Of a DNA stretch of 64,000 nucleotides, positions 1 through 64,000 are shown piece after piece. The stretch lies in NCBI GenBank assembly GCA_902575815.1, contig CACGTA010000002.1:10845-74844 (forward strand), written 5' to 3'. Position 1 is the stretch's first letter; each line of letters begins with the position of its first letter. The position numbers and the translations under genes were made by a program. The DNA is from an uncultured Alphaproteobacteria bacterium. Its GTDB lineage: Bacteria; Pseudomonadota; Alphaproteobacteria; HIMB59; GCA-002718135. Below the pieces are notes generated by a model. It did no database searches, was not told the DNA's origin, and saw only the letters and a program-made list of their open reading frames with translations.

Positions 1-1430
1 TTGATAATTAAAGAAATTAAAACTAGACCCTCAAATGAATATTTCCTTCTCTCTTTAATAAAAGCAGATTCAGAGTCGTAAAGATTTTTACCCTCAACAA
101 TTAACTTTCCAGTTTCAAATTTTTCTACAATTTTAGGTTCACCTGGTGCAATTTTGAGACATTTTCCATTTTCTAAAATTTTAGTAAATGGTACTTGAGA
201 TGAGTAAGATAATTGTTTATGTGCCTCTAGATGCATAGGTTCACCATGCACGGGAATAGATAAGTAAGGTTTTGTCCAATTATACATTTGTTTTATTTCA
301 TCTGCATAACCATGACCTGAAACATGTACTAAATCATCATCAGCAGTTACTATCTCAACTCTTTGTCTAATAAGTAAGTTCTTTAAATTATTTATTGATT
401 TTTCATTACCAGGAATATCTCTAGAGCTAAAAATTACTACATCTTCAGGCTCTAAATGTAAATGTTGATGAGAATTATAAGCTATTCTGAAAAGCGCAGA
501 TCTTTTTTCACCCTGACTTCCAGTACAAATTATGACTAAATTTTCTCTTGGTATATAAGATGCTTCATCTTCACTGATAAAAATTTCATCATCTGCAACA
601 TAACCACATTTTCTTGCTACTTCGATATTTTTTTTCATACTCCTACCAACAAGAGCGACCTTTCTTTTATTTTTTTTTGCTGCTTGAATAATATTTTTCA
701 TTCGTGCAATATTTGAAGAAAAACAGGTAACAACAATTCTATTTGAAAATCTTGAAAATATACTTTTCAATTCATCTCTAACATCACTTTCAGATTCTGA
801 TTTACCGGGCACATTTGCGTTAGTAGAGTCACCTATTAAGGCAAGTAATCCATCATTACCTAATTTTTCAAATTTTTCTTTTGAAAATGAGTCTCCTAAA
901 GTAGGTGAATGATCTATTTTCCAATCAGCAGTATGAAGTAATGATCCATATGTTGTTTTAATTACTATTGCAGTTGGTTCAGGAATTGAGTGTGTAGTTG
1001 GAATAAAACTTATATCAAAATTATTGAGTATTAATTTCTTGTCTAGATTAATCTCTTTTAAAGTAAATCCTTCTACTTTATTGAATTCTTTTAACCTATT
1101 TTCGATAAGAAATTTTGCAAATTTACTAGCATATACAGGACATTTAATTTTATTTGCTAAGAACGCAACAGCTCCTGCATGATCTTCATGACCATGGCTG
1201 ATAATAATAGCCTCGAGATTATCTTCTAAACTTTCAATTTGATCTATTTTTGGTACCAATAAATCTACACCAGGAAACTTTTCATCTGCAAATGAAAGAC
1301 CTAAATCTATCATTATCCATTTTCCATCACATCCGTAAAGATAACAATTTGCACCTATTTCTCCAATACCTCCAAGAGATAAAAAATGTAATCCTTCATT
1401 AAAATCATTTAGTTGTAAATTATTACTCAT
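1..1430 (-). CDS. rnj: Ribonuclease J (3' end runs off window)
   Basis: Not in ORF track. Minus-strand read from ATG at 1430 gives MSNNLQLNDFNEGLHFLSLGGIGEIGANC; metallo-beta-lactamase motif SHGHEDHAGA, plus GSQGE and HVSGHG. Usual position after nuoN-birA-coaX. Confidence 0.93.
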   Translation of the reverse strand, partial: MSNNLQLNDFNEGLHFLSLGGIGEIGANCYLYGCDGKWIMIDLGLSFADEKFPGVDLLVPKIDQIESLEDNLEAIIISHGHEDHAGAVAFLANKIKCPVYASKFAKFLIENRLKEFNKVEGFTLKEINLDKKLILNNFDISFIPTTHSIPEPTAIVIKTTYGSLLHTADWKIDHSPTLGDSFSKEKFEKLGNDGLLALIGDSTNANVPGKSESESDVRDELKSIFSRFSNRIVVTCFSSNIARMKNIIQAAKKNKRKVALVGRSMKKNIEVARKCGYVADDEIFISEDEASYIPRENLVIICTGSQGEKRSALFRIAYNSHQHLHLEPEDVVIFSSRDIPGNEKSINNLKNLLIRQRVEIVTADDDLVHVSGHGYADEIKQMYNWTKPYLSIPVHGEPMHLEAHKQLSYSSQVPFTKILENGKCLKIAPGEPKIVEKFETGKLIVEGKNLYDSESAFIKERRKYSFEGLVLISLII

Positions 1431-2184
1431 AAAAATGTTTATTACCGATTTCTTTTATTCCTTCTAATGTCAAATGTTCCATATATATAGGTTTATAAAT
1501 AATTTTATCCCTAAATATTTTACCTAGACCACCCGTAATATAGACTTTGGGCTTAAAGTTATTCTCCTTAAAAATTTGCTTTAATATGCCATTAATTGCA
1601 TGCAAATAACCAAAATAGAAACCTGATTGAATAGAAGCTGATGTATTATTATTAACAATTTTATTTGATTTTGAGATTTTTGAAGTTTTTATTAACTCAG
1701 CATTTTTTAAAAGTGTTTCCATTGAAAGATTTATTCCTGGAAAAATTAATCCACCTAAATATTGATTATTTTTAATAACATCAAAAGTAGTAGCTGTACC
1801 AAAGTCGAGAATTATACAGTCTTTGATTTTCTTACTATATACATAGGCATAGTTTGCTATTCGATCACTTCCAATTTGATTTAAATTATAATTGATACTA
1901 TTTTTAAATGATATTTTTTTGGGATTAATTACATAAAATTTGAATTTATTCTTTTGAAAAATATTTTTAAAAATTAAATTTAAAGAAGGTACAACAGAGG
2001 ACAAGATACAAAATCTATCTTTAAGATTATTAATCAACTTTTTGTTAGATTCAAAAAATTTATTTATATCTTTTTTTGTAATATTGATTTTTTTTTCTGT
2101 TTTTAATCTAATAGTTTTAATTAATTTATTTTTTGTATAAAAACCTATTACTATATTTGTATTACCTGCATCTATAACAATCAT
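1423..2184 (-). CDS. coaX: Type III pantothenate kinase
   Basis: IDAGNTNI, IGSDR, LDFGTATTFD, GGLIFPG and ITGG motifs. Confidence 0.93.
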   Translation of the reverse strand: MIVIDAGNTNIVIGFYTKNKLIKTIRLKTEKKINITKKDINKFFESNKKLINNLKDRFCILSSVVPSLNLIFKNIFQKNKFKFYVINPKKISFKNSINYNLNQIGSDRIANYAYVYSKKIKDCIILDFGTATTFDVIKNNQYLGGLIFPGINLSMETLLKNAELIKTSKISKSNKIVNNNTSASIQSGFYFGYLHAINGILKQIFKENNFKPKVYITGGLGKIFRDKIIYKPIYMEHLTLEGIKEIGNKHFYE

Positions 2185-2918
2185 TAAATTATTCTAGCAT
2201 TATATATATTTTCAAAATTAATATTATTTTTTAAAGTGATTGAACCATCTGGGTTAAGATTATGAAATATTCCTCGTTTTACATTTTGTTCATCAATTTT
2301 TAAATTAATATTGCTTCCTAAATATAATAATCTACTTTTATATTCAGTCATAATTTTTTCATGATTATTTAGTAGTTGTTTAAAATTGTTAAAATACTCT
2401 TCCATAATTTCATATACAAAATAAAAATTGTTAATTTCTTTATTGTATTTATTAATATTTGTTGTTGGATAATTTTCAATTTTTGGAGAAGATACTATAT
2501 TAACTCCAAAACCAGTATTTATATACTTATCGCTTTTGATACTAAATATTTCAGAAATTATTCCAGAAATTTTTTCTTTATTAATTAAAATATCATTTGG
2601 CCATTTAATTTGAGTTTTAACATTACAAATATTTTCAATCACAGAACAGATCATATTAGTAATAAAAGCATTATTTAAAAAATGATTTTCTATTGGCAAT
2701 ATATTTTTAGATAAAATAGAAATATAGACATTATTTTTTGGACTTTCCCAAGTTGTTCCCCTTCTTCCAAATCCTTTTTTTTGTTCATTTGCCATCAAAC
2801 ATATATTTCTATTATAAATAAGTTTTTTAACTTCTGACATTGTAGAGTCTACAGTTTCAATAAAATGAAAATCAAAATTGTTTTTATCTAATAGATTTTT
2901 AATTTTATCTAATGACAT
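2184..2918 (-). CDS. birA: Biotin--acetyl-CoA-carboxylase ligase (monofunctional)
   Basis: VDSTM, QKKGFGRRGTTWESP, KWPNDIL and KISGII motifs; no N-terminal HTH. Confidence 0.92.
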   Translation of the reverse strand: MSLDKIKNLLDKNNFDFHFIETVDSTMSEVKKLIYNRNICLMANEQKKGFGRRGTTWESPKNNVYISILSKNILPIENHFLNNAFITNMICSVIENICNVKTQIKWPNDILINKEKISGIISEIFSIKSDKYINTGFGVNIVSSPKIENYPTTNINKYNKEINNFYFVYEIMEEYFNNFKQLLNNHEKIMTEYKSRLLYLGSNINLKIDEQNVKRGIFHNLNPDGSITLKNNINFENIYNARII

Positions 2919-2921
2919 TAA

Positions 2922-4358
2922 TCAAATGGTCAAACTTGCAGATATATTAATCAATAAAGACGGGTAAAATATAAAACAAATAATTACAAATAAACTTAAG
3001 GATAAAATAATTTTTGATTGAAAAGAAATTTGAAAATTAATTATTCCTTCACTTTTAATTTCATCAAAATACATTATCTTAATAATTCTTAAATAATAAA
3101 AAGCAGAAATTACACTAGCTAGGACACCAAGAACTGAAAGTACATATAATTCTTGTTCAATTGCTGCTATGAAAACATAAAACTTTCCAAAAAATCCTAT
3201 AAATGGGGGGATACCAGCCATAGATAGCATTATTATTGAAATAGAAAGACTAACGATTGGATTACTTTTACTTAATCCTTTTAAATCACTTATATTAATT
3301 AAATATTCATTTTTAACTTTTAATGAAAGTAAAATAGCAAAAATAGCAACATTCATTATCATGTATGAAAACATGTAAATTGATGCTGCTTTAATTCCAT
3401 CATCATTTGCAGCAACTAAAGCGATTAAGATATAACCTATATGTCCGATAGAACTATAAGCTAATAATCTTTTAATATTTGACTGTGCTATAGCCGCTAT
3501 AGCTCCAAGAAACATTGAGGCTATTGATAAAAATAAAATTATTTGACTCCATTCTAAGTAAAAATTTTCAAACGGAACTAAGCAAAAACGATAAATTAAA
3601 GCTACTGCAGCAATCTTAGGAACAATAGCAAAAAAACCTGTAATTGAGTTTGGGGCTCCTTCATAAACATCGGGAGTCCACATATGGAAAGGTACGGCTG
3701 AAACCTTAAAAGCCAAGCCTACCATCACAAATACAAGCCCAAATATTAAACCTAAATTTAAATTTTCATACTTTGATAAATAGAAACTTATATCATCAAA
3801 ATTCATTGAACCAGTAAATCCATAAATTAAGGAGAAACCATACAAAAGTATACCAGAGGATAATGCTCCTAAAATAAAGTATTTTACACCTGACTCAGCT
3901 GATGAGATTGAATCTCTTTTTATTGCTGCAGCAACATATAGAGATAAACTTTGTAGTTCTATTGCTAGATACATGGACATAAGATTATTTGAAGCAATCA
4001 TTAACATCATCCCAAGTGTTGAAAATAATAATAAAATAGGAATTTCAAAATTTTTTAGCTTAATGCCTAAGAAATAATCTTTAGAAATGATGATACTAGC
4101 TATAGATCCTAATAAAGCTAAAATTTTAAAAAAATTTATAAAAGAAGAGTGGCTAAATAAACTTTTATAATTTGCAAAATTTGATTCATTATCATAGTAA
4201 ACAAGCAAAATTGTCAATAATAAAACGAAAACTGCTAGATTGGAAGTTTGTCTAAATGCATTCTTTTTTAAAAAAAGGCCAAAAAGTAAGCAAACAAAAG
4301 AAGAGCATGCTAAAAAAATTTCAGGTATAAAAAAAATATTGTAAATATTATTTAGCAT
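2922..4358 (-). CDS. nuoN: NADH-quinone oxidoreductase subunit N
   Basis: AIELQSLSLY, FKVSAVPFHMWTPDVYEGAP, KRLLAYSSIGH; operon position. Confidence 0.97.
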   Translation of the reverse strand: MLNNIYNIFFIPEIFLACSSFVCLLFGLFLKKNAFRQTSNLAVFVLLLTILLVYYDNESNFANYKSLFSHSSFINFFKILALLGSIASIIISKDYFLGIKLKNFEIPILLLFSTLGMMLMIASNNLMSMYLAIELQSLSLYVAAAIKRDSISSAESGVKYFILGALSSGILLYGFSLIYGFTGSMNFDDISFYLSKYENLNLGLIFGLVFVMVGLAFKVSAVPFHMWTPDVYEGAPNSITGFFAIVPKIAAVALIYRFCLVPFENFYLEWSQIILFLSIASMFLGAIAAIAQSNIKRLLAYSSIGHIGYILIALVAANDDGIKAASIYMFSYMIMNVAIFAILLSLKVKNEYLINISDLKGLSKSNPIVSLSISIIMLSMAGIPPFIGFFGKFYVFIAAIEQELYVLSVLGVLASVISAFYYLRIIKIMYFDEIKSEGIINFQISFQSKIILSLSLFVIICFIFYPSLLINISASLTI

Positions 4359-5832
4359 TGGCTATTTCATAGTTTGTTATAATTAGTTCAAGTGATAATC
4401 TCATAGGATCTAAAAATAGATTTGGGAATATACCTAGTAATATTACTGAAATTGCTAAAGGAATTAATATGATTTTCTCTCTTGTGTTTATATCTAAAAT
4501 ATCTGCAAGTTTATTATTAGATATGGTGCCAAAAATAATTCTTTTATAAAGGTATAGCATGTAAACAGCGGATAATATTATTCCAAAAGCCGCGCCAATA
4601 ACAACATAACTTGAAAATTTAAATGCGCCAACAATTACTAAAAATTCTCCAATAAAACCACTAGTCCCAGGTAATCCGACTGATCCCAGCATAAAAATCA
4701 TGAATACTGTTGCATAAAGTGGCATTCTTTGAACTAATCCTCCATAAAATTCAATTTCTCTAGTATGCATTCGATCATAAATAACACCAACGCATAAAAA
4801 TAAAGCTGCTGAAACTAGTCCATGACTAATCATTTGCATCATTGCTCCTTCTAAACCTTGTTGATTCACTAAGAAAATTCCAATTGTTACAATTCCCATA
4901 TGAGCAACAGATGAATATGCAATTAGTTTTTTAATATCAGTTTGTGCTAGTGCTACTAAGGAAGTGTATACTATGGCAACTATACTTAATGTCATAATTA
5001 AAGGAATAAAAAACTCTGTTGCTTCTGGGAGCATGCCTAAAGAGAAACGGATAAAACCATATCCACCCATTTTTAAAAGTACTCCGGCTAAAATAACAGA
5101 TCCAGCTGTTGGAGCTTCAACATGGGCATCAGGCAACCATGTATGAAACGGCCACATAGGAATTTTAACTGCAAAGGAAGCAAAGAAGGCGAGCCATAGA
5201 AACAATTGAGTATTATAGGAAAAATAATTACCTTGTAAGAATTCAATACTCATTGAACTTGTATTTCTATACATCACAATAATAGCAATCAACATGAGTA
5301 CTGACCCCAAAAGAGTATAGAGAAAGAATTTAAAAGAAGCATAGATTCTTCTATTACCTCCCCATATACCTATGATTAGATACATTGGTATTAATACTGC
5401 TTCAAAAAAAATATAAAATAAAAGTATGTCTATAGAAGCAAACATTCCAATCATTACAGTCTCTAAAAATAAAAAAGAAAGCATGTATTCCTTGACTCTT
5501 TTTTTTATATTACTCCAACTAGCTAAAATACAAAGTGGGGTCAAAAATGTACTTAGTAAAATCATAAAAAGTGAGATACCGTCAACTCCAACATGGTAGA
5601 AGAAATTAAAATCATCAAACCATCTAAATTTTTCTTCATATTGATAAGACGGATTGGAATAATCAAATTGTAACCAGAGTATTAAACTTAAAATAAATGT
5701 TCCTAATGTTGCTAGCAAAGCAGCCCACTTAATATTAATTGATGTTAATTCATCTTCTTTAATAAAAAGAATAATTAAAGCACCAATTAAAGGTAAAAAA
5801 ATTATTACTGATACTAATGGCCAGTCAATCAT
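4348..5832 (-). CDS. nuoM: NADH-quinone oxidoreductase subunit M
   Basis: KIPMWPFHTWLPDAHVEAPTAGSV, KKLIAYSSVAHMG. Confidence 0.97.
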   Translation of the reverse strand: MIDWPLVSVIIFLPLIGALIILFIKEDELTSINIKWAALLATLGTFILSLILWLQFDYSNPSYQYEEKFRWFDDFNFFYHVGVDGISLFMILLSTFLTPLCILASWSNIKKRVKEYMLSFLFLETVMIGMFASIDILLFYIFFEAVLIPMYLIIGIWGGNRRIYASFKFFLYTLLGSVLMLIAIIVMYRNTSSMSIEFLQGNYFSYNTQLFLWLAFFASFAVKIPMWPFHTWLPDAHVEAPTAGSVILAGVLLKMGGYGFIRFSLGMLPEATEFFIPLIMTLSIVAIVYTSLVALAQTDIKKLIAYSSVAHMGIVTIGIFLVNQQGLEGAMMQMISHGLVSAALFLCVGVIYDRMHTREIEFYGGLVQRMPLYATVFMIFMLGSVGLPGTSGFIGEFLVIVGAFKFSSYVVIGAAFGIILSAVYMLYLYKRIIFGTISNNKLADILDINTREKIILIPLAISVILLGIFPNLFLDPMRLSLELIITNYEIANAK

Positions 5833-7740
5833 TTAGTAATATAAAAACCATGTTAAAATTATTACTAAGCCTCCAAGCATAGCAAAAGCATAATGAAACA
5901 AATACCCTGATTGAAACAAACTTACATAAGATGAAGATTTTGAAATAATCCAGGAGACCCCGTTTGGTCCTAAACCATCAATAGTTTTTTCATCCCCTCT
6001 TTTCCAGAAAAAGTTTGCTAATTTGAAAAAAGTTAAAACAAATACTTTATGATATAGCTCATCCACATACCATTTATTTTTAGAAAGAGAATATAAAGGA
6101 TCTAAGTTATAAGAAAGATTTTTTGCTCTGTTTAAATTATTTGAATATATCAACACACAGACAAGGATTCCAATTGCAACAGCAGATTTTGATATTAGTG
6201 ATTGCGTAAGAGGAAGATATTTATGAGAACTTTCTGTTAGTAATATTGCATTATCCCAAAATTCTTTTTTGTAATATCCAATAAAATAATCAGCAAAGAA
6301 TATTCCAGAAAAAATAGAACCAGTTGCAAGAATAAATAATGGAACTGTCATCACTAAAGGTGATTCATGGGCGTGATCATATGTTTTACTATTTGATCTA
6401 TTTTCACCATGAAATGTTAGGAATAATAATCTCCATGAATAAAAAGCAGTAAGTAAAGCAGTTAAAATACCTACTAAATATGCAAAGTATGCTATTCCAT
6501 TTGAAGCATAGAAAGCATTTTCTAAAATACTTTCTTTTGAATAGTAACCAGATAGATATGGGAAACCAATAATTGCAAGAGATCCAATCCACATCATTGT
6601 AGCAGTAAAAGGTATTTTTTTATAAAGTCCCCCCATTTTTCTCATATCCTGTTCATGATGCATTGCGTGAATTACAGAACCTGCAGAAAGAAATAGAAGA
6701 GCTTTAAAAAAGGCATGGGTTGTTAAGTGAAATATTGATGCATTATAAGCTCCTACACCTGCTGCAAAAAACATATATCCTAATTGACTGCATGTTGAAT
6801 ATGCAATAACTCTTTTAATATCATTTTGCGTTAAGGCTATAGAGGCAGCAAAAATAGCTGTGGCCGCACCAATAAAAGTAATGAATAAATTTGTAAATGT
6901 AGCAAATTCATAAAGAGGACTCATTCTTGCAACTAAGAATACACCAGCTGTTACCATTGTTGCAGCATGTATTAGTGCAGATACAGGAGTAGGCCCCTCC
7001 ATAGCATCTGGCAACCAGGTGTGTAAACCTAGTTGGGCAGATTTACCCATTGCACCTATGAATAAAAGAAAACATAAAAAATCTAAAGTTGGAAAACTAA
7101 ATGAAAGAAATTGAATTTGATGATCACTAAATTGATCCACTTGTAAAAATATACTGTCGAAACTTACTGTGCCAAATATATAAAAAATTCCAGCAATTCC
7201 AATTGCGTATCCAAAATCTCCAACTCTGTTTACAACAAATGCTTTTATAGCAGCTTTATTTGCTGAATCTTTATAGTGCCAAAAACCAATTAATAAATAT
7301 GAGGCTAGCCCAACACCTTCCCAACCAAAAAACATTTGCAGCAAGTTATTACTTGATACAAGAACAAGCATAAAAAAAGTAAATAAGCTTAGATAACCCA
7401 TAAATCTTATTTTTGATGGATCTTCTTCCATATAACCTATTGAATATAAATGAACACAAGCAGAAACAGTCGTAACCACAATGAACATCACAGCAGTTAA
7501 AGTGTCTAATCTAATTGACCAATCAGCAATAAAGTTTCCAGAAGTTATCCAGTTAAGGATAAAGATTATTTCAGTTTCCTTATTATTAATAAACTGAATA
7601 AATATTATCCAAGAAAATAAAGTACAAAGAAAAAGGATTGAAGTTGTTGATATTTGATAAACCCTATAGTTAAACTGTTTACCTAGTAAAAAACAAAAAA
7701 GAAAACCAAGTAGAGGTAAAAATATAATTGAGGTTGCCAT
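5833..7740 (-). CDS. nuoL: NADH-quinone oxidoreductase subunit L
   Basis: GKSAQLGLHTWLPDAMEGPTPVSALIHAATMV, THAFFKALLF. Confidence 0.97.
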   Translation of the reverse strand: MATSIIFLPLLGFLFCFLLGKQFNYRVYQISTTSILFLCTLFSWIIFIQFINNKETEIIFILNWITSGNFIADWSIRLDTLTAVMFIVVTTVSACVHLYSIGYMEEDPSKIRFMGYLSLFTFFMLVLVSSNNLLQMFFGWEGVGLASYLLIGFWHYKDSANKAAIKAFVVNRVGDFGYAIGIAGIFYIFGTVSFDSIFLQVDQFSDHQIQFLSFSFPTLDFLCFLLFIGAMGKSAQLGLHTWLPDAMEGPTPVSALIHAATMVTAGVFLVARMSPLYEFATFTNLFITFIGAATAIFAASIALTQNDIKRVIAYSTCSQLGYMFFAAGVGAYNASIFHLTTHAFFKALLFLSAGSVIHAMHHEQDMRKMGGLYKKIPFTATMMWIGSLAIIGFPYLSGYYSKESILENAFYASNGIAYFAYLVGILTALLTAFYSWRLLFLTFHGENRSNSKTYDHAHESPLVMTVPLFILATGSIFSGIFFADYFIGYYKKEFWDNAILLTESSHKYLPLTQSLISKSAVAIGILVCVLIYSNNLNRAKNLSYNLDPLYSLSKNKWYVDELYHKVFVLTFFKLANFFWKRGDEKTIDGLGPNGVSWIISKSSSYVSLFQSGYLFHYAFAMLGGLVIILTWFLYY

Positions 7741-7743
7741 CTA

Positions 7744-8049
7744 CTATCCCTTAAGCTGATTAATTTTATTTACTTCTATTGATCCTAAATTTCTAAAAAA
7801 TACTACAAGTATGGCGAGTCCAATTGCTGCTTCAGCTGCTGCAACTGTAAGTGTAAGCATTGCGAAGATTTGCCCTGAAATATCATTAATATACGCTGAG
7901 AAAGCAATAAAATTAATATTTACTGACAACAAGATGAGTTCTATAGACATTAAAATTATAATTAAGTTTTTCTTATTTAAAAATATTCCTAAAACACCTA
8001 AGGTAAAAATAATTGCGCCAAGAAAAAGATAGTGCTCAAGAGTAATCAT
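7744..8049 (-). CDS. nuoK: NADH-quinone oxidoreductase subunit K
   Basis: [21 protein letters not shown]. Confidence 0.97.
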
Positions 8050-8052
8050 TAA

Positions 8053-8664
8053 TTAAATTCCTTCGCCTATTTTTACTTTTTTCTTTTCTATAGCTGTTGA
8101 TGCATCAACTGTATTTTGAGAATCTATATTTTGCCTTTTAACGCCACCTTTATCTCTTAATGTAAGTGTAATAGAGCCAATCATTGCAACTAATAAAATT
8201 ATCCCACATATTTGAAATAAATAAAAATATTCAGTGTAGAGTATTTGCCCAATCATTTTTGTATTCTCCAATTCACTAACTATAGGTTGTAATGGTATTT
8301 GATTGTTGTAAATATTAGACGACCTATCAGTTAAAAAAAGTATTCCAAGTTCAATTACTAGAACTATCCCTAATAATGCTCCAAAAGGTAAATATTGCAA
8401 AAAACCTTCTCTCAACTTTACAAAATTTATATCAAGCATCATTACAACAAATAGAAAAAGGACTGCAACAGCACCAACATATACAACGACAAGGATCATT
8501 GCCAAAAATTCAGCACCTAATAAAACAAAGAGTCCTGATGCGTTAACAAAGCTTAAAATTAAAAACAAAACTGAATGAACTGGATTTTTTGCGCTTATAA
8601 CCATTAGAGCAGAAAGAACTGCAACAGATGAAAAAAGATAAAATGTTAATGAATAAAGAACCAT
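8053..8664 (-). CDS. nuoJ: NADH-quinone oxidoreductase subunit J
   Basis: KNPVHSVLFLI, VYVGAVAVLFLFVVMML. Confidence 0.97.
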   Translation of the reverse strand: MVLYSLTFYLFSSVAVLSALMVISAKNPVHSVLFLILSFVNASGLFVLLGAEFLAMILVVVYVGAVAVLFLFVVMMLDINFVKLREGFLQYLPFGALLGIVLVIELGILFLTDRSSNIYNNQIPLQPIVSELENTKMIGQILYTEYFYLFQICGIILLVAMIGSITLTLRDKGGVKRQNIDSQNTVDASTAIEKKKVKIGEGI

Positions 8665-8666
8665 TC

Positions 8667-9146
8667 CTATCTGTATTTTCTATCGAGATGAATATTTTGA
8701 GCAATTTCTTGCTCCCATCTATCTCCATTTTCTAAAAGTTTATCTTTATTATAAATTAATTCTTCTCTCGTTTCAGTGGCAAATTCAAAATTTGGTCCTT
8801 CGACTATTGCATCAACTGGGCAAGATTCTTGACATAAACCACAGTAAATACATTTAGTCATATCTATATCATATCTTGTTGTTCTTCTGCTTCCATCCTC
8901 TCTTGGCTCTGCTTCAATTGTAATTGCCTGAGCAGGACATACTGCTTCACAAAGCTTACATGCTATACATCTTTCTTCCCCACTTGGATATCTTCTCAGA
9001 GCATGTTCACCCCTAAAACGTGGGCTTAATGGACCTTTTTCATGAGGATAATTTATTGTAACTTTAGATTTAAATATGTATTTGAAAGTTAAAAATAGTC
9101 CTTGAAATAATTCAAATAAAGTAAAAGATTTGATAAGTTTATACAT
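8667..9146 (-). CDS. nuoI: NADH-quinone oxidoreductase subunit I
   Basis: Two ferredoxin motifs [12 protein letters not shown] and [12 protein letters not shown]. Start moved to ATG at 9146 (MYKLIK) to avoid overlap with nuoH. Confidence 0.96.
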
Positions 9147-9147
9147 A

Positions 9148-10149
9148 TTAATTTGGCAGCATGTCAAAATATACTAAAAAACCAGAAGTTGCCACAACCC
9201 AAAACAAAGAAAATGGTAGAAAAACTTTCCATCCAAGTCTCATTAACTGATCATATCTATATCTTGGGAAAGTTCCTCTAACCCAAATAAATAAAAATAA
9301 TATAAATATTACTTTCAAAGTAAACCAGATTACTCCAGGAACAACATTTAATGGGTATACATCAAATGGAGGAAGCCATCCGCCTAAAAAAAGAATGACA
9401 GTCATAGAAGACATTAAAATCATACTCGCGTATTCACCTAAAAAAAATAATACAAATGAAGCAGATGAATATTCAGTAAAAAATCCTGCAACAAGTGTTG
9501 ATTCATCTTCAGGAAGATCAAAAGGTAATCTATTTGTTTCAGCTAACGCAGAAATAAAAAAAATAATGAACATAGGTAATAATGGAATTGCAAACCATAC
9601 AGTCTGCTGAGCTAAAACTATCTTTGATAAATTTAAAGAACCTACACATAATAGTACTGTAATTATTACAAATCCAATTGATACTTCATATGAAACCATT
9701 TGAGCAGCTGATCTTAATGCTCCTAGAAAAGGATATTGAGAGTTACTAGCCCAACCAGCCATAATTATTCCGTATACTCCAAGAGATGATACTGCAAACA
9801 GATACATGATACCTACGTTAATATCAGAGACTACCCATCCTGGAGCAAAAGGTATTACTGCCCAACCTGCTAAGCTAAGTACCATTGTTATTATGGGTGC
9901 TAAAATAAAAACAATTTTATTTGATCCACTAGGTATAATATTTTCTTTAGTAATAAGTTTTAATGCATCAGCAAAGCTTTGTAATATACCAAAAGGCCCT
10001 ACTATATTTGGACCTCTTCTTAATTGAATTAATGCTAAAACTTTTCTTTCAGCATAAACTAAAAAAGCTACAGATATTAAAACTGGCACAACAACAGCAA
10101 GTATTTGGGCAATGATTATTAACCCTGTAATTAATATATCATAAGTCAT
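9148..10149 (-). CDS. nuoH: NADH-quinone oxidoreductase subunit H
   Basis: [46 protein letters not shown]. Confidence 0.97.
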
Positions 10150-10156
10150 CTAATTA

Positions 10157-12196
10157 TTATGCTGCCTTATTTAAAATATCTTTAGTACATTTTGCCATTG
10201 TTTCAGAAGATCTAGAAATAGAATCATTCATATAAAAATTTTCAATGTTATATTTAATTTTAATATTCTCAATTTTATTATTTTTAGCAAAAGTTATTTC
10301 GCCAATAGAATTAACTTCATTTAAGAGAGCAAATTGACCATAGGTACTTGTAAGCTCATTTCGAAGCTCCCCAAGATTATTAAAATTTAAATTTTTTTCA
10401 AATAAATCACTTAAAACTCTAAAAATTTTCCACTCCTCTTTTGCTTCACCTATTGGATTATGACACTTAGTTGTTTGAATAACTCTACCTTCTATATTCA
10501 TATAAGTAGAACTTTTCTCAGTATATGCAGGGGTTGGTAAAATTATATCAGCTATAGATGCTGAAACATCTCCATGATGACCAAGATAAACAACAAAAGC
10601 ATTTTCAAATGTTGAAATATTTATCTCATCTAACCCCATTAAGAAAACTACAGGCTTTGTTTTATCAATATGTTTTTTTAATTGTTTATTGTAATCATTA
10701 TCAAATTTTTTATTATAAAATTTCAAATCTAATGCTCCTACTCTAGAAATATCTTGGTTAAGAATATTTAATGGATTTGTATTTTTATTTTTTTGAATTT
10801 TTTTCGCAATTAATCCTGCAGTTTCTAATATTTTTTTTCCATGATCATTATTTATTGCTGAAGTACCTAATATTATAAGTGGGTTTTTTGCAGATTTTAA
10901 AACTTTATTGAATTCAGATTTATTATTAGATAATTTATTAAGGTAATCTAAAGAATCAGATAAATGATGATAATCGTAAGTCAGATCTAATTTAGGACCT
11001 ATAAGACCAATTTTGCAATTATTTTCAATATATGCCTTTCTAATTCTAGCGTTTAGTACCGCTGCTTCCCATCTAGGATTTGATCCGATTAAAAGAATAG
11101 CATCAGCCTTTTCAATTTCTTGAATTGTTGAATTAAATTTATAACTAGAAGATGAATTATCGATAATTTGTGTATTATCAAATCTGCAATCATAGTTTTT
11201 TGATTTTAGTGAATTGCTAAATTTTTGTGCGGAATAGATAGTTTCAATATCGGTAAACTTACCAGATAGGAATACAGTATTTTCTTTACCTCTTTTTGTA
11301 ATTTCTTTTTTTATTAATTCAAATGCATTATCCCATGAAGATTTTTGGAGTTTTTTATTTGATTTAGTATATACATTATCCAATCTCTGACTTGAGAGTC
11401 CATCAACTGCAAATCTAGATTTATCACTTATCCATTCTTCATTGGTTTCTTCATTTATTCTAGGAAGAGCTCTTAAAACTTTTTTTCCTCTTGTATCAAT
11501 CCTTATACTTGAGCCTACACCATCAAACACATCAAATGTTTCTGTCTTGGTTAGCTCCCATGGTCTAGATTTAAATGCATATGGTTTACTTGTTAAAGCA
11601 CCTACAGGACATAAATCAATTACATTTCCAGATAACTCTGACTCAATAGTTTTTTCTAAGTACGTCGTGATCTCAGCATTTTCACCTCTGCCAAGTAATC
11701 CTATATCATCAACACCCGCAACTTCTGTAGAAAACCTTACGCATCTTGTACAATGTATACATCTTGTCATAATTGTTTTGACAAGTGGTCCCATATTTTT
11801 ATTTTGAACTGCTCTTTTATTTTCTTCATATCTAGTTTTATCAAAACCATAATACATCGCTTGATCTTGAAGATCACATTCTCCTCCTTGATCACAAATA
11901 GGGCAATCCAATGGATGATTAATGAGAAGAAACTCCATTACACCTTTTCGAGCTTTTTTAACTGTTTCTGTTTTTGTTTTTATAACCATTCCATCTGCAG
12001 CTGGCATGGCACATGATGCAATAGGTTTTGGAGCTTTTTCCATTTCTACTAAACACATTCTACAGTTTCCTGCTATTGAGAGTTTTTCATGATAACAAAA
12101 TCTTGGAATTTCAGTTCCTGCTTGTTCACAAGCTTGCATTACGGTCATGCCGTTTTCAAATTCGTATTCTTTATTATCAATTGTTATCTTTGGCAC
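10157..12196 (-). CDS. nuoG: NADH-quinone oxidoreductase subunit G
   Basis: IPRFCYH, AGNCRMCLVE, HPLDCPICDQGGECDLQD, RCIHCTRCVRF; GTG start. Confidence 0.97.
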   Translation of the reverse strand: MPKITIDNKEYEFENGMTVMQACEQAGTEIPRFCYHEKLSIAGNCRMCLVEMEKAPKPIASCAMPAADGMVIKTKTETVKKARKGVMEFLLINHPLDCPICDQGGECDLQDQAMYYGFDKTRYEENKRAVQNKNMGPLVKTIMTRCIHCTRCVRFSTEVAGVDDIGLLGRGENAEITTYLEKTIESELSGNVIDLCPVGALTSKPYAFKSRPWELTKTETFDVFDGVGSSIRIDTRGKKVLRALPRINEETNEEWISDKSRFAVDGLSSQRLDNVYTKSNKKLQKSSWDNAFELIKKEITKRGKENTVFLSGKFTDIETIYSAQKFSNSLKSKNYDCRFDNTQIIDNSSSSYKFNSTIQEIEKADAILLIGSNPRWEAAVLNARIRKAYIENNCKIGLIGPKLDLTYDYHHLSDSLDYLNKLSNNKSEFNKVLKSAKNPLIILGTSAINNDHGKKILETAGLIAKKIQKNKNTNPLNILNQDISRVGALDLKFYNKKFDNDYNKQLKKHIDKTKPVVFLMGLDEINISTFENAFVVYLGHHGDVSASIADIILPTPAYTEKSSTYMNIEGRVIQTTKCHNPIGEAKEEWKIFRVLSDLFEKNLNFNNLGELRNELTSTYGQFALLNEVNSIGEITFAKNNKIENIKIKYNIENFYMNDSISRSSETMAKCTKDILNKAA

Positions 12197-13470
12197 TAGG
12201 CTACCCTTCTGTTTCTTTCTTCAATTCTTTTTTCAATTTCTGGTCTAAAGTGTCTAAACAAACCTTGAATAGGCCAAGCAGCAGCATCACCTAAGGCACA
12301 AATAGTATGACCTTCAATTTGCTTAGTCACATCTAAAATTTTATCAATATCTTGATGTTCAACATTTCCATGAACCATTTTTTCCATCATTCTGTACATC
12401 CATCCAGTACCTTCTCTGCAAGGTGTACATTGACCACAACTTTCATGCTTATAAAAATGTGATAATCTGGCTATTGCTTCCACAATGTCTGTTGATTTAT
12501 TCATTACAATAACAGCCGCAGTGCCTAATCCACTTTGCACTTCTTTTAGACTATCAAAATCCATTTTAACAGTATCACAAATAGACTTAGGTAATAAAGG
12601 CACACTTGCACCTCCAGGAATTACAGCTAATAAATTTTCCCAACCACCAATTACACCACCTGCATGTTTTTCAATAAGTTCTTTTAATGGTATCCCCATT
12701 TCCTCTTCTACATTGCATGGGTTATTAACATGTCCTGAAATACTAAAAATTTTTGTACCAGTATTGTTGACACTTCCTAAATCAGCGAACCATTTTGAAC
12801 TACGTCTTAAAATAGTTGGCGAGACAGCGATTGTTTCAACATTTGTAACTGTTGTTGGACATCCATATAAACCTGCACCAGCAGGAAATGGAGGCTTTAA
12901 TCGGGGCTGACCTTTTTTACCCTCTAAACTTTCAAGTAAAGCAGTTTCTTCACCACAAATATATGCTCCTGCTCCTCTGTGAAGATAAATATCAAAATCC
13001 CACCCTGTACCGCACGCATTTTTACCAATTAAATTGTTTTCGTAGGCTTCATCTATTGCTTTTTGTAAATTAGAAGATTCAGAATAATATTCACCCCTTA
13101 TATAAATATAACAAGTATGTGCATGCATTGCAAAGGCAGCAACTAAACAACCTTCTAAAAGAAGATGTGGGTCGTTTCTCATAATCTCTCGATCTTTACA
13201 TGTACCTGGCTCTGACTCATCTGCATTAACAACTAGGTAATGATCTTTTCCAGAGTCTTTTGGCATAAATGACCACTTAAGTCCCGCAGGGAAACCTGCT
13301 CCTCCCCTTCCTCTTAATTGACTATTTTTAATTTCCTCAACAATTTTTTCGCTACCCATTTTAATAAGTTCTTTAGTATTTGACCAAATACCTCTTTTTT
13401 TGGCACCTTCTAATTTCCAGTCTTCAAAACCGTATAAATTTTTAAAAATTTTATCTTTTTCCTTAAGCAT
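12196..13470 (-). CDS. nuoF: NADH-quinone oxidoreductase subunit F
   Basis: [42 protein letters not shown]; likely start MLKEKDKIF at 13470. Confidence 0.97.
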
Positions 13471-14062
13471 CAAATTTTCTTTCAGGTTGTGATGATTTTC
13501 TACCAATTTGTGAACCTACTTTTATTGATTTATTATCTTTTAAATCTTGAAGTATTTTTTTAAAACTCTCTTCATCTAAATCTTCGTAATAATCATCATT
13601 GATCTGGACCATAGGAGCATTGCAACATGCACCTAAGCATTCAACTTCAACAACTGTGAATATTTCATCGTCACTTGTCTCGCCTATATTAGTTTCGCAA
13701 ACTTCTTGTGCAACTTTAGACAGTTTATCACTCCCTCTTAACCAACAAGGTGTCGTTCTACAAATTTGGACAAAATTTTTACCAATAGGTTCTAAATTAA
13801 ACATCGAATAAAAAGTGGCAACTTCCAACACTCTTATATAAGACATACTTAGAGTTTCAGCTACTTTTTCCATTGAGTTTTTACTTAGCCATCCATTATT
13901 TTGTCTTTGCGCTAAATCAAGTAAAGGGATAACTGCGCTTTGAATACGGTTTGATGGATATTTTTTTATTATTTCAGAAATTTTTTTAAAATTTTCTGAT
14001 GACCATTCAAAATTATCATTAATTTTTTTATATACTTTATTATTTGTACCAGGATGATGCAT
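13463..14062 (-). CDS. nuoE: NADH-quinone oxidoreductase subunit E
   Basis: [15 protein letters not shown] and [10 protein letters not shown] 2Fe-2S ligands. Confidence 0.96.
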
Positions 14063-15240
14063 TATCTATCTATCTCTCCAAAAACAATATCTAAGCTACC
14101 TAGTATAGCGGCTATGTCTGCCATTAAGTGACCTTTAGATAAATGATCCAATGTTTGAAGGTGTGCAAAACCTGGTGCTCTTATTTTGCATCTATATGGT
14201 TTACTAGATCCGTCAGAAACAAGGTAAACGCCAAATTCACCTTTTGGAGCTTCTACTGCACTATAAACTTGACCAGCTGGAACACGGTAACCTTCGGTGA
14301 AAAGTTTAAAATGATGTATTAAAGCTTCCATTGATTTTTTCATTTGATTTCTTTTAGGAGGTGTAATTTTATTATCTTCAATTGATATTGGACCTGGTTT
14401 GATTTTATTTAAACATTGGTTAATAATACTGATGCTTTGTCTCATTTCTTCTATGCGTACCAAATATCGATCAAAACAATCACCTTTTTTTCCAACAGGA
14501 ACTTCAAAATCAACTTGATCATAGGCGTCATAAGGTTGAGACCTTCTTAAATCCCATGCTACTCCTGTGCTTCTTAACACAGGACCCGAACACCCCCATT
14601 CAATTGCCTCTGACTTTGAAATTATTCCTATATCAACTGATCTTTGTCTTAATATTCTATTATTTGTCAGCAAGCTTTCAAGATCATCAATAAATATTGG
14701 AAAAGTTTTAAAATGCTCAAATAATTTTTCTTCCATTCCTTCTGGCATATCCTGATGAACGCCACCAGGCCTAAAATAGGCTGCATGAAATCTTGCCCCA
14801 GATACAGCTTCATGAAATTCTAAAAGCTTTTCCCTTTCTTCAAAACACCATAAAAATGGTGTCACTGCACCAATGTCAGCTGCATAAGCAGGTATATTTA
14901 ATAAATGATTTAGTATTCTTGTAATTTCAGCAAAAATAACACGAATATATTTAGCTCTTTCAGGGACATTAATACCTAAGAGGTTTTCAGTTGCTAGTGC
15001 AAAAGCGTGTTCTTGGCACATTGGCGAAACATAATCAAGTCTATCAAAATAAGGAACTGCCTGAAGATAAGTTTTATATTCAATTAATTTTTCTGTTCCC
15101 CTATGCAACAATCCAATATGTGGTTCCGCTCTTTGAACTACTTCACCTTCCAACTCAACTACTAAACGTAAAACACCATGCGCCGCTGGATGTTGGGGGC
15201 CAAAGTTAATTGTAGTTGTATTAAGCTCTACTTCTTTCAT
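14062..15240 (-). CDS. nuoD: NADH-quinone oxidoreductase subunit D
   Basis: [25 protein letters not shown]-terminal DIVFGEIDR. Confidence 0.97.
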
Positions 15241-15822
15241 TTAATTGTCATCACTAGATTTCTCATCACCAAAAAGTTTGTTTTCCATTCCTTCCCAAGG
15301 AGATTCACTATCAAAATTTCTAAATTCTTGAGTTAACTTAACAGGCTCATATATTACTTTTTTTTCAAGGTCGTCATAGCGAACTTCTGTGTGTCCTGTT
15401 AAAGGAAAATCTTTGCGCAATGGATAACCTTCAAAATTGTAATCAGTCATTATCCTTCTTAAATCAGGATGGTTGATGAATTCTATTCCAAATAAATCAT
15501 AGCATTCTCTTTCATACCAATCCGCAGATTTGTGAATATTAGTTATTGATTCTATTTTTTCATTTTCTTTAATAAAAGTTTTAAGAATAATTTTTTTATT
15601 TTTTGTTAAACTTTGCAAAATATAAATCAAATCAAATCTAAATTCTCTTGAAGGATAGTCAACAGCTGTAATATCTAATAATTGATTAAAATTAAGCTCA
15701 GTCTTATCTTTTAATTCGTTAAAAATTTTTATAATATTATTTTTTTCAAATTCTATTTCTAGCAAATTATTATTCTCTAAAATATTATTTATTCCATCTA
15801 TTTTAGTAAGAATTTTAATCAT
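15241..15822 (-). CDS. nuoC: NADH-quinone oxidoreductase subunit C
   Basis: WYERECYDLFG, HPDLRRIMTDY, PLRKDFPLTG. Confidence 0.96.
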   Translation of the reverse strand: MIKILTKIDGINNILENNNLLEIEFEKNNIIKIFNELKDKTELNFNQLLDITAVDYPSREFRFDLIYILQSLTKNKKIILKTFIKENEKIESITNIHKSADWYERECYDLFGIEFINHPDLRRIMTDYNFEGYPLRKDFPLTGHTEVRYDDLEKKVIYEPVKLTQEFRNFDSESPWEGMENKLFGDEKSSDDN

Positions 15823-15828
15823 ATAAAA

Positions 15829-16341
15829 TTATCTTTTAAATTTATTTTCTCTTCTAATTTTTTTCTGAAGTTGCAATATGCCGTATACTAATGCTTCTGC
15901 TGTTGGAGGGCATCCTGGTACGTAAACATCAACGGGAACTATCCTATCACACCCTCTAACTACTGAATACGAATAGTGATAATATCCACCACCGTTTGCG
16001 CATGAACCCATTGATATTACCCACCGAGGTTCAGGCATCTGATCATAAACCTTCCTTAAAGCTGGAGCCATTTTATTCGTTAGTGTTCCAGCAACAATCA
16101 TTACATCAGATTGTCTAGGGCTACCTCTTGGTATGACTCCATAACGATCTAGATCATATCTTGCCATGTAAGAATGTATCATTTCAACTCCACAACATGC
16201 CAACCCAAATGTCATTGGCCACAAAGAACCAGTTCTAGCCCATGTAAGAATTTTATCGTAGCTAGCAACTAAAAAACCTTTAGAGGATAATTCTGTATTT
16301 AGAGTATCATCAACAAATTTTTTTGAATCATCTACTCCCAT
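15829..16341 (-). CDS. nuoB: NADH-quinone oxidoreductase subunit B
   Basis: [26 protein letters not shown]; likely start MGVDD at 16341. Confidence 0.96.
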
Positions 16342-16697
16342 TCTAGAGCTCCTTTTTTCCATTCATAAATGAAACCTATTGTCAAAACTGTTAAGAATAT
16401 CATCATTGACCAAAAACCAAACAAACCAATTTTACCTAATGTTATTGCCCATGGAAATAAGAAGGCAACTTCTAAATCAAAAATTATAAATAGAATTGCT
16501 ACTAAATAAAATCTTACATCAAATCTTCCACGAGCATCGTCAAATGCTTCAAATCCACATTCATAGGCTGATAATTTTTCTTGGTCCGGTTGAGAATCTC
16601 CTACTACAAATGATAATAAAGTCATTCCAATGGCCAATGCCAATGCTATAAAAATAAAAATTAAGATAGGTAAATATTCAAGTAGAAACGCTGACAC
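16332..16697 (-). CDS. nuoA: NADH-quinone oxidoreductase subunit A
   Basis: [33 protein letters not shown] start. Confidence 0.97.
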
Positions 16698-16797
16698 TAT
16701 AATCTCACAATTAAATTAGTAATGTATTTAACGATTTATTCAACAATAACAACGTGTCTAGTTGCGACTTTAGTACACAAAAAAACACTATAATAAG

Positions 16798-16874
16798 TGG
16801 CGCGAGAGACGGGATTCGAACCCGCGGCCTCTGCCGTGACAGGGCAGCGTTCTAACCAGCTGAACTACTCCCGC
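16798..16874 (-). tRNA. tRNA-Asp(GTC)
   Basis: Cloverleaf GCGGGAG...CTGCC-CT-GTC-AC-GGCAG...TTCGAAT...CTCTCGC-G-CCA, 77 nt. Confidence 0.97.
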
Positions 16875-16877
16875 GCA

Positions 16878-16953
16878 TGGTGGGTGTTGAGAGACTTGAA
16901 CTCCCGACCCTCTCGGTGTAAACGAGATGCTCTACCAACTGAGCTAAACACCC
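16878..16953 (-). tRNA. tRNA-Val(TAC)
   Basis: GGGTGTT...TCTCG-TT-TAC-AC-CGAGA...TTCAAGT...AACACCC-A-CCA, 76 nt; tandem with tRNA-Asp. Confidence 0.97.
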
Positions 16954-16988
16954 AAATAAAAGCGGCTGTTAAATTTATTTAACAGCCG
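16954..16988 (-). terminator. Hairpin downstream of hup (putative intrinsic terminator)
   Basis: Inverted repeat CGGCTGTTAAAT/ATTTAACAGCCG followed on the minus strand by CTTTTATTT. Confidence 0.6.
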
Positions 16989-17005
16989 GCGCAAGAAAAA
17001 AATAA

Positions 17006-17281
17006 TTAATTATTTACTGAATCTTTTAAAGCTTTTCCTACAGTAAACTTAGGTCTTTTAGATGCTGGTATTTGAATTGATTCACCTGTTCTAGGGTTTC
17101 TGCCAGTAGTTGCTTTTCTATGGCTCACACTAAAATTACCAAACCCAACAATACTAACCTTTTCATCTCTTTTTAAAGAATTGGTTATAGCATCTAAGAA
17201 ACTTTCAATTGCTCTAGTTGCGTCAGATTTTGATAGTCCTGCTGAAGATGCTACAGAAGCGATAAGATCATTTTTGTTCAC
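17006..17281 (-). CDS. hup: DNA-binding protein HU
   Basis: MNKNDLI, GFGNF, GRNPRTGE; GTG start with AAAGGAGA RBS; follows lon. Confidence 0.96.
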   Translation of the reverse strand: MNKNDLIASVASSAGLSKSDATRAIESFLDAITNSLKRDEKVSIVGFGNFSVSHRKATTGRNPRTGESIQIPASKRPKFTVGKALKDSVNN

Positions 17282-17418
17282 TTTTAATCTCCTTTAATAA
17301 AATTTAATTGATAATTGTCTGTTTTCCCAACAAGTCAACATTATTATAAAAATTTTCCCAGAAATAAAGGAATTTAACAATAAAACGGCTAAATTATTAG
17401 ATTATTTACAAACAAATA

Positions 17419-19785
17419 TTAATGAGTACTGGTTGTATTTTGATTATTTTTTAATTGAGATTCGGTCAAATTTAAGGGTATTATTGATTTTGTTAAAGTG
17501 TGCTCAAGAATTGAAAACGCATCAGAAACAGGAATTATCTTAATTCCTTTAATAACTTCTTTATCAAACTCTGAAACTTCTCTGAAATTTTCTTGAGGTA
17601 TAAGTATTTTTTTAATTCCGGCTCTACTTGCTGCATAAATCTTTTCTTTTAAACCTCCAATTGGAAGTACTCTACCTCGTAATGTAATTTCTCCTGTCAT
17701 GGCCACATCTCTTTTAATCTTATTATTTGTTAATGAAGATACCAATGAGTTAAAAATAGCTATACCTGCACTTGGACCGTCCTTTGGAGTAGCTCCCTCA
17801 GGTACATGTATATGAATATCATAAGTTTCAAAATCCTTTGGATTTATTCCTAAACTTAGTGATTTAGACTTTACATATGACGTAGCTGCTTGAATTGATT
17901 CTTTCATAACATCACCTAATTTACCAGTAATAGTCAATTTTCCTTTCCCTAAAGATAAAATAACCTCAACCGATAAAATTTCTCCACCCACCTCCGTCCA
18001 TGCTAAGCCATTAGTAACACCAACCAAATTCTTTTTTTCAATTTCACTTGATCTAAATTTAGCAATACCAAGAAGATCTTGTAGTGATTTCTCGTTTAAG
18101 TTAATTTTTTTTATTTTTGTGGTTTCTAATTTTTTTACTGTTTTTCTACAAACTTTGGAAATTTCTTTTTCAAGATTTCTTACTCCGGCTTCTTTTGTAT
18201 AATTTCTAATAATTGAGTTTAAAACTTTTGTATTAAATGAGATCTCGGATTTTTTTATTCCATGATTTTTTACCTGCTTAGGAACTAAGTATCTTTTTGC
18301 AATTTGGTTTTTTTCTTTCTCAGTGTAACCAGGTATTCTTATAACTTCCATTCTGTCTAGAAGAGCAGGTGGAATATTAAGTGTATTGGCGGTACAGACG
18401 AACATTACATCTGAAAGATCATAGTCAAGTTCCAAATAGTGATCATTGAATTTGCTATTCTGCTCAGGATCTAATACCTCCAAAAGTGCTGAAGAGGGGT
18501 CGCCCCTCCAATCAGAGCCAAGTTTATCAATTTCATCTAACAAAATTAGTGGATTAGAGGATTTTGATTTTTTCATTGCTTGGATAAATCTACCTGGCAT
18601 AGATCCAATATATGTTTTTCTGTGACCTCTAATTTCTGCTTCATCTCTCACACCACCTAAGGACATTCTAACAAAACTTCTTCCAGTGGAATTTGCTATA
18701 GATTTACCTAGTGAAGTTTTACCAACTCCTGGCGGTCCTACCAAACATAATATTGGACCTTTAAGTTTGTCTGTTCTTTTTTGAACGGCTAAATATTCAA
18801 GAATTCGTTCTTTAACTTTTTCCAATCCATAGTGATCTTTTTCTAAAATTGATGATGCTTTATTAATATTTTTGGAAATTTGATCTGGATTATTCCATGG
18901 TATTGACATTACCCAATCTAAATAATTTCGTATAACTGTTGCTTCAGCTGACATCGGACTCATGTTTTTTAATTTTTTAATTTCTGATATGCATTTATCA
19001 TTAGCTTCTTTAGAAAGGTTAAGCAGGTTTATTTTCTTTTCTAATTCTGCGATCTCATCCAAATCTTCATTTTCACCAAGTTCTTTTTGGATGGCTTTCA
19101 TTTGCTCATTTAGATAGTATTCTTTTTGTGTTTTCTCCATTTGTCTTTTGACACGACCTTTAATTTTTTTCTCTACTTGAAATGAATCAATTTCAGATAC
19201 TAAATAGCCATATACTTTATTGAGTCTATCTTCAGTATTTAAAATTTCTAAAACTTCTTGTTTTTGAGCTAAAGAGATTGAAATATTAGATACAATTATG
19301 TCAACTATTTTGTCAGCATCATTTAATGATTTGACATTATTAATCACATCTATTGAAACCTTTTTATTTATTTTTTGAAACTCAACAAATTGTTCAATGA
19401 TAAGTTTTTGTAAGACTTTTATATTTGTTTTTCTTTTTGTTTTTTGATTAATCTCAATAATTGAAGCTGTAATAAATTCTTTATTAAAATTAATTTTTGA
19501 GACTTTAGCTCTTTGAATACCTTCTACTAAGACTTTAAGAGTGCCATCAGGTAACTTTAATAGCTGTATTACTTTAGCAATTGTCCCAACTGAATATAAA
19601 TTTTCTTTGTTAGGATTATCGACTTTAGAATTTTTTTGAGAAAGTAAAAATATTTTTTTATCTCCAATCATTACATGATTGAGGGCTTTCACTGATTGCT
19701 CTCTTCCAACAAAGAGAGGTGCGACCATATTTGGGAATACGACAATATCTCTAAGAGGAAGAACTGGAATTATACTTTTAGCCAT
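17419..19785 (-). CDS. lon: ATP-dependent Lon protease
   Basis: PVLPLRD, GPPGVGKTS, PKDGPSAG, catalytic Lys in GGLKEK. Confidence 0.98.
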   Translation of the reverse strand: MAKSIIPVLPLRDIVVFPNMVAPLFVGREQSVKALNHVMIGDKKIFLLSQKNSKVDNPNKENLYSVGTIAKVIQLLKLPDGTLKVLVEGIQRAKVSKINFNKEFITASIIEINQKTKRKTNIKVLQKLIIEQFVEFQKINKKVSIDVINNVKSLNDADKIVDIIVSNISISLAQKQEVLEILNTEDRLNKVYGYLVSEIDSFQVEKKIKGRVKRQMEKTQKEYYLNEQMKAIQKELGENEDLDEIAELEKKINLLNLSKEANDKCISEIKKLKNMSPMSAEATVIRNYLDWVMSIPWNNPDQISKNINKASSILEKDHYGLEKVKERILEYLAVQKRTDKLKGPILCLVGPPGVGKTSLGKSIANSTGRSFVRMSLGGVRDEAEIRGHRKTYIGSMPGRFIQAMKKSKSSNPLILLDEIDKLGSDWRGDPSSALLEVLDPEQNSKFNDHYLELDYDLSDVMFVCTANTLNIPPALLDRMEVIRIPGYTEKEKNQIAKRYLVPKQVKNHGIKKSEISFNTKVLNSIIRNYTKEAGVRNLEKEISKVCRKTVKKLETTKIKKINLNEKSLQDLLGIAKFRSSEIEKKNLVGVTNGLAWTEVGGEILSVEVILSLGKGKLTITGKLGDVMKESIQAATSYVKSKSLSLGINPKDFETYDIHIHVPEGATPKDGPSAGIAIFNSLVSSLTNNKIKRDVAMTGEITLRGRVLPIGGLKEKIYAASRAGIKKILIPQENFREVSEFDKEVIKGIKIIPVSDAFSILEHTLTKSIIPLNLTESQLKNNQNTTSTH

Positions 19786-19815
19786 TTATTATAAATGTTC
19801 ATATAATCTTGAAAT

Positions 19816-21081
19816 TCAAGAGTTGTTTGACATTAATTTTTGATTACTTTCTTTATTTGAATAAATCAATATTGGATCTGAATTTCTTTTAATTACCTCT
19901 TTATTTATGACAACTTTGTATAAATTTTTTTGATCAGGGACCTTGTACATTATATCCATTAGTGCATCTTCAATAATAGACCTTAAACCTCTAGCTCCTG
20001 TATTATGTGAAACAGCTAATTTAGCAATTTCCTCTAATGCATCCTGTTTTATTTCTAATTTAACTCCATCCATTTTTAAAAGTGATTCAAATTGTTTGAC
20101 AATAGCATTTTTTGGCTGTGTCATTATTCTAATTAGCATTTCCTCATTTAATTCACTTAAAGTTGTAATTACTGGAAGCCTGCCAATAAATTCAGGGATC
20201 ATTCCAAATTTAAGTAGATCCTGATTTTCTAATTTTTTTAGAGAGTTCCCTATAGTTTTCTTAGGTTCTATATCTAGTTTAGAATTAAAACCTATAGCAG
20301 TTCCTTTAAGTCTATAATTTATAATATCCTCTAATCCTGAAAATGCACCTCCACATATAAAAAGAATATTTGATGTATCTACTTGCAGAAATTCTTGTTG
20401 GGGATGTTTTCTTCCTCCTTGTGGTGGTACACTTGCTATTGTTCCTTCCATAATTTTAAGTAATGCTTGTTGAACACCTTCACCAGAAACATCTCTCGTA
20501 ATTGAAGGATTATCACTTTTTCTTCCAATTTTATCAATCTCATCAATATAAACTATACCTTTTTGTGCTCTTTCAACATTATAATCAGATGCTTGTAATA
20601 GTTTTAGAATTATATTTTCTACATCCTCTCCAACATATCCCGCTTCTGTTAAACTTGTTGCATCAGCGACAGTAAAAGGAACATCTAATATTTTAGCTAA
20701 TGTTTGTGCTAAAAGTGTCTTACCTGTTCCAGTTGGACCAACAAGAAGAATATTTGACTTAGATATTTCGACATTATCATTTTCAGAATTTGAAGATAGT
20801 CTTTTGTAATGATTATACACTGCAACTGATAAAATTTTTTTAGAATCTTTTTGACCGATCACATAATCGTTTAAAAATTTATTAATTTCAGATGGTTTGG
20901 GTATCTCTTTTTTAACTTTAAATTTATTATTCTTATTATCCTCTTTTATAATATCCATACATAATTCAACACACTCATCACATACAAAAACTGTAGGGCC
21001 CGCGATTAATTTCTTTACCTCCTTTTGGTTTTTGCCACAAAAGGAGCAAAATAAAGAATCTTGATCATTTTTCTTTGTCAT
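19816..21081 (-). CDS. clpX: ClpX ATPase subunit
   Basis: CSFC..CDEC zinc finger, [21 protein letters not shown] loop. Confidence 0.98.
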
Positions 21082-21692
21082 TATTTTCTTCCTTTAACTA
21101 CTTTGTCTATTAAACCAAATTTAATTGCTTCTTCAGCAGAGAAATATTTATCTCTTTCCATGATACTTGAAATTTCCGATAATTTCTTTCCTGTATGTTT
21201 TGAGTAAATTTCATTTAGTTTCAATTTGGTTTTTTTTATTTCATTAGTTTGTATTTCAATATCTGTAACCTGTCCTTGCATACCGCCACTAGGTTGATGA
21301 ACCATAATTCTTGAGTTTGGAAGAGAAAATCTCATTCCTTTTTCACCTGCAGTTAAAAGAAGGGATCCTGCAGAAGCAGCTTGTCCAATACAAATAGTCA
21401 TAATTTTAGAAGAAACATATTGCATAGTATCATAAATTGCCAACCCTGACCAAACAATACCACCCGGAGAATTAATATAAAAAGAAATTTCTTTTTTTGG
21501 ATTCTCAGATTCTAAAAATAAAATCTGGGCACAAATTAGACTTGCAACGTTATCATCAATTGGTCCTGTTAAAAAAATTATTCTTTCTTTTAACAATCTT
21601 GAATAAATATCATACGATCTTTCACCTCTTGATGATTGCTCAACAACCATTGGAATTAAGTTATTTGTAATATTATCTATCGGATCTTTCAT
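21081..21692 (-). CDS. clpP: ClpP protease proteolytic subunit
   Basis: [32 protein letters not shown]. Confidence 0.98.
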
Positions 21693-23041
21693 TATTTTGT
21701 ATCTTTAATATCAAATGTTTTAACTTCAAGTTTTTTATATTCATCTTCATTTAATTTTATAACATTTGTTTTAGATTTGGAAATAATTGAATCTATTACT
21801 TTTTGCTCAATAAGAGGTGCTCGAATTGTATCAAGTGATGATGGATTTTTTTCAAAATATTCCATAATCTGCTTTTCTTGGCCAGGGTATTGCCTAGTAT
21901 ACTCCATTATTCCTTTGTTAATTTCTTCTTCAGATACAACAACTTTTTCTTCTGAAGCAATATGTTGCATTAATAAACCAAGTTTAACTCTTCTTTCTGA
22001 AATTTTTTTATATCTTTTTTTAAGATCTTCCTCTTTTAATAGCTTATCATCCTCATCTAAACTATCATCTTTTTTAGCTTGCTCTAAACGATTCCATATT
22101 TGATTAAAATCATCTTCCAGCACTCCATCCGGTAATTCAAATTTGTAATTATTGTCTAAAAGATCCATCAATTCTTTTTTTTCTATTTGTTTTATGCCTT
22201 GCTCATATTGAGTTTTGATATTACTAACTAAGAAATTTCTGAGATCTTTTTCTGTTTTGAAACCATTCTTATCTAAAAGTTCTTTTGTAAGTTCAAATTT
22301 AATTTTTTCTTCAATTGAAATTATTTCAAAATTAAAAGGTGTTATTTTAAATTTATCATCTTTAAGAATTTTAGATAAGTTGATTTTTAATTCAATTTTT
22401 TCTCCAGCTTTTACTTTTCTTTCTATCAACTCTTTGTTTAAACCTGGAAGTATTCCATCATCAAAACCCAGATCAATAGGAAAATTTTTTTGAGATTTTA
22501 AATATTCTGGAAGGTCTTCTTGTGAAGACTCAAAATTTACAATTACCTTATCAGTATTTTTAACCTGTCGAGAACTTTCAATTTTTTTAAAGTTTTTTTG
22601 TGAGGCAATAAAATTTTTAAACTGTTCTTCCTCGGCTTTTTTACCTAATTTAATTTCATACTTATTAATTTTAAAATCTTTAAAATCTTTAAGTTTAATT
22701 TCAGGTTTTAAATCAAATTTTAAGGTTATAGTTATAGGCTTATTTTTTTCATAGTGACTAAGCTCAACCTTAGGAGATCTAAAAAGAGAAAACTTTTTTT
22801 CATCAATTAATTTTTTTGTATTTGTATCTATTACTTTTTGAATTACTTCATTTAAAACATTATCTTCATATTTTTTTTTAACAATATTGAGTGGAGCTTT
22901 ACCTTTTCTAAAACCAGGAATATTTACAGTAGGCAGTATTTGATTTATTTTTTTTTCTACTTCAATATCAATTTCCTCATAAGGGATTTCTAATGAGTAT
23001 TCCTTATAAAGTTTTTTTGACTTTAATTCTTTTGTATTCAT
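21692..23041 (-). CDS. tig: Trigger factor
   Basis: Ribosome-binding motif [10 protein letters not shown]; tig-clpP-clpX synteny. Confidence 0.95.
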
Positions 23042-23057
23042 ATTTTATCAAACATAA

Positions 23058-23142
23058 TGGTAGGCCGGAAAGGACTTGAACCTTCACACCTCGCGGCACT
23101 AGAACCTAAATCTAGCGTGTCTACCAATTCCACCACCGGCCC
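23058..23142 (-). tRNA. tRNA-Leu(TAG)
   Basis: 85-nt class II tRNA; CTAGA-TT-TAG-GT-TCTAG anticodon arm, long variable arm, CCA end. Confidence 0.96.
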
Positions 23143-23209
23143 TATTATTATTAAGCCTTTTATGTACAATAAATTAAAAAACAATAGAGAAAATTAACTA
23201 ATTACTAAT

Positions 23210-23287
23210 TGGGGCGAACGATGGGATTCGAACCCACGGCATCAGGCACCACAAGCCTGCGCTCTAACCAACTGAGCTACGTTCGCC
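23210..23287 (-). tRNA. tRNA-His(GTG) with encoded G-1 and C73
   Basis: G-GCGAACG...CAGGC-TT-GTG-GT-GCCTG...CGTTCGC-C-CCA, 78 nt including G-1. Confidence 0.96.
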
Positions 23288-23339
23288 ATATAACTTAATT
23301 AAAAGTTTAATTTTTATATTAAATCGCTATATCAAAAAT

Positions 23340-24497
23340 ATGGAAGTTTCAAAAAGAATATTTAATTTAGAAACAGAAACAGCTTTCTCTATTCTTGCTA
23401 AAGCTAATAATCTTGCTGCTAAAGGTAGAGATATTATTAATTTAGGAATAGGACAACCCGATTTTCCTACGCCATTAAATATTCAGGAAGCTGCTATTAA
23501 AGCAATTAAAGATGGTCATCATGGTTATACTCCATCAAATGGGATACCTGAATTACGAGAATCAATTTCAGAACTAGTATTTAAAAAATATAAATCAAAT
23601 ATTAATCCAGAAAATGTTTTAATAACTCCAGGAGGTAAGCCTGTAATTTTTATTTCAGCATTATTGTTAGGCAATGAAGATAGAGAAATTATTTTTCCTG
23701 ATCCAGGTTTTCCAATTTATAGATCTATGATTAAATACAGTGGTGCAAAAGCTGTACCATTAAAGCTTTCTGAAAAAGATAACTTCGAAATTAATACTGA
23801 ACAATTAAAAGAATTAATTTCTGATAAAACAAGTTTGATAATTATAAATAATCCAAACAATCCAACAGGATCGTATATGAATAAGAAAAAAATTACTGAT
23901 CTTGTTAATTTATTAGAGCAGTACCCAAAGGTCTCCATTTTAAGTGATGAAATTTATAGTAATATTATTTTTAATAACGAACAAATGCCATCATTACTAG
24001 AATACGAAAGCATAAAAGATAGATTAATAGTTCTTGAAGGATGGAGCAAAACATATTGTATGACTGGATGGAGATTAGGCTGGAGTATATGGCCAGAAAA
24101 TTTAATTGAACATGCTAATAAAATATGTGTTAATTACAATTCCTGCGCTACCTCAATTTCGCAATATGCAGGTTTAGAAGCAATAAAAGGTTCTCAAAAA
24201 GAAATAACAAAAATTGTTAGTGAATTTCAAAAAAGAAAAGAGTACGTTTTTAATGAATTGAATAAATTAGAAAAAATTTCTTGTTTTGAACCAGGTGGTG
24301 CTTTTTATGCATTTCCCAATATTTCAAAAACTGGATTGAGCGGAAATAAATTTTCAGAAATCGCACTTGAAGAGAAAGGTGTTGCATTAGTTCCTGGCTC
24401 TAGCTTTGGAGATAATGCTGTAGAATTTGTAAGAATAAGTTTTGCTAATTCCCTAGAAAACATTAAAGAAGCAATTAATAGGTTATCTACGATATGA
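23340..24497 (+). CDS. Class I/II PLP-dependent aminotransferase (aspartate aminotransferase-like)
   Basis: NLGIGQPDF, NNPNNPTG, SDEIY, PLP lysine in SKTYCMTGWRLG. Confidence 0.92.
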   Translation: MEVSKRIFNLETETAFSILAKANNLAAKGRDIINLGIGQPDFPTPLNIQEAAIKAIKDGHHGYTPSNGIPELRESISELVFKKYKSNINPENVLITPGGKPVIFISALLLGNEDREIIFPDPGFPIYRSMIKYSGAKAVPLKLSEKDNFEINTEQLKELISDKTSLIIINNPNNPTGSYMNKKKITDLVNLLEQYPKVSILSDEIYSNIIFNNEQMPSLLEYESIKDRLIVLEGWSKTYCMTGWRLGWSIWPENLIEHANKICVNYNSCATSISQYAGLEAIKGSQKEITKIVSEFQKRKEYVFNELNKLEKISCFEPGGAFYAFPNISKTGLSGNKFSEIALEEKGVALVPGSSFGDNAVEFVRISFANSLENIKEAINRLSTI

Positions 24498-24835
24498 AAA
24501 AAATAGAAGCAATCATTAAACCATTTAAACTTTCTCAAGTTAAAGAAGCTCTCCATGAACTTGGAATATCCGGAATGACATTAGTAGATGTAAAAGGTTT
24601 CGGTAGACAAAGAGGATCAACTGGTGGAATTGATCCTAATGATGGGTATGATGATGAATTTTTAGCAAAAATGAAACTTGAAGTGATCGTCGAAGACAAT
24701 CAAGTAAATGATGTTATTGAATCAATAAAAACTAGCGCTTATTCAGGAAAAATCGGCGATGGCAAGATTTTTGTATCGAATATTGAGCAGGTAATTAGAA
24801 TAAGGACTGGTGAAAAAGACAGTGATGCTGTCTAA
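24494..24835 (+). CDS. glnB: PII nitrogen regulatory protein with divergent T-loop
   Basis: MKKIEAIIKPFKL, GFGRQ, SGKIGDGKIF, RIRTGE; upstream of glnA. Confidence 0.93.
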   Translation: MKKIEAIIKPFKLSQVKEALHELGISGMTLVDVKGFGRQRGSTGGIDPNDGYDDEFLAKMKLEVIVEDNQVNDVIESIKTSAYSGKIGDGKIFVSNIEQVIRIRTGEKDSDAV

Positions 24836-24876
24836 TTTTTCTTTACTTTTGTATAAAACCTAGTAATTAAACTACA

Positions 24877-24926
24877 ATCGTTCAACTCTTTTAGAGTCGG
24901 AAGTAGGCATTGTGCCGAAGGAACGC
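24877..24926 (+). promoter_or_regulatory. Glutamine-I (glnA motif) riboswitch aptamer 1
   Basis: ATCGTTCA-[ACTCT TTT AGAGT]-CGGAAGTA-[GGCA TTG TGCC]-GAAGGAACGC matches the glnA-motif three-way junction; in the glnA 5' region. Confidence 0.88.
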
Positions 24927-24941
24927 ATGCAAAAGTTATAA

Positions 24942-24994
24942 ATCGTTCAACCTATTATCATAGGTCGGAAGTAAGTCAAAAGCTGAAGGAACGC
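24942..24994 (+). promoter_or_regulatory. Glutamine-I (glnA motif) riboswitch aptamer 2
   Basis: ATCGTTCA-[ACCTAT TATC ATAGGT]-CGGAAGTA-[AGT CAAAA GCT]-GAAGGAACGC; core identical to aptamer 1, different but still paired P2/P3. Confidence 0.86.
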
Positions 24995-25081
24995 GCATCA
25001 AAAGCAGATTTCATAACTAGAGCATGATTTAACCGGGTAACGCTGGATAGCATACCCTTTTGTTGAAGTAAGGAGATAGAT

Positions 25082-26512
25082 ATGAAATTAAAAAGCTCGA
25101 CTCCAAAAGATTTAATGTCTGAAATTAAAGATATGGACATTAAAATGGTTGATATGCGCTTTACTGATATACCAGGAACAACTCAACATTTTACAATACC
25201 AATTAAATTTTTAGACGAAGATATATTTTCTGATGGACTTGGTTTTGATGGATCTTCAGTAAGAGGTTTCCAAGAAATTCAAGACAGTGATATGATTGTT
25301 TTGCCTGATGCAACGACTGCATACATTGATCCATTTTTTTCAGAAAAAACTCTAGCATTACATTGTAATATTAAGGATCCTGTAACTTTGGTTGATTATA
25401 GTCGTGACCCAAGAAATATTGCCAAAAAAGCTGAGGAATATTTGAAATCATCTGGTATTGGCGATACAGCATTTTTTGGACCAGAAGCAGAATTTTTTGT
25501 ATTTAACAATGTTCAGTTTGATTCTGGATCAAACTTTGCATTTCATGAAGTTGATTCTGTCGAAGGTACTTGGAATAGTGGCGCTGATGAAAATCCAAAC
25601 TTAGGTCATAAACCTAGACATAAAGAAGGTTATTTTCCTTTACCACCAGTTGATACACTTCAAGATGTAAGAACTGAAATGGTAATGACAATGCAAGACA
25701 TTGGTCTTACTGTTGAAGCACATCACCATGAAGTTGCAACAGGTGGACAGTGTGAAATTGATTTAGAATTTTCACCACTGTTAAAGATGGCCGATGATAT
25801 GATGAAATATAAGTACGTTGTAAAAAATGTTGCTAGACAACATGGAATGACTGCTACATTTATGCCTAAACCTTTATTTGAAGATAATGGTTCAGGAATG
25901 CACGTCCATCAAAGTGTTTGGAAAGACGGTGACACATTAATGTATAAAGAAGGTAACTATGCTAACCTAAGTGATTTAGCTCTAAACTATATTGGAGGTA
26001 TTCTTAAACATGCACCTGCTCTATTAGCTTTTTGTGCTCCAACTACTAACTCTTATAAAAGATTGGTACCAGGCTTTGAGGCTCCGGTAAACATTGTTTA
26101 CTCTCAAAGAAATAGAACTGCATCTGTTAGAATTCCTGCTTATTCTCAAAGCCCTAAAGCAAAAAGAATGGAATTTAGATGTCCAGATCCAAGTGCAAAT
26201 CCATACTTAGCATTCTCAGCAATGTTAATGGCAGGATTAGATGGAATTAAAAATAAAATTAATCCTGGTGATCCAACAGATATAAATCTCTATGCTGCTA
26301 GCGATGAAGTTTTGTCTAAAATTCAATCTACGCCTGGATCTTTAGCTGAATCTCTTGAAGCTCTTGAGAAAGATCATGCATTTTTATTAGAAGGTGATGT
26401 ATTCACCAAAGATGTAATTGAAACTTATATTAGCTATAAAAAAGAAAGTGAGGTTGACCCTATTAATATTAGACCTCATCCACACGAGTTTAAATTATAC
26501 TACGACGTGTAG
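25082..26512 (+). CDS. glnA: Glutamine synthetase type I (GSI-beta)
   Basis: [39 protein letters not shown], adenylylation-site Tyr in INLY; AAGGAG RBS. Confidence 0.97.
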
Positions 26513-26534
26513 AATTATACTTGTCTCTATAAAG

Positions 26535-26560
26535 AAAACCGCCTTAGGGCGGTTTTTTTT
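26535..26560 (+). terminator. Rho-independent terminator of glnA
   Basis: AAAACCGCC-TTAG-GGCGGTTTT followed by a T-run. Confidence 0.88.
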
Positions 26561-26596
26561 ATGTTTTTAGAACAACACTTTTGATAAGAAATATTT

Positions 26597-28531
26597 GTGG
26601 CTAAAAAATCTACTTATAATGCCAAAGATATTGAAGTACTTGAGGGTCTTGAGCCAGTTCGTAAAAGACCTGGTATGTATATTGGAAGCACAAATCAAGA
26701 TGGTCTTCATCATTTAGTAAACGAAGTACTAGATAATAGTATAGATGAAGTTTTAGCTGGTCACGCGACCGATATAAGTTTTCAATATAAAAAAGATGGT
26801 TCGATAAAAATAAAAGATAATGGAAGAGGTATTCCTATTGATTTTCATCCAAAATTTAAAAACAAAAGAGCACTTGAAGTAGTTTTAACTACACTTCACG
26901 CAGGTGGTAAATTTAACAGTAATGCTTACAAAACTTCTGGTGGATTACACGGGGTTGGGATTTCTGTTGTAAATGCATTAAGTTCTTTATTACAAGTTCA
27001 GGTATTCAAAGATGGAAAAGTGTATAGACAAGATTACTCAAAAGGAAAGGTTAAGACAAAAATAAAAATTGAAAAATGTAGCAAAAAATTAAAAGGTACA
27101 GAAATTTCTTTTATACCAGATGAAAGCATATTTGAAGAAACACAATTTGTTCCAAAAAAATTATATAATTTTATAAATATGAAATCAGTATTAGTTGGAG
27201 GAACAACTATCAACTTTGAAATTGATAAAGAATTAATAAAAGATAAAACCCCTACCAAAAAAAGTTTTTTTTATAAAAAAGGAATTGAAGATTATTTTCA
27301 ATTAGAATACGCAAACAACTCTAAATTATTTGAAAAAAATTTTTTTTTAAAATCAAAAATTATAGATAATGAATATTTTGAAACTTTAATTACATTTAAT
27401 ACAAATGAAAATTCAACTTTAATGTCATATTGTAACACTATTGAAACACCAGATGGCGGCTCTCATGAAAATGGTATTCGTAATGGAATTCTAAAAGCTA
27501 TAAAACTTTATGGCCAAAAAAATCAATTCTCAAAAATCAGTAATATCAATCACAGTGATATTTTTGATTACTCTAACGTTATTATTTCAATCTTTATAAA
27601 TGATCCAAGTTTTGAAGGTCAAACTAAAAAGAGAATAATAATGCCAAATTTACAAAAAGAAATTGAAACAAAAACACAACAAGAATTTTTATTATGGTTA
27701 AACGCTAATAAGAAAAATTCAAAAATACTTTTAGATAATTTAATTGAAAGAGCTCTTCAAAGAACTGATTTATCAAAAATTAAAGAGTTAGATAGAAAAA
27801 ATATTAAAGAAAGAAATCGTCTTCCAGGTAAATTAGTAGACTGTTCGAGTAAATCCATAAAAGATTCTGAAATATTTATTGTTGAAGGCGACAGTGCTGG
27901 AGGTTCTGCTAAGCAAGCAAGAAATAGAGAATTTCAAGCAATACTTCCTTTAAGGGGGAAAATATTAAATGTTTATAATGTTGGGCTATCTAAAATTGCT
28001 GATAACAATGAAATACAAAATCTTATTCAATCTTTAGGTTGTGGTATTGGAAAAAACTTTGAAATTTCAAAACTTCGATATGAGAAAATAATTTTAATGA
28101 CTGATGCGGACGTAGATGGTTCACATATTGCAACTCTACTTATTACTTTTTTTTATAAATATATGAAAAATTTAATTGATGAAAATAAACTATATCTAGC
28201 AATGCCTCCTTTATTTAAAATTTATAACAAAAATAAATCTTTTTACGCATATGATGAAAAAGAGAAAGATAAATTAATTGAAAAAGAATTTAAGTCTGAC
28301 AATTATAACATTACAAGATTTAAAGGTTTGGGTGAAATGCCAGCTGATCAATTGAAAGAGACTACAATGGATCAAAACAAAAGAAATCTAATATTGATTA
28401 ACTCTGAAAAAGCTAAGAAAGATATTAAGAATACCGAAAGTTTATTTGAAACCTTAATGGGAAAACAAGCAGAGTTACGTTTTAAATTTATTCAGAATAA
28501 TGCTAACTTTATTAAAAATTTAGACGTCTAA
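26597..28531 (+). CDS. parE: DNA topoisomerase IV subunit B
   Basis: LEGLEPVRKRPGMY (ParE-type LEPVR), EGDSAGGSAKQAR, TDADVDGSHI, RFKGLGEM; GTG start. Confidence 0.9.
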   Translation: MAKKSTYNAKDIEVLEGLEPVRKRPGMYIGSTNQDGLHHLVNEVLDNSIDEVLAGHATDISFQYKKDGSIKIKDNGRGIPIDFHPKFKNKRALEVVLTTLHAGGKFNSNAYKTSGGLHGVGISVVNALSSLLQVQVFKDGKVYRQDYSKGKVKTKIKIEKCSKKLKGTEISFIPDESIFEETQFVPKKLYNFINMKSVLVGGTTINFEIDKELIKDKTPTKKSFFYKKGIEDYFQLEYANNSKLFEKNFFLKSKIIDNEYFETLITFNTNENSTLMSYCNTIETPDGGSHENGIRNGILKAIKLYGQKNQFSKISNINHSDIFDYSNVIISIFINDPSFEGQTKKRIIMPNLQKEIETKTQQEFLLWLNANKKNSKILLDNLIERALQRTDLSKIKELDRKNIKERNRLPGKLVDCSSKSIKDSEIFIVEGDSAGGSAKQARNREFQAILPLRGKILNVYNVGLSKIADNNEIQNLIQSLGCGIGKNFEISKLRYEKIILMTDADVDGSHIATLLITFFYKYMKNLIDENKLYLAMPPLFKIYNKNKSFYAYDEKEKDKLIEKEFKSDNYNITRFKGLGEMPADQLKETTMDQNKRNLILINSEKAKKDIKNTESLFETLMGKQAELRFKFIQNNANFIKNLDV

Positions 28532-28534
28532 TTT

Positions 28535-30016
28535 ATGACAAAATATTTTTTGGTAATAGATCAAGGAACAACAAGTTCAAGAATTGTACTGTATAATAAA
28601 AAATTTGAAATATTCGATATTGTCCAAAAAGAATTTAAACAATATTTTCCCAATGAAGGATGGGTAGAGCATAATGCAACAGAAATTTGGGATGATGTTA
28701 GAAATTTAATTTCAAAAATATTAAGAAAAAATAAATTAAATTCACAAAATATAATTTCAATTGGAATTACCAATCAAAGAGAAACAACAGTTTTGTGGAA
28801 TAAGAAAACTGGGAAACCAGTTTACAGAGCAATAGTCTGGCAAGATAGAAGAACAGCTAATCTTTGTGAAAATTTAAAAAGAAAAGGGATTGATAAAAAA
28901 ATTCAAAAAATAACTGGTCTAGAGCTTGATCCATATTTTTCAGCTACTAAAATTAAATGGATTATTGATAATGTTAAGGAAGCAAATAAGAATTTAAAGA
29001 ATAATAATTTACTTTTTGGAACAATAGACACCTGGCTATTATGGAAATTAACTAAGGGAAAATCTCACCTCACAGATATATCGAATGCCTCACGAACTAT
29101 GATTTTTGATTCTCAAAAAGAGCAGTGGTCTGACACAATTTTAAAAATATTTAATATTCCAAAAAATATCTTACCAACTGTAGTTGAAAATGCATATGAT
29201 TTTGGCTCTACTAAATTATTTGGTGATTCAATACCAATTGGCGGCATGGCTGGAGACCAACAGTCAGCAACAATTGGTCAAGCTTGTTTTAAAAAAGGGC
29301 AATCAAAAAGTACATATGGTACAGGCTGTTTTCTTCTTATGAATATTGGAGAAAAATTTAAATTATCTAAAAATAGATTACTAACAACTGTAGCTTTTAA
29401 AATAAATGGTAAAAAAATGTTTTGCTATGAAGGAAGTATTTTTGTAGCAGGCTCTGCCATACAATGGCTTCGCGATAATTTAAAATTTATAAAAGATTCT
29501 AGTGAAACTGATAAATTGTATAAAAAAGCTAATAAAGATGAAAGTTTATTTTTTGTCCCAGCCTTAACTGGACTTGGCGCACCATATTGGAACCCTAATG
29601 CGAGAGGAACATTTTTTGGTATCACTAGAAATACGTCTAAAGAAGATATCATCAAAGCAACTTTGGACAGCCTATCTTTTCAAACCTATGAATTAATTGA
29701 GTGTATGGAAAAAGATTCTAAGACAAAGATTAGTGAAATAAGAGTTGATGGAGGTATGGTTAAAAATAATAGCTTTCTACAAAGTTTAGCAAATATTTCT
29801 CAAATTAAAATTATTAGACCAAGTAATGTTGAGACTACTTCACTTGGCGCAGCATATCTTGCAGCAATTCAATCTGGATATTTAAAAAATACAAGCCAAA
29901 TAAGTAAACTTTGGAAAAAAGATAAAACAGTAAAAGCAAATATTAACAAATCCATTTCAACATCTAGTATTAGTAAGTGGAAATCAATTATTAATGTAGT
30001 TAATAATTTTTATTAA
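28535..30016 (+). CDS. glpK: Glycerol kinase
   Basis: IDQGTTSSR, NQRETT, WQDRRT, GDQQ, KSTYGTGCF, VDGG. Confidence 0.95.
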   Translation: MTKYFLVIDQGTTSSRIVLYNKKFEIFDIVQKEFKQYFPNEGWVEHNATEIWDDVRNLISKILRKNKLNSQNIISIGITNQRETTVLWNKKTGKPVYRAIVWQDRRTANLCENLKRKGIDKKIQKITGLELDPYFSATKIKWIIDNVKEANKNLKNNNLLFGTIDTWLLWKLTKGKSHLTDISNASRTMIFDSQKEQWSDTILKIFNIPKNILPTVVENAYDFGSTKLFGDSIPIGGMAGDQQSATIGQACFKKGQSKSTYGTGCFLLMNIGEKFKLSKNRLLTTVAFKINGKKMFCYEGSIFVAGSAIQWLRDNLKFIKDSSETDKLYKKANKDESLFFVPALTGLGAPYWNPNARGTFFGITRNTSKEDIIKATLDSLSFQTYELIECMEKDSKTKISEIRVDGGMVKNNSFLQSLANISQIKIIRPSNVETTSLGAAYLAAIQSGYLKNTSQISKLWKKDKTVKANINKSISTSSISKWKSIINVVNNFY

Positions 30017-30821
30017 GATTTAACCAATTTGAAATTTCTAAAGAATGGATGTCTTCATCAAGTATATCATCATATATTTGTAATTCTTTTTTTTCAAGAT
30101 TATCAGAATTTTGCAAAATCGTCTTTTCGTTTTCAAATTCTAATAAATTTTCATATACTTTTTGTTCTAACAAAATATCTCTTCTCATTTCCATAAGTCC
30201 AGCCATCCATTTTGGATTAAATTCTGGATGATATTGTACTGCCCAAACACTTGATTGGTTTGCTTCAAAGCTTATAGATTGAAATTTACTAATCTTATTT
30301 GAAGCTAGAACTTTGGTTTCTTTTGGAAGATTTTCTGCTTCATCATAATGCCAACAAAGTGCATTAAATGATTTTTTTTTATTCTTATACATAGGGTGAA
30401 CTTCACCATCTTGATTTAATGTAATATTTTTGGCTAAAACTGCTTCAAGGCCATTGGGATTTTTTCTTACTTTACCTCCTGCGGCAGTAACTAAAACCTG
30501 AAGCCCCCAACAACTTCCAAATATTTTATTTTTTCTTTTAAATAATTCTTTAGCTAGCTCTATTTGATTTATTATAGACTTTGTCTCATTATATATATTT
30601 AGCAAACTTCCCGTCCAAGCAACCGCTTCGAAGTCATCAAGACTTATACCTAAAGGAAGATAATTATTATGAACTGCAGGATGAATTGTTGTAATATTGA
30701 TAGTTGAATTAGAATATTTTTTTAAAATTTTTTCATATACTTGAAATTGAGTATCCATACCCAAATTTGTATATCGATCGGAAGCTTCTTTTTCATTTCC
30801 ATCAACTAATAATATGTTCAT
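30000..30821 (-). CDS. Type 1 glutamine amidotransferase-like protein
   Basis: Nucleophile elbow GSCWGLQ and QYHPE catalytic His-Glu. Confidence 0.85.
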   Translation of the reverse strand: MNILLVDGNEKEASDRYTNLGMDTQFQVYEKILKKYSNSTINITTIHPAVHNNYLPLGISLDDFEAVAWTGSLLNIYNETKSIINQIELAKELFKRKNKIFGSCWGLQVLVTAAGGKVRKNPNGLEAVLAKNITLNQDGEVHPMYKNKKKSFNALCWHYDEAENLPKETKVLASNKISKFQSISFEANQSSVWAVQYHPEFNPKWMAGLMEMRRDILLEQKVYENLLEFENEKTILQNSDNLEKKELQIYDDILDEDIHSLEISNWLNLNKNY

Positions 30822-30864
30822 ATTTATCTTTATTTTTCATCTATCATGAAATATGTAAAACTTC

Positions 30865-31758
30865 ATGAAAATTAAACTTGGTATCGCTCCTATTGCATGG
30901 AGCAATGATGATATGCCGGAACTTGGAGGTGATACACCTATTGAGAAATGTTTAGAGGATGCAAGCACATCTGGATTTACAGGTATTGAATTAGGGGGAA
31001 AATTTCCAAGAAATCCTGGCATAACAAAATTTCTTTTAGAAAAATTTAATTTAAAAATGCCAGGTGGTTGGTATGGCGCAATGCTAAGGAAAAGAAGTGT
31101 AAAAGAAGAATGGATAGCACTCCAAGATCATTTAAATTTATTAAAGTTAATTAATGCGGATGTTTTTGTTTTTGCTGATGTATCTGGATCAATCCAAGGC
31201 GATCAATCAAAAGCTCTTAGTAAAAGACCAATACTTGAAAAAGATGAATGGGATAGCTATTGCAAAAAAATCAGTGAATTATCTGATATGCTGATGGATG
31301 AAGGAATGCCAATGTCGTATCATGAGCATATGGGAACTATTATACAATCCGAGGAAGATGTAGATCGATTTATGGATATGACAAATCAAAATACATTTTT
31401 GCTTTACGATACTGGACACTTAATGTTTGCCGAAGCAAATTACGAAAGAGTATTAAAAAATTATATTTCTCGAATTAACCATGTTCATTGTAAGGATATT
31501 AGAAAAGATGTTTTTTCAAAATCTATTAAAGATGACTTAAGTTTTAGAGAGTCTTTTTTAGATGGTGTTTTCACTGTTCCAGGAGATGGTTGCATCGATT
31601 ACGATCCATTAATTAAGATACTATATGAGGCAAAATATCAGGAATGGTTAATTATTGAAGCTGAGCAGGATCCTAAAAAAGCAAACCCTCTTGAATATGC
31701 AAAATTAGGACATAATTACTTGCATAATATAATAACAAATAATGGGTATATTCTTTAA
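30865..31758 (+). CDS. iolE: myo-inosose-2 dehydratase
   Basis: GIAPIAWSNDD, YHEHMGT, DTGH, HVHCKD, FTVPGDGCID, EAEQDP. Confidence 0.9.
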   Translation: MKIKLGIAPIAWSNDDMPELGGDTPIEKCLEDASTSGFTGIELGGKFPRNPGITKFLLEKFNLKMPGGWYGAMLRKRSVKEEWIALQDHLNLLKLINADVFVFADVSGSIQGDQSKALSKRPILEKDEWDSYCKKISELSDMLMDEGMPMSYHEHMGTIIQSEEDVDRFMDMTNQNTFLLYDTGHLMFAEANYERVLKNYISRINHVHCKDIRKDVFSKSIKDDLSFRESFLDGVFTVPGDGCIDYDPLIKILYEAKYQEWLIIEAEQDPKKANPLEYAKLGHNYLHNIITNNGYIL

Positions 31759-32191
31759 AATAACAATAAGTACTTTAATTTCATTCATTCCTTTATATGT
31801 TCTAGCTCACAAAGTAACTTTAGAGAACAAATCGTTAGAAAAGATTGTTAACGAAAGAATGGCAATAATGCAAAAAATTAAAAGCACATCATCGAAACTT
31901 TACAGATTATCAAATTCAGATCAATATGAGGAAATGTTAGAGCTTAATGCAACTCTTCTTCACTCAGCATCTGAATTTAAAGATTTTTATCCTGAAAATA
32001 GTCAAGCAGAAGGAGCTAGTGATAATATTTGGAGTGATCGTGAGACATTTAATGAATATAACCAAAACTTTGTAGACGATATCGAAATGATATCTTTAAG
32101 TATAGAATTAGAAGATAAAGAGATGATAAGTGATGCTATTAAAGCAATGGCTGCAAATTGCAGCACTTGTCATAAAAAATTTAGAAATTAA
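31742..32191 (+). CDS. Class II cytochrome c (c'/c556 family), exported
   Basis: N-terminal signal-like segment, R-x3-M helix 1, AxxxIW motif, C-terminal CSTCH. Confidence 0.85.
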   Translation: MGIFFKITISTLISFIPLYVLAHKVTLENKSLEKIVNERMAIMQKIKSTSSKLYRLSNSDQYEEMLELNATLLHSASEFKDFYPENSQAEGASDNIWSDRETFNEYNQNFVDDIEMISLSIELEDKEMISDAIKAMAANCSTCHKKFRN

Positions 32192-32898
32192 TTATTTAAT
32201 CTTAAGTGTGGATTATATTTCCATTCTAAATATTTAACAAATTGAACCATTAGAAAATTTAAAAAAAGATAAAGAATTCCTGCAGCAATAAATGCTTCAA
32301 CAGGTGCAAATGTTTTAGCCATTATCTTTCTAGCAATACCTGTCATTTCCATGTAGGTTGTCAGACTAACTAAAGAGGTTGCTTTAACCATTAGTATTAA
32401 TTCATTACCGTAAGAAGGTAGAACTTTTCGTATAGCTATAGGTAGAATAATTTTTCTTAAAAGTAAAAATTTTCCAAACCCAAGAGATAAGCCTGATTCA
32501 ACCTGACTTTTCTCAATTGATTGTATGCCACCTCTAAAAATTTCTGCTCCGTATGCAACAGTATTAATTGTAAGGGCTATAACTCCACACCAAAAAGGTT
32601 CTTTTAATGCATACCACAAAAAACTTTCTCGAATAAATTTTACAGAACCTAAACCGAAATAAATTAAATATATTTGAACAAGTAAAGGGGTTCCTCTAAT
32701 GACAAAAATATAACTAGCAATTGTTCTTGATAATAATGTAATTTTAGAAACTCTTCCTAGAGCAAATAATAACGCTAAGACAAAACCAATTGGTAATGAA
32801 ATTAATAATAATAAAATTGTATTATCTAAGCCAGATAGGACCAAAAAGAAATTTTTATAAATAAGAGAATTTTGAATACTATTTAAAAATTCAATCAT
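32188..32898 (-). CDS. Polar amino-acid ABC transporter permease (HisM-like)
   Basis: RGTPLLVQIY, AYGAEIFRGG, GNELILMVKATSL. Confidence 0.92.
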   Translation of the reverse strand: MIEFLNSIQNSLIYKNFFLVLSGLDNTILLLLISLPIGFVLALLFALGRVSKITLLSRTIASYIFVIRGTPLLVQIYLIYFGLGSVKFIRESFLWYALKEPFWCGVIALTINTVAYGAEIFRGGIQSIEKSQVESGLSLGFGKFLLLRKIILPIAIRKVLPSYGNELILMVKATSLVSLTTYMEMTGIARKIMAKTFAPVEAFIAAGILYLFLNFLMVQFVKYLEWKYNPHLRLNN

Positions 32899-33602
32899 GT
32901 CGAAAATCCTTTTGAATAATTTACTTCTAGCGTTTTAAAAACCCTGCCAGAAATTGTTGTTAAACATAAATACAATATTGCAGCTGTTATTAAGAAAGTT
33001 AAAGGTGAATGCTCAACGTTAGAAGATATTCTAGATTGACGCATAATTTCAACAAGACCAGTTACGGAAATAAGGGAAGTATCTTTAAGAGTTATTTGCC
33101 ATACATTCCCTATTCCCGGTAAAGCATGTCTTATAACTTGGGGCGAAATAACTTTAAAAAAAATACTAAATTTATTCATACCCAGTGCTCTTGCAGCTTC
33201 TATTTGACCCTTAGATATAGCCAAATAAGAAGCTCTTAAAACTTCACTGGAATATGTAGCTGATATTACTGCAATGGCTATTGTTGCAATTGTAAGTGCG
33301 TTTAGTTCTATATATTTATTATATCCAAATACTTTAGCGATACTCATAACAACAGCATTGCCACCAAAGAAAATTAGATAAATAACTAATAATTCAGGGA
33401 CACCTCTAATTACAGTTGTATAAAAATTTGCAATAAATCTTGTTATTCTGTTTTGTATTATCTTTGCCCATACTGTAATAATTGCTAAAAAAAGACCCAA
33501 ACCCATTGATAAAATGCTTACTAGTAGAGTCATAAGTGTTGCTATAAGAAATTCATCGCCCCACCCTGCATCGCCAAATACAAGTTTGTCAAATTTGAAC
33601 AT
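32895..33602 (-). CDS. Polar amino-acid ABC transporter permease (HisQ-like)
   Basis: RGVPELLV, GQIEAARALG, ALPGIGNVW, KDTSLIS. Confidence 0.92.
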   Translation of the reverse strand: MFKFDKLVFGDAGWGDEFLIATLMTLLVSILSMGLGLFLAIITVWAKIIQNRITRFIANFYTTVIRGVPELLVIYLIFFGGNAVVMSIAKVFGYNKYIELNALTIATIAIAVISATYSSEVLRASYLAISKGQIEAARALGMNKFSIFFKVISPQVIRHALPGIGNVWQITLKDTSLISVTGLVEIMRQSRISSNVEHSPLTFLITAAILYLCLTTISGRVFKTLEVNYSKGFST

Positions 33603-33661
33603 ATAAAAGTAAACAAGTAATGATGAAAAATATACTTGTCTACCTTCTAATATATGAAATT

Positions 33662-34636
33662 TTAAATCAGAACTTTTTCTATTTCTTCAATCACTCTAGA
33701 GACAGGTATTTTATTAATATTTTTTGAGTTAAAATCACTTGAAGATATAGAAAATAGATTTGGATTTTCAGGAGTAAATTTTCTAGAATCTTTTGGACCA
33801 AAGAGTTTAATTAATGGGCAATATCCAGTTGATAACATATGACTAACTCCACTATCGTTCGATATGGCTAATTGTAAATATTTGGTGGTAGCCATAATAA
33901 TTTCTATATTTTGAAATCCAGTAATATGATCCTCGATAAATATTGAGTGAGGAAAGATATTTTTTAATTTTTCTTTTAAATGAAGTTCATCAGGTCCAAT
34001 AAAAAAAACTATAGTCTTATTATTTACTTGAAGATAGTTACATAAATCGATGTATTTCTCTAAAGGCCAAATCTTATTCTTTTCTCCAGCACCAGGTGCA
34101 ATTCCTACATAGCTTTTATGTTTTAATAAAATATTACTTATGACTCCTTCGAGATTTTCACTGATTGGAATTTTAAAATCATTTCTATTTTTTTTAATAA
34201 CTATTAAATCTAATAAATCTAAAATGTAGTTTAAATAATACTTTCTTTTCTTGTTACTTTTAATTTTTTTAGAAGAAAAAAAACCATTAGCTGATCCAGA
34301 AATAAAATTTCTATGCTTGATTCGTTTTAATGCTATAGTTCTTATTACTGATTTTTGTGTATCTAAAATATAATCAAAAAATTCATTTTCTAATTTATAT
34401 CTTTTTGATATTTTATTCCAAAAAAATGGACTAAGATCTGCTTGATCAAGAATCTCATCAATATAATTACTTGCAATTAATTTAAGAGTGCTTGAATAAA
34501 CAGTTTTACCCTTATTAGTAAGCCAATATAATTTATAGTCTGGAAGTCTTGTTTTAATTTCGTGAAGAAGTTGTAATTTAATTATTCCATCTCCAATTTT
34601 TTCACCATTTGAAAAAACTAAAATTTTTTTAGTCAT
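33662..34636 (-). CDS. Glycosyltransferase family 9 (heptosyltransferase-like)
   Basis: IGD near N-terminus, IAPGAG..KIWP, SNDSGVSHM, LFGP; likely start MTKKIL at 34636. Confidence 0.85.
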   Translation of the reverse strand: MTKKILVFSNGEKIGDGIIKLQLLHEIKTRLPDYKLYWLTNKGKTVYSSTLKLIASNYIDEILDQADLSPFFWNKISKRYKLENEFFDYILDTQKSVIRTIALKRIKHRNFISGSANGFFSSKKIKSNKKRKYYLNYILDLLDLIVIKKNRNDFKIPISENLEGVISNILLKHKSYVGIAPGAGEKNKIWPLEKYIDLCNYLQVNNKTIVFFIGPDELHLKEKLKNIFPHSIFIEDHITGFQNIEIIMATTKYLQLAISNDSGVSHMLSTGYCPLIKLFGPKDSRKFTPENPNLFSISSSDFNSKNINKIPVSRVIEEIEKVLI

Positions 34637-34663
34637 AATAGAACACTTTAACACAAATTTTTT

Positions 34664-34840
34664 AAGAGTCTAATTTTGAAGAATTATAGGATTAAATAGC
34701 GTAAAGAAAACAAAACATTTCGAGGGTGATTAAAGGTAACATTTACGACCTAATTACCTAACCAAAAATTATCAAAACTTAGACTTTTCTCTAATAAAAA
34801 CTGTGTAGTTTATCTTTGCAAAAGCAAAAAAGTTACCCTC
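34664..34840. ncRNA. Candidate structured RNA (long hairpin plus loop-3' pseudoknot), family unknown
   Basis: Nested complementary segments 34664-85/34767-88, 34687-94/34751-60, 34700-05/34742-47; loop segment 34722-31 is complementary to 34831-40. No family recognised. Confidence 0.35.
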
Positions 34841-34859
34841 AAAAAAAAGTAAAAAAAAG

Positions 34860-34935
<76 letters not shown>

Positions 34936-34987
34936 ACAAGACATCAGATAAAGTATTTATAATTAAATTCAATTAAAAATAAGATAA

Positions 34988-35167
34988 TTAATCAGATTTT
35001 ATTTGCAGCCCATGTTCATCAGTTAGCCATTTCATCAAATCAAGACTAGCGCATTTTTTTGAACAAAAAGGTATAAATGGTTCCTTAGAAACCTTTTTAC
35101 ATGTTGGGCATTTAGATTTTTTTTTTAAAGAAATGATATTATTTTTTTTAGATTTTTTTATTTCCAT
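34988..35167 (-). CDS. yacG: DNA gyrase inhibitor YacG (59 aa, below ORF-track cutoff)
   Basis: Translated by hand: ...[30 protein letters not shown]..., with CxxC, PFCSxxC and DLxxW; infA-yacG-tRNA-Phe synteny. Confidence 0.9.
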
Positions 35168-35376
35168 CTAAAAGTAATTCTGCCTTTTGTTAAATCATAA
35201 GGTGTCATTTCTACTGTTACTTTATCACCAGCTAATACTCTTATTCTATTTTTTCTCATTTTTCCTGATGAGTGAGCTAGAATTTCATGATCATTTTCTA
35301 ATTTTACTTTAAACATTGCATTTGGAAGAAGTTCTAATACAACTCCTTGAAATTCAATCGATCCTTCTTTTGGCAT
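35158..35376 (-). CDS. infA: Translation initiation factor IF-1
   Basis: [38 protein letters not shown]. Confidence 0.98.
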
Positions 35377-35400
35377 ATTTTTATAAGCTTATAGTAAAAA

Positions 35401-36681
35401 TTATTTCTTTTGTCTAATTTTAACTGACAATTTATGTCCATCTAGACCTTCAAGTTCTGACATTTTTTTAGTATCTTCCGAAAGAACATTAAAAGATTTT
35501 TTATTCATCTCAACAACAGAGGTTCTTTTCATAAAATCTAAAACACCTAGACCTGATGAAAATTTTGCCGCTCCTGATGTCGGCAATACATGGTTAGTTC
35601 CTACAATATAATCACCAAAAGCTTCGACAGAGTATTCACCTAAAAATATACCGCCAGCATTATTTATGTTCGATAATAATTTTTTATTATTAGAAATGTG
35701 AATATGTAAATGTTCTGGTGCAACAAAATTTATGATTTCTGAAGCAAGTTCTATATTATCGACCAAAGCAATAATTCCATTATTATTTAAACTTTTTTCA
35801 ATTATTTTCTTTTTTGATAAATCTTTTTTAATTTTTTTAATTGAACTTATGACTTTAGTCGCAAAATCTTTACTATCCGTAATTAAAATTGATTGTGCAT
35901 TTTCATCATGTTCTGCTTGAGCTATTAGATCTGAAGCTACCCATTCTGGATTATTATTGTTATTTGCAACAACTATTATTTCAGATGGTCCTGCTAGTAA
36001 ATCTATACCTACTTTTCCATACAATTGTTTTTTTGCCTCTGCTACATAAGCATTACCAGGTCCAAATATTTTATTGACTGGCTTAATAGTTTGAGTGCCA
36101 AACGTTAGTGCACTAATAGCTTGAGCTCCTCCTACAAAATATGTTTCTTTAATACCTAATTCCCTTATTAATTTTATAAAATATGGATTAATTGATTTAG
36201 TTGGTGGTGTGATACAAACAATTCTTTTTACTCCAGCCTTGATTGCGGGTACTGCATTCATAATTAAAGATGAGGGATAAAAAGCCCTTCCTCCAGGTAC
36301 GTACAAGCCAACTGAATCAATAGGTTTCCATACAGATTTCAATGTTGCACCATTATTAGTATAGATGATATTTTTAGGTAATTGTTTTTTGTGAAATGAT
36401 GAAATATTTTTTATAGCTTTTTTAAAACTATTAAATATTTGTGGCTCAACTTTAGATTGTATTTTTATTTTCGATAAATCTAAACTAAGATCTTGTTTGC
36501 TAATTTTAACTTTATCAAATTTTGCTGCATACTTAATTAGAGATTTATCGCCATTTTTTTTAACATCATAAATAATTTTTTTTACATCTTCTTGAATTGA
36601 TTTACTTGATAATGAATTTCTTTTTTCAATTTTTGTCTTAAATTGATCATAAAAATTTTTATTAAATTTTATTATTTTCAT
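35401..36681 (-). CDS. hisD: Histidinol dehydrogenase
   Basis: GLYVPGG, GPGNAYV, AGPSE, QAEHD, APEHL, GTNHVLPT. Confidence 0.97.
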   Translation of the reverse strand: MKIIKFNKNFYDQFKTKIEKRNSLSSKSIQEDVKKIIYDVKKNGDKSLIKYAAKFDKVKISKQDLSLDLSKIKIQSKVEPQIFNSFKKAIKNISSFHKKQLPKNIIYTNNGATLKSVWKPIDSVGLYVPGGRAFYPSSLIMNAVPAIKAGVKRIVCITPPTKSINPYFIKLIRELGIKETYFVGGAQAISALTFGTQTIKPVNKIFGPGNAYVAEAKKQLYGKVGIDLLAGPSEIIVVANNNNNPEWVASDLIAQAEHDENAQSILITDSKDFATKVISSIKKIKKDLSKKKIIEKSLNNNGIIALVDNIELASEIINFVAPEHLHIHISNNKKLLSNINNAGGIFLGEYSVEAFGDYIVGTNHVLPTSGAAKFSSGLGVLDFMKRTSVVEMNKKSFNVLSEDTKKMSELEGLDGHKLSVKIRQKK

Positions 36682-37325
36682 TTAACGAAAGTACCTATTT
36701 CAGAAATAATTTTTGAAACTTCATTCATATTTGTCTTATAAGCTGATCTATTCACAATTAATTTAGATTGAATTTTCATTATTTCTTCAATTTCAGTCAA
36801 ACCATTTTCTTTCAATGTTTTTCCTGTAGAAACTAAATCTACAATTCTTCTACACATATTTAAAGAAGGGGCTAATTCCATTGATCCACTTAGTTTTATA
36901 ATTTCTACTTGTATTCCCTTATTATAAAAAAATTTTTTAGTAATATTTGGGTATTTAGTAGCAATTCTAATATTACTCCAAGTTTCTGGATCCTCTTTTT
37001 TTAATAAAGACTTTAGAGCAGCTACAGAAATTCGACAATGACCAATATTTAATTCAAGCGGAGCATATATTTCTGAGTAATCAAATTCATTAATTACATC
37101 CTCACCAGCTATTCCTATTTGAGCAGCTCCAAATGCAACAAATGTACATGCATCAAAGGCTCTTACTTTAATATACTCAATGTTTCTTTTTTTAGATTTG
37201 AACGTTAATTTTCTTGTATCTTTATCAAATAGTAGAGGATCAGGGGCAAAACTCGTTTTAAGTAACAAGTTTTTACATTCTTTTGTAATTCTGCCTCTTG
37301 GTACTGCAATAACTATTTTGCTCAT
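36678..37325 (-). CDS. hisG: ATP phosphoribosyltransferase, short form
   Basis: IAVPRGR, IATKYP, GSMELAP, IVDLVSTGKTLKENGL; no C-terminal regulatory domain. Confidence 0.95.
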   Translation of the reverse strand: MSKIVIAVPRGRITKECKNLLLKTSFAPDPLLFDKDTRKLTFKSKKRNIEYIKVRAFDACTFVAFGAAQIGIAGEDVINEFDYSEIYAPLELNIGHCRISVAALKSLLKKEDPETWSNIRIATKYPNITKKFFYNKGIQVEIIKLSGSMELAPSLNMCRRIVDLVSTGKTLKENGLTEIEEIMKIQSKLIVNRSAYKTNMNEVSKIISEIGTFVK

Positions 37326-37371
37326 AAATTGCAGGCTTTTATATTGTGATCAAAGAAAAAACTAGAAAAAG

Positions 37372-38628
37372 TTAGTTTTTCTGTCTTTTTATTTTTGCTC
37401 CCAAACTACCTAATGTTTTTTCAATATTTTCATAGCCTCTATCAAGATGATAGACACGATTTAGTGTCGTTTGACCATTCGCATTCATAGCAGCTAACAC
37501 TAAACTTATACTAGCTCGTAAATCACTAGCCATTACCTGCGCTCCTTTAAATGTTTGATTACCTATTATTGTAGCGGTATCTTTTTCTACTGTAATATTC
37601 GCACCTAATCGATTCAGTTCAGGAACATGCATGAATCTATTTTCAAAAATTGTTTCTTTAATTTTTGATTTCCCATCAGAGATACACATAAGAGACATTA
37701 ACTGAGCTTGTAAATCGGTGGGAAAACCTGGATATGGACTAGTTGAAAGACTAGTAGATTTTAGTTTTGATCCTGTAGAGACTTTTATCGAATTTTTACT
37801 TACTTTTAATTTTGCACCCATTTTTTTTAAAATATCAATTAAGGATTTTAAATAAATAGTATTAAAGTTATTTATTTCTAAAGCTGAATTTAACATCAAA
37901 GCTGCAATTATATATGTGCCAGCTACAATTCTATCGGCAATTATCTCATGCTCTGCTTTTTTTAAATTTGTTACACCTTGTACAAGTATAGTTTTTGTTC
38001 CATGACCTTCTATTTTTGCACCCATTTTTATAAGACAGTTAGACAAATCTTCTATTTCTGGTTCTCTTGCAGCATTAGAAATTTTAGTTTCACCTTTTGC
38101 TAATACGGAGGCCATTAGTATATTTTCAGTTGCTCCTACACTTGGAAATGGTAATTTAATTTTATTTCCAATTAATTGTGATTTAACACTGCCAACAACA
38201 AAACCATTTTGAATTTCAAAATTAGCTCCCAATTTTGATAAACCAGAAAGATGTATATCTATTGGCCTAGTTCCAATGGCGCATCCTCCTGGTAAAGATA
38301 TTCTAGCCTCACCAAATCGAGAAAGTAATGGACCTAGTATCAATATAGAGGCTCTCATTTTTCGCACAACATCATAATCTGCTGATAGATTCTTAATTTT
38401 TGATGGATTAATTTTTAATTTATTTTTTTTGTGTTCAATTTTTACACCGTAATTTTTCAGTAATTTTATTAAATTTAGAACATCAACCACATTAGGTACA
38501 TTTGAGAGTTTTAAAGTTTTTTTAGATAAAAGAGAAGATACTATAATCGGTAGTGCAGAATTTTTTGAACCGTGAACATTAACTGAGCCGGAAATTTTAG
38601 AACCTCCTTTTATTATTAATTTATCCAT
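37372..38628 (-). CDS. murA: UDP-N-acetylglucosamine 1-carboxyvinyltransferase
   Basis: GSKNSALP, LPGGCAIGTRPID (catalytic Cys), PGFPTDLQAQ, HLDRGYE. Confidence 0.97.
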   Translation of the reverse strand: MDKLIIKGGSKISGSVNVHGSKNSALPIIVSSLLSKKTLKLSNVPNVVDVLNLIKLLKNYGVKIEHKKNKLKINPSKIKNLSADYDVVRKMRASILILGPLLSRFGEARISLPGGCAIGTRPIDIHLSGLSKLGANFEIQNGFVVGSVKSQLIGNKIKLPFPSVGATENILMASVLAKGETKISNAAREPEIEDLSNCLIKMGAKIEGHGTKTILVQGVTNLKKAEHEIIADRIVAGTYIIAALMLNSALEINNFNTIYLKSLIDILKKMGAKLKVSKNSIKVSTGSKLKSTSLSTSPYPGFPTDLQAQLMSLMCISDGKSKIKETIFENRFMHVPELNRLGANITVEKDTATIIGNQTFKGAQVMASDLRASISLVLAAMNANGQTTLNRVYHLDRGYENIEKTLGSLGAKIKRQKN

Positions 38629-38770
38629 TTTTGCTAATAGCTTGTTTTCTTTTTAAAATATTTGATTTCAGTTTTTTTTCTAACCTTTTTAATCTCGTTA
38701 AGCGTATTTCTTTTTTAGAATCATTTTTTGTTTGATGTGTATCTTTTTCTTTATTTAATTTATCTGTCAT
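38621..38770 (-). CDS. Small basic protein upstream of murA (49 aa)
   Basis: MTDKLNKEKD...RLKRLEKKLKSNILKRKQAISKNG*; overlaps the murA start. Resembles the RLxxxLxxNLxRRK small ORF recalled upstream of murA in alphaproteobacteria. Confidence 0.7.
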   Translation of the reverse strand: MTDKLNKEKDTHQTKNDSKKEIRLTRLKRLEKKLKSNILKRKQAISKNG

Positions 38771-38779
38771 AAATAAGAT

Positions 38780-38938
38780 TTAATTATTATTATTTTTTTT
38801 TAATCCATTTTTAGAGCATTTCTTAGAACAATATAAAACATTCTTCCAATCTCTTTCCCATTTTTTTCTCCAAGAGAATGGCTTATTGCAAACAATACAA
38901 ACTTTAGATGGTAAGTTTTTCTTCAAGATTTTACTCAA
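38780..38938 (-). CDS. DUF2256-family small Cys-rich protein
   Basis: [33 protein letters not shown]; start uncertain (TTG at 38938 or 38926). Confidence 0.85.
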
Positions 38939-40079
38939 ATAGGTAAAAATATCCGTAGGCAACAACTAATGCAGGAATTGCACTATAAAGAGTTGCTAAA
39001 ATCGCAGCTTTTGGGGCAAGAGCAATTGCTGGGAATAAAGCATCACCATCATTTGAAATAGCATTACCAAGCTCTGCAGAAAGAGGAATATAGCCATTTA
39101 GATAAAACGTTGCTACAACAACTTGCGGTCCACAACCAGGTAAAAAACCAAATAAAATTGCTACCAATGGAACAAACGGTAGCCATAAATCAAAAAATAT
39201 TTTTAAATCTAAACTTGTAAAGTATATAAATATTTCAAAGACAAGAAAACCACTAATGACCCAGGTGGTTACAAAATTAGTTGTATCTACTACTCTTGAT
39301 AATAATCCTCTACTTTTATCAGTTGAGCATTGAAAATCACTTAATGGATTTAATGACCACATAAATATTGAAAGTATTGCTCCAGCAGAAGCTACAAAAA
39401 CTAAAAGTGAGTTGTAAACTGGTGAAAATTCTATCTGGAATGCAACTAGAATTCCAAAAATAAAACCAGGGATAAATAAAAAAAGCCAAAAGAAATTAAA
39501 ATTCGATACGAAAGTTTTATTTATTTTTTCAAATTCAACTTTTATTTTTGTCTCTGATTGCATAAAATTTATACCATGAATAAAATCAATTATGTAACCT
39601 GAAATTGATCCAAAAATTATTCCAATACCAAATATTAAAAGTCCTGTTGTGGGCTCAATAGCAAGTATTAAAAAAGCTGCATCACCCATTGTTGCTGTTA
39701 ACACAGCGACTAAGGATCCAAAAGAAATACGGCCCTGAATATATTGAGTCACAACTATTATAGCTCCACCACATCCAGGTATTGCACCTAAAAAAGCAGC
39801 TATGCCGACATGGAACTTTTGTGTCTTAGATAAAAAATTCTTTACATCAAACTTTGTTAAACTGTCCAACCCAATAAAAACAAATAGAGTAAATCCTACA
39901 AAAACAGATACCTGAATATAAGCATCTATCATTGATGATCTTATAACTTCTCCAAACTCTCCTCCTTGAAAAACAAGAGAAAGTAATAATAGACCAAAGA
40001 AAGATTTCTTTAATAACCTTCCATCATTCTCAAGAATGATCTTTGTTTTTTCATTAATAGCGTTAATCAGCGCATTCAT
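38931..40079 (-). CDS. mntX: Putative manganese transporter (MntX-type)
   Basis: Multi-TM protein with repeated PGCG motifs ([17 protein letters not shown]), TMGDAAF and NDGDALFP; divergent from mntR. Confidence 0.8.
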
Positions 40080-40099
40080 TAAATGTATATATAGCTAAT

Positions 40100-40121
40100 A
40101 AATATAGCTATGGCTATATTT
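40100..40121. promoter_or_regulatory. MntR operator
   Basis: Perfect palindrome AAATATAGC-TATG-GCTATATTT between divergent mntX and mntR; close to enterobacterial MntR box AAACATAGC-N4-GCTATGTTT. Confidence 0.85.
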
Positions 40122-40135
40122 TCTGTTAATTTTTA

Positions 40136-40549
40136 TTGATTATTATGTTAAAAAAGAGGATGTCATTCAGCAAAGTCCGAAATGCTCATAAAACAGAAAA
40201 TACTGAAGATTATTTAGAACTAATTGCAGAACTTTTAAATTCTAAGGGGGAAGCTCGCATCGTTGATATTGCTGAAAGTTTAGGTATTGCGCAAGCCACA
40301 GCAAATAAAACAATACAAAGATTACAAACACAGGGTTACATTAAAAGAGAACCTTATCGATCAATTTTTTTGACTTTTAAAGGTCAAAAAATAGCAAGTG
40401 AATCAAAAAAAAGGCATAATATAGTATACAATTTTTTACTAAATCTTGGTTTAGACAAGAATACGGCCTCTGAAGATGCCGAAGGAATAGAGCATCATGT
40501 TAGCGAAAAGACACTTAAAAAAATGGATAATTTTAACTCAAAAAAATAA
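40136..40549 (+). CDS. mntR: Manganese-dependent regulator MntR (short DtxR family)
   Basis: EDYLELI, ARIVDIA HTH, RHNIV, DAEGIEHHVS. True start may be ATG at 40145 or 40160. Confidence 0.9.
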   Translation: MIIMLKKRMSFSKVRNAHKTENTEDYLELIAELLNSKGEARIVDIAESLGIAQATANKTIQRLQTQGYIKREPYRSIFLTFKGQKIASESKKRHNIVYNFLLNLGLDKNTASEDAEGIEHHVSEKTLKKMDNFNSKK

Positions 40550-40586
40550 ATTTAATTTATTGCCAAATCAATTTTATCTAGTGTAT

Positions 40587-40622
40587 AAAAAAAGAAGGGA
40601 CACGGCGAATATCCCTTCTTTT
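40587..40622. terminator. Bidirectional terminator between mntR and the methyltransferase operon
   Basis: AAAAGAAGGGA/TCCCTTCTTTT inverted repeat with A/T tracts on both sides. Confidence 0.8.
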
Positions 40623-40652
40623 CATCATTGGTTTATGGATAGAAATAAACCT
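40587..40652 (-). ncRNA. Candidate ~65-nt small RNA with own promoter and terminator
   Basis: Minus strand: TTGAGC-N17-TATTTA, then hairpin GGTTTAT/ATAAACC, then AAAAGAAGGGATA/TGTCCCTTCTTTT with T-tail. Confidence 0.45.
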
Positions 40653-40713
40653 AATTTATAAATACCCGATTCTCGGTTTTTGCTCAAATTTTTTAATTAA
40701 AAAGACTTAATTT

Positions 40714-41337
40714 TTAATGTTTTTGTAATAAAACAATTTTTATTTTTATTTTATTTTTGAAATCATTGTTCAAGGGTAAATAATTTAAAGGTCTAGAAAT
40801 TTTATTGATTTTTAATGATTTTTGATGTTTTTTTAAAATACTTAAAAAATCCTGCTGCCGCCATAAATCAATTCTATGTGTAAATAATACTAAACCATTA
40901 TTTTTAATATTTTTATTAATATTGGCAAAAAGTTTATCAAAGTTTTTACAATACGTCATAGAACCAATTAGAGAAATAAGATCAAATTTTATTTTATAAT
41001 GATGCAATTGTTCAAAGTTTTTTATTTGTAATTTTTTATAAATTTTTTTATCAGATGAAATTTTTAAGCTTTTTTTTGAAATATCTGAGCCATAAATGTG
41101 ACTTTTTGGATAGATTTTTTTTAACTCAGTACCAAATAAACCGGTCCCACAAGCTAAATCTAAGATATTTTTTGGTTTGACGCTAATGGTTTCTTTTAAA
41201 AATTTTATGCTTTTTTTTGGTGCTTGATAATTCCATAACTTAAGTGTTTCATCATATTTTTCTGACCAATCATCATAATATTTTGTCGTTTTGTTTAAAT
41301 TTCCGATACCTGAAACTAAAGATTTAAAATTACTCAT
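40714..41337 (-). CDS. Class I SAM-dependent methyltransferase
   Basis: YDDWSEKYD N-terminal motif, ILDLACGTG, GSDIS. Confidence 0.88.
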   Translation of the reverse strand: MSNFKSLVSGIGNLNKTTKYYDDWSEKYDETLKLWNYQAPKKSIKFLKETISVKPKNILDLACGTGLFGTELKKIYPKSHIYGSDISKKSLKISSDKKIYKKLQIKNFEQLHHYKIKFDLISLIGSMTYCKNFDKLFANINKNIKNNGLVLFTHRIDLWRQQDFLSILKKHQKSLKINKISRPLNYLPLNNDFKNKIKIKIVLLQKH

Positions 41338-42136
41338 ATCTTAAGGAAGGAATTTTTTTTCTTATTCTTTTAACCTCCAAAAGATTAATTGTAGAATTAA
41401 GTATTGAAGGTTTATCTTTAGTTTTATTTACAATCTTGCCCCAAGGATCAACTAAGAGAGAATATCCATAAGTTTTTCTATTCATATGATGATTTCCACA
41501 CATACCTGTTGCTACAATAAATACATTATTTTCTATAGCTCTTGATCGATTTAAAATTTCCCAATGATCTTTCCCTGTAGGTTTTGTAAAAGCAGCTGGA
41601 ACTAAAATAATTGCACAATCTTTTTTGGCAAGTTTCCTGTATAAAGAAGGAAATCGTAGATCATAACAAATTGTCATTCCAAATTTAATATTATTAATTT
41701 TTGCATAAGTTATTTCATTACCAGCTTGAAATAGAGATGACTCTTGATGTTTTTCTTTTTTATTAATTTTGACATCAAACATATGAATCTTATCATACGT
41801 TTTATCTGTAACACCATTATTATTTATGAAATAAGATCTATTCACAAGTTTTCTTTGATTTTTAACTTTTAAAAGTAAAGAGCCAAGATTGATGGTAACT
41901 TTATTTTTTTTAGCAAAATTTTTTGCCATCTTTAACACTGGACAGGTGTTTTGATACGGAGCATTTGACATTAAATAATTTTTATCATTTGTAATAATGT
42001 TTGAGCATTCTGGTGTACAAATTAATTGAGGTTTAAATTTTAATGTATTGTTAAATCTTTTCTCAAGAATCTCTGCGTTTAAAGCTGGGATATGACTTGC
42101 TTGAAATTGAACTTGAGATATTTTTAATTTATTCAT
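41330..42136 (-). CDS. Carbon-nitrogen hydrolase (Nit1-like, deaminated glutathione amidase)
   Basis: TPE, YDKIHMFDV, ICYDLRFP triad, PAAFTKPTGKDHWE, RAIEN. Confidence 0.9.
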   Translation of the reverse strand: MNKLKISQVQFQASHIPALNAEILEKRFNNTLKFKPQLICTPECSNIITNDKNYLMSNAPYQNTCPVLKMAKNFAKKNKVTINLGSLLLKVKNQRKLVNRSYFINNNGVTDKTYDKIHMFDVKINKKEKHQESSLFQAGNEITYAKINNIKFGMTICYDLRFPSLYRKLAKKDCAIILVPAAFTKPTGKDHWEILNRSRAIENNVFIVATGMCGNHHMNRKTYGYSLLVDPWGKIVNKTKDKPSILNSTINLLEVKRIRKKIPSLRYE

Positions 42137-42141
42137 TAATT

Positions 42142-43287
42142 TTATTTAAATTTAAGTAAAAAAACAAATCCAGAAGTAAAGACAATAATAGATAGTAGAT
42201 ACATATTTAAGGTTAGGGAAAATGTTTCTGCAAGAAAACCAATTGCTGCTGGCATAATCATTGTGGAAGATAATCCAATAGTAATGAGATTAGTTACAGT
42301 CATAGGAATACTCTCGTTAGACTGCTTAACAGCTTGGCGAATAACTATAGGAACCAAGTTTGCTATAGCAAATCCATAAATACATAAGACACCTAGTATA
42401 ATATAAAAATTGTTTGTTAATAAAGACAAAAGCATTATTGATGCTCCAATCATTACAAAATGACATCCCACAACTTTTTCAGTAAATAAATCAATTAAGG
42501 AGTTAGAGAATAAATTCGCTAAAATACCACCAACACTAAAAAATATTAATCCCATACTTGCAAGATAAAGAGGTGTATTTAAATCTTTTGATAGCCATAA
42601 TGTAGACCAATCCATTATTATACCGCCAGACCCAAAAACAAAAAATAATAAAAATCCAAATATAAGAACATTTGATTCTGGAATTTTAAATTTTTCACCT
42701 TTACCTTTGAAATCTAAATTACTAGGTAATCCCAAGTGAAGAACTAATAAAGCTACTAAAATTGAAGAGAAAGATAAAACAAGAAAAAACATAAAAGGAT
42801 CAAAACTATATCGCATAATTATACCGGCTAAACCTCCACCAACAAGAATGCCAATATTGAAACCCATCGCGTAATAGGGAGTAATAATTTTCTTAAAATG
42901 CTTTTCAATTAGTTGGCAGTGTATTCCTCCAATTGGTCCAGAAGCACCCCATCCAATTCCAGCTGGAATAAAAGTTAATAAAAAATAAAAATATGATGAA
43001 GATATAATTGATAATAAAGTAGAAAAAGTAATAAGCGGAAAAGCTAAAGACATTACTAGCTTTGTTCCATATTTTGGTACAAGTATTCTTCCAGCAATTT
43101 GGTTTGATAATACAAAAAAAATCCCAAAGATTAATATTGAAAAGCTCAAATCAGATTCATCAATTGATAACCTATTCATATTCCATGGTGTAATGCCAAA
43201 GTAACACCCAACAACAATCATAGGGTAACTTGATGTTATTATTGAAGCTAAAGTTGCTCTTCTAAATATCTTAGTTTCTTCTAACAA
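42142..43287 (-). CDS. MFS transporter
   Basis: About 12 hydrophobic segments, DWS..WL motif; paralog of 54492..55649. Confidence 0.8.
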   Translation of the reverse strand: MLEETKIFRRATLASIITSSYPMIVVGCYFGITPWNMNRLSIDESDLSFSILIFGIFFVLSNQIAGRILVPKYGTKLVMSLAFPLITFSTLLSIISSSYFYFLLTFIPAGIGWGASGPIGGIHCQLIEKHFKKIITPYYAMGFNIGILVGGGLAGIIMRYSFDPFMFFLVLSFSSILVALLVLHLGLPSNLDFKGKGEKFKIPESNVLIFGFLLFFVFGSGGIIMDWSTLWLSKDLNTPLYLASMGLIFFSVGGILANLFSNSLIDLFTEKVVGCHFVMIGASIMLLSLLTNNFYIILGVLCIYGFAIANLVPIVIRQAVKQSNESIPMTVTNLITIGLSSTMIMPAAIGFLAETFSLTLNMYLLSIIVFTSGFVFLLKFK

Positions 43288-43293
43288 AATTTA

Positions 43294-44277
43294 TTACCAA
43301 CGATGATGTACATCATCATAGAAAAATTTTGTATAGATATCACTTATTTCATTCATCAAGGAAGAAATTTCTTTAATTTCACTGGAGGCAGTATTTAGAT
43401 CAACATGATCTTTGTTTTTTGCACCTGGAATTACAACACTCACAGCCTCATGCATTAAAATCCATTTAAGAGATAATTGAGAGAGAGTTAATTCATTTGG
43501 AATAATATTTTTAAGTTCTTCGACAGCTTCCAGAGCTTTTGAATAATTGACTCCAGAGAATGTTTCACCAACATCAAATGCATCACCGTTGATATTATAA
43601 TTTCGATGATCGTCAGAGGCAAAGGAAGAATTTTTATCAAATTTTCCTGATAACAAACCGCTAGCAAGAGGAACTCTAATTATAATTGCTACCTTTTTTT
43701 CTTTTGCTATTTTAAATAATTCTTCTGCAGGTTTTTGTCTAAAAATGTTAAATATAACTTGAATAGACTTTGTTTGAGGTTTTTTTATGCATTCTAATGC
43801 TTGATCAACTGTTTCAACGCTAAAACCATAATTTTGTATTTTTCCTTTACCTACTAAATAATCTAACATTTCAAAAGTATGATCTGATGAATAAACTTCT
43901 GTTGGAGGACAATGCATTTGTAAAAGATCGATAGTTTCAATATTTAGATTTGATAATGATCGGTCTACAAATGACTCCATTAATTCTTTATCATAATAAC
44001 CATTTGCAACGTGTGGGTTGATACGTCTACCAGCTTTTGTTGCTACATAAATTTTATCAGAAATAGAATTTATATAATTTCCCACAAATTTTTCACTTCT
44101 ACCATCACCATAAACATCAGCCGTATCAAAAAAGTTTACTCCATTTTCAAATGATGATTGTAATACCTCATTTGCCTTCTCTTCACTAACATTTCCCCAA
44201 TCAGCGCCAATCTGCCAACAGCCTAAACCTATTTCAGATACATTCCAATCAAGAGAGCCAAATTTTCTATATTTCAT
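43294..44277 (-). CDS. Aldo/keto reductase
   Basis: SEIGLGCW, FFDTADVYGDG, VATK, LLQMH, PLASGLLSGK, VIPGAK. Confidence 0.93.
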   Translation of the reverse strand: MKYRKFGSLDWNVSEIGLGCWQIGADWGNVSEEKANEVLQSSFENGVNFFDTADVYGDGRSEKFVGNYINSISDKIYVATKAGRRINPHVANGYYDKELMESFVDRSLSNLNIETIDLLQMHCPPTEVYSSDHTFEMLDYLVGKGKIQNYGFSVETVDQALECIKKPQTKSIQVIFNIFRQKPAEELFKIAKEKKVAIIIRVPLASGLLSGKFDKNSSFASDDHRNYNINGDAFDVGETFSGVNYSKALEAVEELKNIIPNELTLSQLSLKWILMHEAVSVVIPGAKNKDHVDLNTASSEIKEISSLMNEISDIYTKFFYDDVHHRW

Positions 44278-44280
44278 ACT

Positions 44281-46443
44281 TTAATTTAAAATTATCTTAT
44301 CTGTTACTAAAGTCCCATTATCAACGATTAAACCTGCTCCACCTTTAAGAAAAGGAGAATCATCATCCTCAACTTCAATAATAACTTTATCATTAATGTG
44401 TCCAATAATTTTATTTTTTATTACTGTCATTTTTAAATTATATTCTTTAAAAAATTCTACTCCAAATTCTTCTTCTTTTAATATTTTATAATCATTATTC
44501 ATCTTTCCAATTCGTAACTTGTTCCCTTTACAAATTTCAAAGGTGTAGTATTTATTTACACCTTGGACTCTTGATACTATTCCTCCAGAGTTACTAGACT
44601 GCAACATAATATTTGATGCAATTGAATAATTTCTCCATAAATCTGTTCCAGTAAATAAAATTCCCCTACCATTATTTTGGCAAATTCTAAAATTTTTACC
44701 TCTCTTTTCCCATTTGTCTAATGATTGAACCCATGCATTTCTCCAAATTTCACCATAGTAGCCCTCTTTTTTTTCTTTACCTCTTTGATAATTTTCTACG
44801 TGATCAGGTCTTTTAAATATTTGTTTTGGTTCTCCTTCAAAATTAACATAATTAAGAATAACTTCACCTTCTTTTTTTTCATTTGATAAAATATTGAAGC
44901 CAATTTGACCTATAGGGTTTGAGCCAGTGTCAGGCACATCCCATGATATTTGTTTTTTTTCATTACCACTTATCTTAAAAATATTTGAAGAAATTTTTTG
45001 AAGTTTATCATTTTCGCCCCAATATTTAGAGAATAATGTGATTGAAATTTCATGAGAAAAAATATTTTCTATTTCCAAAGTTACTTTCTGACCTGGAAAA
45101 ATAGTTGGGCAAGAAATATAATCGTAATGAAAAAAATCATCTCTTTTTTTTCCTTTTAAATCTAAAATTACCTCAGGAAAAAATGTTTCTATATAAATTT
45201 CCGAAACTAAATCTTCTGAAAGATTGTTATATGTAATTTTTAAACCTCTTTCACCTAATTTAGAATTGTATTCGACATTACTAATTTTTGTTTCACAAAA
45301 CTTATTTCCAACTCTTGTTCGCCAACCTTGTGTTGAATCTTTAATATCAAAATGAAATCTAGCTCCATTTTTAGGTAAATTTTCTTCTAAACCATTAATT
45401 TTTCTAGTTGTATTAATTATTTTGTAAGTTTCTGTCAGTGCATCAGTAAGTGTTTCACCTCCTGATGCAGAGGGGCAATATAAAATATCATTTATAGGAG
45501 ATAAATAATCAGGACCTGATTTAAGTCCTTCTATTCCATTTTTAATTCCTAAAATACAACCAACATTTCCTGAATTACAATCTGTGTCCCAACCTGCTGT
45601 ATTAACAATCATCATAGTTTTTTGAAAATCATCATCTCCAAATAGTAAAGACATAATAATTAAGGCATGATTGGGTACCATATGACAGTTACCTAAATAT
45701 TTATCATATCCGTAATTTTCAGCAATTTTTTCTCTTGCTTGTTCCCAACCTAAATTTCCAGATCGCCATTCTTGTATGTCAGATATTAATCTAAATATTA
45801 CTGAATTATCTGGAATATATTTTTTAGCTTGCTCAACTAACTTTGTTAAATCACTTTCTACAAAGGCCATTGACTCTAGAGCAGCTACAACTTGTGCACC
45901 ATAAATTGCCTCTCCATCATGACTAACACTTGCAGCAAGTTTAGCATAATGAACTGCTCTTTCTGGGTCACCAGGTGCTACCATAGCCCAGCCATCAATA
46001 AAAATTTGAGCTCCTATTTGTTCAGCAATTACCTTACCATTAGTTTTAATTGAACCACTATCAGGTGCATCAATACCCTGTTTTAAATTTTGAAAAGCTG
46101 TGTCTTCTGCTGAATGTCCTTTCCCTCCCCACCATAGAATTGTTTTATCTTCAATAATATTATTTAGCCACGTTTTACCTATATCTTTAGCAGTAATATT
46201 TTTTTTAAAATTGCATTCTCTAAAAGCACGTAAAAAGGTAAATGTGCCAGTAATGTCATCATCAGAGACGGGTAACGGAAAATCTAATTTTTCATTTACA
46301 TAATAATTAATAGGTCCCAATTCCTTCATTATTCTTTCATAAGACCAACCTTCAAATGGACGCCCAAGAAATACGCCAATTATTTTTCCTAAAACACCTG
46401 CATAAACTTTTTCTTCATAATTTTTGTCTAACTTATAAGTCAT
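44281..46443 (-). CDS. ADP-ribosylglycohydrolase family protein with large C-terminal beta-rich extension
   Basis: YAGVLGKIIG..LG.PFEG, SDDD and GWDTDCN metal-binding motifs in the first ~340 aa; remaining ~380 aa look like beta-sandwich domains. Confidence 0.85.
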   Translation of the reverse strand: MTYKLDKNYEEKVYAGVLGKIIGVFLGRPFEGWSYERIMKELGPINYYVNEKLDFPLPVSDDDITGTFTFLRAFRECNFKKNITAKDIGKTWLNNIIEDKTILWWGGKGHSAEDTAFQNLKQGIDAPDSGSIKTNGKVIAEQIGAQIFIDGWAMVAPGDPERAVHYAKLAASVSHDGEAIYGAQVVAALESMAFVESDLTKLVEQAKKYIPDNSVIFRLISDIQEWRSGNLGWEQAREKIAENYGYDKYLGNCHMVPNHALIIMSLLFGDDDFQKTMMIVNTAGWDTDCNSGNVGCILGIKNGIEGLKSGPDYLSPINDILYCPSASGGETLTDALTETYKIINTTRKINGLEENLPKNGARFHFDIKDSTQGWRTRVGNKFCETKISNVEYNSKLGERGLKITYNNLSEDLVSEIYIETFFPEVILDLKGKKRDDFFHYDYISCPTIFPGQKVTLEIENIFSHEISITLFSKYWGENDKLQKISSNIFKISGNEKKQISWDVPDTGSNPIGQIGFNILSNEKKEGEVILNYVNFEGEPKQIFKRPDHVENYQRGKEKKEGYYGEIWRNAWVQSLDKWEKRGKNFRICQNNGRGILFTGTDLWRNYSIASNIMLQSSNSGGIVSRVQGVNKYYTFEICKGNKLRIGKMNNDYKILKEEEFGVEFFKEYNLKMTVIKNKIIGHINDKVIIEVEDDDSPFLKGGAGLIVDNGTLVTDKIILN

Positions 46444-47280
46444 TTAACCTTTTAATCCTCCACTAGTTAAACCAGAAATAAATCTCCTTTGAAATAGCAT
46501 GAAAAGAATTGCCACAGGCGCAACCATCATTATCGCTGATGCGCTTTGCAGTGCGTAATTATTTTCAAATCTCCACTGAAATGCAAATAATATAGTAGCC
46601 ATAGGTTTAAAACCTTCTTCACTAATAAAAGTTAAAGCAAATAAAAATTCATTCCAAACTGCAAGAGCTATTATTAATCCTGCAGTTAAAATAACTGGCC
46701 ATGAAAGAGGTAGCGCAACTCTAAAAAAAAGTTGAAAAGTATTAGCCCCATCAAGTCGTGCAGCTTCAAATAGCTCATCTGGCAATCTAATCATGTAAGA
46801 TCTAATTAAGAAAGTTGCAAATGGTGCATTTAAAGCTGTGTAGATTATAATCAATCCTATATGTGTATTTAAAAGATGTATCTCCTTCCATAATAAGAAC
46901 AAAGGCACGATATAAAGTTGTGCAGGAATACTTATACCAACTAAAAGATAGACAGCAATTATTGCAGAGCCTTTAGGGTTTAACTTTGCAAGACTAAATC
47001 CAGCTGCTAGTGAAACGGCAAGACACAATAATACTGATCCAGCAACTAACTTTAAAGAATTAAAAAAAACTTTAGCATATTCTCCCTTAACCCAAGCTTC
47101 ACTAAAATTTTCAAATCTTATTTCACTTGGAGGTCCAAGTGGATTTACGCCAAACTCCATTTGAGGCTTAATTGAATTAAATATAAGAACAGCTAATGGA
47201 AGTATCGCTATTAAAGCAAATATAATAAGAATTATATAATTGGATATCACTTCTCTACTTCTATATTTTGCAACTATCAT
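46444..47280 (-). CDS. Carbohydrate ABC transporter permease (MalG-like)
   Basis: LPDELFEAARLDGA EAA loop, WNEFL; likely start MIVAKY at 47280. Confidence 0.92.
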   Translation of the reverse strand: MIVAKYRSREVISNYIILIIFALIAILPLAVLIFNSIKPQMEFGVNPLGPPSEIRFENFSEAWVKGEYAKVFFNSLKLVAGSVLLCLAVSLAAGFSLAKLNPKGSAIIAVYLLVGISIPAQLYIVPLFLLWKEIHLLNTHIGLIIIYTALNAPFATFLIRSYMIRLPDELFEAARLDGANTFQLFFRVALPLSWPVILTAGLIIALAVWNEFLFALTFISEEGFKPMATILFAFQWRFENNYALQSASAIMMVAPVAILFMLFQRRFISGLTSGGLKG

Positions 47281-48155
47281 TATATGTCCCACCCAGCTTT
47301 TCTAAAAAGACCAAACAAAGCAACTATAATCATAACATAAAAAAACATTAGTGTTCCTATTGCAGAAGAGTATCCAACATCAAATCTCTCAAATGCTTGA
47401 GAATACATATAGTTTGCTATTACTTCTGAGCTGTATGCAGGACCACCACCTGTTAAAATGTATACATAATCAAATACTGGAACAGACCAAATTATTATAA
47501 TCATAATACTAAAAACAAAAACTGGTCTTATCATTGGCAAAGTTATGTATCTAAATTTTTGAAATTTTGTTGCACCCTCAATATCTGCAGCTTCGTAAAG
47601 ATGATTATCAACTTGATACATTCCTGTTAAATATATAACCACAAGAAAACCCCAAAAATGCCAACCATCTACAAATGCTACTGCAAATAAAGACGTAGAT
47701 TTCATAGTAAATGGAGATACTGCTAAAAAATCCCAACCAATTCTCTCAAAAAAACCTCCAAGACCATGAATTGGGTGAAATAAATATTTCCAAATTTGAC
47801 AATTAATTACACTTGCAAGCATGTAAGGAAAAAAGAAAGCAAGTCGAAAAAACATTTGGCCTCTTTTAATTCCTGTAAGTAAATAAGCGCAAGTTAATGC
47901 AATTCCAACGGGGACAGTTAGGAAGGCAATAGTCCAGATTACATTATTTATAATCGCTTTTTTAAGATACCTATCATCAAATAGTTCTATAAAATTTTCA
48001 AAACCTATATAATTTATTTCACCAAGCCCCCTCCAGTCAGTTAAACATAAAGCTAAACTTGCAAGAGATGGAATGCCTATTACAAATAAATGAATGAATG
48101 CAACAGGTAAGACAAAATACCAGGCAACAAAATTTTTATTAGAAAATATTTTCAT
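47280..48155 (-). CDS. Carbohydrate ABC transporter permease (MalF-like)
   Basis: GFENF, LYEAADIEGA, FDYVYILTGGGP. Start moved to MKIFSN at 48155 because the upstream extension is an intergenic hairpin. Confidence 0.92.
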   Translation of the reverse strand: MKIFSNKNFVAWYFVLPVAFIHLFVIGIPSLASLALCLTDWRGLGEINYIGFENFIELFDDRYLKKAIINNVIWTIAFLTVPVGIALTCAYLLTGIKRGQMFFRLAFFFPYMLASVINCQIWKYLFHPIHGLGGFFERIGWDFLAVSPFTMKSTSLFAVAFVDGWHFWGFLVVIYLTGMYQVDNHLYEAADIEGATKFQKFRYITLPMIRPVFVFSIMIIIIWSVPVFDYVYILTGGGPAYSSEVIANYMYSQAFERFDVGYSSAIGTLMFFYVMIIVALFGLFRKAGWDI

Positions 48156-48162
48156 TTTAAAT

Positions 48163-48188
48163 ACAGTGAAGCTTTGAAGCTTCACTGT
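48163..48188. terminator. Stem-loop between SBP and permease genes (mRNA-stabilising or attenuating hairpin)
   Basis: ACAGTGAAGCT-TTGA-AGCTTCACTGT perfect inverted repeat. Confidence 0.7.
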
Positions 48189-48201
48189 TTGTATATTTAA
48201 T

Positions 48202-49530
48202 TTAGTTTCTTAATGGAACTGGTAAAGTGTCGCCATTTTTTCTAGCTTTATCCCACATCTTTTGATGATCATATAAGAAATCTTCAACAGATATATCGCC
48301 AGCCCATACAACTTCCATATCTTTCCAAATATGAACGCCAGGGTCAGCAGGCCAAAAAGTCCAAGTACAATATCCATAATTACCTTCACCGGTAATTCTT
48401 GCATATTCGCTAAGATAATCTTGAACTTGAGGAGCAATATCAGTTGGAATGTCACTGCTAGATAGAGTTAATGGAACTACCATTTCTCCAAATTGAAAGT
48501 CTTTTGCAATATCAAGAACTTTGTCTTTGTTACTCATTATCCAGTTTAAAACATCTATCGCACCATCTTTATTTTTACCATTTGCATTGACTGACATAGT
48601 TGTGCCAATTGCAATCATAAAATTAGGATCTGGTGATTGTGAAGACAGAGATGGAAGTGGAGCCCAACCCCATTCATCATCGCTCGCACCAATACCTAAT
48701 TGTGTTGCTTGAAAAGTCCAAGTACCAATTGTCATCATAGCTGCCCCTCTATTAGCAAATTGAGCATGGAAATCATCCCATCCAATAGCATAATAATTTT
48801 CTAGGCTTCCAGACCAATATCCCTCGTCAACCATATGTTTTTTAAGCAATTCAAGAGCTTCAACAAAAACAGGATCTGTCCATTCTCTTTCACCAATTAT
48901 TGCTTCATATACAGCTTGAGGACCTGCATAGTTGTTTAAATAAATTCCTACAAGGTGTTCATGAGTTGGTTGCCATCCATCTGATCCATAAGAAAAAACA
49001 TTCATCCCTTTTGCTTTAATTTTTCCTGCAACATCTTCTAGTTCTTCCAATGTTGTTGGCACTTTCCAATTATTTTCTTCAAATAAAGTTTTATTATAAA
49101 GCATAACCATTGATTCATGAGTTTTTGGAATTGCGTATAAACTTCCTTCAAAAACTCCTGAACTATAAGCCCAAGGTATCATCTTGTCTTTCCAGCCAAA
49201 TTCTGCAGCGTATGAGTCTAAATTTTCTAACATACCAGCTGCATGATACTCTTTTACATAAGATGGACCGGGAGTCTCGACGATATCAGGACCCATACCA
49301 CCAATCATAGCAGTTCTCATTGAAGTTAATCTTGTTTCATTATCTTCAAATTCGATAACAAGTTCATGATTATCTTGCGAGTTGTTGTAGGCATTTTGTA
49401 ATTTTTCTATCATTATTGGATCTCTGTCTGCATTTGACTCCATCGACCAAGTTACTTTGGTTTTTGCTAGTGCAGAAAAAGATGTAGATAGAATAATTAC
49501 AGATGCAAAACTAATTATTGTTCTAATCAT
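48202..49530 (-). CDS. Carbohydrate ABC transporter substrate-binding protein (family 1)
   Basis: Signal peptide MIRTIISFAS..ALA, GPDIV, LYAIP, LYNKTLFEE..PTT; GGAGG RBS. Confidence 0.92.
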   Translation of the reverse strand: MIRTIISFASVIILSTSFSALAKTKVTWSMESNADRDPIMIEKLQNAYNNSQDNHELVIEFEDNETRLTSMRTAMIGGMGPDIVETPGPSYVKEYHAAGMLENLDSYAAEFGWKDKMIPWAYSSGVFEGSLYAIPKTHESMVMLYNKTLFEENNWKVPTTLEELEDVAGKIKAKGMNVFSYGSDGWQPTHEHLVGIYLNNYAGPQAVYEAIIGEREWTDPVFVEALELLKKHMVDEGYWSGSLENYYAIGWDDFHAQFANRGAAMMTIGTWTFQATQLGIGASDDEWGWAPLPSLSSQSPDPNFMIAIGTTMSVNANGKNKDGAIDVLNWIMSNKDKVLDIAKDFQFGEMVVPLTLSSSDIPTDIAPQVQDYLSEYARITGEGNYGYCTWTFWPADPGVHIWKDMEVVWAGDISVEDFLYDHQKMWDKARKNGDTLPVPLRN

Positions 49531-49674
49531 AATTCCTCCATTTATATAATACCTTAAAGAAATTTATTATCACTGCAAGTTGATATTACAAATCTGTCAA
49601 TAAATATCCTAAAATAACCAATTAAATAAATATTAGAATTTATTTTTAATAGTATTTTAATAAAAAAAATATTA

Positions 49675-50475
49675 ATGATAAATCAAATGAAAAATAAATT
49701 AATAGATATATGGAGTAAAGGTGAGGCTGCAATTAATGGTTGGTTATCTATACCTAATTCATTTACAGCTGAAGCATTTGGAAAAATGGGTTGGGACTCA
49801 GTAACTATAGATTTACAACATGGTCAAAATGACTACTCAACCTCTGTCTCCATGATACAAGCACTTGCAAATGGTACAGCAGTACCTCTTACAAGAGTTC
49901 CATGGAGTGAACCTGGTATAATAATGAAAATGTTAGACCTTGGCGTATTAGGAATAATTGCTCCAATGATAAATACAAAAGAGGATTGCGAAAAATTTGT
50001 ATCTTATTGTTATTATCCTCCTATTGGTCAAAGAAGTTTTGGTCCAATGAGGGCGCAGGTTGCTTATGGATCAGATTATTATCAGCACGCAAATAAAAAT
50101 ATAATAAGTTTGGCAATGATTGAAACTAAAGAAGCGGTTGATAATTTAGATGCCATTCTTTCAGTTCCAAATTTAACAGGTATTTACATTGGGCCTGCAG
50201 ATATGAGTTCTTCTTATGGTTTACCGCCTAAGTTTGATGTTAAAGAGGATCCAGTTTTTTCAAATATAAAAATGATTGTAAAAAAGGCTAGAGATAAAGG
50301 TAAGGTAGCAGGTATTCATAATGGCTCAGTTCAATATTTGAAAGAAATGATTGAAATTGGATTTCAATTTACAAGTTTATTATCAGATTTCAGAATTATG
50401 TCATCTCATGCAGAAAGCTTGTTGAAAGAAATAAAAAATATTGATACTAAATCTGATAATACTAGCGCATATTAA
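49675..50475 (+). CDS. HpcH/HpaI class II aldolase
   Basis: IDLQHG, RVPW, APMINT, MIETKEA, YIGPADMS. Confidence 0.9.
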   Translation: MINQMKNKLIDIWSKGEAAINGWLSIPNSFTAEAFGKMGWDSVTIDLQHGQNDYSTSVSMIQALANGTAVPLTRVPWSEPGIIMKMLDLGVLGIIAPMINTKEDCEKFVSYCYYPPIGQRSFGPMRAQVAYGSDYYQHANKNIISLAMIETKEAVDNLDAILSVPNLTGIYIGPADMSSSYGLPPKFDVKEDPVFSNIKMIVKKARDKGKVAGIHNGSVQYLKEMIEIGFQFTSLLSDFRIMSSHAESLLKEIKNIDTKSDNTSAY

Positions 50476-50482
50476 TAGTAAC

Positions 50483-52297
50483 TCAATTACTAACTAAATC
50501 CTCTTCCATTTTAATTAATTCATACCATCTATTCTCTTTTGTATTGAGATCACTATTAAGAACTTCCATTTTAGACGTTATTTCCTGATAGCGTTCATAA
50601 TTTTCCAAATATAAGTTTGTATCCTTCAATTCATTTTTAATAACTTCTAATTCTTGTTGAATATTTTTTATTTGGGTTGGAAGTTGTTCTAATTCATATT
50701 GAAACTTATATGATAGTTTAGCTTTAGAACTTTTTACTTTGTTGTTTTCTGAATATGATTTTTTAGTTTCTTTATTTTTAGCAACTTGTTGATTTTCAGA
50801 TTTCAAAAAATCACTGTATCCTCCAAAAAACAATGATACATTTCCATCCTCTTTGAAATGTAGAATTTTATTTACAGTTTGATCTAAAAAATCTCGGTCA
50901 TGCGATACTATTAATAACGTCCCATTATAATTGGATAACATTTCAGTCAATAGATCTAATGTTTCTAAATCTAGGTCATTTGTTGGCTCATCTAAAATAA
51001 GTCCAGTCTTCGGATTAGCTAATACTTTTGCCAAAAGTAATCTATTTTGCTCCCCTCCTGATAATGTTTGTATCGTATGATTGACATTTTTAGGATCAAA
51101 CTGAAAATCTTTCACATAACTACAAACATGCCTATCTCTTCCTTGAACTTTTAAATAATCTCCTCCAGAGGGCACTAAGATATCTTTAATCGATTTTCTG
51201 CCATTAAGATCATTACGCATTTGATCGAAATAAGAAAATTCTAAATTTTTTTTCAGCTTGATTTTACCTTTAGAAATTTTTATTTCATTAAGAATTGTTC
51301 GAAGAAAAGTTGATTTACCACTTCCATTATTACCTAGCAGACCAATACGATCATTTTTTGAAATTTTGATAGATAGATTTTTAAAAACAAATTCACTTTG
51401 ATTAGGATATTTTACGAATACTTCTTGGAGCTCAGCAATAAATTTAGATTGATCGGTAGATTTTTTAGATACTTGAGGTCTTAAAGATTTTATTGCACTT
51501 CTATAAGATGCTTCATCTTTTTCTAATTGCGCTTTTAATTCTTTAGCTCTTTTTAATCTTTTTTCATTCCTCTTTACACGAGCTTTAACGCCTTTATTCG
51601 CCCACTCGAGCTCAATGTTGACAAATTGCTTTCTATTTCTTAATTCTCTATATTCTTGATCGAGTAACTCTTCTGACCATTTGTCAAAATCCTTAAATCC
51701 CCTAGGGCTTATTCGTAATTTTCCTCTATCTATCCAAAAAACTTTATTTGTAAAATTACTTAGAAAAGTTCTATCATGACTCACACATATAATTGTCTTA
51801 TTTAAATTACGTAAGTAACTTTCTAGCCATTCGATGCATTGTAAATCTAGATGATTGGTAGGCTCATCTAATAACAAAACATCTGAGTCTTTTAATAAAG
51901 ATCTAATTAAGTAAACTTTTCTTTTTTGACCTCCTGAAAGATCTGCAACATTAGCAAGTTTATCTAAATTGAGTTTATTACAAAATATATCAACAAAATG
52001 TTTATTTTGTTCATTAAGTAAGTCTAAAAAATTCTCTTCAATGGTTCTGTTATCTAGTTTTTCAAATTTTTGATTAAAATATCCAACTTTAAGACCAGGG
52101 TAATTCCATAATTCTCCTGCATCTAAATCTTGATCACCATAAATAGTTTTCATTAAGGTAGTTTTTCCAACACCATTTTTACCAACTAGCGCGATCATAT
52201 CACCCTTGTGTAAATTAAGATTTAAATCTTGAAAAATTACTTTTTTTCCAAATTTAATTTCTACTTCTCTGAGTGAAAATAATAAATCACTTACCAC
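50483..52297 (-). CDS. uup: ABC-F family ATPase (Uup-like)
   Basis: Two ABC domains (GKNGVGKT/LSGGQ/LDEPTNHLD; GNNGSGKS/LSGGE/LDEPTNDLD), no TM, C-terminal KLSYKxQxELxxLP; GTG start. Confidence 0.88.
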   Translation of the reverse strand: MVSDLLFSLREVEIKFGKKVIFQDLNLNLHKGDMIALVGKNGVGKTTLMKTIYGDQDLDAGELWNYPGLKVGYFNQKFEKLDNRTIEENFLDLLNEQNKHFVDIFCNKLNLDKLANVADLSGGQKRKVYLIRSLLKDSDVLLLDEPTNHLDLQCIEWLESYLRNLNKTIICVSHDRTFLSNFTNKVFWIDRGKLRISPRGFKDFDKWSEELLDQEYRELRNRKQFVNIELEWANKGVKARVKRNEKRLKRAKELKAQLEKDEASYRSAIKSLRPQVSKKSTDQSKFIAELQEVFVKYPNQSEFVFKNLSIKISKNDRIGLLGNNGSGKSTFLRTILNEIKISKGKIKLKKNLEFSYFDQMRNDLNGRKSIKDILVPSGGDYLKVQGRDRHVCSYVKDFQFDPKNVNHTIQTLSGGEQNRLLLAKVLANPKTGLILDEPTNDLDLETLDLLTEMLSNYNGTLLIVSHDRDFLDQTVNKILHFKEDGNVSLFFGGYSDFLKSENQQVAKNKETKKSYSENNKVKSSKAKLSYKFQYELEQLPTQIKNIQQELEVIKNELKDTNLYLENYERYQEITSKMEVLNSDLNTKENRWYELIKMEEDLVSN

Positions 52298-52308
52298 GAA
52301 TTAAAATC

Positions 52309-52425
52309 TTATATAATTTTATAATAAACAACTATAAAATCTAATATCATAAATATTATAAACAAAATTGCGACTCTAAGTAGAGACCATTGACCTTTTG
52401 GAAAAATATATTCAAAAAATTTCAT
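52309..52425 (-). CDS. Putative 38-aa single-pass membrane peptide upstream of uup
   Basis: [38 protein letters not shown]; fills the gap, stops 11 nt before the uup GTG, weak AGAGA RBS. Confidence 0.5.
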   Translation of the reverse strand: MKFFEYIFPKGQWSLLRVAILFIIFMILDFIVVYYKII

Positions 52426-52469
52426 AATTATCTCTATAATTGATTTTTTTATTGAAGAAAAATTAAATT

Positions 52470-52485
52470 AGCGGGCAAATGCCCG
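52470..52485 (-). terminator. Terminator hairpin downstream of the 122-aa membrane gene
   Basis: GCGGGC-AAAT-GCCCGC followed on the minus strand by an AT/T-rich tail. Confidence 0.65.
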
Positions 52486-52490
52486 CATAA

Positions 52491-52859
52491 TTATGATCTA
52501 CTATAAATGTAGAAAGCTAGCGTAAATAAAGCAGTTAAAACAACATTTACATATGGTGTAGCACCCGCAATTACTCCTGTAACAATATGAAATAAGATAA
52601 TCCCAGTAAATAAAAGACTACCAAAAGCAAATAACATTCCAATTGATTTAAGATTTTCTGCAGCGATATCTGGAAATCTCCAGCTCCAAATACCAACTAC
52701 AAAAAGCACAACACCTGTAAACTGACCAAATGTAATTAAATCTTGCGTAGCTTCCCAACCAGTGCCAAGTGCAATCCATATTGATCCTAAAAATAATGAG
52801 CCCAAGCCATTAACTATTAATACAACACCTTGAATTTTGAAAAGTAAGCTAAGATTCAT
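52491..52859 (-). CDS. Hypothetical 4-TM membrane protein
   Basis: Four hydrophobic segments, strong GGAGG RBS; family not recognised. Confidence 0.8.
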   Translation of the reverse strand: MNLSLLFKIQGVVLIVNGLGSLFLGSIWIALGTGWEATQDLITFGQFTGVVLFVVGIWSWRFPDIAAENLKSIGMLFAFGSLLFTGIILFHIVTGVIAGATPYVNVVLTALFTLAFYIYSRS

Positions 52860-52946
52860 TTATCCTCCTTCAAATATAAAAACTAAATATTAAAGATACA
52901 GATTCTGTAAGAACTTTTTGTATTAATTTATAATACTAAATAATTA

Positions 52947-53552
52947 TTATTTTTCATTTAATCGTAACCATTTAATACAATCTTCAAGTCTATCATCCCC
53001 CCAGAATACTTCCTTTCCGTCATATATAAATGTAGGACTTCCAAAAACTCCTTTTTTATAAGCATATTCAGTATTGCTTAAGTATTTATCTTTTATTTCC
53101 TGTGCATTAGCTTTCTTTATAATATCATCATGATCCAAGTTTAATTCTTGAAAGATTTCATTTAAATTTGGTTGTGTAGCTGGTTCTTTCCCTTGCTGAA
53201 ACCACCTTTGATATGTTTTGTACACATAATCGACTCCCCATCCTTCATTCATTCCAAGAATTGCAATTTGATTTGCTAAATCAAATTCTTTTAATGGGTA
53301 TGGTGCTGGTACTTTGGCTTCAAAGCCATAAAATTTTGCTCGTCTTTCAATATCTCTCCACATGTAATCTGATTTTATTTTTTTAGCTGGTGGAGTGAAT
53401 GGAATGTTATCCATATCCATCATAATTTTTCTTACACTAAAAGGGTGCCAATTAAATTTAATATTTTCTTTTTCTGCAACTTCATGCAACCTATTGACTG
53501 TTAAATAAGTATAAGTACTGCCTATTGAAAACCAAAAATTAATTTCTTTCAC
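52947..53552 (-). CDS. 2-hydroxychromene-2-carboxylate isomerase / GST-kappa (DsbA-fold) protein
   Basis: FWFSIGSTYTY, YMWRDIERRA, GVFGSPTF, FWGDDRL. Confidence 0.9.
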   Translation of the reverse strand: MKEINFWFSIGSTYTYLTVNRLHEVAEKENIKFNWHPFSVRKIMMDMDNIPFTPPAKKIKSDYMWRDIERRAKFYGFEAKVPAPYPLKEFDLANQIAILGMNEGWGVDYVYKTYQRWFQQGKEPATQPNLNEIFQELNLDHDDIIKKANAQEIKDKYLSNTEYAYKKGVFGSPTFIYDGKEVFWGDDRLEDCIKWLRLNEK

Positions 53553-53783
53553 AAATTTATATTATAAATTATTCATTTTTATTCAATAATTATTACAAAC
53601 TAATAATAAATTATAATCATTCTAATTTTGTTTGGCAAAAAATATATAAATTACAGGAAGTTTTTTTTAATAAAACAGTCAATTTAACATTATAATTATT
53701 ATTAAAATTAAATACTTTTAATATTTCATTAACAATTTCATAATATTATCCAAATTTATTAAAATTAAATAAAAGGAGGTAAC

Positions 53784-54398
53784 ATGATTGTAGGAAGTTG
53801 GACGTACAGCATATCAAACTCAAATGCTATAAAAGCATTTAACACTGCTGCTACTTATTTTAAAAAATATGGTGCAATTGGAGCATCGATTGGAAACCAT
53901 CTTGGCAAAGATAACGGTTTATATAGTGTGAATATAGGATATGAAAATTATGCTCATTTTGGTGAAGTTGATGATCAAATTTCTAATGATGAAAATTGGG
54001 CAAAAGATATGGAGCCCTATTTTTCAGATACAAAGTGGGAAACAAATAATTTTTATGAACCCATGATCCATACTATGCCATCAGATGCTGGAATTAAACC
54101 AGTTTTTGCTAATTGGATGTTTTTCCATAAAGATGTCAATTTAATACAAGAAAAAGGTGATATTTTTATAAAAGCATGGATGGAAAATGGTGCAACAGGT
54201 GGAACTGTTGGAAGATTAAATGGAAAAGATAATGGTTCTTATGGATTTGGTGTAAGATTTAATAATATGAAAGAGTATGGAGCTGCTCAAGACAAATTAA
54301 ATGGTGATGATTTTTGGTCAAACCATAAAGAATTTTTGGATGAAGTAGAGCCACAAGGGATGAGTCTTGTAAGGATTTTAGAAACAACATGGGAGTAA
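53784..54398 (+). CDS. Hypothetical protein with two internal ~100-aa repeats (NIPSNAP/dimeric alpha-beta barrel-like)
   Basis: Repeated GA.G...G...GKDNG.Y......N....G...D....D..W; AAGGAGGT RBS. Confidence 0.75.
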   Translation: MIVGSWTYSISNSNAIKAFNTAATYFKKYGAIGASIGNHLGKDNGLYSVNIGYENYAHFGEVDDQISNDENWAKDMEPYFSDTKWETNNFYEPMIHTMPSDAGIKPVFANWMFFHKDVNLIQEKGDIFIKAWMENGATGGTVGRLNGKDNGSYGFGVRFNNMKEYGAAQDKLNGDDFWSNHKEFLDEVEPQGMSLVRILETTWE

Positions 54399-54451
54399 TT
54401 AATGACTTCCTTTTATTGCTTGACCAGTAATAAAGAAGCAGTAAACTTTTT

Positions 54452-54474
54452 TAGCAGGAATTTTATTCCTGCTA
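54452..54474 (+). terminator. Hairpin after the 204-aa gene
   Basis: TAGCAGGAAT-TTT-ATTCCTGCTA inverted repeat; weak T-tail. Confidence 0.55.
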
Positions 54475-54491
54475 TTAAAAATTAATATAAT

Positions 54492-55649
54492 ATGAAGGAT
54501 TCCTTTCGTAAAGAAATAGCTACATCTTTCGGTGGTGCATTTTTAATAATGTTTATGATAGGAATATATTTTGTTTATATTCCATGGAACATAAATAGAT
54601 TAAATATTTCTGAGTCTCAACTTGGTATTTCAATTTTTGCATTTGGAATAGCAAATTTATTTGCTAATCAATTTGGCGCTAGAGTCCTTGTTCCAAGAAT
54701 TGGAAGTACTAATACAATTATTTTAGGAATATTTATATTTTCATACTTACCTCTGGCGATTGCCAGTGCACCAAGTTATTTTTATTTTACTCTTTTTTTT
54801 ATTCCAATTGGGATTGGTGCTGGCTTTATCTTCCCAGTGATTAATGCACAAATTGCTATAATTGAACAAAAAACAAATAAAATTTTATTACCTGTAACTC
54901 AGGCATTTTTTTCTGCCGGTTCTTTATTCGGTGCTCTTGGTGCAGCATTATTTATCAAGTTAATTCCTGATCCACGGATTACTTTTTTTATAGTTGGAAG
55001 TATGTTTCTTTTTTTCTCAATAATTTACTATTTTTTTGGACTTAGAAAAATTTATGAAGAAAATGAAAAAGTAGAAAAATTTAAAATACCAGAAAAAAAC
55101 ATACTTATTTATGGATTTTTGTTAATGATGAATTTTGCTACATTAGGCATCATTATAGACTGGTCACCAGTTTGGTTAACAAAAGATTTGAGCGCTCCTC
55201 TTTTTTTAGGAGGTTTAGCAATTATGTTTTTTAATGCGGGTGAAATAATTGCAAGAGTAAGTGCAAGTAAATTAATCAATAAATTTGGTGAAATTATAAT
55301 TGGTTCATATTTCAGTATAGTTTCCTGTGTTGTATTATTTATTACAATATTAACTATGAACTTAAATATAATATTGTTTGGTATTTTAATTTTTGGATTT
55401 GGTACAGCTAATTTTGTAGCAATTGTTCTGAGACAAGCAATAAGTGAGTCCAATGAGGGTATAAGTTTGACAGTTTCAAATTTGATTACTTTAGGATTTG
55501 GAGGTTTTATTTTTGGCCCTGTAGTTGTAGGATATTTAGCTGAATTTATTAGCTTAACATTCAATATGTATTTATTATCAGTAATTTGGGGATTTAATGG
55601 ATTAGCTTTATTTTATTTAATTAAAAGAAACAAAAATCAAAAAACTTAA
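54492..55649 (+). CDS. MFS transporter
   Basis: About 12 TM segments; paralog of 42142..43287. Confidence 0.8.
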   Translation: MKDSFRKEIATSFGGAFLIMFMIGIYFVYIPWNINRLNISESQLGISIFAFGIANLFANQFGARVLVPRIGSTNTIILGIFIFSYLPLAIASAPSYFYFTLFFIPIGIGAGFIFPVINAQIAIIEQKTNKILLPVTQAFFSAGSLFGALGAALFIKLIPDPRITFFIVGSMFLFFSIIYYFFGLRKIYEENEKVEKFKIPEKNILIYGFLLMMNFATLGIIIDWSPVWLTKDLSAPLFLGGLAIMFFNAGEIIARVSASKLINKFGEIIIGSYFSIVSCVVLFITILTMNLNIILFGILIFGFGTANFVAIVLRQAISESNEGISLTVSNLITLGFGGFIFGPVVVGYLAEFISLTFNMYLLSVIWGFNGLALFYLIKRNKNQKT

Positions 55650-55676
55650 AACATTATCTTTTATACTAATGATAAA

Positions 55677-55705
55677 TTGAGTAAGCAAATTCCATATGCT
55701 AATAT
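55677..55705 (+). promoter_or_regulatory. Putative sigma70 promoter of tRNA-Thr
   Basis: TTGAGT-N17-TAATAT with extended TG, ending 9 nt before the tRNA. Confidence 0.55.
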
Positions 55706-55714
55706 TATCTTACT

Positions 55715-55789
55715 GCTGATATAGTATAATGGTTATTACAGGCCGTTGGTAACGGTCAGACCCAAGTTCGATTCTCGGTATCAGCACCA
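55715..55789 (+). tRNA. tRNA-Thr(GGT), atypical D-arm and T-stem
   Basis: GCTGATA...GGCCG-TT-GGT-AA-CGGTC...TTCGATT...TATCAGC-A-CCA, 75 nt. Confidence 0.9.
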
Positions 55790-55793
55790 GTGC

Positions 55794-55828
55794 TTTAGCA
55801 CTCTGTAAAGAGTGCTAAATTTGTTTTT
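55794..55828. terminator. Terminator between tRNA-Thr and convergent gene
   Basis: TTTAGCACTCT-GTAA-AGAGTGCTAAA (GNRA loop) followed by TTTGTTTTTT. Confidence 0.75.
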
Positions 55829-56229
55829 TATAGAGTAAAGTAACGTATTAAAATCACAACCATTGGTATTAATGGTCTTATAGCATTTTTTATTGGCCAA
55901 TCATTACCATCAAAACTCTCAAAAATTTTTAATGTAGTTCCAAGATTGTAACAAAAAGCAAAAATAGTAAAAATAAACATAATGCCTATAACTTCATTTG
56001 GTGAAGTAAAACTTCCAATTTGAAATAATGTAGCAATTAACATCAAAACTACACCGATCATTAAAAATCCAAGAGGTCGACCCATAAACATTGCATCCTT
56101 AGATGCAAAACCAAGACTATTTTGTACAAAATTTTTGTTAAAAGCAAAACTTAAACCAAAAAAACCACCAAATAAAATTAGAAAAACATGACAAATAAAA
56201 GGTATCATACCTCCAGCTGATTCAATCAT
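55828..56229 (-). CDS. Hypothetical 4-TM membrane protein
   Basis: Hydrophobic segments; GGGAGA RBS. Confidence 0.78.
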   Translation of the reverse strand: MIESAGGMIPFICHVFLILFGGFFGLSFAFNKNFVQNSLGFASKDAMFMGRPLGFLMIGVVLMLIATLFQIGSFTSPNEVIGIMFIFTIFAFCYNLGTTLKIFESFDGNDWPIKNAIRPLIPMVVILIRYFTL

Positions 56230-56301
56230 AAAATCTCCCTTATTTATTTGAAATAATGTAAACTAAAATTTTTGATTCTCCGATATTTTCTAATTTGAAT
56301 T

Positions 56302-57465
56302 CTAATTATTAATAGTTTCATAGATACTTGCTTCTATTTCTGAAAATGTTTTTAAAGATGCTGTATTCATATAAGGTAGCATTTGCATAAATATTGCACA
56401 CCCAATTTGATTTTTAAAATCAATCCAAAAAAAACTATTAAATATACCTGACCATGAAATACTTCCCTTTGGTCTACCTTCAAGAGTAGTATCGTTATTA
56501 ATCATAAAACCATATCCAAATTTTTTTTCAATACTATCATCATGATCTAATGATGCTGCCAATTCTTGATCAACAGATGCGATAGCATCAACTTTGAGCT
56601 TACCTATTTGATTGGACTTCATCAAATTTATTGAATTTTCAGAAATAACACTATTATCATTGCTTAAAAATAAACGCATAAATTTTGCATAATCTTGTGT
56701 AGTTGAGGTTAATCCCCCTCCACCCGAGTGAAAAGATCTGCCTACTCTTTCATCTTGATATTTAGCGATCCTTTTATTGATGATGATGTTATTATCAATA
56801 TAGTCATAGATATAAGCTAAATTATTAAAATTATTTTCATCTAAGTTAAATGTAGTGTTTCTCATACCAAGTTGATCAAATAAATTTTCTTTCATGTACG
56901 CATCTAATTTTTTATTTATTAATTTTTCAATTATGTAACCAAGTAGATCCGTACTGATACCATAATTCCATCTGGTACCAGGTTCAAATAAAATAGGAGC
57001 ATCTAGAAAATCTTCACCATCATTTTGTATGTCTTGCAATATGTTTTGATCGACTAGAAATTTAATTTCCGGATTTAGAAATTGATACCCATATCCAGAA
57101 GTATGATTTAATAAATGTTTAATTTTAATTTTAGTATTAGCTTTTGAATACTGTGGTTTATCGCCTATCAATTGAACAATTTCTATATCTGAAAAACGTT
57201 TATCAATATCTTCTATATTTGTTTCTAAACTGATTAAGTTTCTTTCAATTAATTGAAAAATACACAACGATGTAATTGGCTTGGTCATAGATGCAATTCT
57301 AACAATTGAATTTTGATTAAAAGGAATCTGTTTTTCTAGATGATTAAAGCCATGATATTGCTCTAAGATATTTTTATTCTTATTTGTAATAATGACAGAT
57401 AAAGAAGGTATCTTGTGCTTATTAAAAATATTTTCAATTTTATTACTAAGTATTTCTATATTCAT
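56302..57465 (-). CDS. Serine hydrolase, beta-lactamase class C / esterase family VIII
   Basis: SxxK (ASMTK), LLNHTSG, FEPGTRWNY, SGGGGL, WSG; no signal peptide. Confidence 0.9.
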   Translation of the reverse strand: MNIEILSNKIENIFNKHKIPSLSVIITNKNKNILEQYHGFNHLEKQIPFNQNSIVRIASMTKPITSLCIFQLIERNLISLETNIEDIDKRFSDIEIVQLIGDKPQYSKANTKIKIKHLLNHTSGYGYQFLNPEIKFLVDQNILQDIQNDGEDFLDAPILFEPGTRWNYGISTDLLGYIIEKLINKKLDAYMKENLFDQLGMRNTTFNLDENNFNNLAYIYDYIDNNIIINKRIAKYQDERVGRSFHSGGGGLTSTTQDYAKFMRLFLSNDNSVISENSINLMKSNQIGKLKVDAIASVDQELAASLDHDDSIEKKFGYGFMINNDTTLEGRPKGSISWSGIFNSFFWIDFKNQIGCAIFMQMLPYMNTASLKTFSEIEASIYETINN

Positions 57466-57507
57466 AAAAATTATTCAAACATATATTCTTTTTTAAATTT
57501 AATTGTA

Positions 57508-57909
57508 TTAAATCTTTTTAAAATTTTTGATTATTAAGAGTAAATTTAAAAATGTAACAAATGAAAAAAACATGGCATTAATGGAAATAATATCTAAATT
57601 TGTTTCTCCTGGACTATTTGTAATTACATATCTCCAAAAATTAATTGATACTAAAAATTGGATTATAAAAATACAATAAATAAGTGGAGATTGTTTTTCT
57701 AGACCTCGAAAAATTATAGTGACAAAAGATAAAGCCAAAGATAAAAAAATTATACCAATAATCTCTGACAATCCTGCTACGGCATGATTAAAGAAACCTA
57801 AGTTGTTCAAAGCAAATTCATCAGTAAATACTAAAAGTTGAATAGCATAATAGGAGAAGAAAATGATATTAATAATAATGATTAAATTATCTATATTTTT
57901 TTTGAACAT
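57508..57909 (-). CDS. Hypothetical 4-TM membrane protein
   Basis: Four hydrophobic segments; similar layout to 55828..56229. Confidence 0.75.
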   Translation of the reverse strand: MFKKNIDNLIIIINIIFFSYYAIQLLVFTDEFALNNLGFFNHAVAGLSEIIGIIFLSLALSFVTIIFRGLEKQSPLIYCIFIIQFLVSINFWRYVITNSPGETNLDIISINAMFFSFVTFLNLLLIIKNFKKI

Positions 57910-57944
57910 ATCTGTGTATCATGTAAAAAAAATAAATAATCAAT

Positions 57945-58601
57945 ATGGAAATTACTTTATACTATTTTAAAATACCTTTTTGGAGAGCAGAAGTAACGAG
58001 ACTGGCTTTATTTATAGGAGATATTCCCTTTAATGATTATCGTGTAGAAGGAAAAGAAATTGATGACCTCAAAGCAACAGGATTATTGCCCAATAAGCAA
58101 ATTGCTCCTTTTAAACAATTACCAATATTAGATGTTGACGGTAAAATTATTGCTCAAACAGGTGCCATTGCAAGATATTGTGGAAAATTATCAGGTTTAT
58201 ATCCAAAAGATAATGATTTTGAAGCAGCTCAAATAGATCAAATTATTGATGCAGCACAAGATATTAACTATCTCGTCACCCTATCTGGCAGAGATAAAGA
58301 AAAGGATCGATTAGAATTAGCAAGAAAAATATTATCTACAAAACACCTGCCCAAATGGTTTCAATTTCTTGAAAACTTGCTTGAAAAAAATGATGGGTCT
58401 AGTTTTTTTGTTGGTAAAAATATTTCTATTGCTGATCTAGCAATTTGGAGATTACTAGGTTGGCTAACATCAGGCCTTTTAGATGGAGTACCAACGAATA
58501 TTTTAGAGCCTTATAAAAGATTAAAAAAATTAAGAGAAGAAATCTACAATCATCCAAAGGTCAATGAATGGATGATGAAAACATATGGAAAAATTATTTA
58601 A
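57945..58601 (+). CDS. Glutathione S-transferase (Tyr-type, sigma-class-like)
   Basis: LYYF...RAEVTRL, QLPILDVDG, AQTGAIARY, SIADL. Confidence 0.9.
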   Translation: MEITLYYFKIPFWRAEVTRLALFIGDIPFNDYRVEGKEIDDLKATGLLPNKQIAPFKQLPILDVDGKIIAQTGAIARYCGKLSGLYPKDNDFEAAQIDQIIDAAQDINYLVTLSGRDKEKDRLELARKILSTKHLPKWFQFLENLLEKNDGSSFFVGKNISIADLAIWRLLGWLTSGLLDGVPTNILEPYKRLKKLREEIYNHPKVNEWMMKTYGKII

Positions 58602-58609
58602 TTATTAAA

Positions 58610-59344
58610 ATGACTGCACTAAGTGTTAATGTTAACAAATTTGCTTTAGTAAGAAATGCTAGAGGTGCTGATTTACCAAACTTAATTGATATTAGTAATA
58701 AATGTTTAAAATACGGAGCTGATGGAATTACAGTACATCCGCGACCTGATGAAAGACACGCAAAATTTTCTGACCTAGAACCTTTAAAAAAACTATTATC
58801 AAAATTTGAAAATAAAGAATTTAATGTAGAGGGATACCCATCAGATTTTTTTGTCAAAAAAGTAATTGAAGTTAAACCAGATCAAGTAACTTTAGTACCA
58901 GATCCACCTGGTGCTCTTACCTCTTCTTTTGGTTGGGACTGTGAAACTAACAAAAATTTATTAACAGATATAGTTAGTGAATTTAAGAGTAATAATATTC
59001 GTGTTTCAATATTTATTAACCCATCTATAAAAACACTGGAAAATTTAGAAGTGATACAAACTGATAGAGTAGAACTTTATACTTTTGATTATGCTCATAA
59101 CTTTAATGAAAATAAGGAAAAAGCAATTAAAGATTATATGATCGTAACAAACTATTTAGAAAAAGAGTTTCCAAAAATTGAATTAAATGCTGGTCATGAT
59201 TTAAATTTAGAAAATTTAAAGTTTTTTTTAGATAAAATAAATAATATCAAAGAAGTGTCTATTGGCCATGCTCTCATCTGTGATACTTTTGAATTTGGCT
59301 TACAAGAAACAATCAAAAAATATTTAACCCTAACAAATAATTAA
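58610..59344 (+). CDS. pdxJ: Pyridoxine 5'-phosphate synthase
   Basis: LSVNVN..LVRNARG, GITVHPRPDERH, TLVPD, ELYT, NAGHDL, EVSIGHA; start moved to MTALS at 58610. Confidence 0.93.
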   Translation: MTALSVNVNKFALVRNARGADLPNLIDISNKCLKYGADGITVHPRPDERHAKFSDLEPLKKLLSKFENKEFNVEGYPSDFFVKKVIEVKPDQVTLVPDPPGALTSSFGWDCETNKNLLTDIVSEFKSNNIRVSIFINPSIKTLENLEVIQTDRVELYTFDYAHNFNENKEKAIKDYMIVTNYLEKEFPKIELNAGHDLNLENLKFFLDKINNIKEVSIGHALICDTFEFGLQETIKKYLTLTNN

Positions 59345-59953
59345 GTGACTTTTATATTTTGGCTTCAGTTTGCTACTGTCTGTGTTGCAGGGGCAATGTC
59401 ACCTGGCCCAAGTTTAGCATTAATTATAAGAAATAGTACCACAATTAGCAGATTTGCAGGATTTATGACTGCTATTGGTCATGGGATTGGTATGGGTGTC
59501 TACGCAGTTTTTGCAGTTACTGGGCTTATAATTATTTTAACTACAAATGAAATACTATTTCAATTTATACAAATTATTGGAATTCTATTTTTATTATTTA
59601 TTGGCTTCCAATTTCTTTTAAAAAAAAATCGAGAAATTGAACATATAAATAATCAAAAAAATTTTAATTCATTCTTACAAGGTTTTTCTATAGCAATTTT
59701 AAATCCTAAAATTCTAATATGGTTTTCAGCAGTATTTTCACAATTTGTAAAAATTGATGCTTCCTTTTTTTCGCACTCAATTCTTGTCATTACTGCATCT
59801 GTAATAGATGGAATTTGGTATATTATAGTTACAATTGTAGTAACAAGTTATGGAATGGGTGATTTTTTCCAAAAGAGAAAACATATTATTCAAAAAATAT
59901 CAGGGTTAATTTTAGTCTTAATTGGTGTTTTGTTAATTATTGATTTCTTCTAA
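59345..59953 (+). CDS. LysE/RhtB family exporter
   Basis: SPGP, FLQGFSIAILNPK; GTG start. Confidence 0.9.
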   Translation: MTFIFWLQFATVCVAGAMSPGPSLALIIRNSTTISRFAGFMTAIGHGIGMGVYAVFAVTGLIIILTTNEILFQFIQIIGILFLLFIGFQFLLKKNREIEHINNQKNFNSFLQGFSIAILNPKILIWFSAVFSQFVKIDASFFSHSILVITASVIDGIWYIIVTIVVTSYGMGDFFQKRKHIIQKISGLILVLIGVLLIIDFF

Positions 59954-61015
59954 AACTCTTAAGATATTTTTTCCCATAATTTTTTCAATTTCAGTATTTT
60001 TATATCCTCTTTTTTCTAAACTTTCTTGAATTATCATGTGGTTTAAACAATCATTCCAATTATTTGGCAAACAATCAAGACCATCATAATCACTACCTAC
60101 TCCAACATAATCAATTCCTATTTTATTAATTACATATTCAATATGATCAGCAAATACTTCTATACTTGGACATATGTCTGATAATTTTTTTTGAAGAAAA
60201 TGTTGTTTTGCTATCCACTGAGAAGTTTTGTTAGAATATTTTCTTTCAATTGAATTTAGTTCATCAAGATATTTTTTTCTTTCTTTAGCTTCTCTCTCTT
60301 TAAAAGATTTATCAATAAAAAAAGGATATGGATTAAGACCAATCAAACCTTTTACTTTTTTGATTGCTTCAATTTGATCATCTTTTAAATTACGAAAATG
60401 AGGACACAAATTATACACGCTAGAATGTGAGGCTATAAAAGGTTTGGTACTTATTGATGCAATATCCCAAAAACTTTTCTCTCCAATGTGCGAAACATCA
60501 ATTAACACATTATTATCTTGGCAAATAGAAATAACTTCTTTCCCAAATTCGTTTAAACCATGACTTTTAAGTTTTGAAGAATTGTATGTCTCATCATAAT
60601 TTGATGAAACCCATTCCAAAGAATGATTCCAAGTTGGGCCAAAATAGAAAAGACCTCTTTCTATAAAATGATATAAATTATTAATATCATTTTCTAAACC
60701 CTCCCCACCTTCCATTGAAATTGGAAGCATTAACTTATTGTTATTAATTGCTTCATTAATGTCTGAAAGTTTTTTTGGAATGACAATTTCTTCATGTGAC
60801 GAAATTCTTTCAATCTCATCATACATTTTATCAGCTCTTTTAAAAAAATTTGGTTCTTTAGAATTAGTTGAAACCCAAATAATTAAAATTTCTAAATCAA
60901 TTTCAGATTTTAATAATCTTGGTATGTCCGTATGCCCATGCGATGTAAGTTTTGTAACATCTTCACCTTCGATAACTCTTTGCACAAGATCATTATGCAA
61001 GTCAGCTACAAACAT
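59933..61015 (-). CDS. Membrane dipeptidase family (peptidase M19)
   Basis: DLHND, SMEG, IDVSH, ASHS, RNLKD, GSDYDG. Confidence 0.9.
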   Translation of the reverse strand: MFVADLHNDLVQRVIEGEDVTKLTSHGHTDIPRLLKSEIDLEILIIWVSTNSKEPNFFKRADKMYDEIERISSHEEIVIPKKLSDINEAINNNKLMLPISMEGGEGLENDINNLYHFIERGLFYFGPTWNHSLEWVSSNYDETYNSSKLKSHGLNEFGKEVISICQDNNVLIDVSHIGEKSFWDIASISTKPFIASHSSVYNLCPHFRNLKDDQIEAIKKVKGLIGLNPYPFFIDKSFKEREAKERKKYLDELNSIERKYSNKTSQWIAKQHFLQKKLSDICPSIEVFADHIEYVINKIGIDYVGVGSDYDGLDCLPNNWNDCLNHMIIQESLEKRGYKNTEIEKIMGKNILRVLEEINN

Positions 61016-61019
61016 TTAA

Positions 61020-61586
61020 TTATTTAATAATCTCCATTTTAATTATTTTATCTGGATCTGCAGGTGGTTCACCTCTTGAGATGTTATCTACATATTCCAT
61101 ACCTTCGGTAACTTGAGCCCAAACAGTATATTGACCATCTAGAAAAGAGCAGTCATTAAAACAAATAAAAAATTGACTGTTAGCACTATTTGGGTTTTGT
61201 GCTCTTGCCATTGACACGGCTCCTCTTCCGTGGTTTTCTGACGAAAATTCAGCCTCTATGTCAGGAAGTTTTGATCCACCTGTACCAGCCCTTGACAAGT
61301 TAAAACTATCATTGCTTGAATTCCCAAATTCTACATCTCCTGTTTGAGCCATAAACCCATCTATAACTCTATGAAAAACAACCCCATCATACTGTCCTTC
61401 TTCTATAAGTTGCTTGATTTGTTTAACATGTTTTGGTGCTACATCTGGTTTTGTCTCTATTACAACAATACCATCTTTAAGTGTCATATGGATAATATCT
61501 TTTTTTTCATCAGCCATTAAAATCTCTCCTTTTAAAAATATTGAGAAAATGAAGATGAAAATAAATAGTTTTTTAAATTTAATCAT
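61020..61586 (-). CDS. Cyclophilin-type peptidyl-prolyl isomerase
   Basis: APKH, FHRVIDGFMAQTGD, SMAR, NSQFFI, LDGQYTVW; start MIKF at 61586 (signal-like) or MADE at 61517. Confidence 0.93.
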   Translation of the reverse strand: MIKFKKLFIFIFIFSIFLKGEILMADEKKDIIHMTLKDGIVVIETKPDVAPKHVKQIKQLIEEGQYDGVVFHRVIDGFMAQTGDVEFGNSSNDSFNLSRAGTGGSKLPDIEAEFSSENHGRGAVSMARAQNPNSANSQFFICFNDCSFLDGQYTVWAQVTEGMEYVDNISRGEPPADPDKIIKMEIIK

Positions 61587-61630
61587 ATTTGTTTTCTTTA
61601 CCTTCACCCAAATTGTTTTATATATATGTA

Positions 61631-62095
61631 ATGCACATCTTTGAAGAAAATATCAAGAAATTAGATTTAAATATTCCTGATATGCCAGCTCCACTTGCAA
61701 ATTACGTTCCTTATAAAGTTTCAGATAGTACCATTTATGTATCAGGTCAAGGACCTGTAATAGATGGTAAAATTTTGTATAGTGGAAAAGTTGGTGTAGA
61801 TATTTCTGAGGAAGAAGGAATAAAAGCCGCTGAAATTTGCTGCATTAACATTATCGCAGCTCTGAAAACATCAATAAATGGAGATTGGGATAGATTAGAC
61901 ACCTTTTTGAAACTTGGGGGCTTTGTTAATTGTAATGATAACTTTACTGATCAACCTAAAATCATAAATGGAGCATCAGATTTATTAGTTAGTATATTTG
62001 GTGATAAAGGAAGACATACACGGTTTGCAGTTGGATCAAATGCTCTTCCACTCAATATTTCTGTCGAAATAGACGCAATAATTAAAATTAAATAG
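61631..62095 (+). CDS. RidA/YjgF family protein
   Basis: [28 protein letters not shown]; start MHIFEE at 61631. Confidence 0.9.
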
Positions 62096-62105
62096 CATAC
62101 TCAAA

Positions 62106-63239
62106 ATGAGTGAACATTTTTTTTGCTCTTCGCTCAGTAAAATCAAAAGTTCTGAATGGAATGAATGTGTTGGAAATGATCATCCATTCTTACAATATGA
62201 ATTTCTTCACGCTTTAGAAAAAAGTAATAGTGCAAATACCAAAACAGGTTGGCAGCCATATCATTATATTGAACAAGAAAATGATAAAATTATCTCATTA
62301 TGTCCTCTTTATATAAAGAACCATTCTTTTGGAGAATATATTTTTGATCATTCTTGGGCTGATGCTTATCATCGATATGGAATAAACTATTATCCAAAAC
62401 TTCAATCTGCAATACCGTTTACACCAGTAACTGGTGATAGAATTGTTTTAAACAAATCAGTAAAAGATAAAAAGGGAAAGCAAGTTCAGGTAATTAATAA
62501 TATTATACAAGAGGCAAAAAAAATAAATGTTTCTTCTCTCCATTTTAATTTTATCAATGATGCATCAAATTGGAATGGTATTGATAATATTATGGTCAGA
62601 TCAGGAATACAATTTCATTGGAACAATAATGAATATCAAAATTTTAATGAATTCTTAAATGACTTATCCTCAAGAAAAAGAAAAATTATTAGGCGTGAAA
62701 GACAATGTGTTGAAAATAACAATTTAACTGTAAAATTACTTAATGGAGATGATATTAAAGAAGAACATATAAATTTTTTTTACGATTGTTATTTAGATAC
62801 AACTGGAAGAAAATGGGGTTCTACTTATTTAACTAAAGAATTTTTCTTTGAAATATTACATAATTTTAAAAACAAAATATTACTTATAATGGCTTATCAA
62901 GCAGATAAAATGGTTGCGTCTGCAATTAATTTTTTAAGTAAAACTCATTTATATGGACGTTTATGGGGATCAAAATATGAAGTGCCATTTTTACATTTTG
63001 AACTCTGTTATTATCAAGCTATTGAATATGCAATTCAAAATAAGATTCAAATTGTAGAAGCAGGTGCTCAAGGTGAGCATAAATTACAAAGAGGTTATGC
63101 GCCTACAAAAACATGGAGTGCTCATTGGATAAAAGATCAAGAATTTAGCAAGGCTATTCGAAATTTTCTTGATAATGAAAGTCAGCTTATTGAAAACCAA
63201 AAAGAAAAATTAGAAGATTATCTTCCTTTCAAAAATTAG
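62106..63239 (+). CDS. FemAB-like GNAT protein (DUF482 type)
   Basis: HSFGEYIFDHSWA, YYPKL..PFTPVTG, LYGRLWG, LHFELCYYQAI, EAGAQGEHK. Confidence 0.9.
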   Translation: MSEHFFCSSLSKIKSSEWNECVGNDHPFLQYEFLHALEKSNSANTKTGWQPYHYIEQENDKIISLCPLYIKNHSFGEYIFDHSWADAYHRYGINYYPKLQSAIPFTPVTGDRIVLNKSVKDKKGKQVQVINNIIQEAKKINVSSLHFNFINDASNWNGIDNIMVRSGIQFHWNNNEYQNFNEFLNDLSSRKRKIIRRERQCVENNNLTVKLLNGDDIKEEHINFFYDCYLDTTGRKWGSTYLTKEFFFEILHNFKNKILLIMAYQADKMVASAINFLSKTHLYGRLWGSKYEVPFLHFELCYYQAIEYAIQNKIQIVEAGAQGEHKLQRGYAPTKTWSAHWIKDQEFSKAIRNFLDNESQLIENQKEKLEDYLPFKN

Positions 63240-64000
63240 GCTAATTCTTTCTTTACTTCTTGTTTATTAGAAAATTCAAAGTTAATTTTTTTATCTTTAT
63301 ATGTAATTTCAACATGCCCACCTTTGGCAAGTTTACCAAAGATAAGTTCTTCAGCCATTGGTTTTTTAACTTTTTCTTGTATTACTCTACCTAATTCTCT
63401 AGCACCATAGACTTCATCATAACCCTCTTCAGCTAAAAATTCCTTTGCTTCTTTATTAATTGATAATGAAACTCCTTTATCTTCAAGCTGTGCTTCAATT
63501 TCTATAATAAATTTATCTACTATCGAAAGTACAATATTTTTAGATAAATGATTAAAATGAATAATTGAGTCAATACGATTTCTAAATTCTGGTGAAAAAA
63601 TTCTATTTATTGCATCACTACTATCATCATTAGATCTTTTTGCATTAAAACCAATTTTGTTTTTAGATACATCAATTGCACCGGCATTAGTTGTCATAAT
63701 TAATATAACGTTTCTGAAATCTATCGTCTTACCATTATGATCAGTTAGTTTTCCATAGTCCATTACTTGTAAAAGAATGTTGAATAAATCATAGTGAGCT
63801 TTTTCTATTTCATCCAATAACAATACACAATGAGGATTTTGATCGACTCCATCAGTTAATAATCCACCTTGGTCAAAACCTACGTATCCAGGAGGAGCTC
63901 CAATAAGTCTGCTCACAGTATGACGCTCCATATATTCTGACATATCAAATCTAAGAAGTTTAATGCCAAGTGTATTACTTAACTGTTTAGCTACTTCAGT
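63236..64000 (-). CDS. clpA: ClpA ATPase subunit, C-terminal part (5' end beyond window)
   Basis: RFDMSEYMERHTVSRLIGAPPGYVGFDQGGLLT, LLDEIEKAH, IGF; frame stays open to the window edge. Confidence 0.93.
   Translation of the reverse strand, partial: TEVAKQLSNTLGIKLLRFDMSEYMERHTVSRLIGAPPGYVGFDQGGLLTDGVDQNPHCVLLLDEIEKAHYDLFNILLQVMDYGKLTDHNGKTIDFRNVILIMTTNAGAIDVSKNKIGFNAKRSNDDSSDAINRIFSPEFRNRIDSIIHFNHLSKNIVLSIVDKFIIEIEAQLEDKGVSLSINKEAKEFLAEEGYDEVYGARELGRVIQEKVKKPMAEELIFGKLAKGGHVEITYKDKKINFEFSNKQEVKKELA

Follow-up and report, generated by a model that had tools for sequence, protein, structure and literature searches.

A tandem glutamine-I riboswitch ahead of glnA in marine Alphaproteobacteria as a likely translational OFF switch

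A locus on contig CACGTA010000002.1 of an uncultured alphaproteobacterium raises two questions: what glutamine does to a glnA gene whose leader carries two glutamine-I aptamers, and in which organisms such leaders reside. In the available text of Klähn 2018 (PMC6212724), both the host and the effect of marine glnA-linked copies of this riboswitch are given as unknown. We analyzed a 64,000-nucleotide stretch of the contig (the window) together with related leaders and genomes. Our preferred reading is that the tandem glutamine-I riboswitch of the glnA leader likely acts on translation as an OFF switch in which the two aptamers are predicted to work through a single common helix.

Aptamers, gene order, and transcription of the leader

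A tandem glutamine riboswitch had been predicted between glnB and glnA, and the covariance-model search proposed along with it, run as an Rfam cmscan of the whole window, confirmed this. Two RF01739 matches, both spanning model positions 1-53 of 53 and both above the gathering score of 35 bits, were located at 24877-24929 (64.3 bits, E 6e-12) and 24942-24997 (61.7 bits, E 3e-11); the other six of the eight hits were tRNAs. The aptamer cores (24877-24926 and 24942-24994, + strand, as are all features described below) lie 15 nt apart, as predicted. Both copies have the three-way junction P1-P2-P3, with 5/5 P1 pairs each and the conserved CGGAAGUA and GAAGGAACGC, including the equivalents of G23 (within CGGAAGUA) and C60 (24926 in aptamer 1). 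The RF01739 alignments likewise bear out the pairings proposed earlier for P2 and P3 and the closure of P2 by A-U, and core aptamer positions are invariant among 33 aligned leaders. A C1-G59 pair is part of the RF01739 structure, and C1 is reported both to form this pair and to line the ligand pocket. By sequence and structure, the pair is a member of the glutamine-I family, in which the tandem arrangement is already known, and L-glutamine binding is predicted. These are the sole copies in the window's genome (58% complete). Aptamer 2 ends 87 nt 5' of glnA on the same strand, placing the pair in the leader of a nitrogen-metabolism gene. The predicted interval, 24877-24994, covers both aptamers but leaves the expression platform (24995-25089) outside.

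Upstream, glnB (24494..24835; P-II, PF00543) overlaps at its start with a PLP-dependent aminotransferase gene (23340..24497), which is context and outside the switch. The downstream gene, glnA (25082..26512), encodes a type I glutamine synthetase (TIGR00653, 667 bits). The glnA leader likely has its own promoter just 5' of aptamer 1. The candidate sigma70-type promoter at 24842..24869 has a -35 TTTACT, a 16-nt spacing, and a -10 TAATTA, from which we infer an RNA start near 24875-24877. Of 38 distinct glnA upstream regions, 34 have a -35-like hexamer exactly 35 nt 5' of aptamer 1, a pattern picked after inspection of those regions; a consensus promoter scan made no call at 24842..24869. A terminator-like hairpin in the final glnB codons (24817..24833), which likely parts glnB from glnA transcription, is present in 37 of the 42 glnA leaders with sufficient upstream DNA, and at one locus (L089), whose GlnA falls inside the clade of the window's family (support 100/100), the same leader occurs with no glnB ahead of it. 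The leader is also present in metatranscriptome contigs of several studies, and one RNA-library contig spans 24876-25113. Contig depth, which cannot fix levels, is ~5-26 across glnB and climbs to 100-480 across the leader in four runs, and contigs start at 24876 in X4 and X8, ends that cannot fix a transcription start. Low-depth contigs span the junction between glnB and aptamer 1, and aptamer contigs of other organisms join at the same place as the 24876 starts. The depth rise and the 24876 ends are a weak hint only. The original prediction saw no sigma54 element, in agreement with a + strand scan of 23001-25090 that found no -24/-12 site upstream of glnA; the only GG-N10-GC in this interval has three mismatches and lies inside the aminotransferase gene.

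Two predicted alternative helices of the switch strand

We collected 94 distinct tandem leaders (43 glnA, 25 ATP-grasp, and 26 ammonium transporter [amt] leaders), all chosen by C.UGC at the linker start. They have a common order: aptamer 1, linker, aptamer 2, a switch strand with a GCAUG end, a variable hairpin, and the ribosome site. In the window, the linker strand CAUGC-AAA-AGUUAUAAAUC (24926..24944) begins at C60 of the first aptamer, ends at C1 of the second, and is the 5' arm of a predicted glutamine-free helix. The switch strand, GAUUUCAUAACU-AGA-GCAUG (25007..25026), has two alternative partners, the linker (24926-24944 with 25007-25026) or the start-codon region (25007-25019 with 25077-25089), and the resulting helices are mutually exclusive. 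The target of the switch strand comprises the Shine-Dalgarno (SD) sequence AAGGAG (25070-25075) and the start-codon region (together, 25070..25089). Between them is a spacer hairpin (25028..25067), conserved in shape and not in sequence, that likely places the switch strand beside the AUG; each of the 30 distinct glnA spacers folds into a hairpin, with energies of -7 to -14 kcal/mol.

Helix pairs were counted by motif anchor; MAFFT offsets the linker by one column between gene classes. The five CAUGC/GCAUG pairs of the first arm are kept in 32/32 distinct linker/switch combinations, which represent all 94 leaders and three gene classes, although the leaders compared are close kin. Pairing along the second arm is kept in 31, 32, 32, 32, 29, and 26 of the 32 combinations, the first four values being the inner pairs, and one-sided changes there preserve pairing (U-A/U-G, 11/21; A-U/G-U). 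No two-sided covariation of the linker helix was found among the 32 combinations, and in the first arm this is because the arm is almost invariant. In 52 of 58 combinations, the linker helix outperformed those formed by shuffled linkers (p<=0.01). Complementarity to the start region differs by class. In glnA leaders, UUUCAUA lies opposite UAUGAAA (containing the AUG) in 3/3 variants, and in amt leaders UUCCAU lies opposite AUGGAG of the SD, with two mismatches in one amt variant. The anti-start helix thus shows a two-sided change between classes (UUUCAU/AUGAAA versus UUCCAU/AUGGAG). Matched-class duplexes had means of -7.4 and -7.5 kcal/mol versus -5.3 and -5.9 kcal/mol when swapped, a cost of ~1.5 to 2 kcal/mol. 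Taken alone, the anti-start core carries a modest signal, reaching p<=0.05 against 300 genome starts in 9/22 glnA, 4/21 amt, and 0/15 ATP-grasp combinations.

When the free state was folded without constraints, misfolding of the modeled aptamers made the results noisy; unconstrained folding recovered the anti-start helix and not the aptamers, with a fold no stabler than shuffles (z -0.05). Constrained states were used instead. In the bound state, P1 is complete and C60 unavailable; in the free state, the aptamer helices are the same, but C60 is available and the terminal pair of P1 is open. These constraints were set with the hypothesis in mind, which makes the outcome a designed prediction. 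At 25°C, the modeled linker helix of the window has P 0.77 in the free state, and opening the start region is predicted to cost 1.4 kcal/mol in the free state, 3.9 with aptamer 1 bound, 3.4 with aptamer 2 bound, and 6.8 with both bound. This order is unchanged in the model at 15 and 37°C, and free and bound folds are predicted to lie within ~1 kcal/mol. As controls, 1 of 200 foreign gene starts attained the window's shift of +5.4, and 80 shuffled linkers left the start closed in both states. All 31 distinct glnA leaders were predicted to shift toward closed (median, +4.9), lending computational support to the OFF direction presumed in the original prediction. Modeled shifts to closed were also obtained for 15/20 ATP-grasp leaders and 7/25 amt leaders, the latter including 3 opposite shifts and the remainder flat. 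For cyanobacterial-type singlets, the model shifted 37/38 to open, the direction tested for gifB.

These alternative helices suggest how the leader may work. Without glutamine, the linker (24926-24944) would pair with the switch strand (25007-25026) in a helix that encloses aptamer 2 and grips one base of each aptamer, C60 of the first and C1 of the second, at opposite ends; with this helix formed, the SD and AUG would stay accessible and glutamine synthetase would be made. Glutamine binding would pull C60 of aptamer 1 into a G23-C60 pair, as has been shown for cyanobacterial aptamers, and in aptamer 2 it would close P1. Each of these changes is predicted to free the switch strand, which would then pair with UAG-A-UAUGAAAUU over the start codon (25077-25089), blocking initiation.

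Glutamine might instead turn glnA off at the level of transcription, with the hairpin at 25035-25057 plus UUUUGUUG acting as an intrinsic terminator or the folded leader leading to Rho-dependent termination or decay. Six U in 8 nt directly follow the hairpin of the window, and a hairpin plus U-run is present in several other glnA leaders (L087, L119, and L196), but there is no U-run after the hairpin in L084, L089, L114, and L195, and a terminator scan makes no call at 25035-25057. The hairpin core is also formed in both modeled states (P 0.98 and 1.0), and the class-specific complementarity of the switch strand to the AUG or SD points to initiation, such that we regard transcriptional control as unlikely. 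Marginally less probable still is a linker helix that serves as a fixed scaffold orienting the aptamers, with one aptamer or another local change controlling the start, again in the OFF direction. The near invariance of the linker helix would fit a scaffold, as would the fact that many amt leaders retain it when modeled as bound (median P 0.72). All 31 glnA leaders, however, lose the linker helix in the bound model (P<=0.01). It also occupies C60, which the bound aptamer requires for G23-C60, and it cannot coexist with the anti-start helix.

It is improbable, in our view, that the switch is ON or that the aptamers no longer control glnA. The sole glutamine-I switch tested in vivo, that of gifB, is ON, and the effect on glnA is listed as unknown in the available sections of Klähn 2018 (PMC6212724). 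Against either case stands the invariance of the core aptamer positions, and an ON switch is at odds both with the model sign for glnA leaders, opposite to that of cyanobacterial singlets, and with targets that are nitrogen-scavenging genes. C60 of aptamer 1 is predicted to pair with the GCAUG at 25022-25026 and not, as C60 and the bases after it do in a gifB-type ON platform, with the SD; the corresponding pairing in cyanobacterial-type singlets is GCCUC/GAGGCG.

Host family, regulon, and protein sensors

The order to which the window's genome belongs splits into two families, the window's own (f1) and its sister (f2). RF01739 riboswitches were found in 76/78 f1 genomes and 0/71 f2 genomes, and the two f1 genomes without the riboswitch are also without this glnA in their assemblies. 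The alphaproteobacterial host of the original prediction is supported, and f1 is likely AEGEAN-169/HIMB59 subclade II. The available text of Getz 2023 (PMC10308909) describes two AEGEAN-169 subclades, with HIMB59 in subclade I, and that of Smith 2013 (PMC3870248) gives strain HIMB59 a glnB-glnA pair, a second P-II, and glnD, a set matched by one f2 genome. Among 150 other alphaproteobacterial families (one genome each), there was one riboswitch hit. A GTDB pattern scan yielded at least 120 loci, with copies also in cyanobacteria, SAR86, and other gammaproteobacteria.

The original prediction overlooked both the shared expression platform and a regulon. Genomes of f1 carry up to eight aptamers, which form four tandem pairs in two genomes that are >90% complete. 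In the fetched loci, tandem pairs precede glnA, ammonium transporter genes (two of which can adjoin), and a circularly permuted ATP-grasp gene, with family names derived from Pfam on related singlet-bearing loci and from sequence likeness. In ATP-grasp leaders including L004-L009, a short upstream open reading frame begins at the AUG that the switch strand reaches and ends at or near the ATP-grasp start, which suggests control via translational coupling. The same nested leader is found 5' of amt in L034, L060, and L147, from 1.9- to 2.2-Mb genomes with rpoN, two of them titled SAR116 and Rhodobacterales; this suggests that a riboswitch-amt cassette moves between marine lineages. Another tandem design was observed in L048, L052, L072, L133, L134, L139, L150, and L151, which are gammaproteobacterial-titled or untitled. 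Here, the P3 loop of aptamer 2 contains UAAUG, complementary to the linker CAUUA, C60 of the same aptamer begins a hairpin over the SD, and small unnamed genes lie downstream; this design looks like an ON switch. In SAR86-titled and related loci (L041, L058, L083, L090, L092, and L097), single, double, and triple aptamers precede a gene for either a type II-like glutamine synthetase or an outer-membrane protein, and the conserved trailer is a different one (CCGUUAAAC...GAGUUUAAC).

The original prediction proposed that the riboswitch had replaced NtrC/sigma54 control. This was not borne out, and we reject it: no rpoN scored above the cut-off in any of 59 f1 and f2 genomes, including 24 riboswitch-free f2 genomes, in which the gene is equally missing. 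The TIGR01818 cut-off is a weak test for NtrC, passed by 1 of 14 control genomes. The best NtrC-model hits scored 177 to 216 bits, and both of the two inspected were without GAFTGA. In f1, the best hits are proteins of 444 to 449 amino acids, encoded after what we take, from sequence likeness, to be a sensor-kinase-like gene and before a presumed TrkA-like gene. Because GAFTGA is missing from the two inspected proteins and because of these neighbors, we assign the best f1 hits, on sequence grounds, as NtrX-like. An NtrC/sigma54-controlled glnB-glnA locus is thus not indicated by the site scan of the window, by rpoN in the 59 genomes, or by GAFTGA in the two inspected proteins. Replacement of Ntr control is not general either, with rpoN kept in 4/5 other riboswitch-bearing genomes; glnD is present in 4/5 of them, and we reject a general mutual exclusion of riboswitch and GlnD, both of which coexist in these four genomes outside the order.

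The presence of glnD, which the original prediction proposed checking, separates the families: it was found in 0/78 f1 versus 60/71 f2 genomes, and glnE was found in 0/78 versus 57/71, although f1 genomes are incomplete (58% for the window's own), so that a gene without a match may still be present, and the difference between f1 and f2 counts as a single evolutionary event among kin. Sigma54 control was lost from f1 and f2 alike; what sets them apart is GlnD/GlnE. Since rpoN is missing from both families and glnD and glnE were found only in f2, the RNA likely stands in for GlnD/GlnE and not for NtrC/sigma54. It would supply in f1 the glutamine feedback that GlnD and GlnE give in f2. In accord with this difference, the P-II T-loop is rewritten and variable in f1 (RGSTGGIDPNDGYDDEFL in the window versus KGHTELYRGAEYVVDFL in f2, where it is canonical), and the adenylylation motif of glutamine synthetase is diverged in f1 (INLYAASDE in the window) and canonical in f2. 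The f1 T-loop retains a Tyr before DDEF despite no glnD having been found in f1. At L188-L190 (f2), a glnE-like gene is convergent to glnA, and the glnB-glnA spacer is ~40 nt.

GlnA itself is likely of foreign origin, judging from protein comparisons. The window's GlnA is 46 to 58% identical to typical copies, which are present in 117 of 151 alphaproteobacterial genomes, and scores better against PDB 4xyc, 2bvc, and 3ng0 than against 2gls. GlnA of f1 and that of f2 both fall outside the usual alphaproteobacterial GSI clade (midpoint-rooted tree; 36 rows, 4 skipped). In this tree, f1 GlnA groups with a copy from a Microvirga plasmid and two further atypical ones, not with f2 (90/88, moderate). 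Joint transfer of glnA and riboswitch found no support, no donor being identified in the 36 rows, and Atlas taxa are a lead only.

More tentatively, at slightly under an even chance, f1 may have swapped the GlnD/GlnE sensor for an RNA regulon in which the double aptamers act as an inverter, either site flipping the C60/C1-capturing helix onto the start codon. If true, this inverter would be the first glutamine-I OFF switch and would represent a distinct coupling of two weak-binding aptamers. The locus names a likely host lineage for marine glnA riboswitches, a question left by Klähn 2018, and for the second question, what glutamine does to glnA, it offers a 230-nt construct with base-level testable predictions. 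The clean contrast of f1, a family of abundant ocean alphaproteobacteria, with f2, RNA versus protein sensor, bears on the control of nitrogen assimilation in streamlined ocean bacteria.

Comparison with known systems

The aptamer class, tandem copies, and marine glnA-linked copies are already known. In the available text of Weinberg 2010 (PMC2864571), glnA RNAs of cyanobacteria and marine metagenomes, some tandem, precede P-II, glutamine synthetase, GOGAT, and amt genes; that of Sherlock 2022 (PMC9481103) counts 157 doublets and 4 triplets, and RF01739 appears in the accessible parts of reports on SAR86 metagenome-assembled genomes (PMC12379486) and marine phages (PMC9004378). Within the literature covered, with subscription papers mostly outside it, none assigns a glutamine-I riboswitch to AEGEAN-169/HIMB59 and none tests a glutamine-I OFF platform; Ames and Breaker 2011 may describe parts of the tandem leader. 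The features that appear to be variant are the nested platform common to both aptamers, with its predicted inversion of the output, and the f1-wide swap with GlnD/GlnE. The marine metagenomic glnA RNAs are very probably of the same kind as the window's, some perhaps from the f1 lineage, and are described without host, direction, or expression platform in the available text of these papers (PMC2864571 and PMC9481103). Sherlock 2022 (PMC9481103, available text) lists them as pseudo-cooperative tandems, whereas a single nested platform is proposed for the window.

The Synechocystis gifB leader has the same aptamer and the same proposed trigger, the departure of C60 from a P1-adjacent helix for G23-C60 (PMC6212724, available text). 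As given there, citing Ren 2015, glutamine binding forms G23-C60 and melts a short helix beside P1, and Klähn 2018 proposes that this melting frees the gifB ribosome site. Unlike the window's leader, however, gifB has one aptamer, its C60 pairs directly with the ribosome site, and it is an ON switch. In the window, a single platform serves two aptamers, C60 forms the beginning of an anti-sequester helix, and glutamine is predicted to turn the synthetase itself OFF. A parallel in layout is the tandem glycine riboswitch, which also has two homologous aptamers and one expression platform. Its aptamers couple by tertiary contacts and aptamer 2 drives the platform, whereas coupling in the window is predicted to run through a single competing helix in which a key base from each aptamer is captured. 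With the GlnD-PII-GlnE control of HIMB59 and other alphaproteobacteria, as described in the available text of PMC3870248, the f1 locus shares the glnB-glnA order and glutamine feedback on glutamine synthetase and Amt, but f1 has glnB with no glnD or glnE found, whereas f2 has both and no riboswitch.
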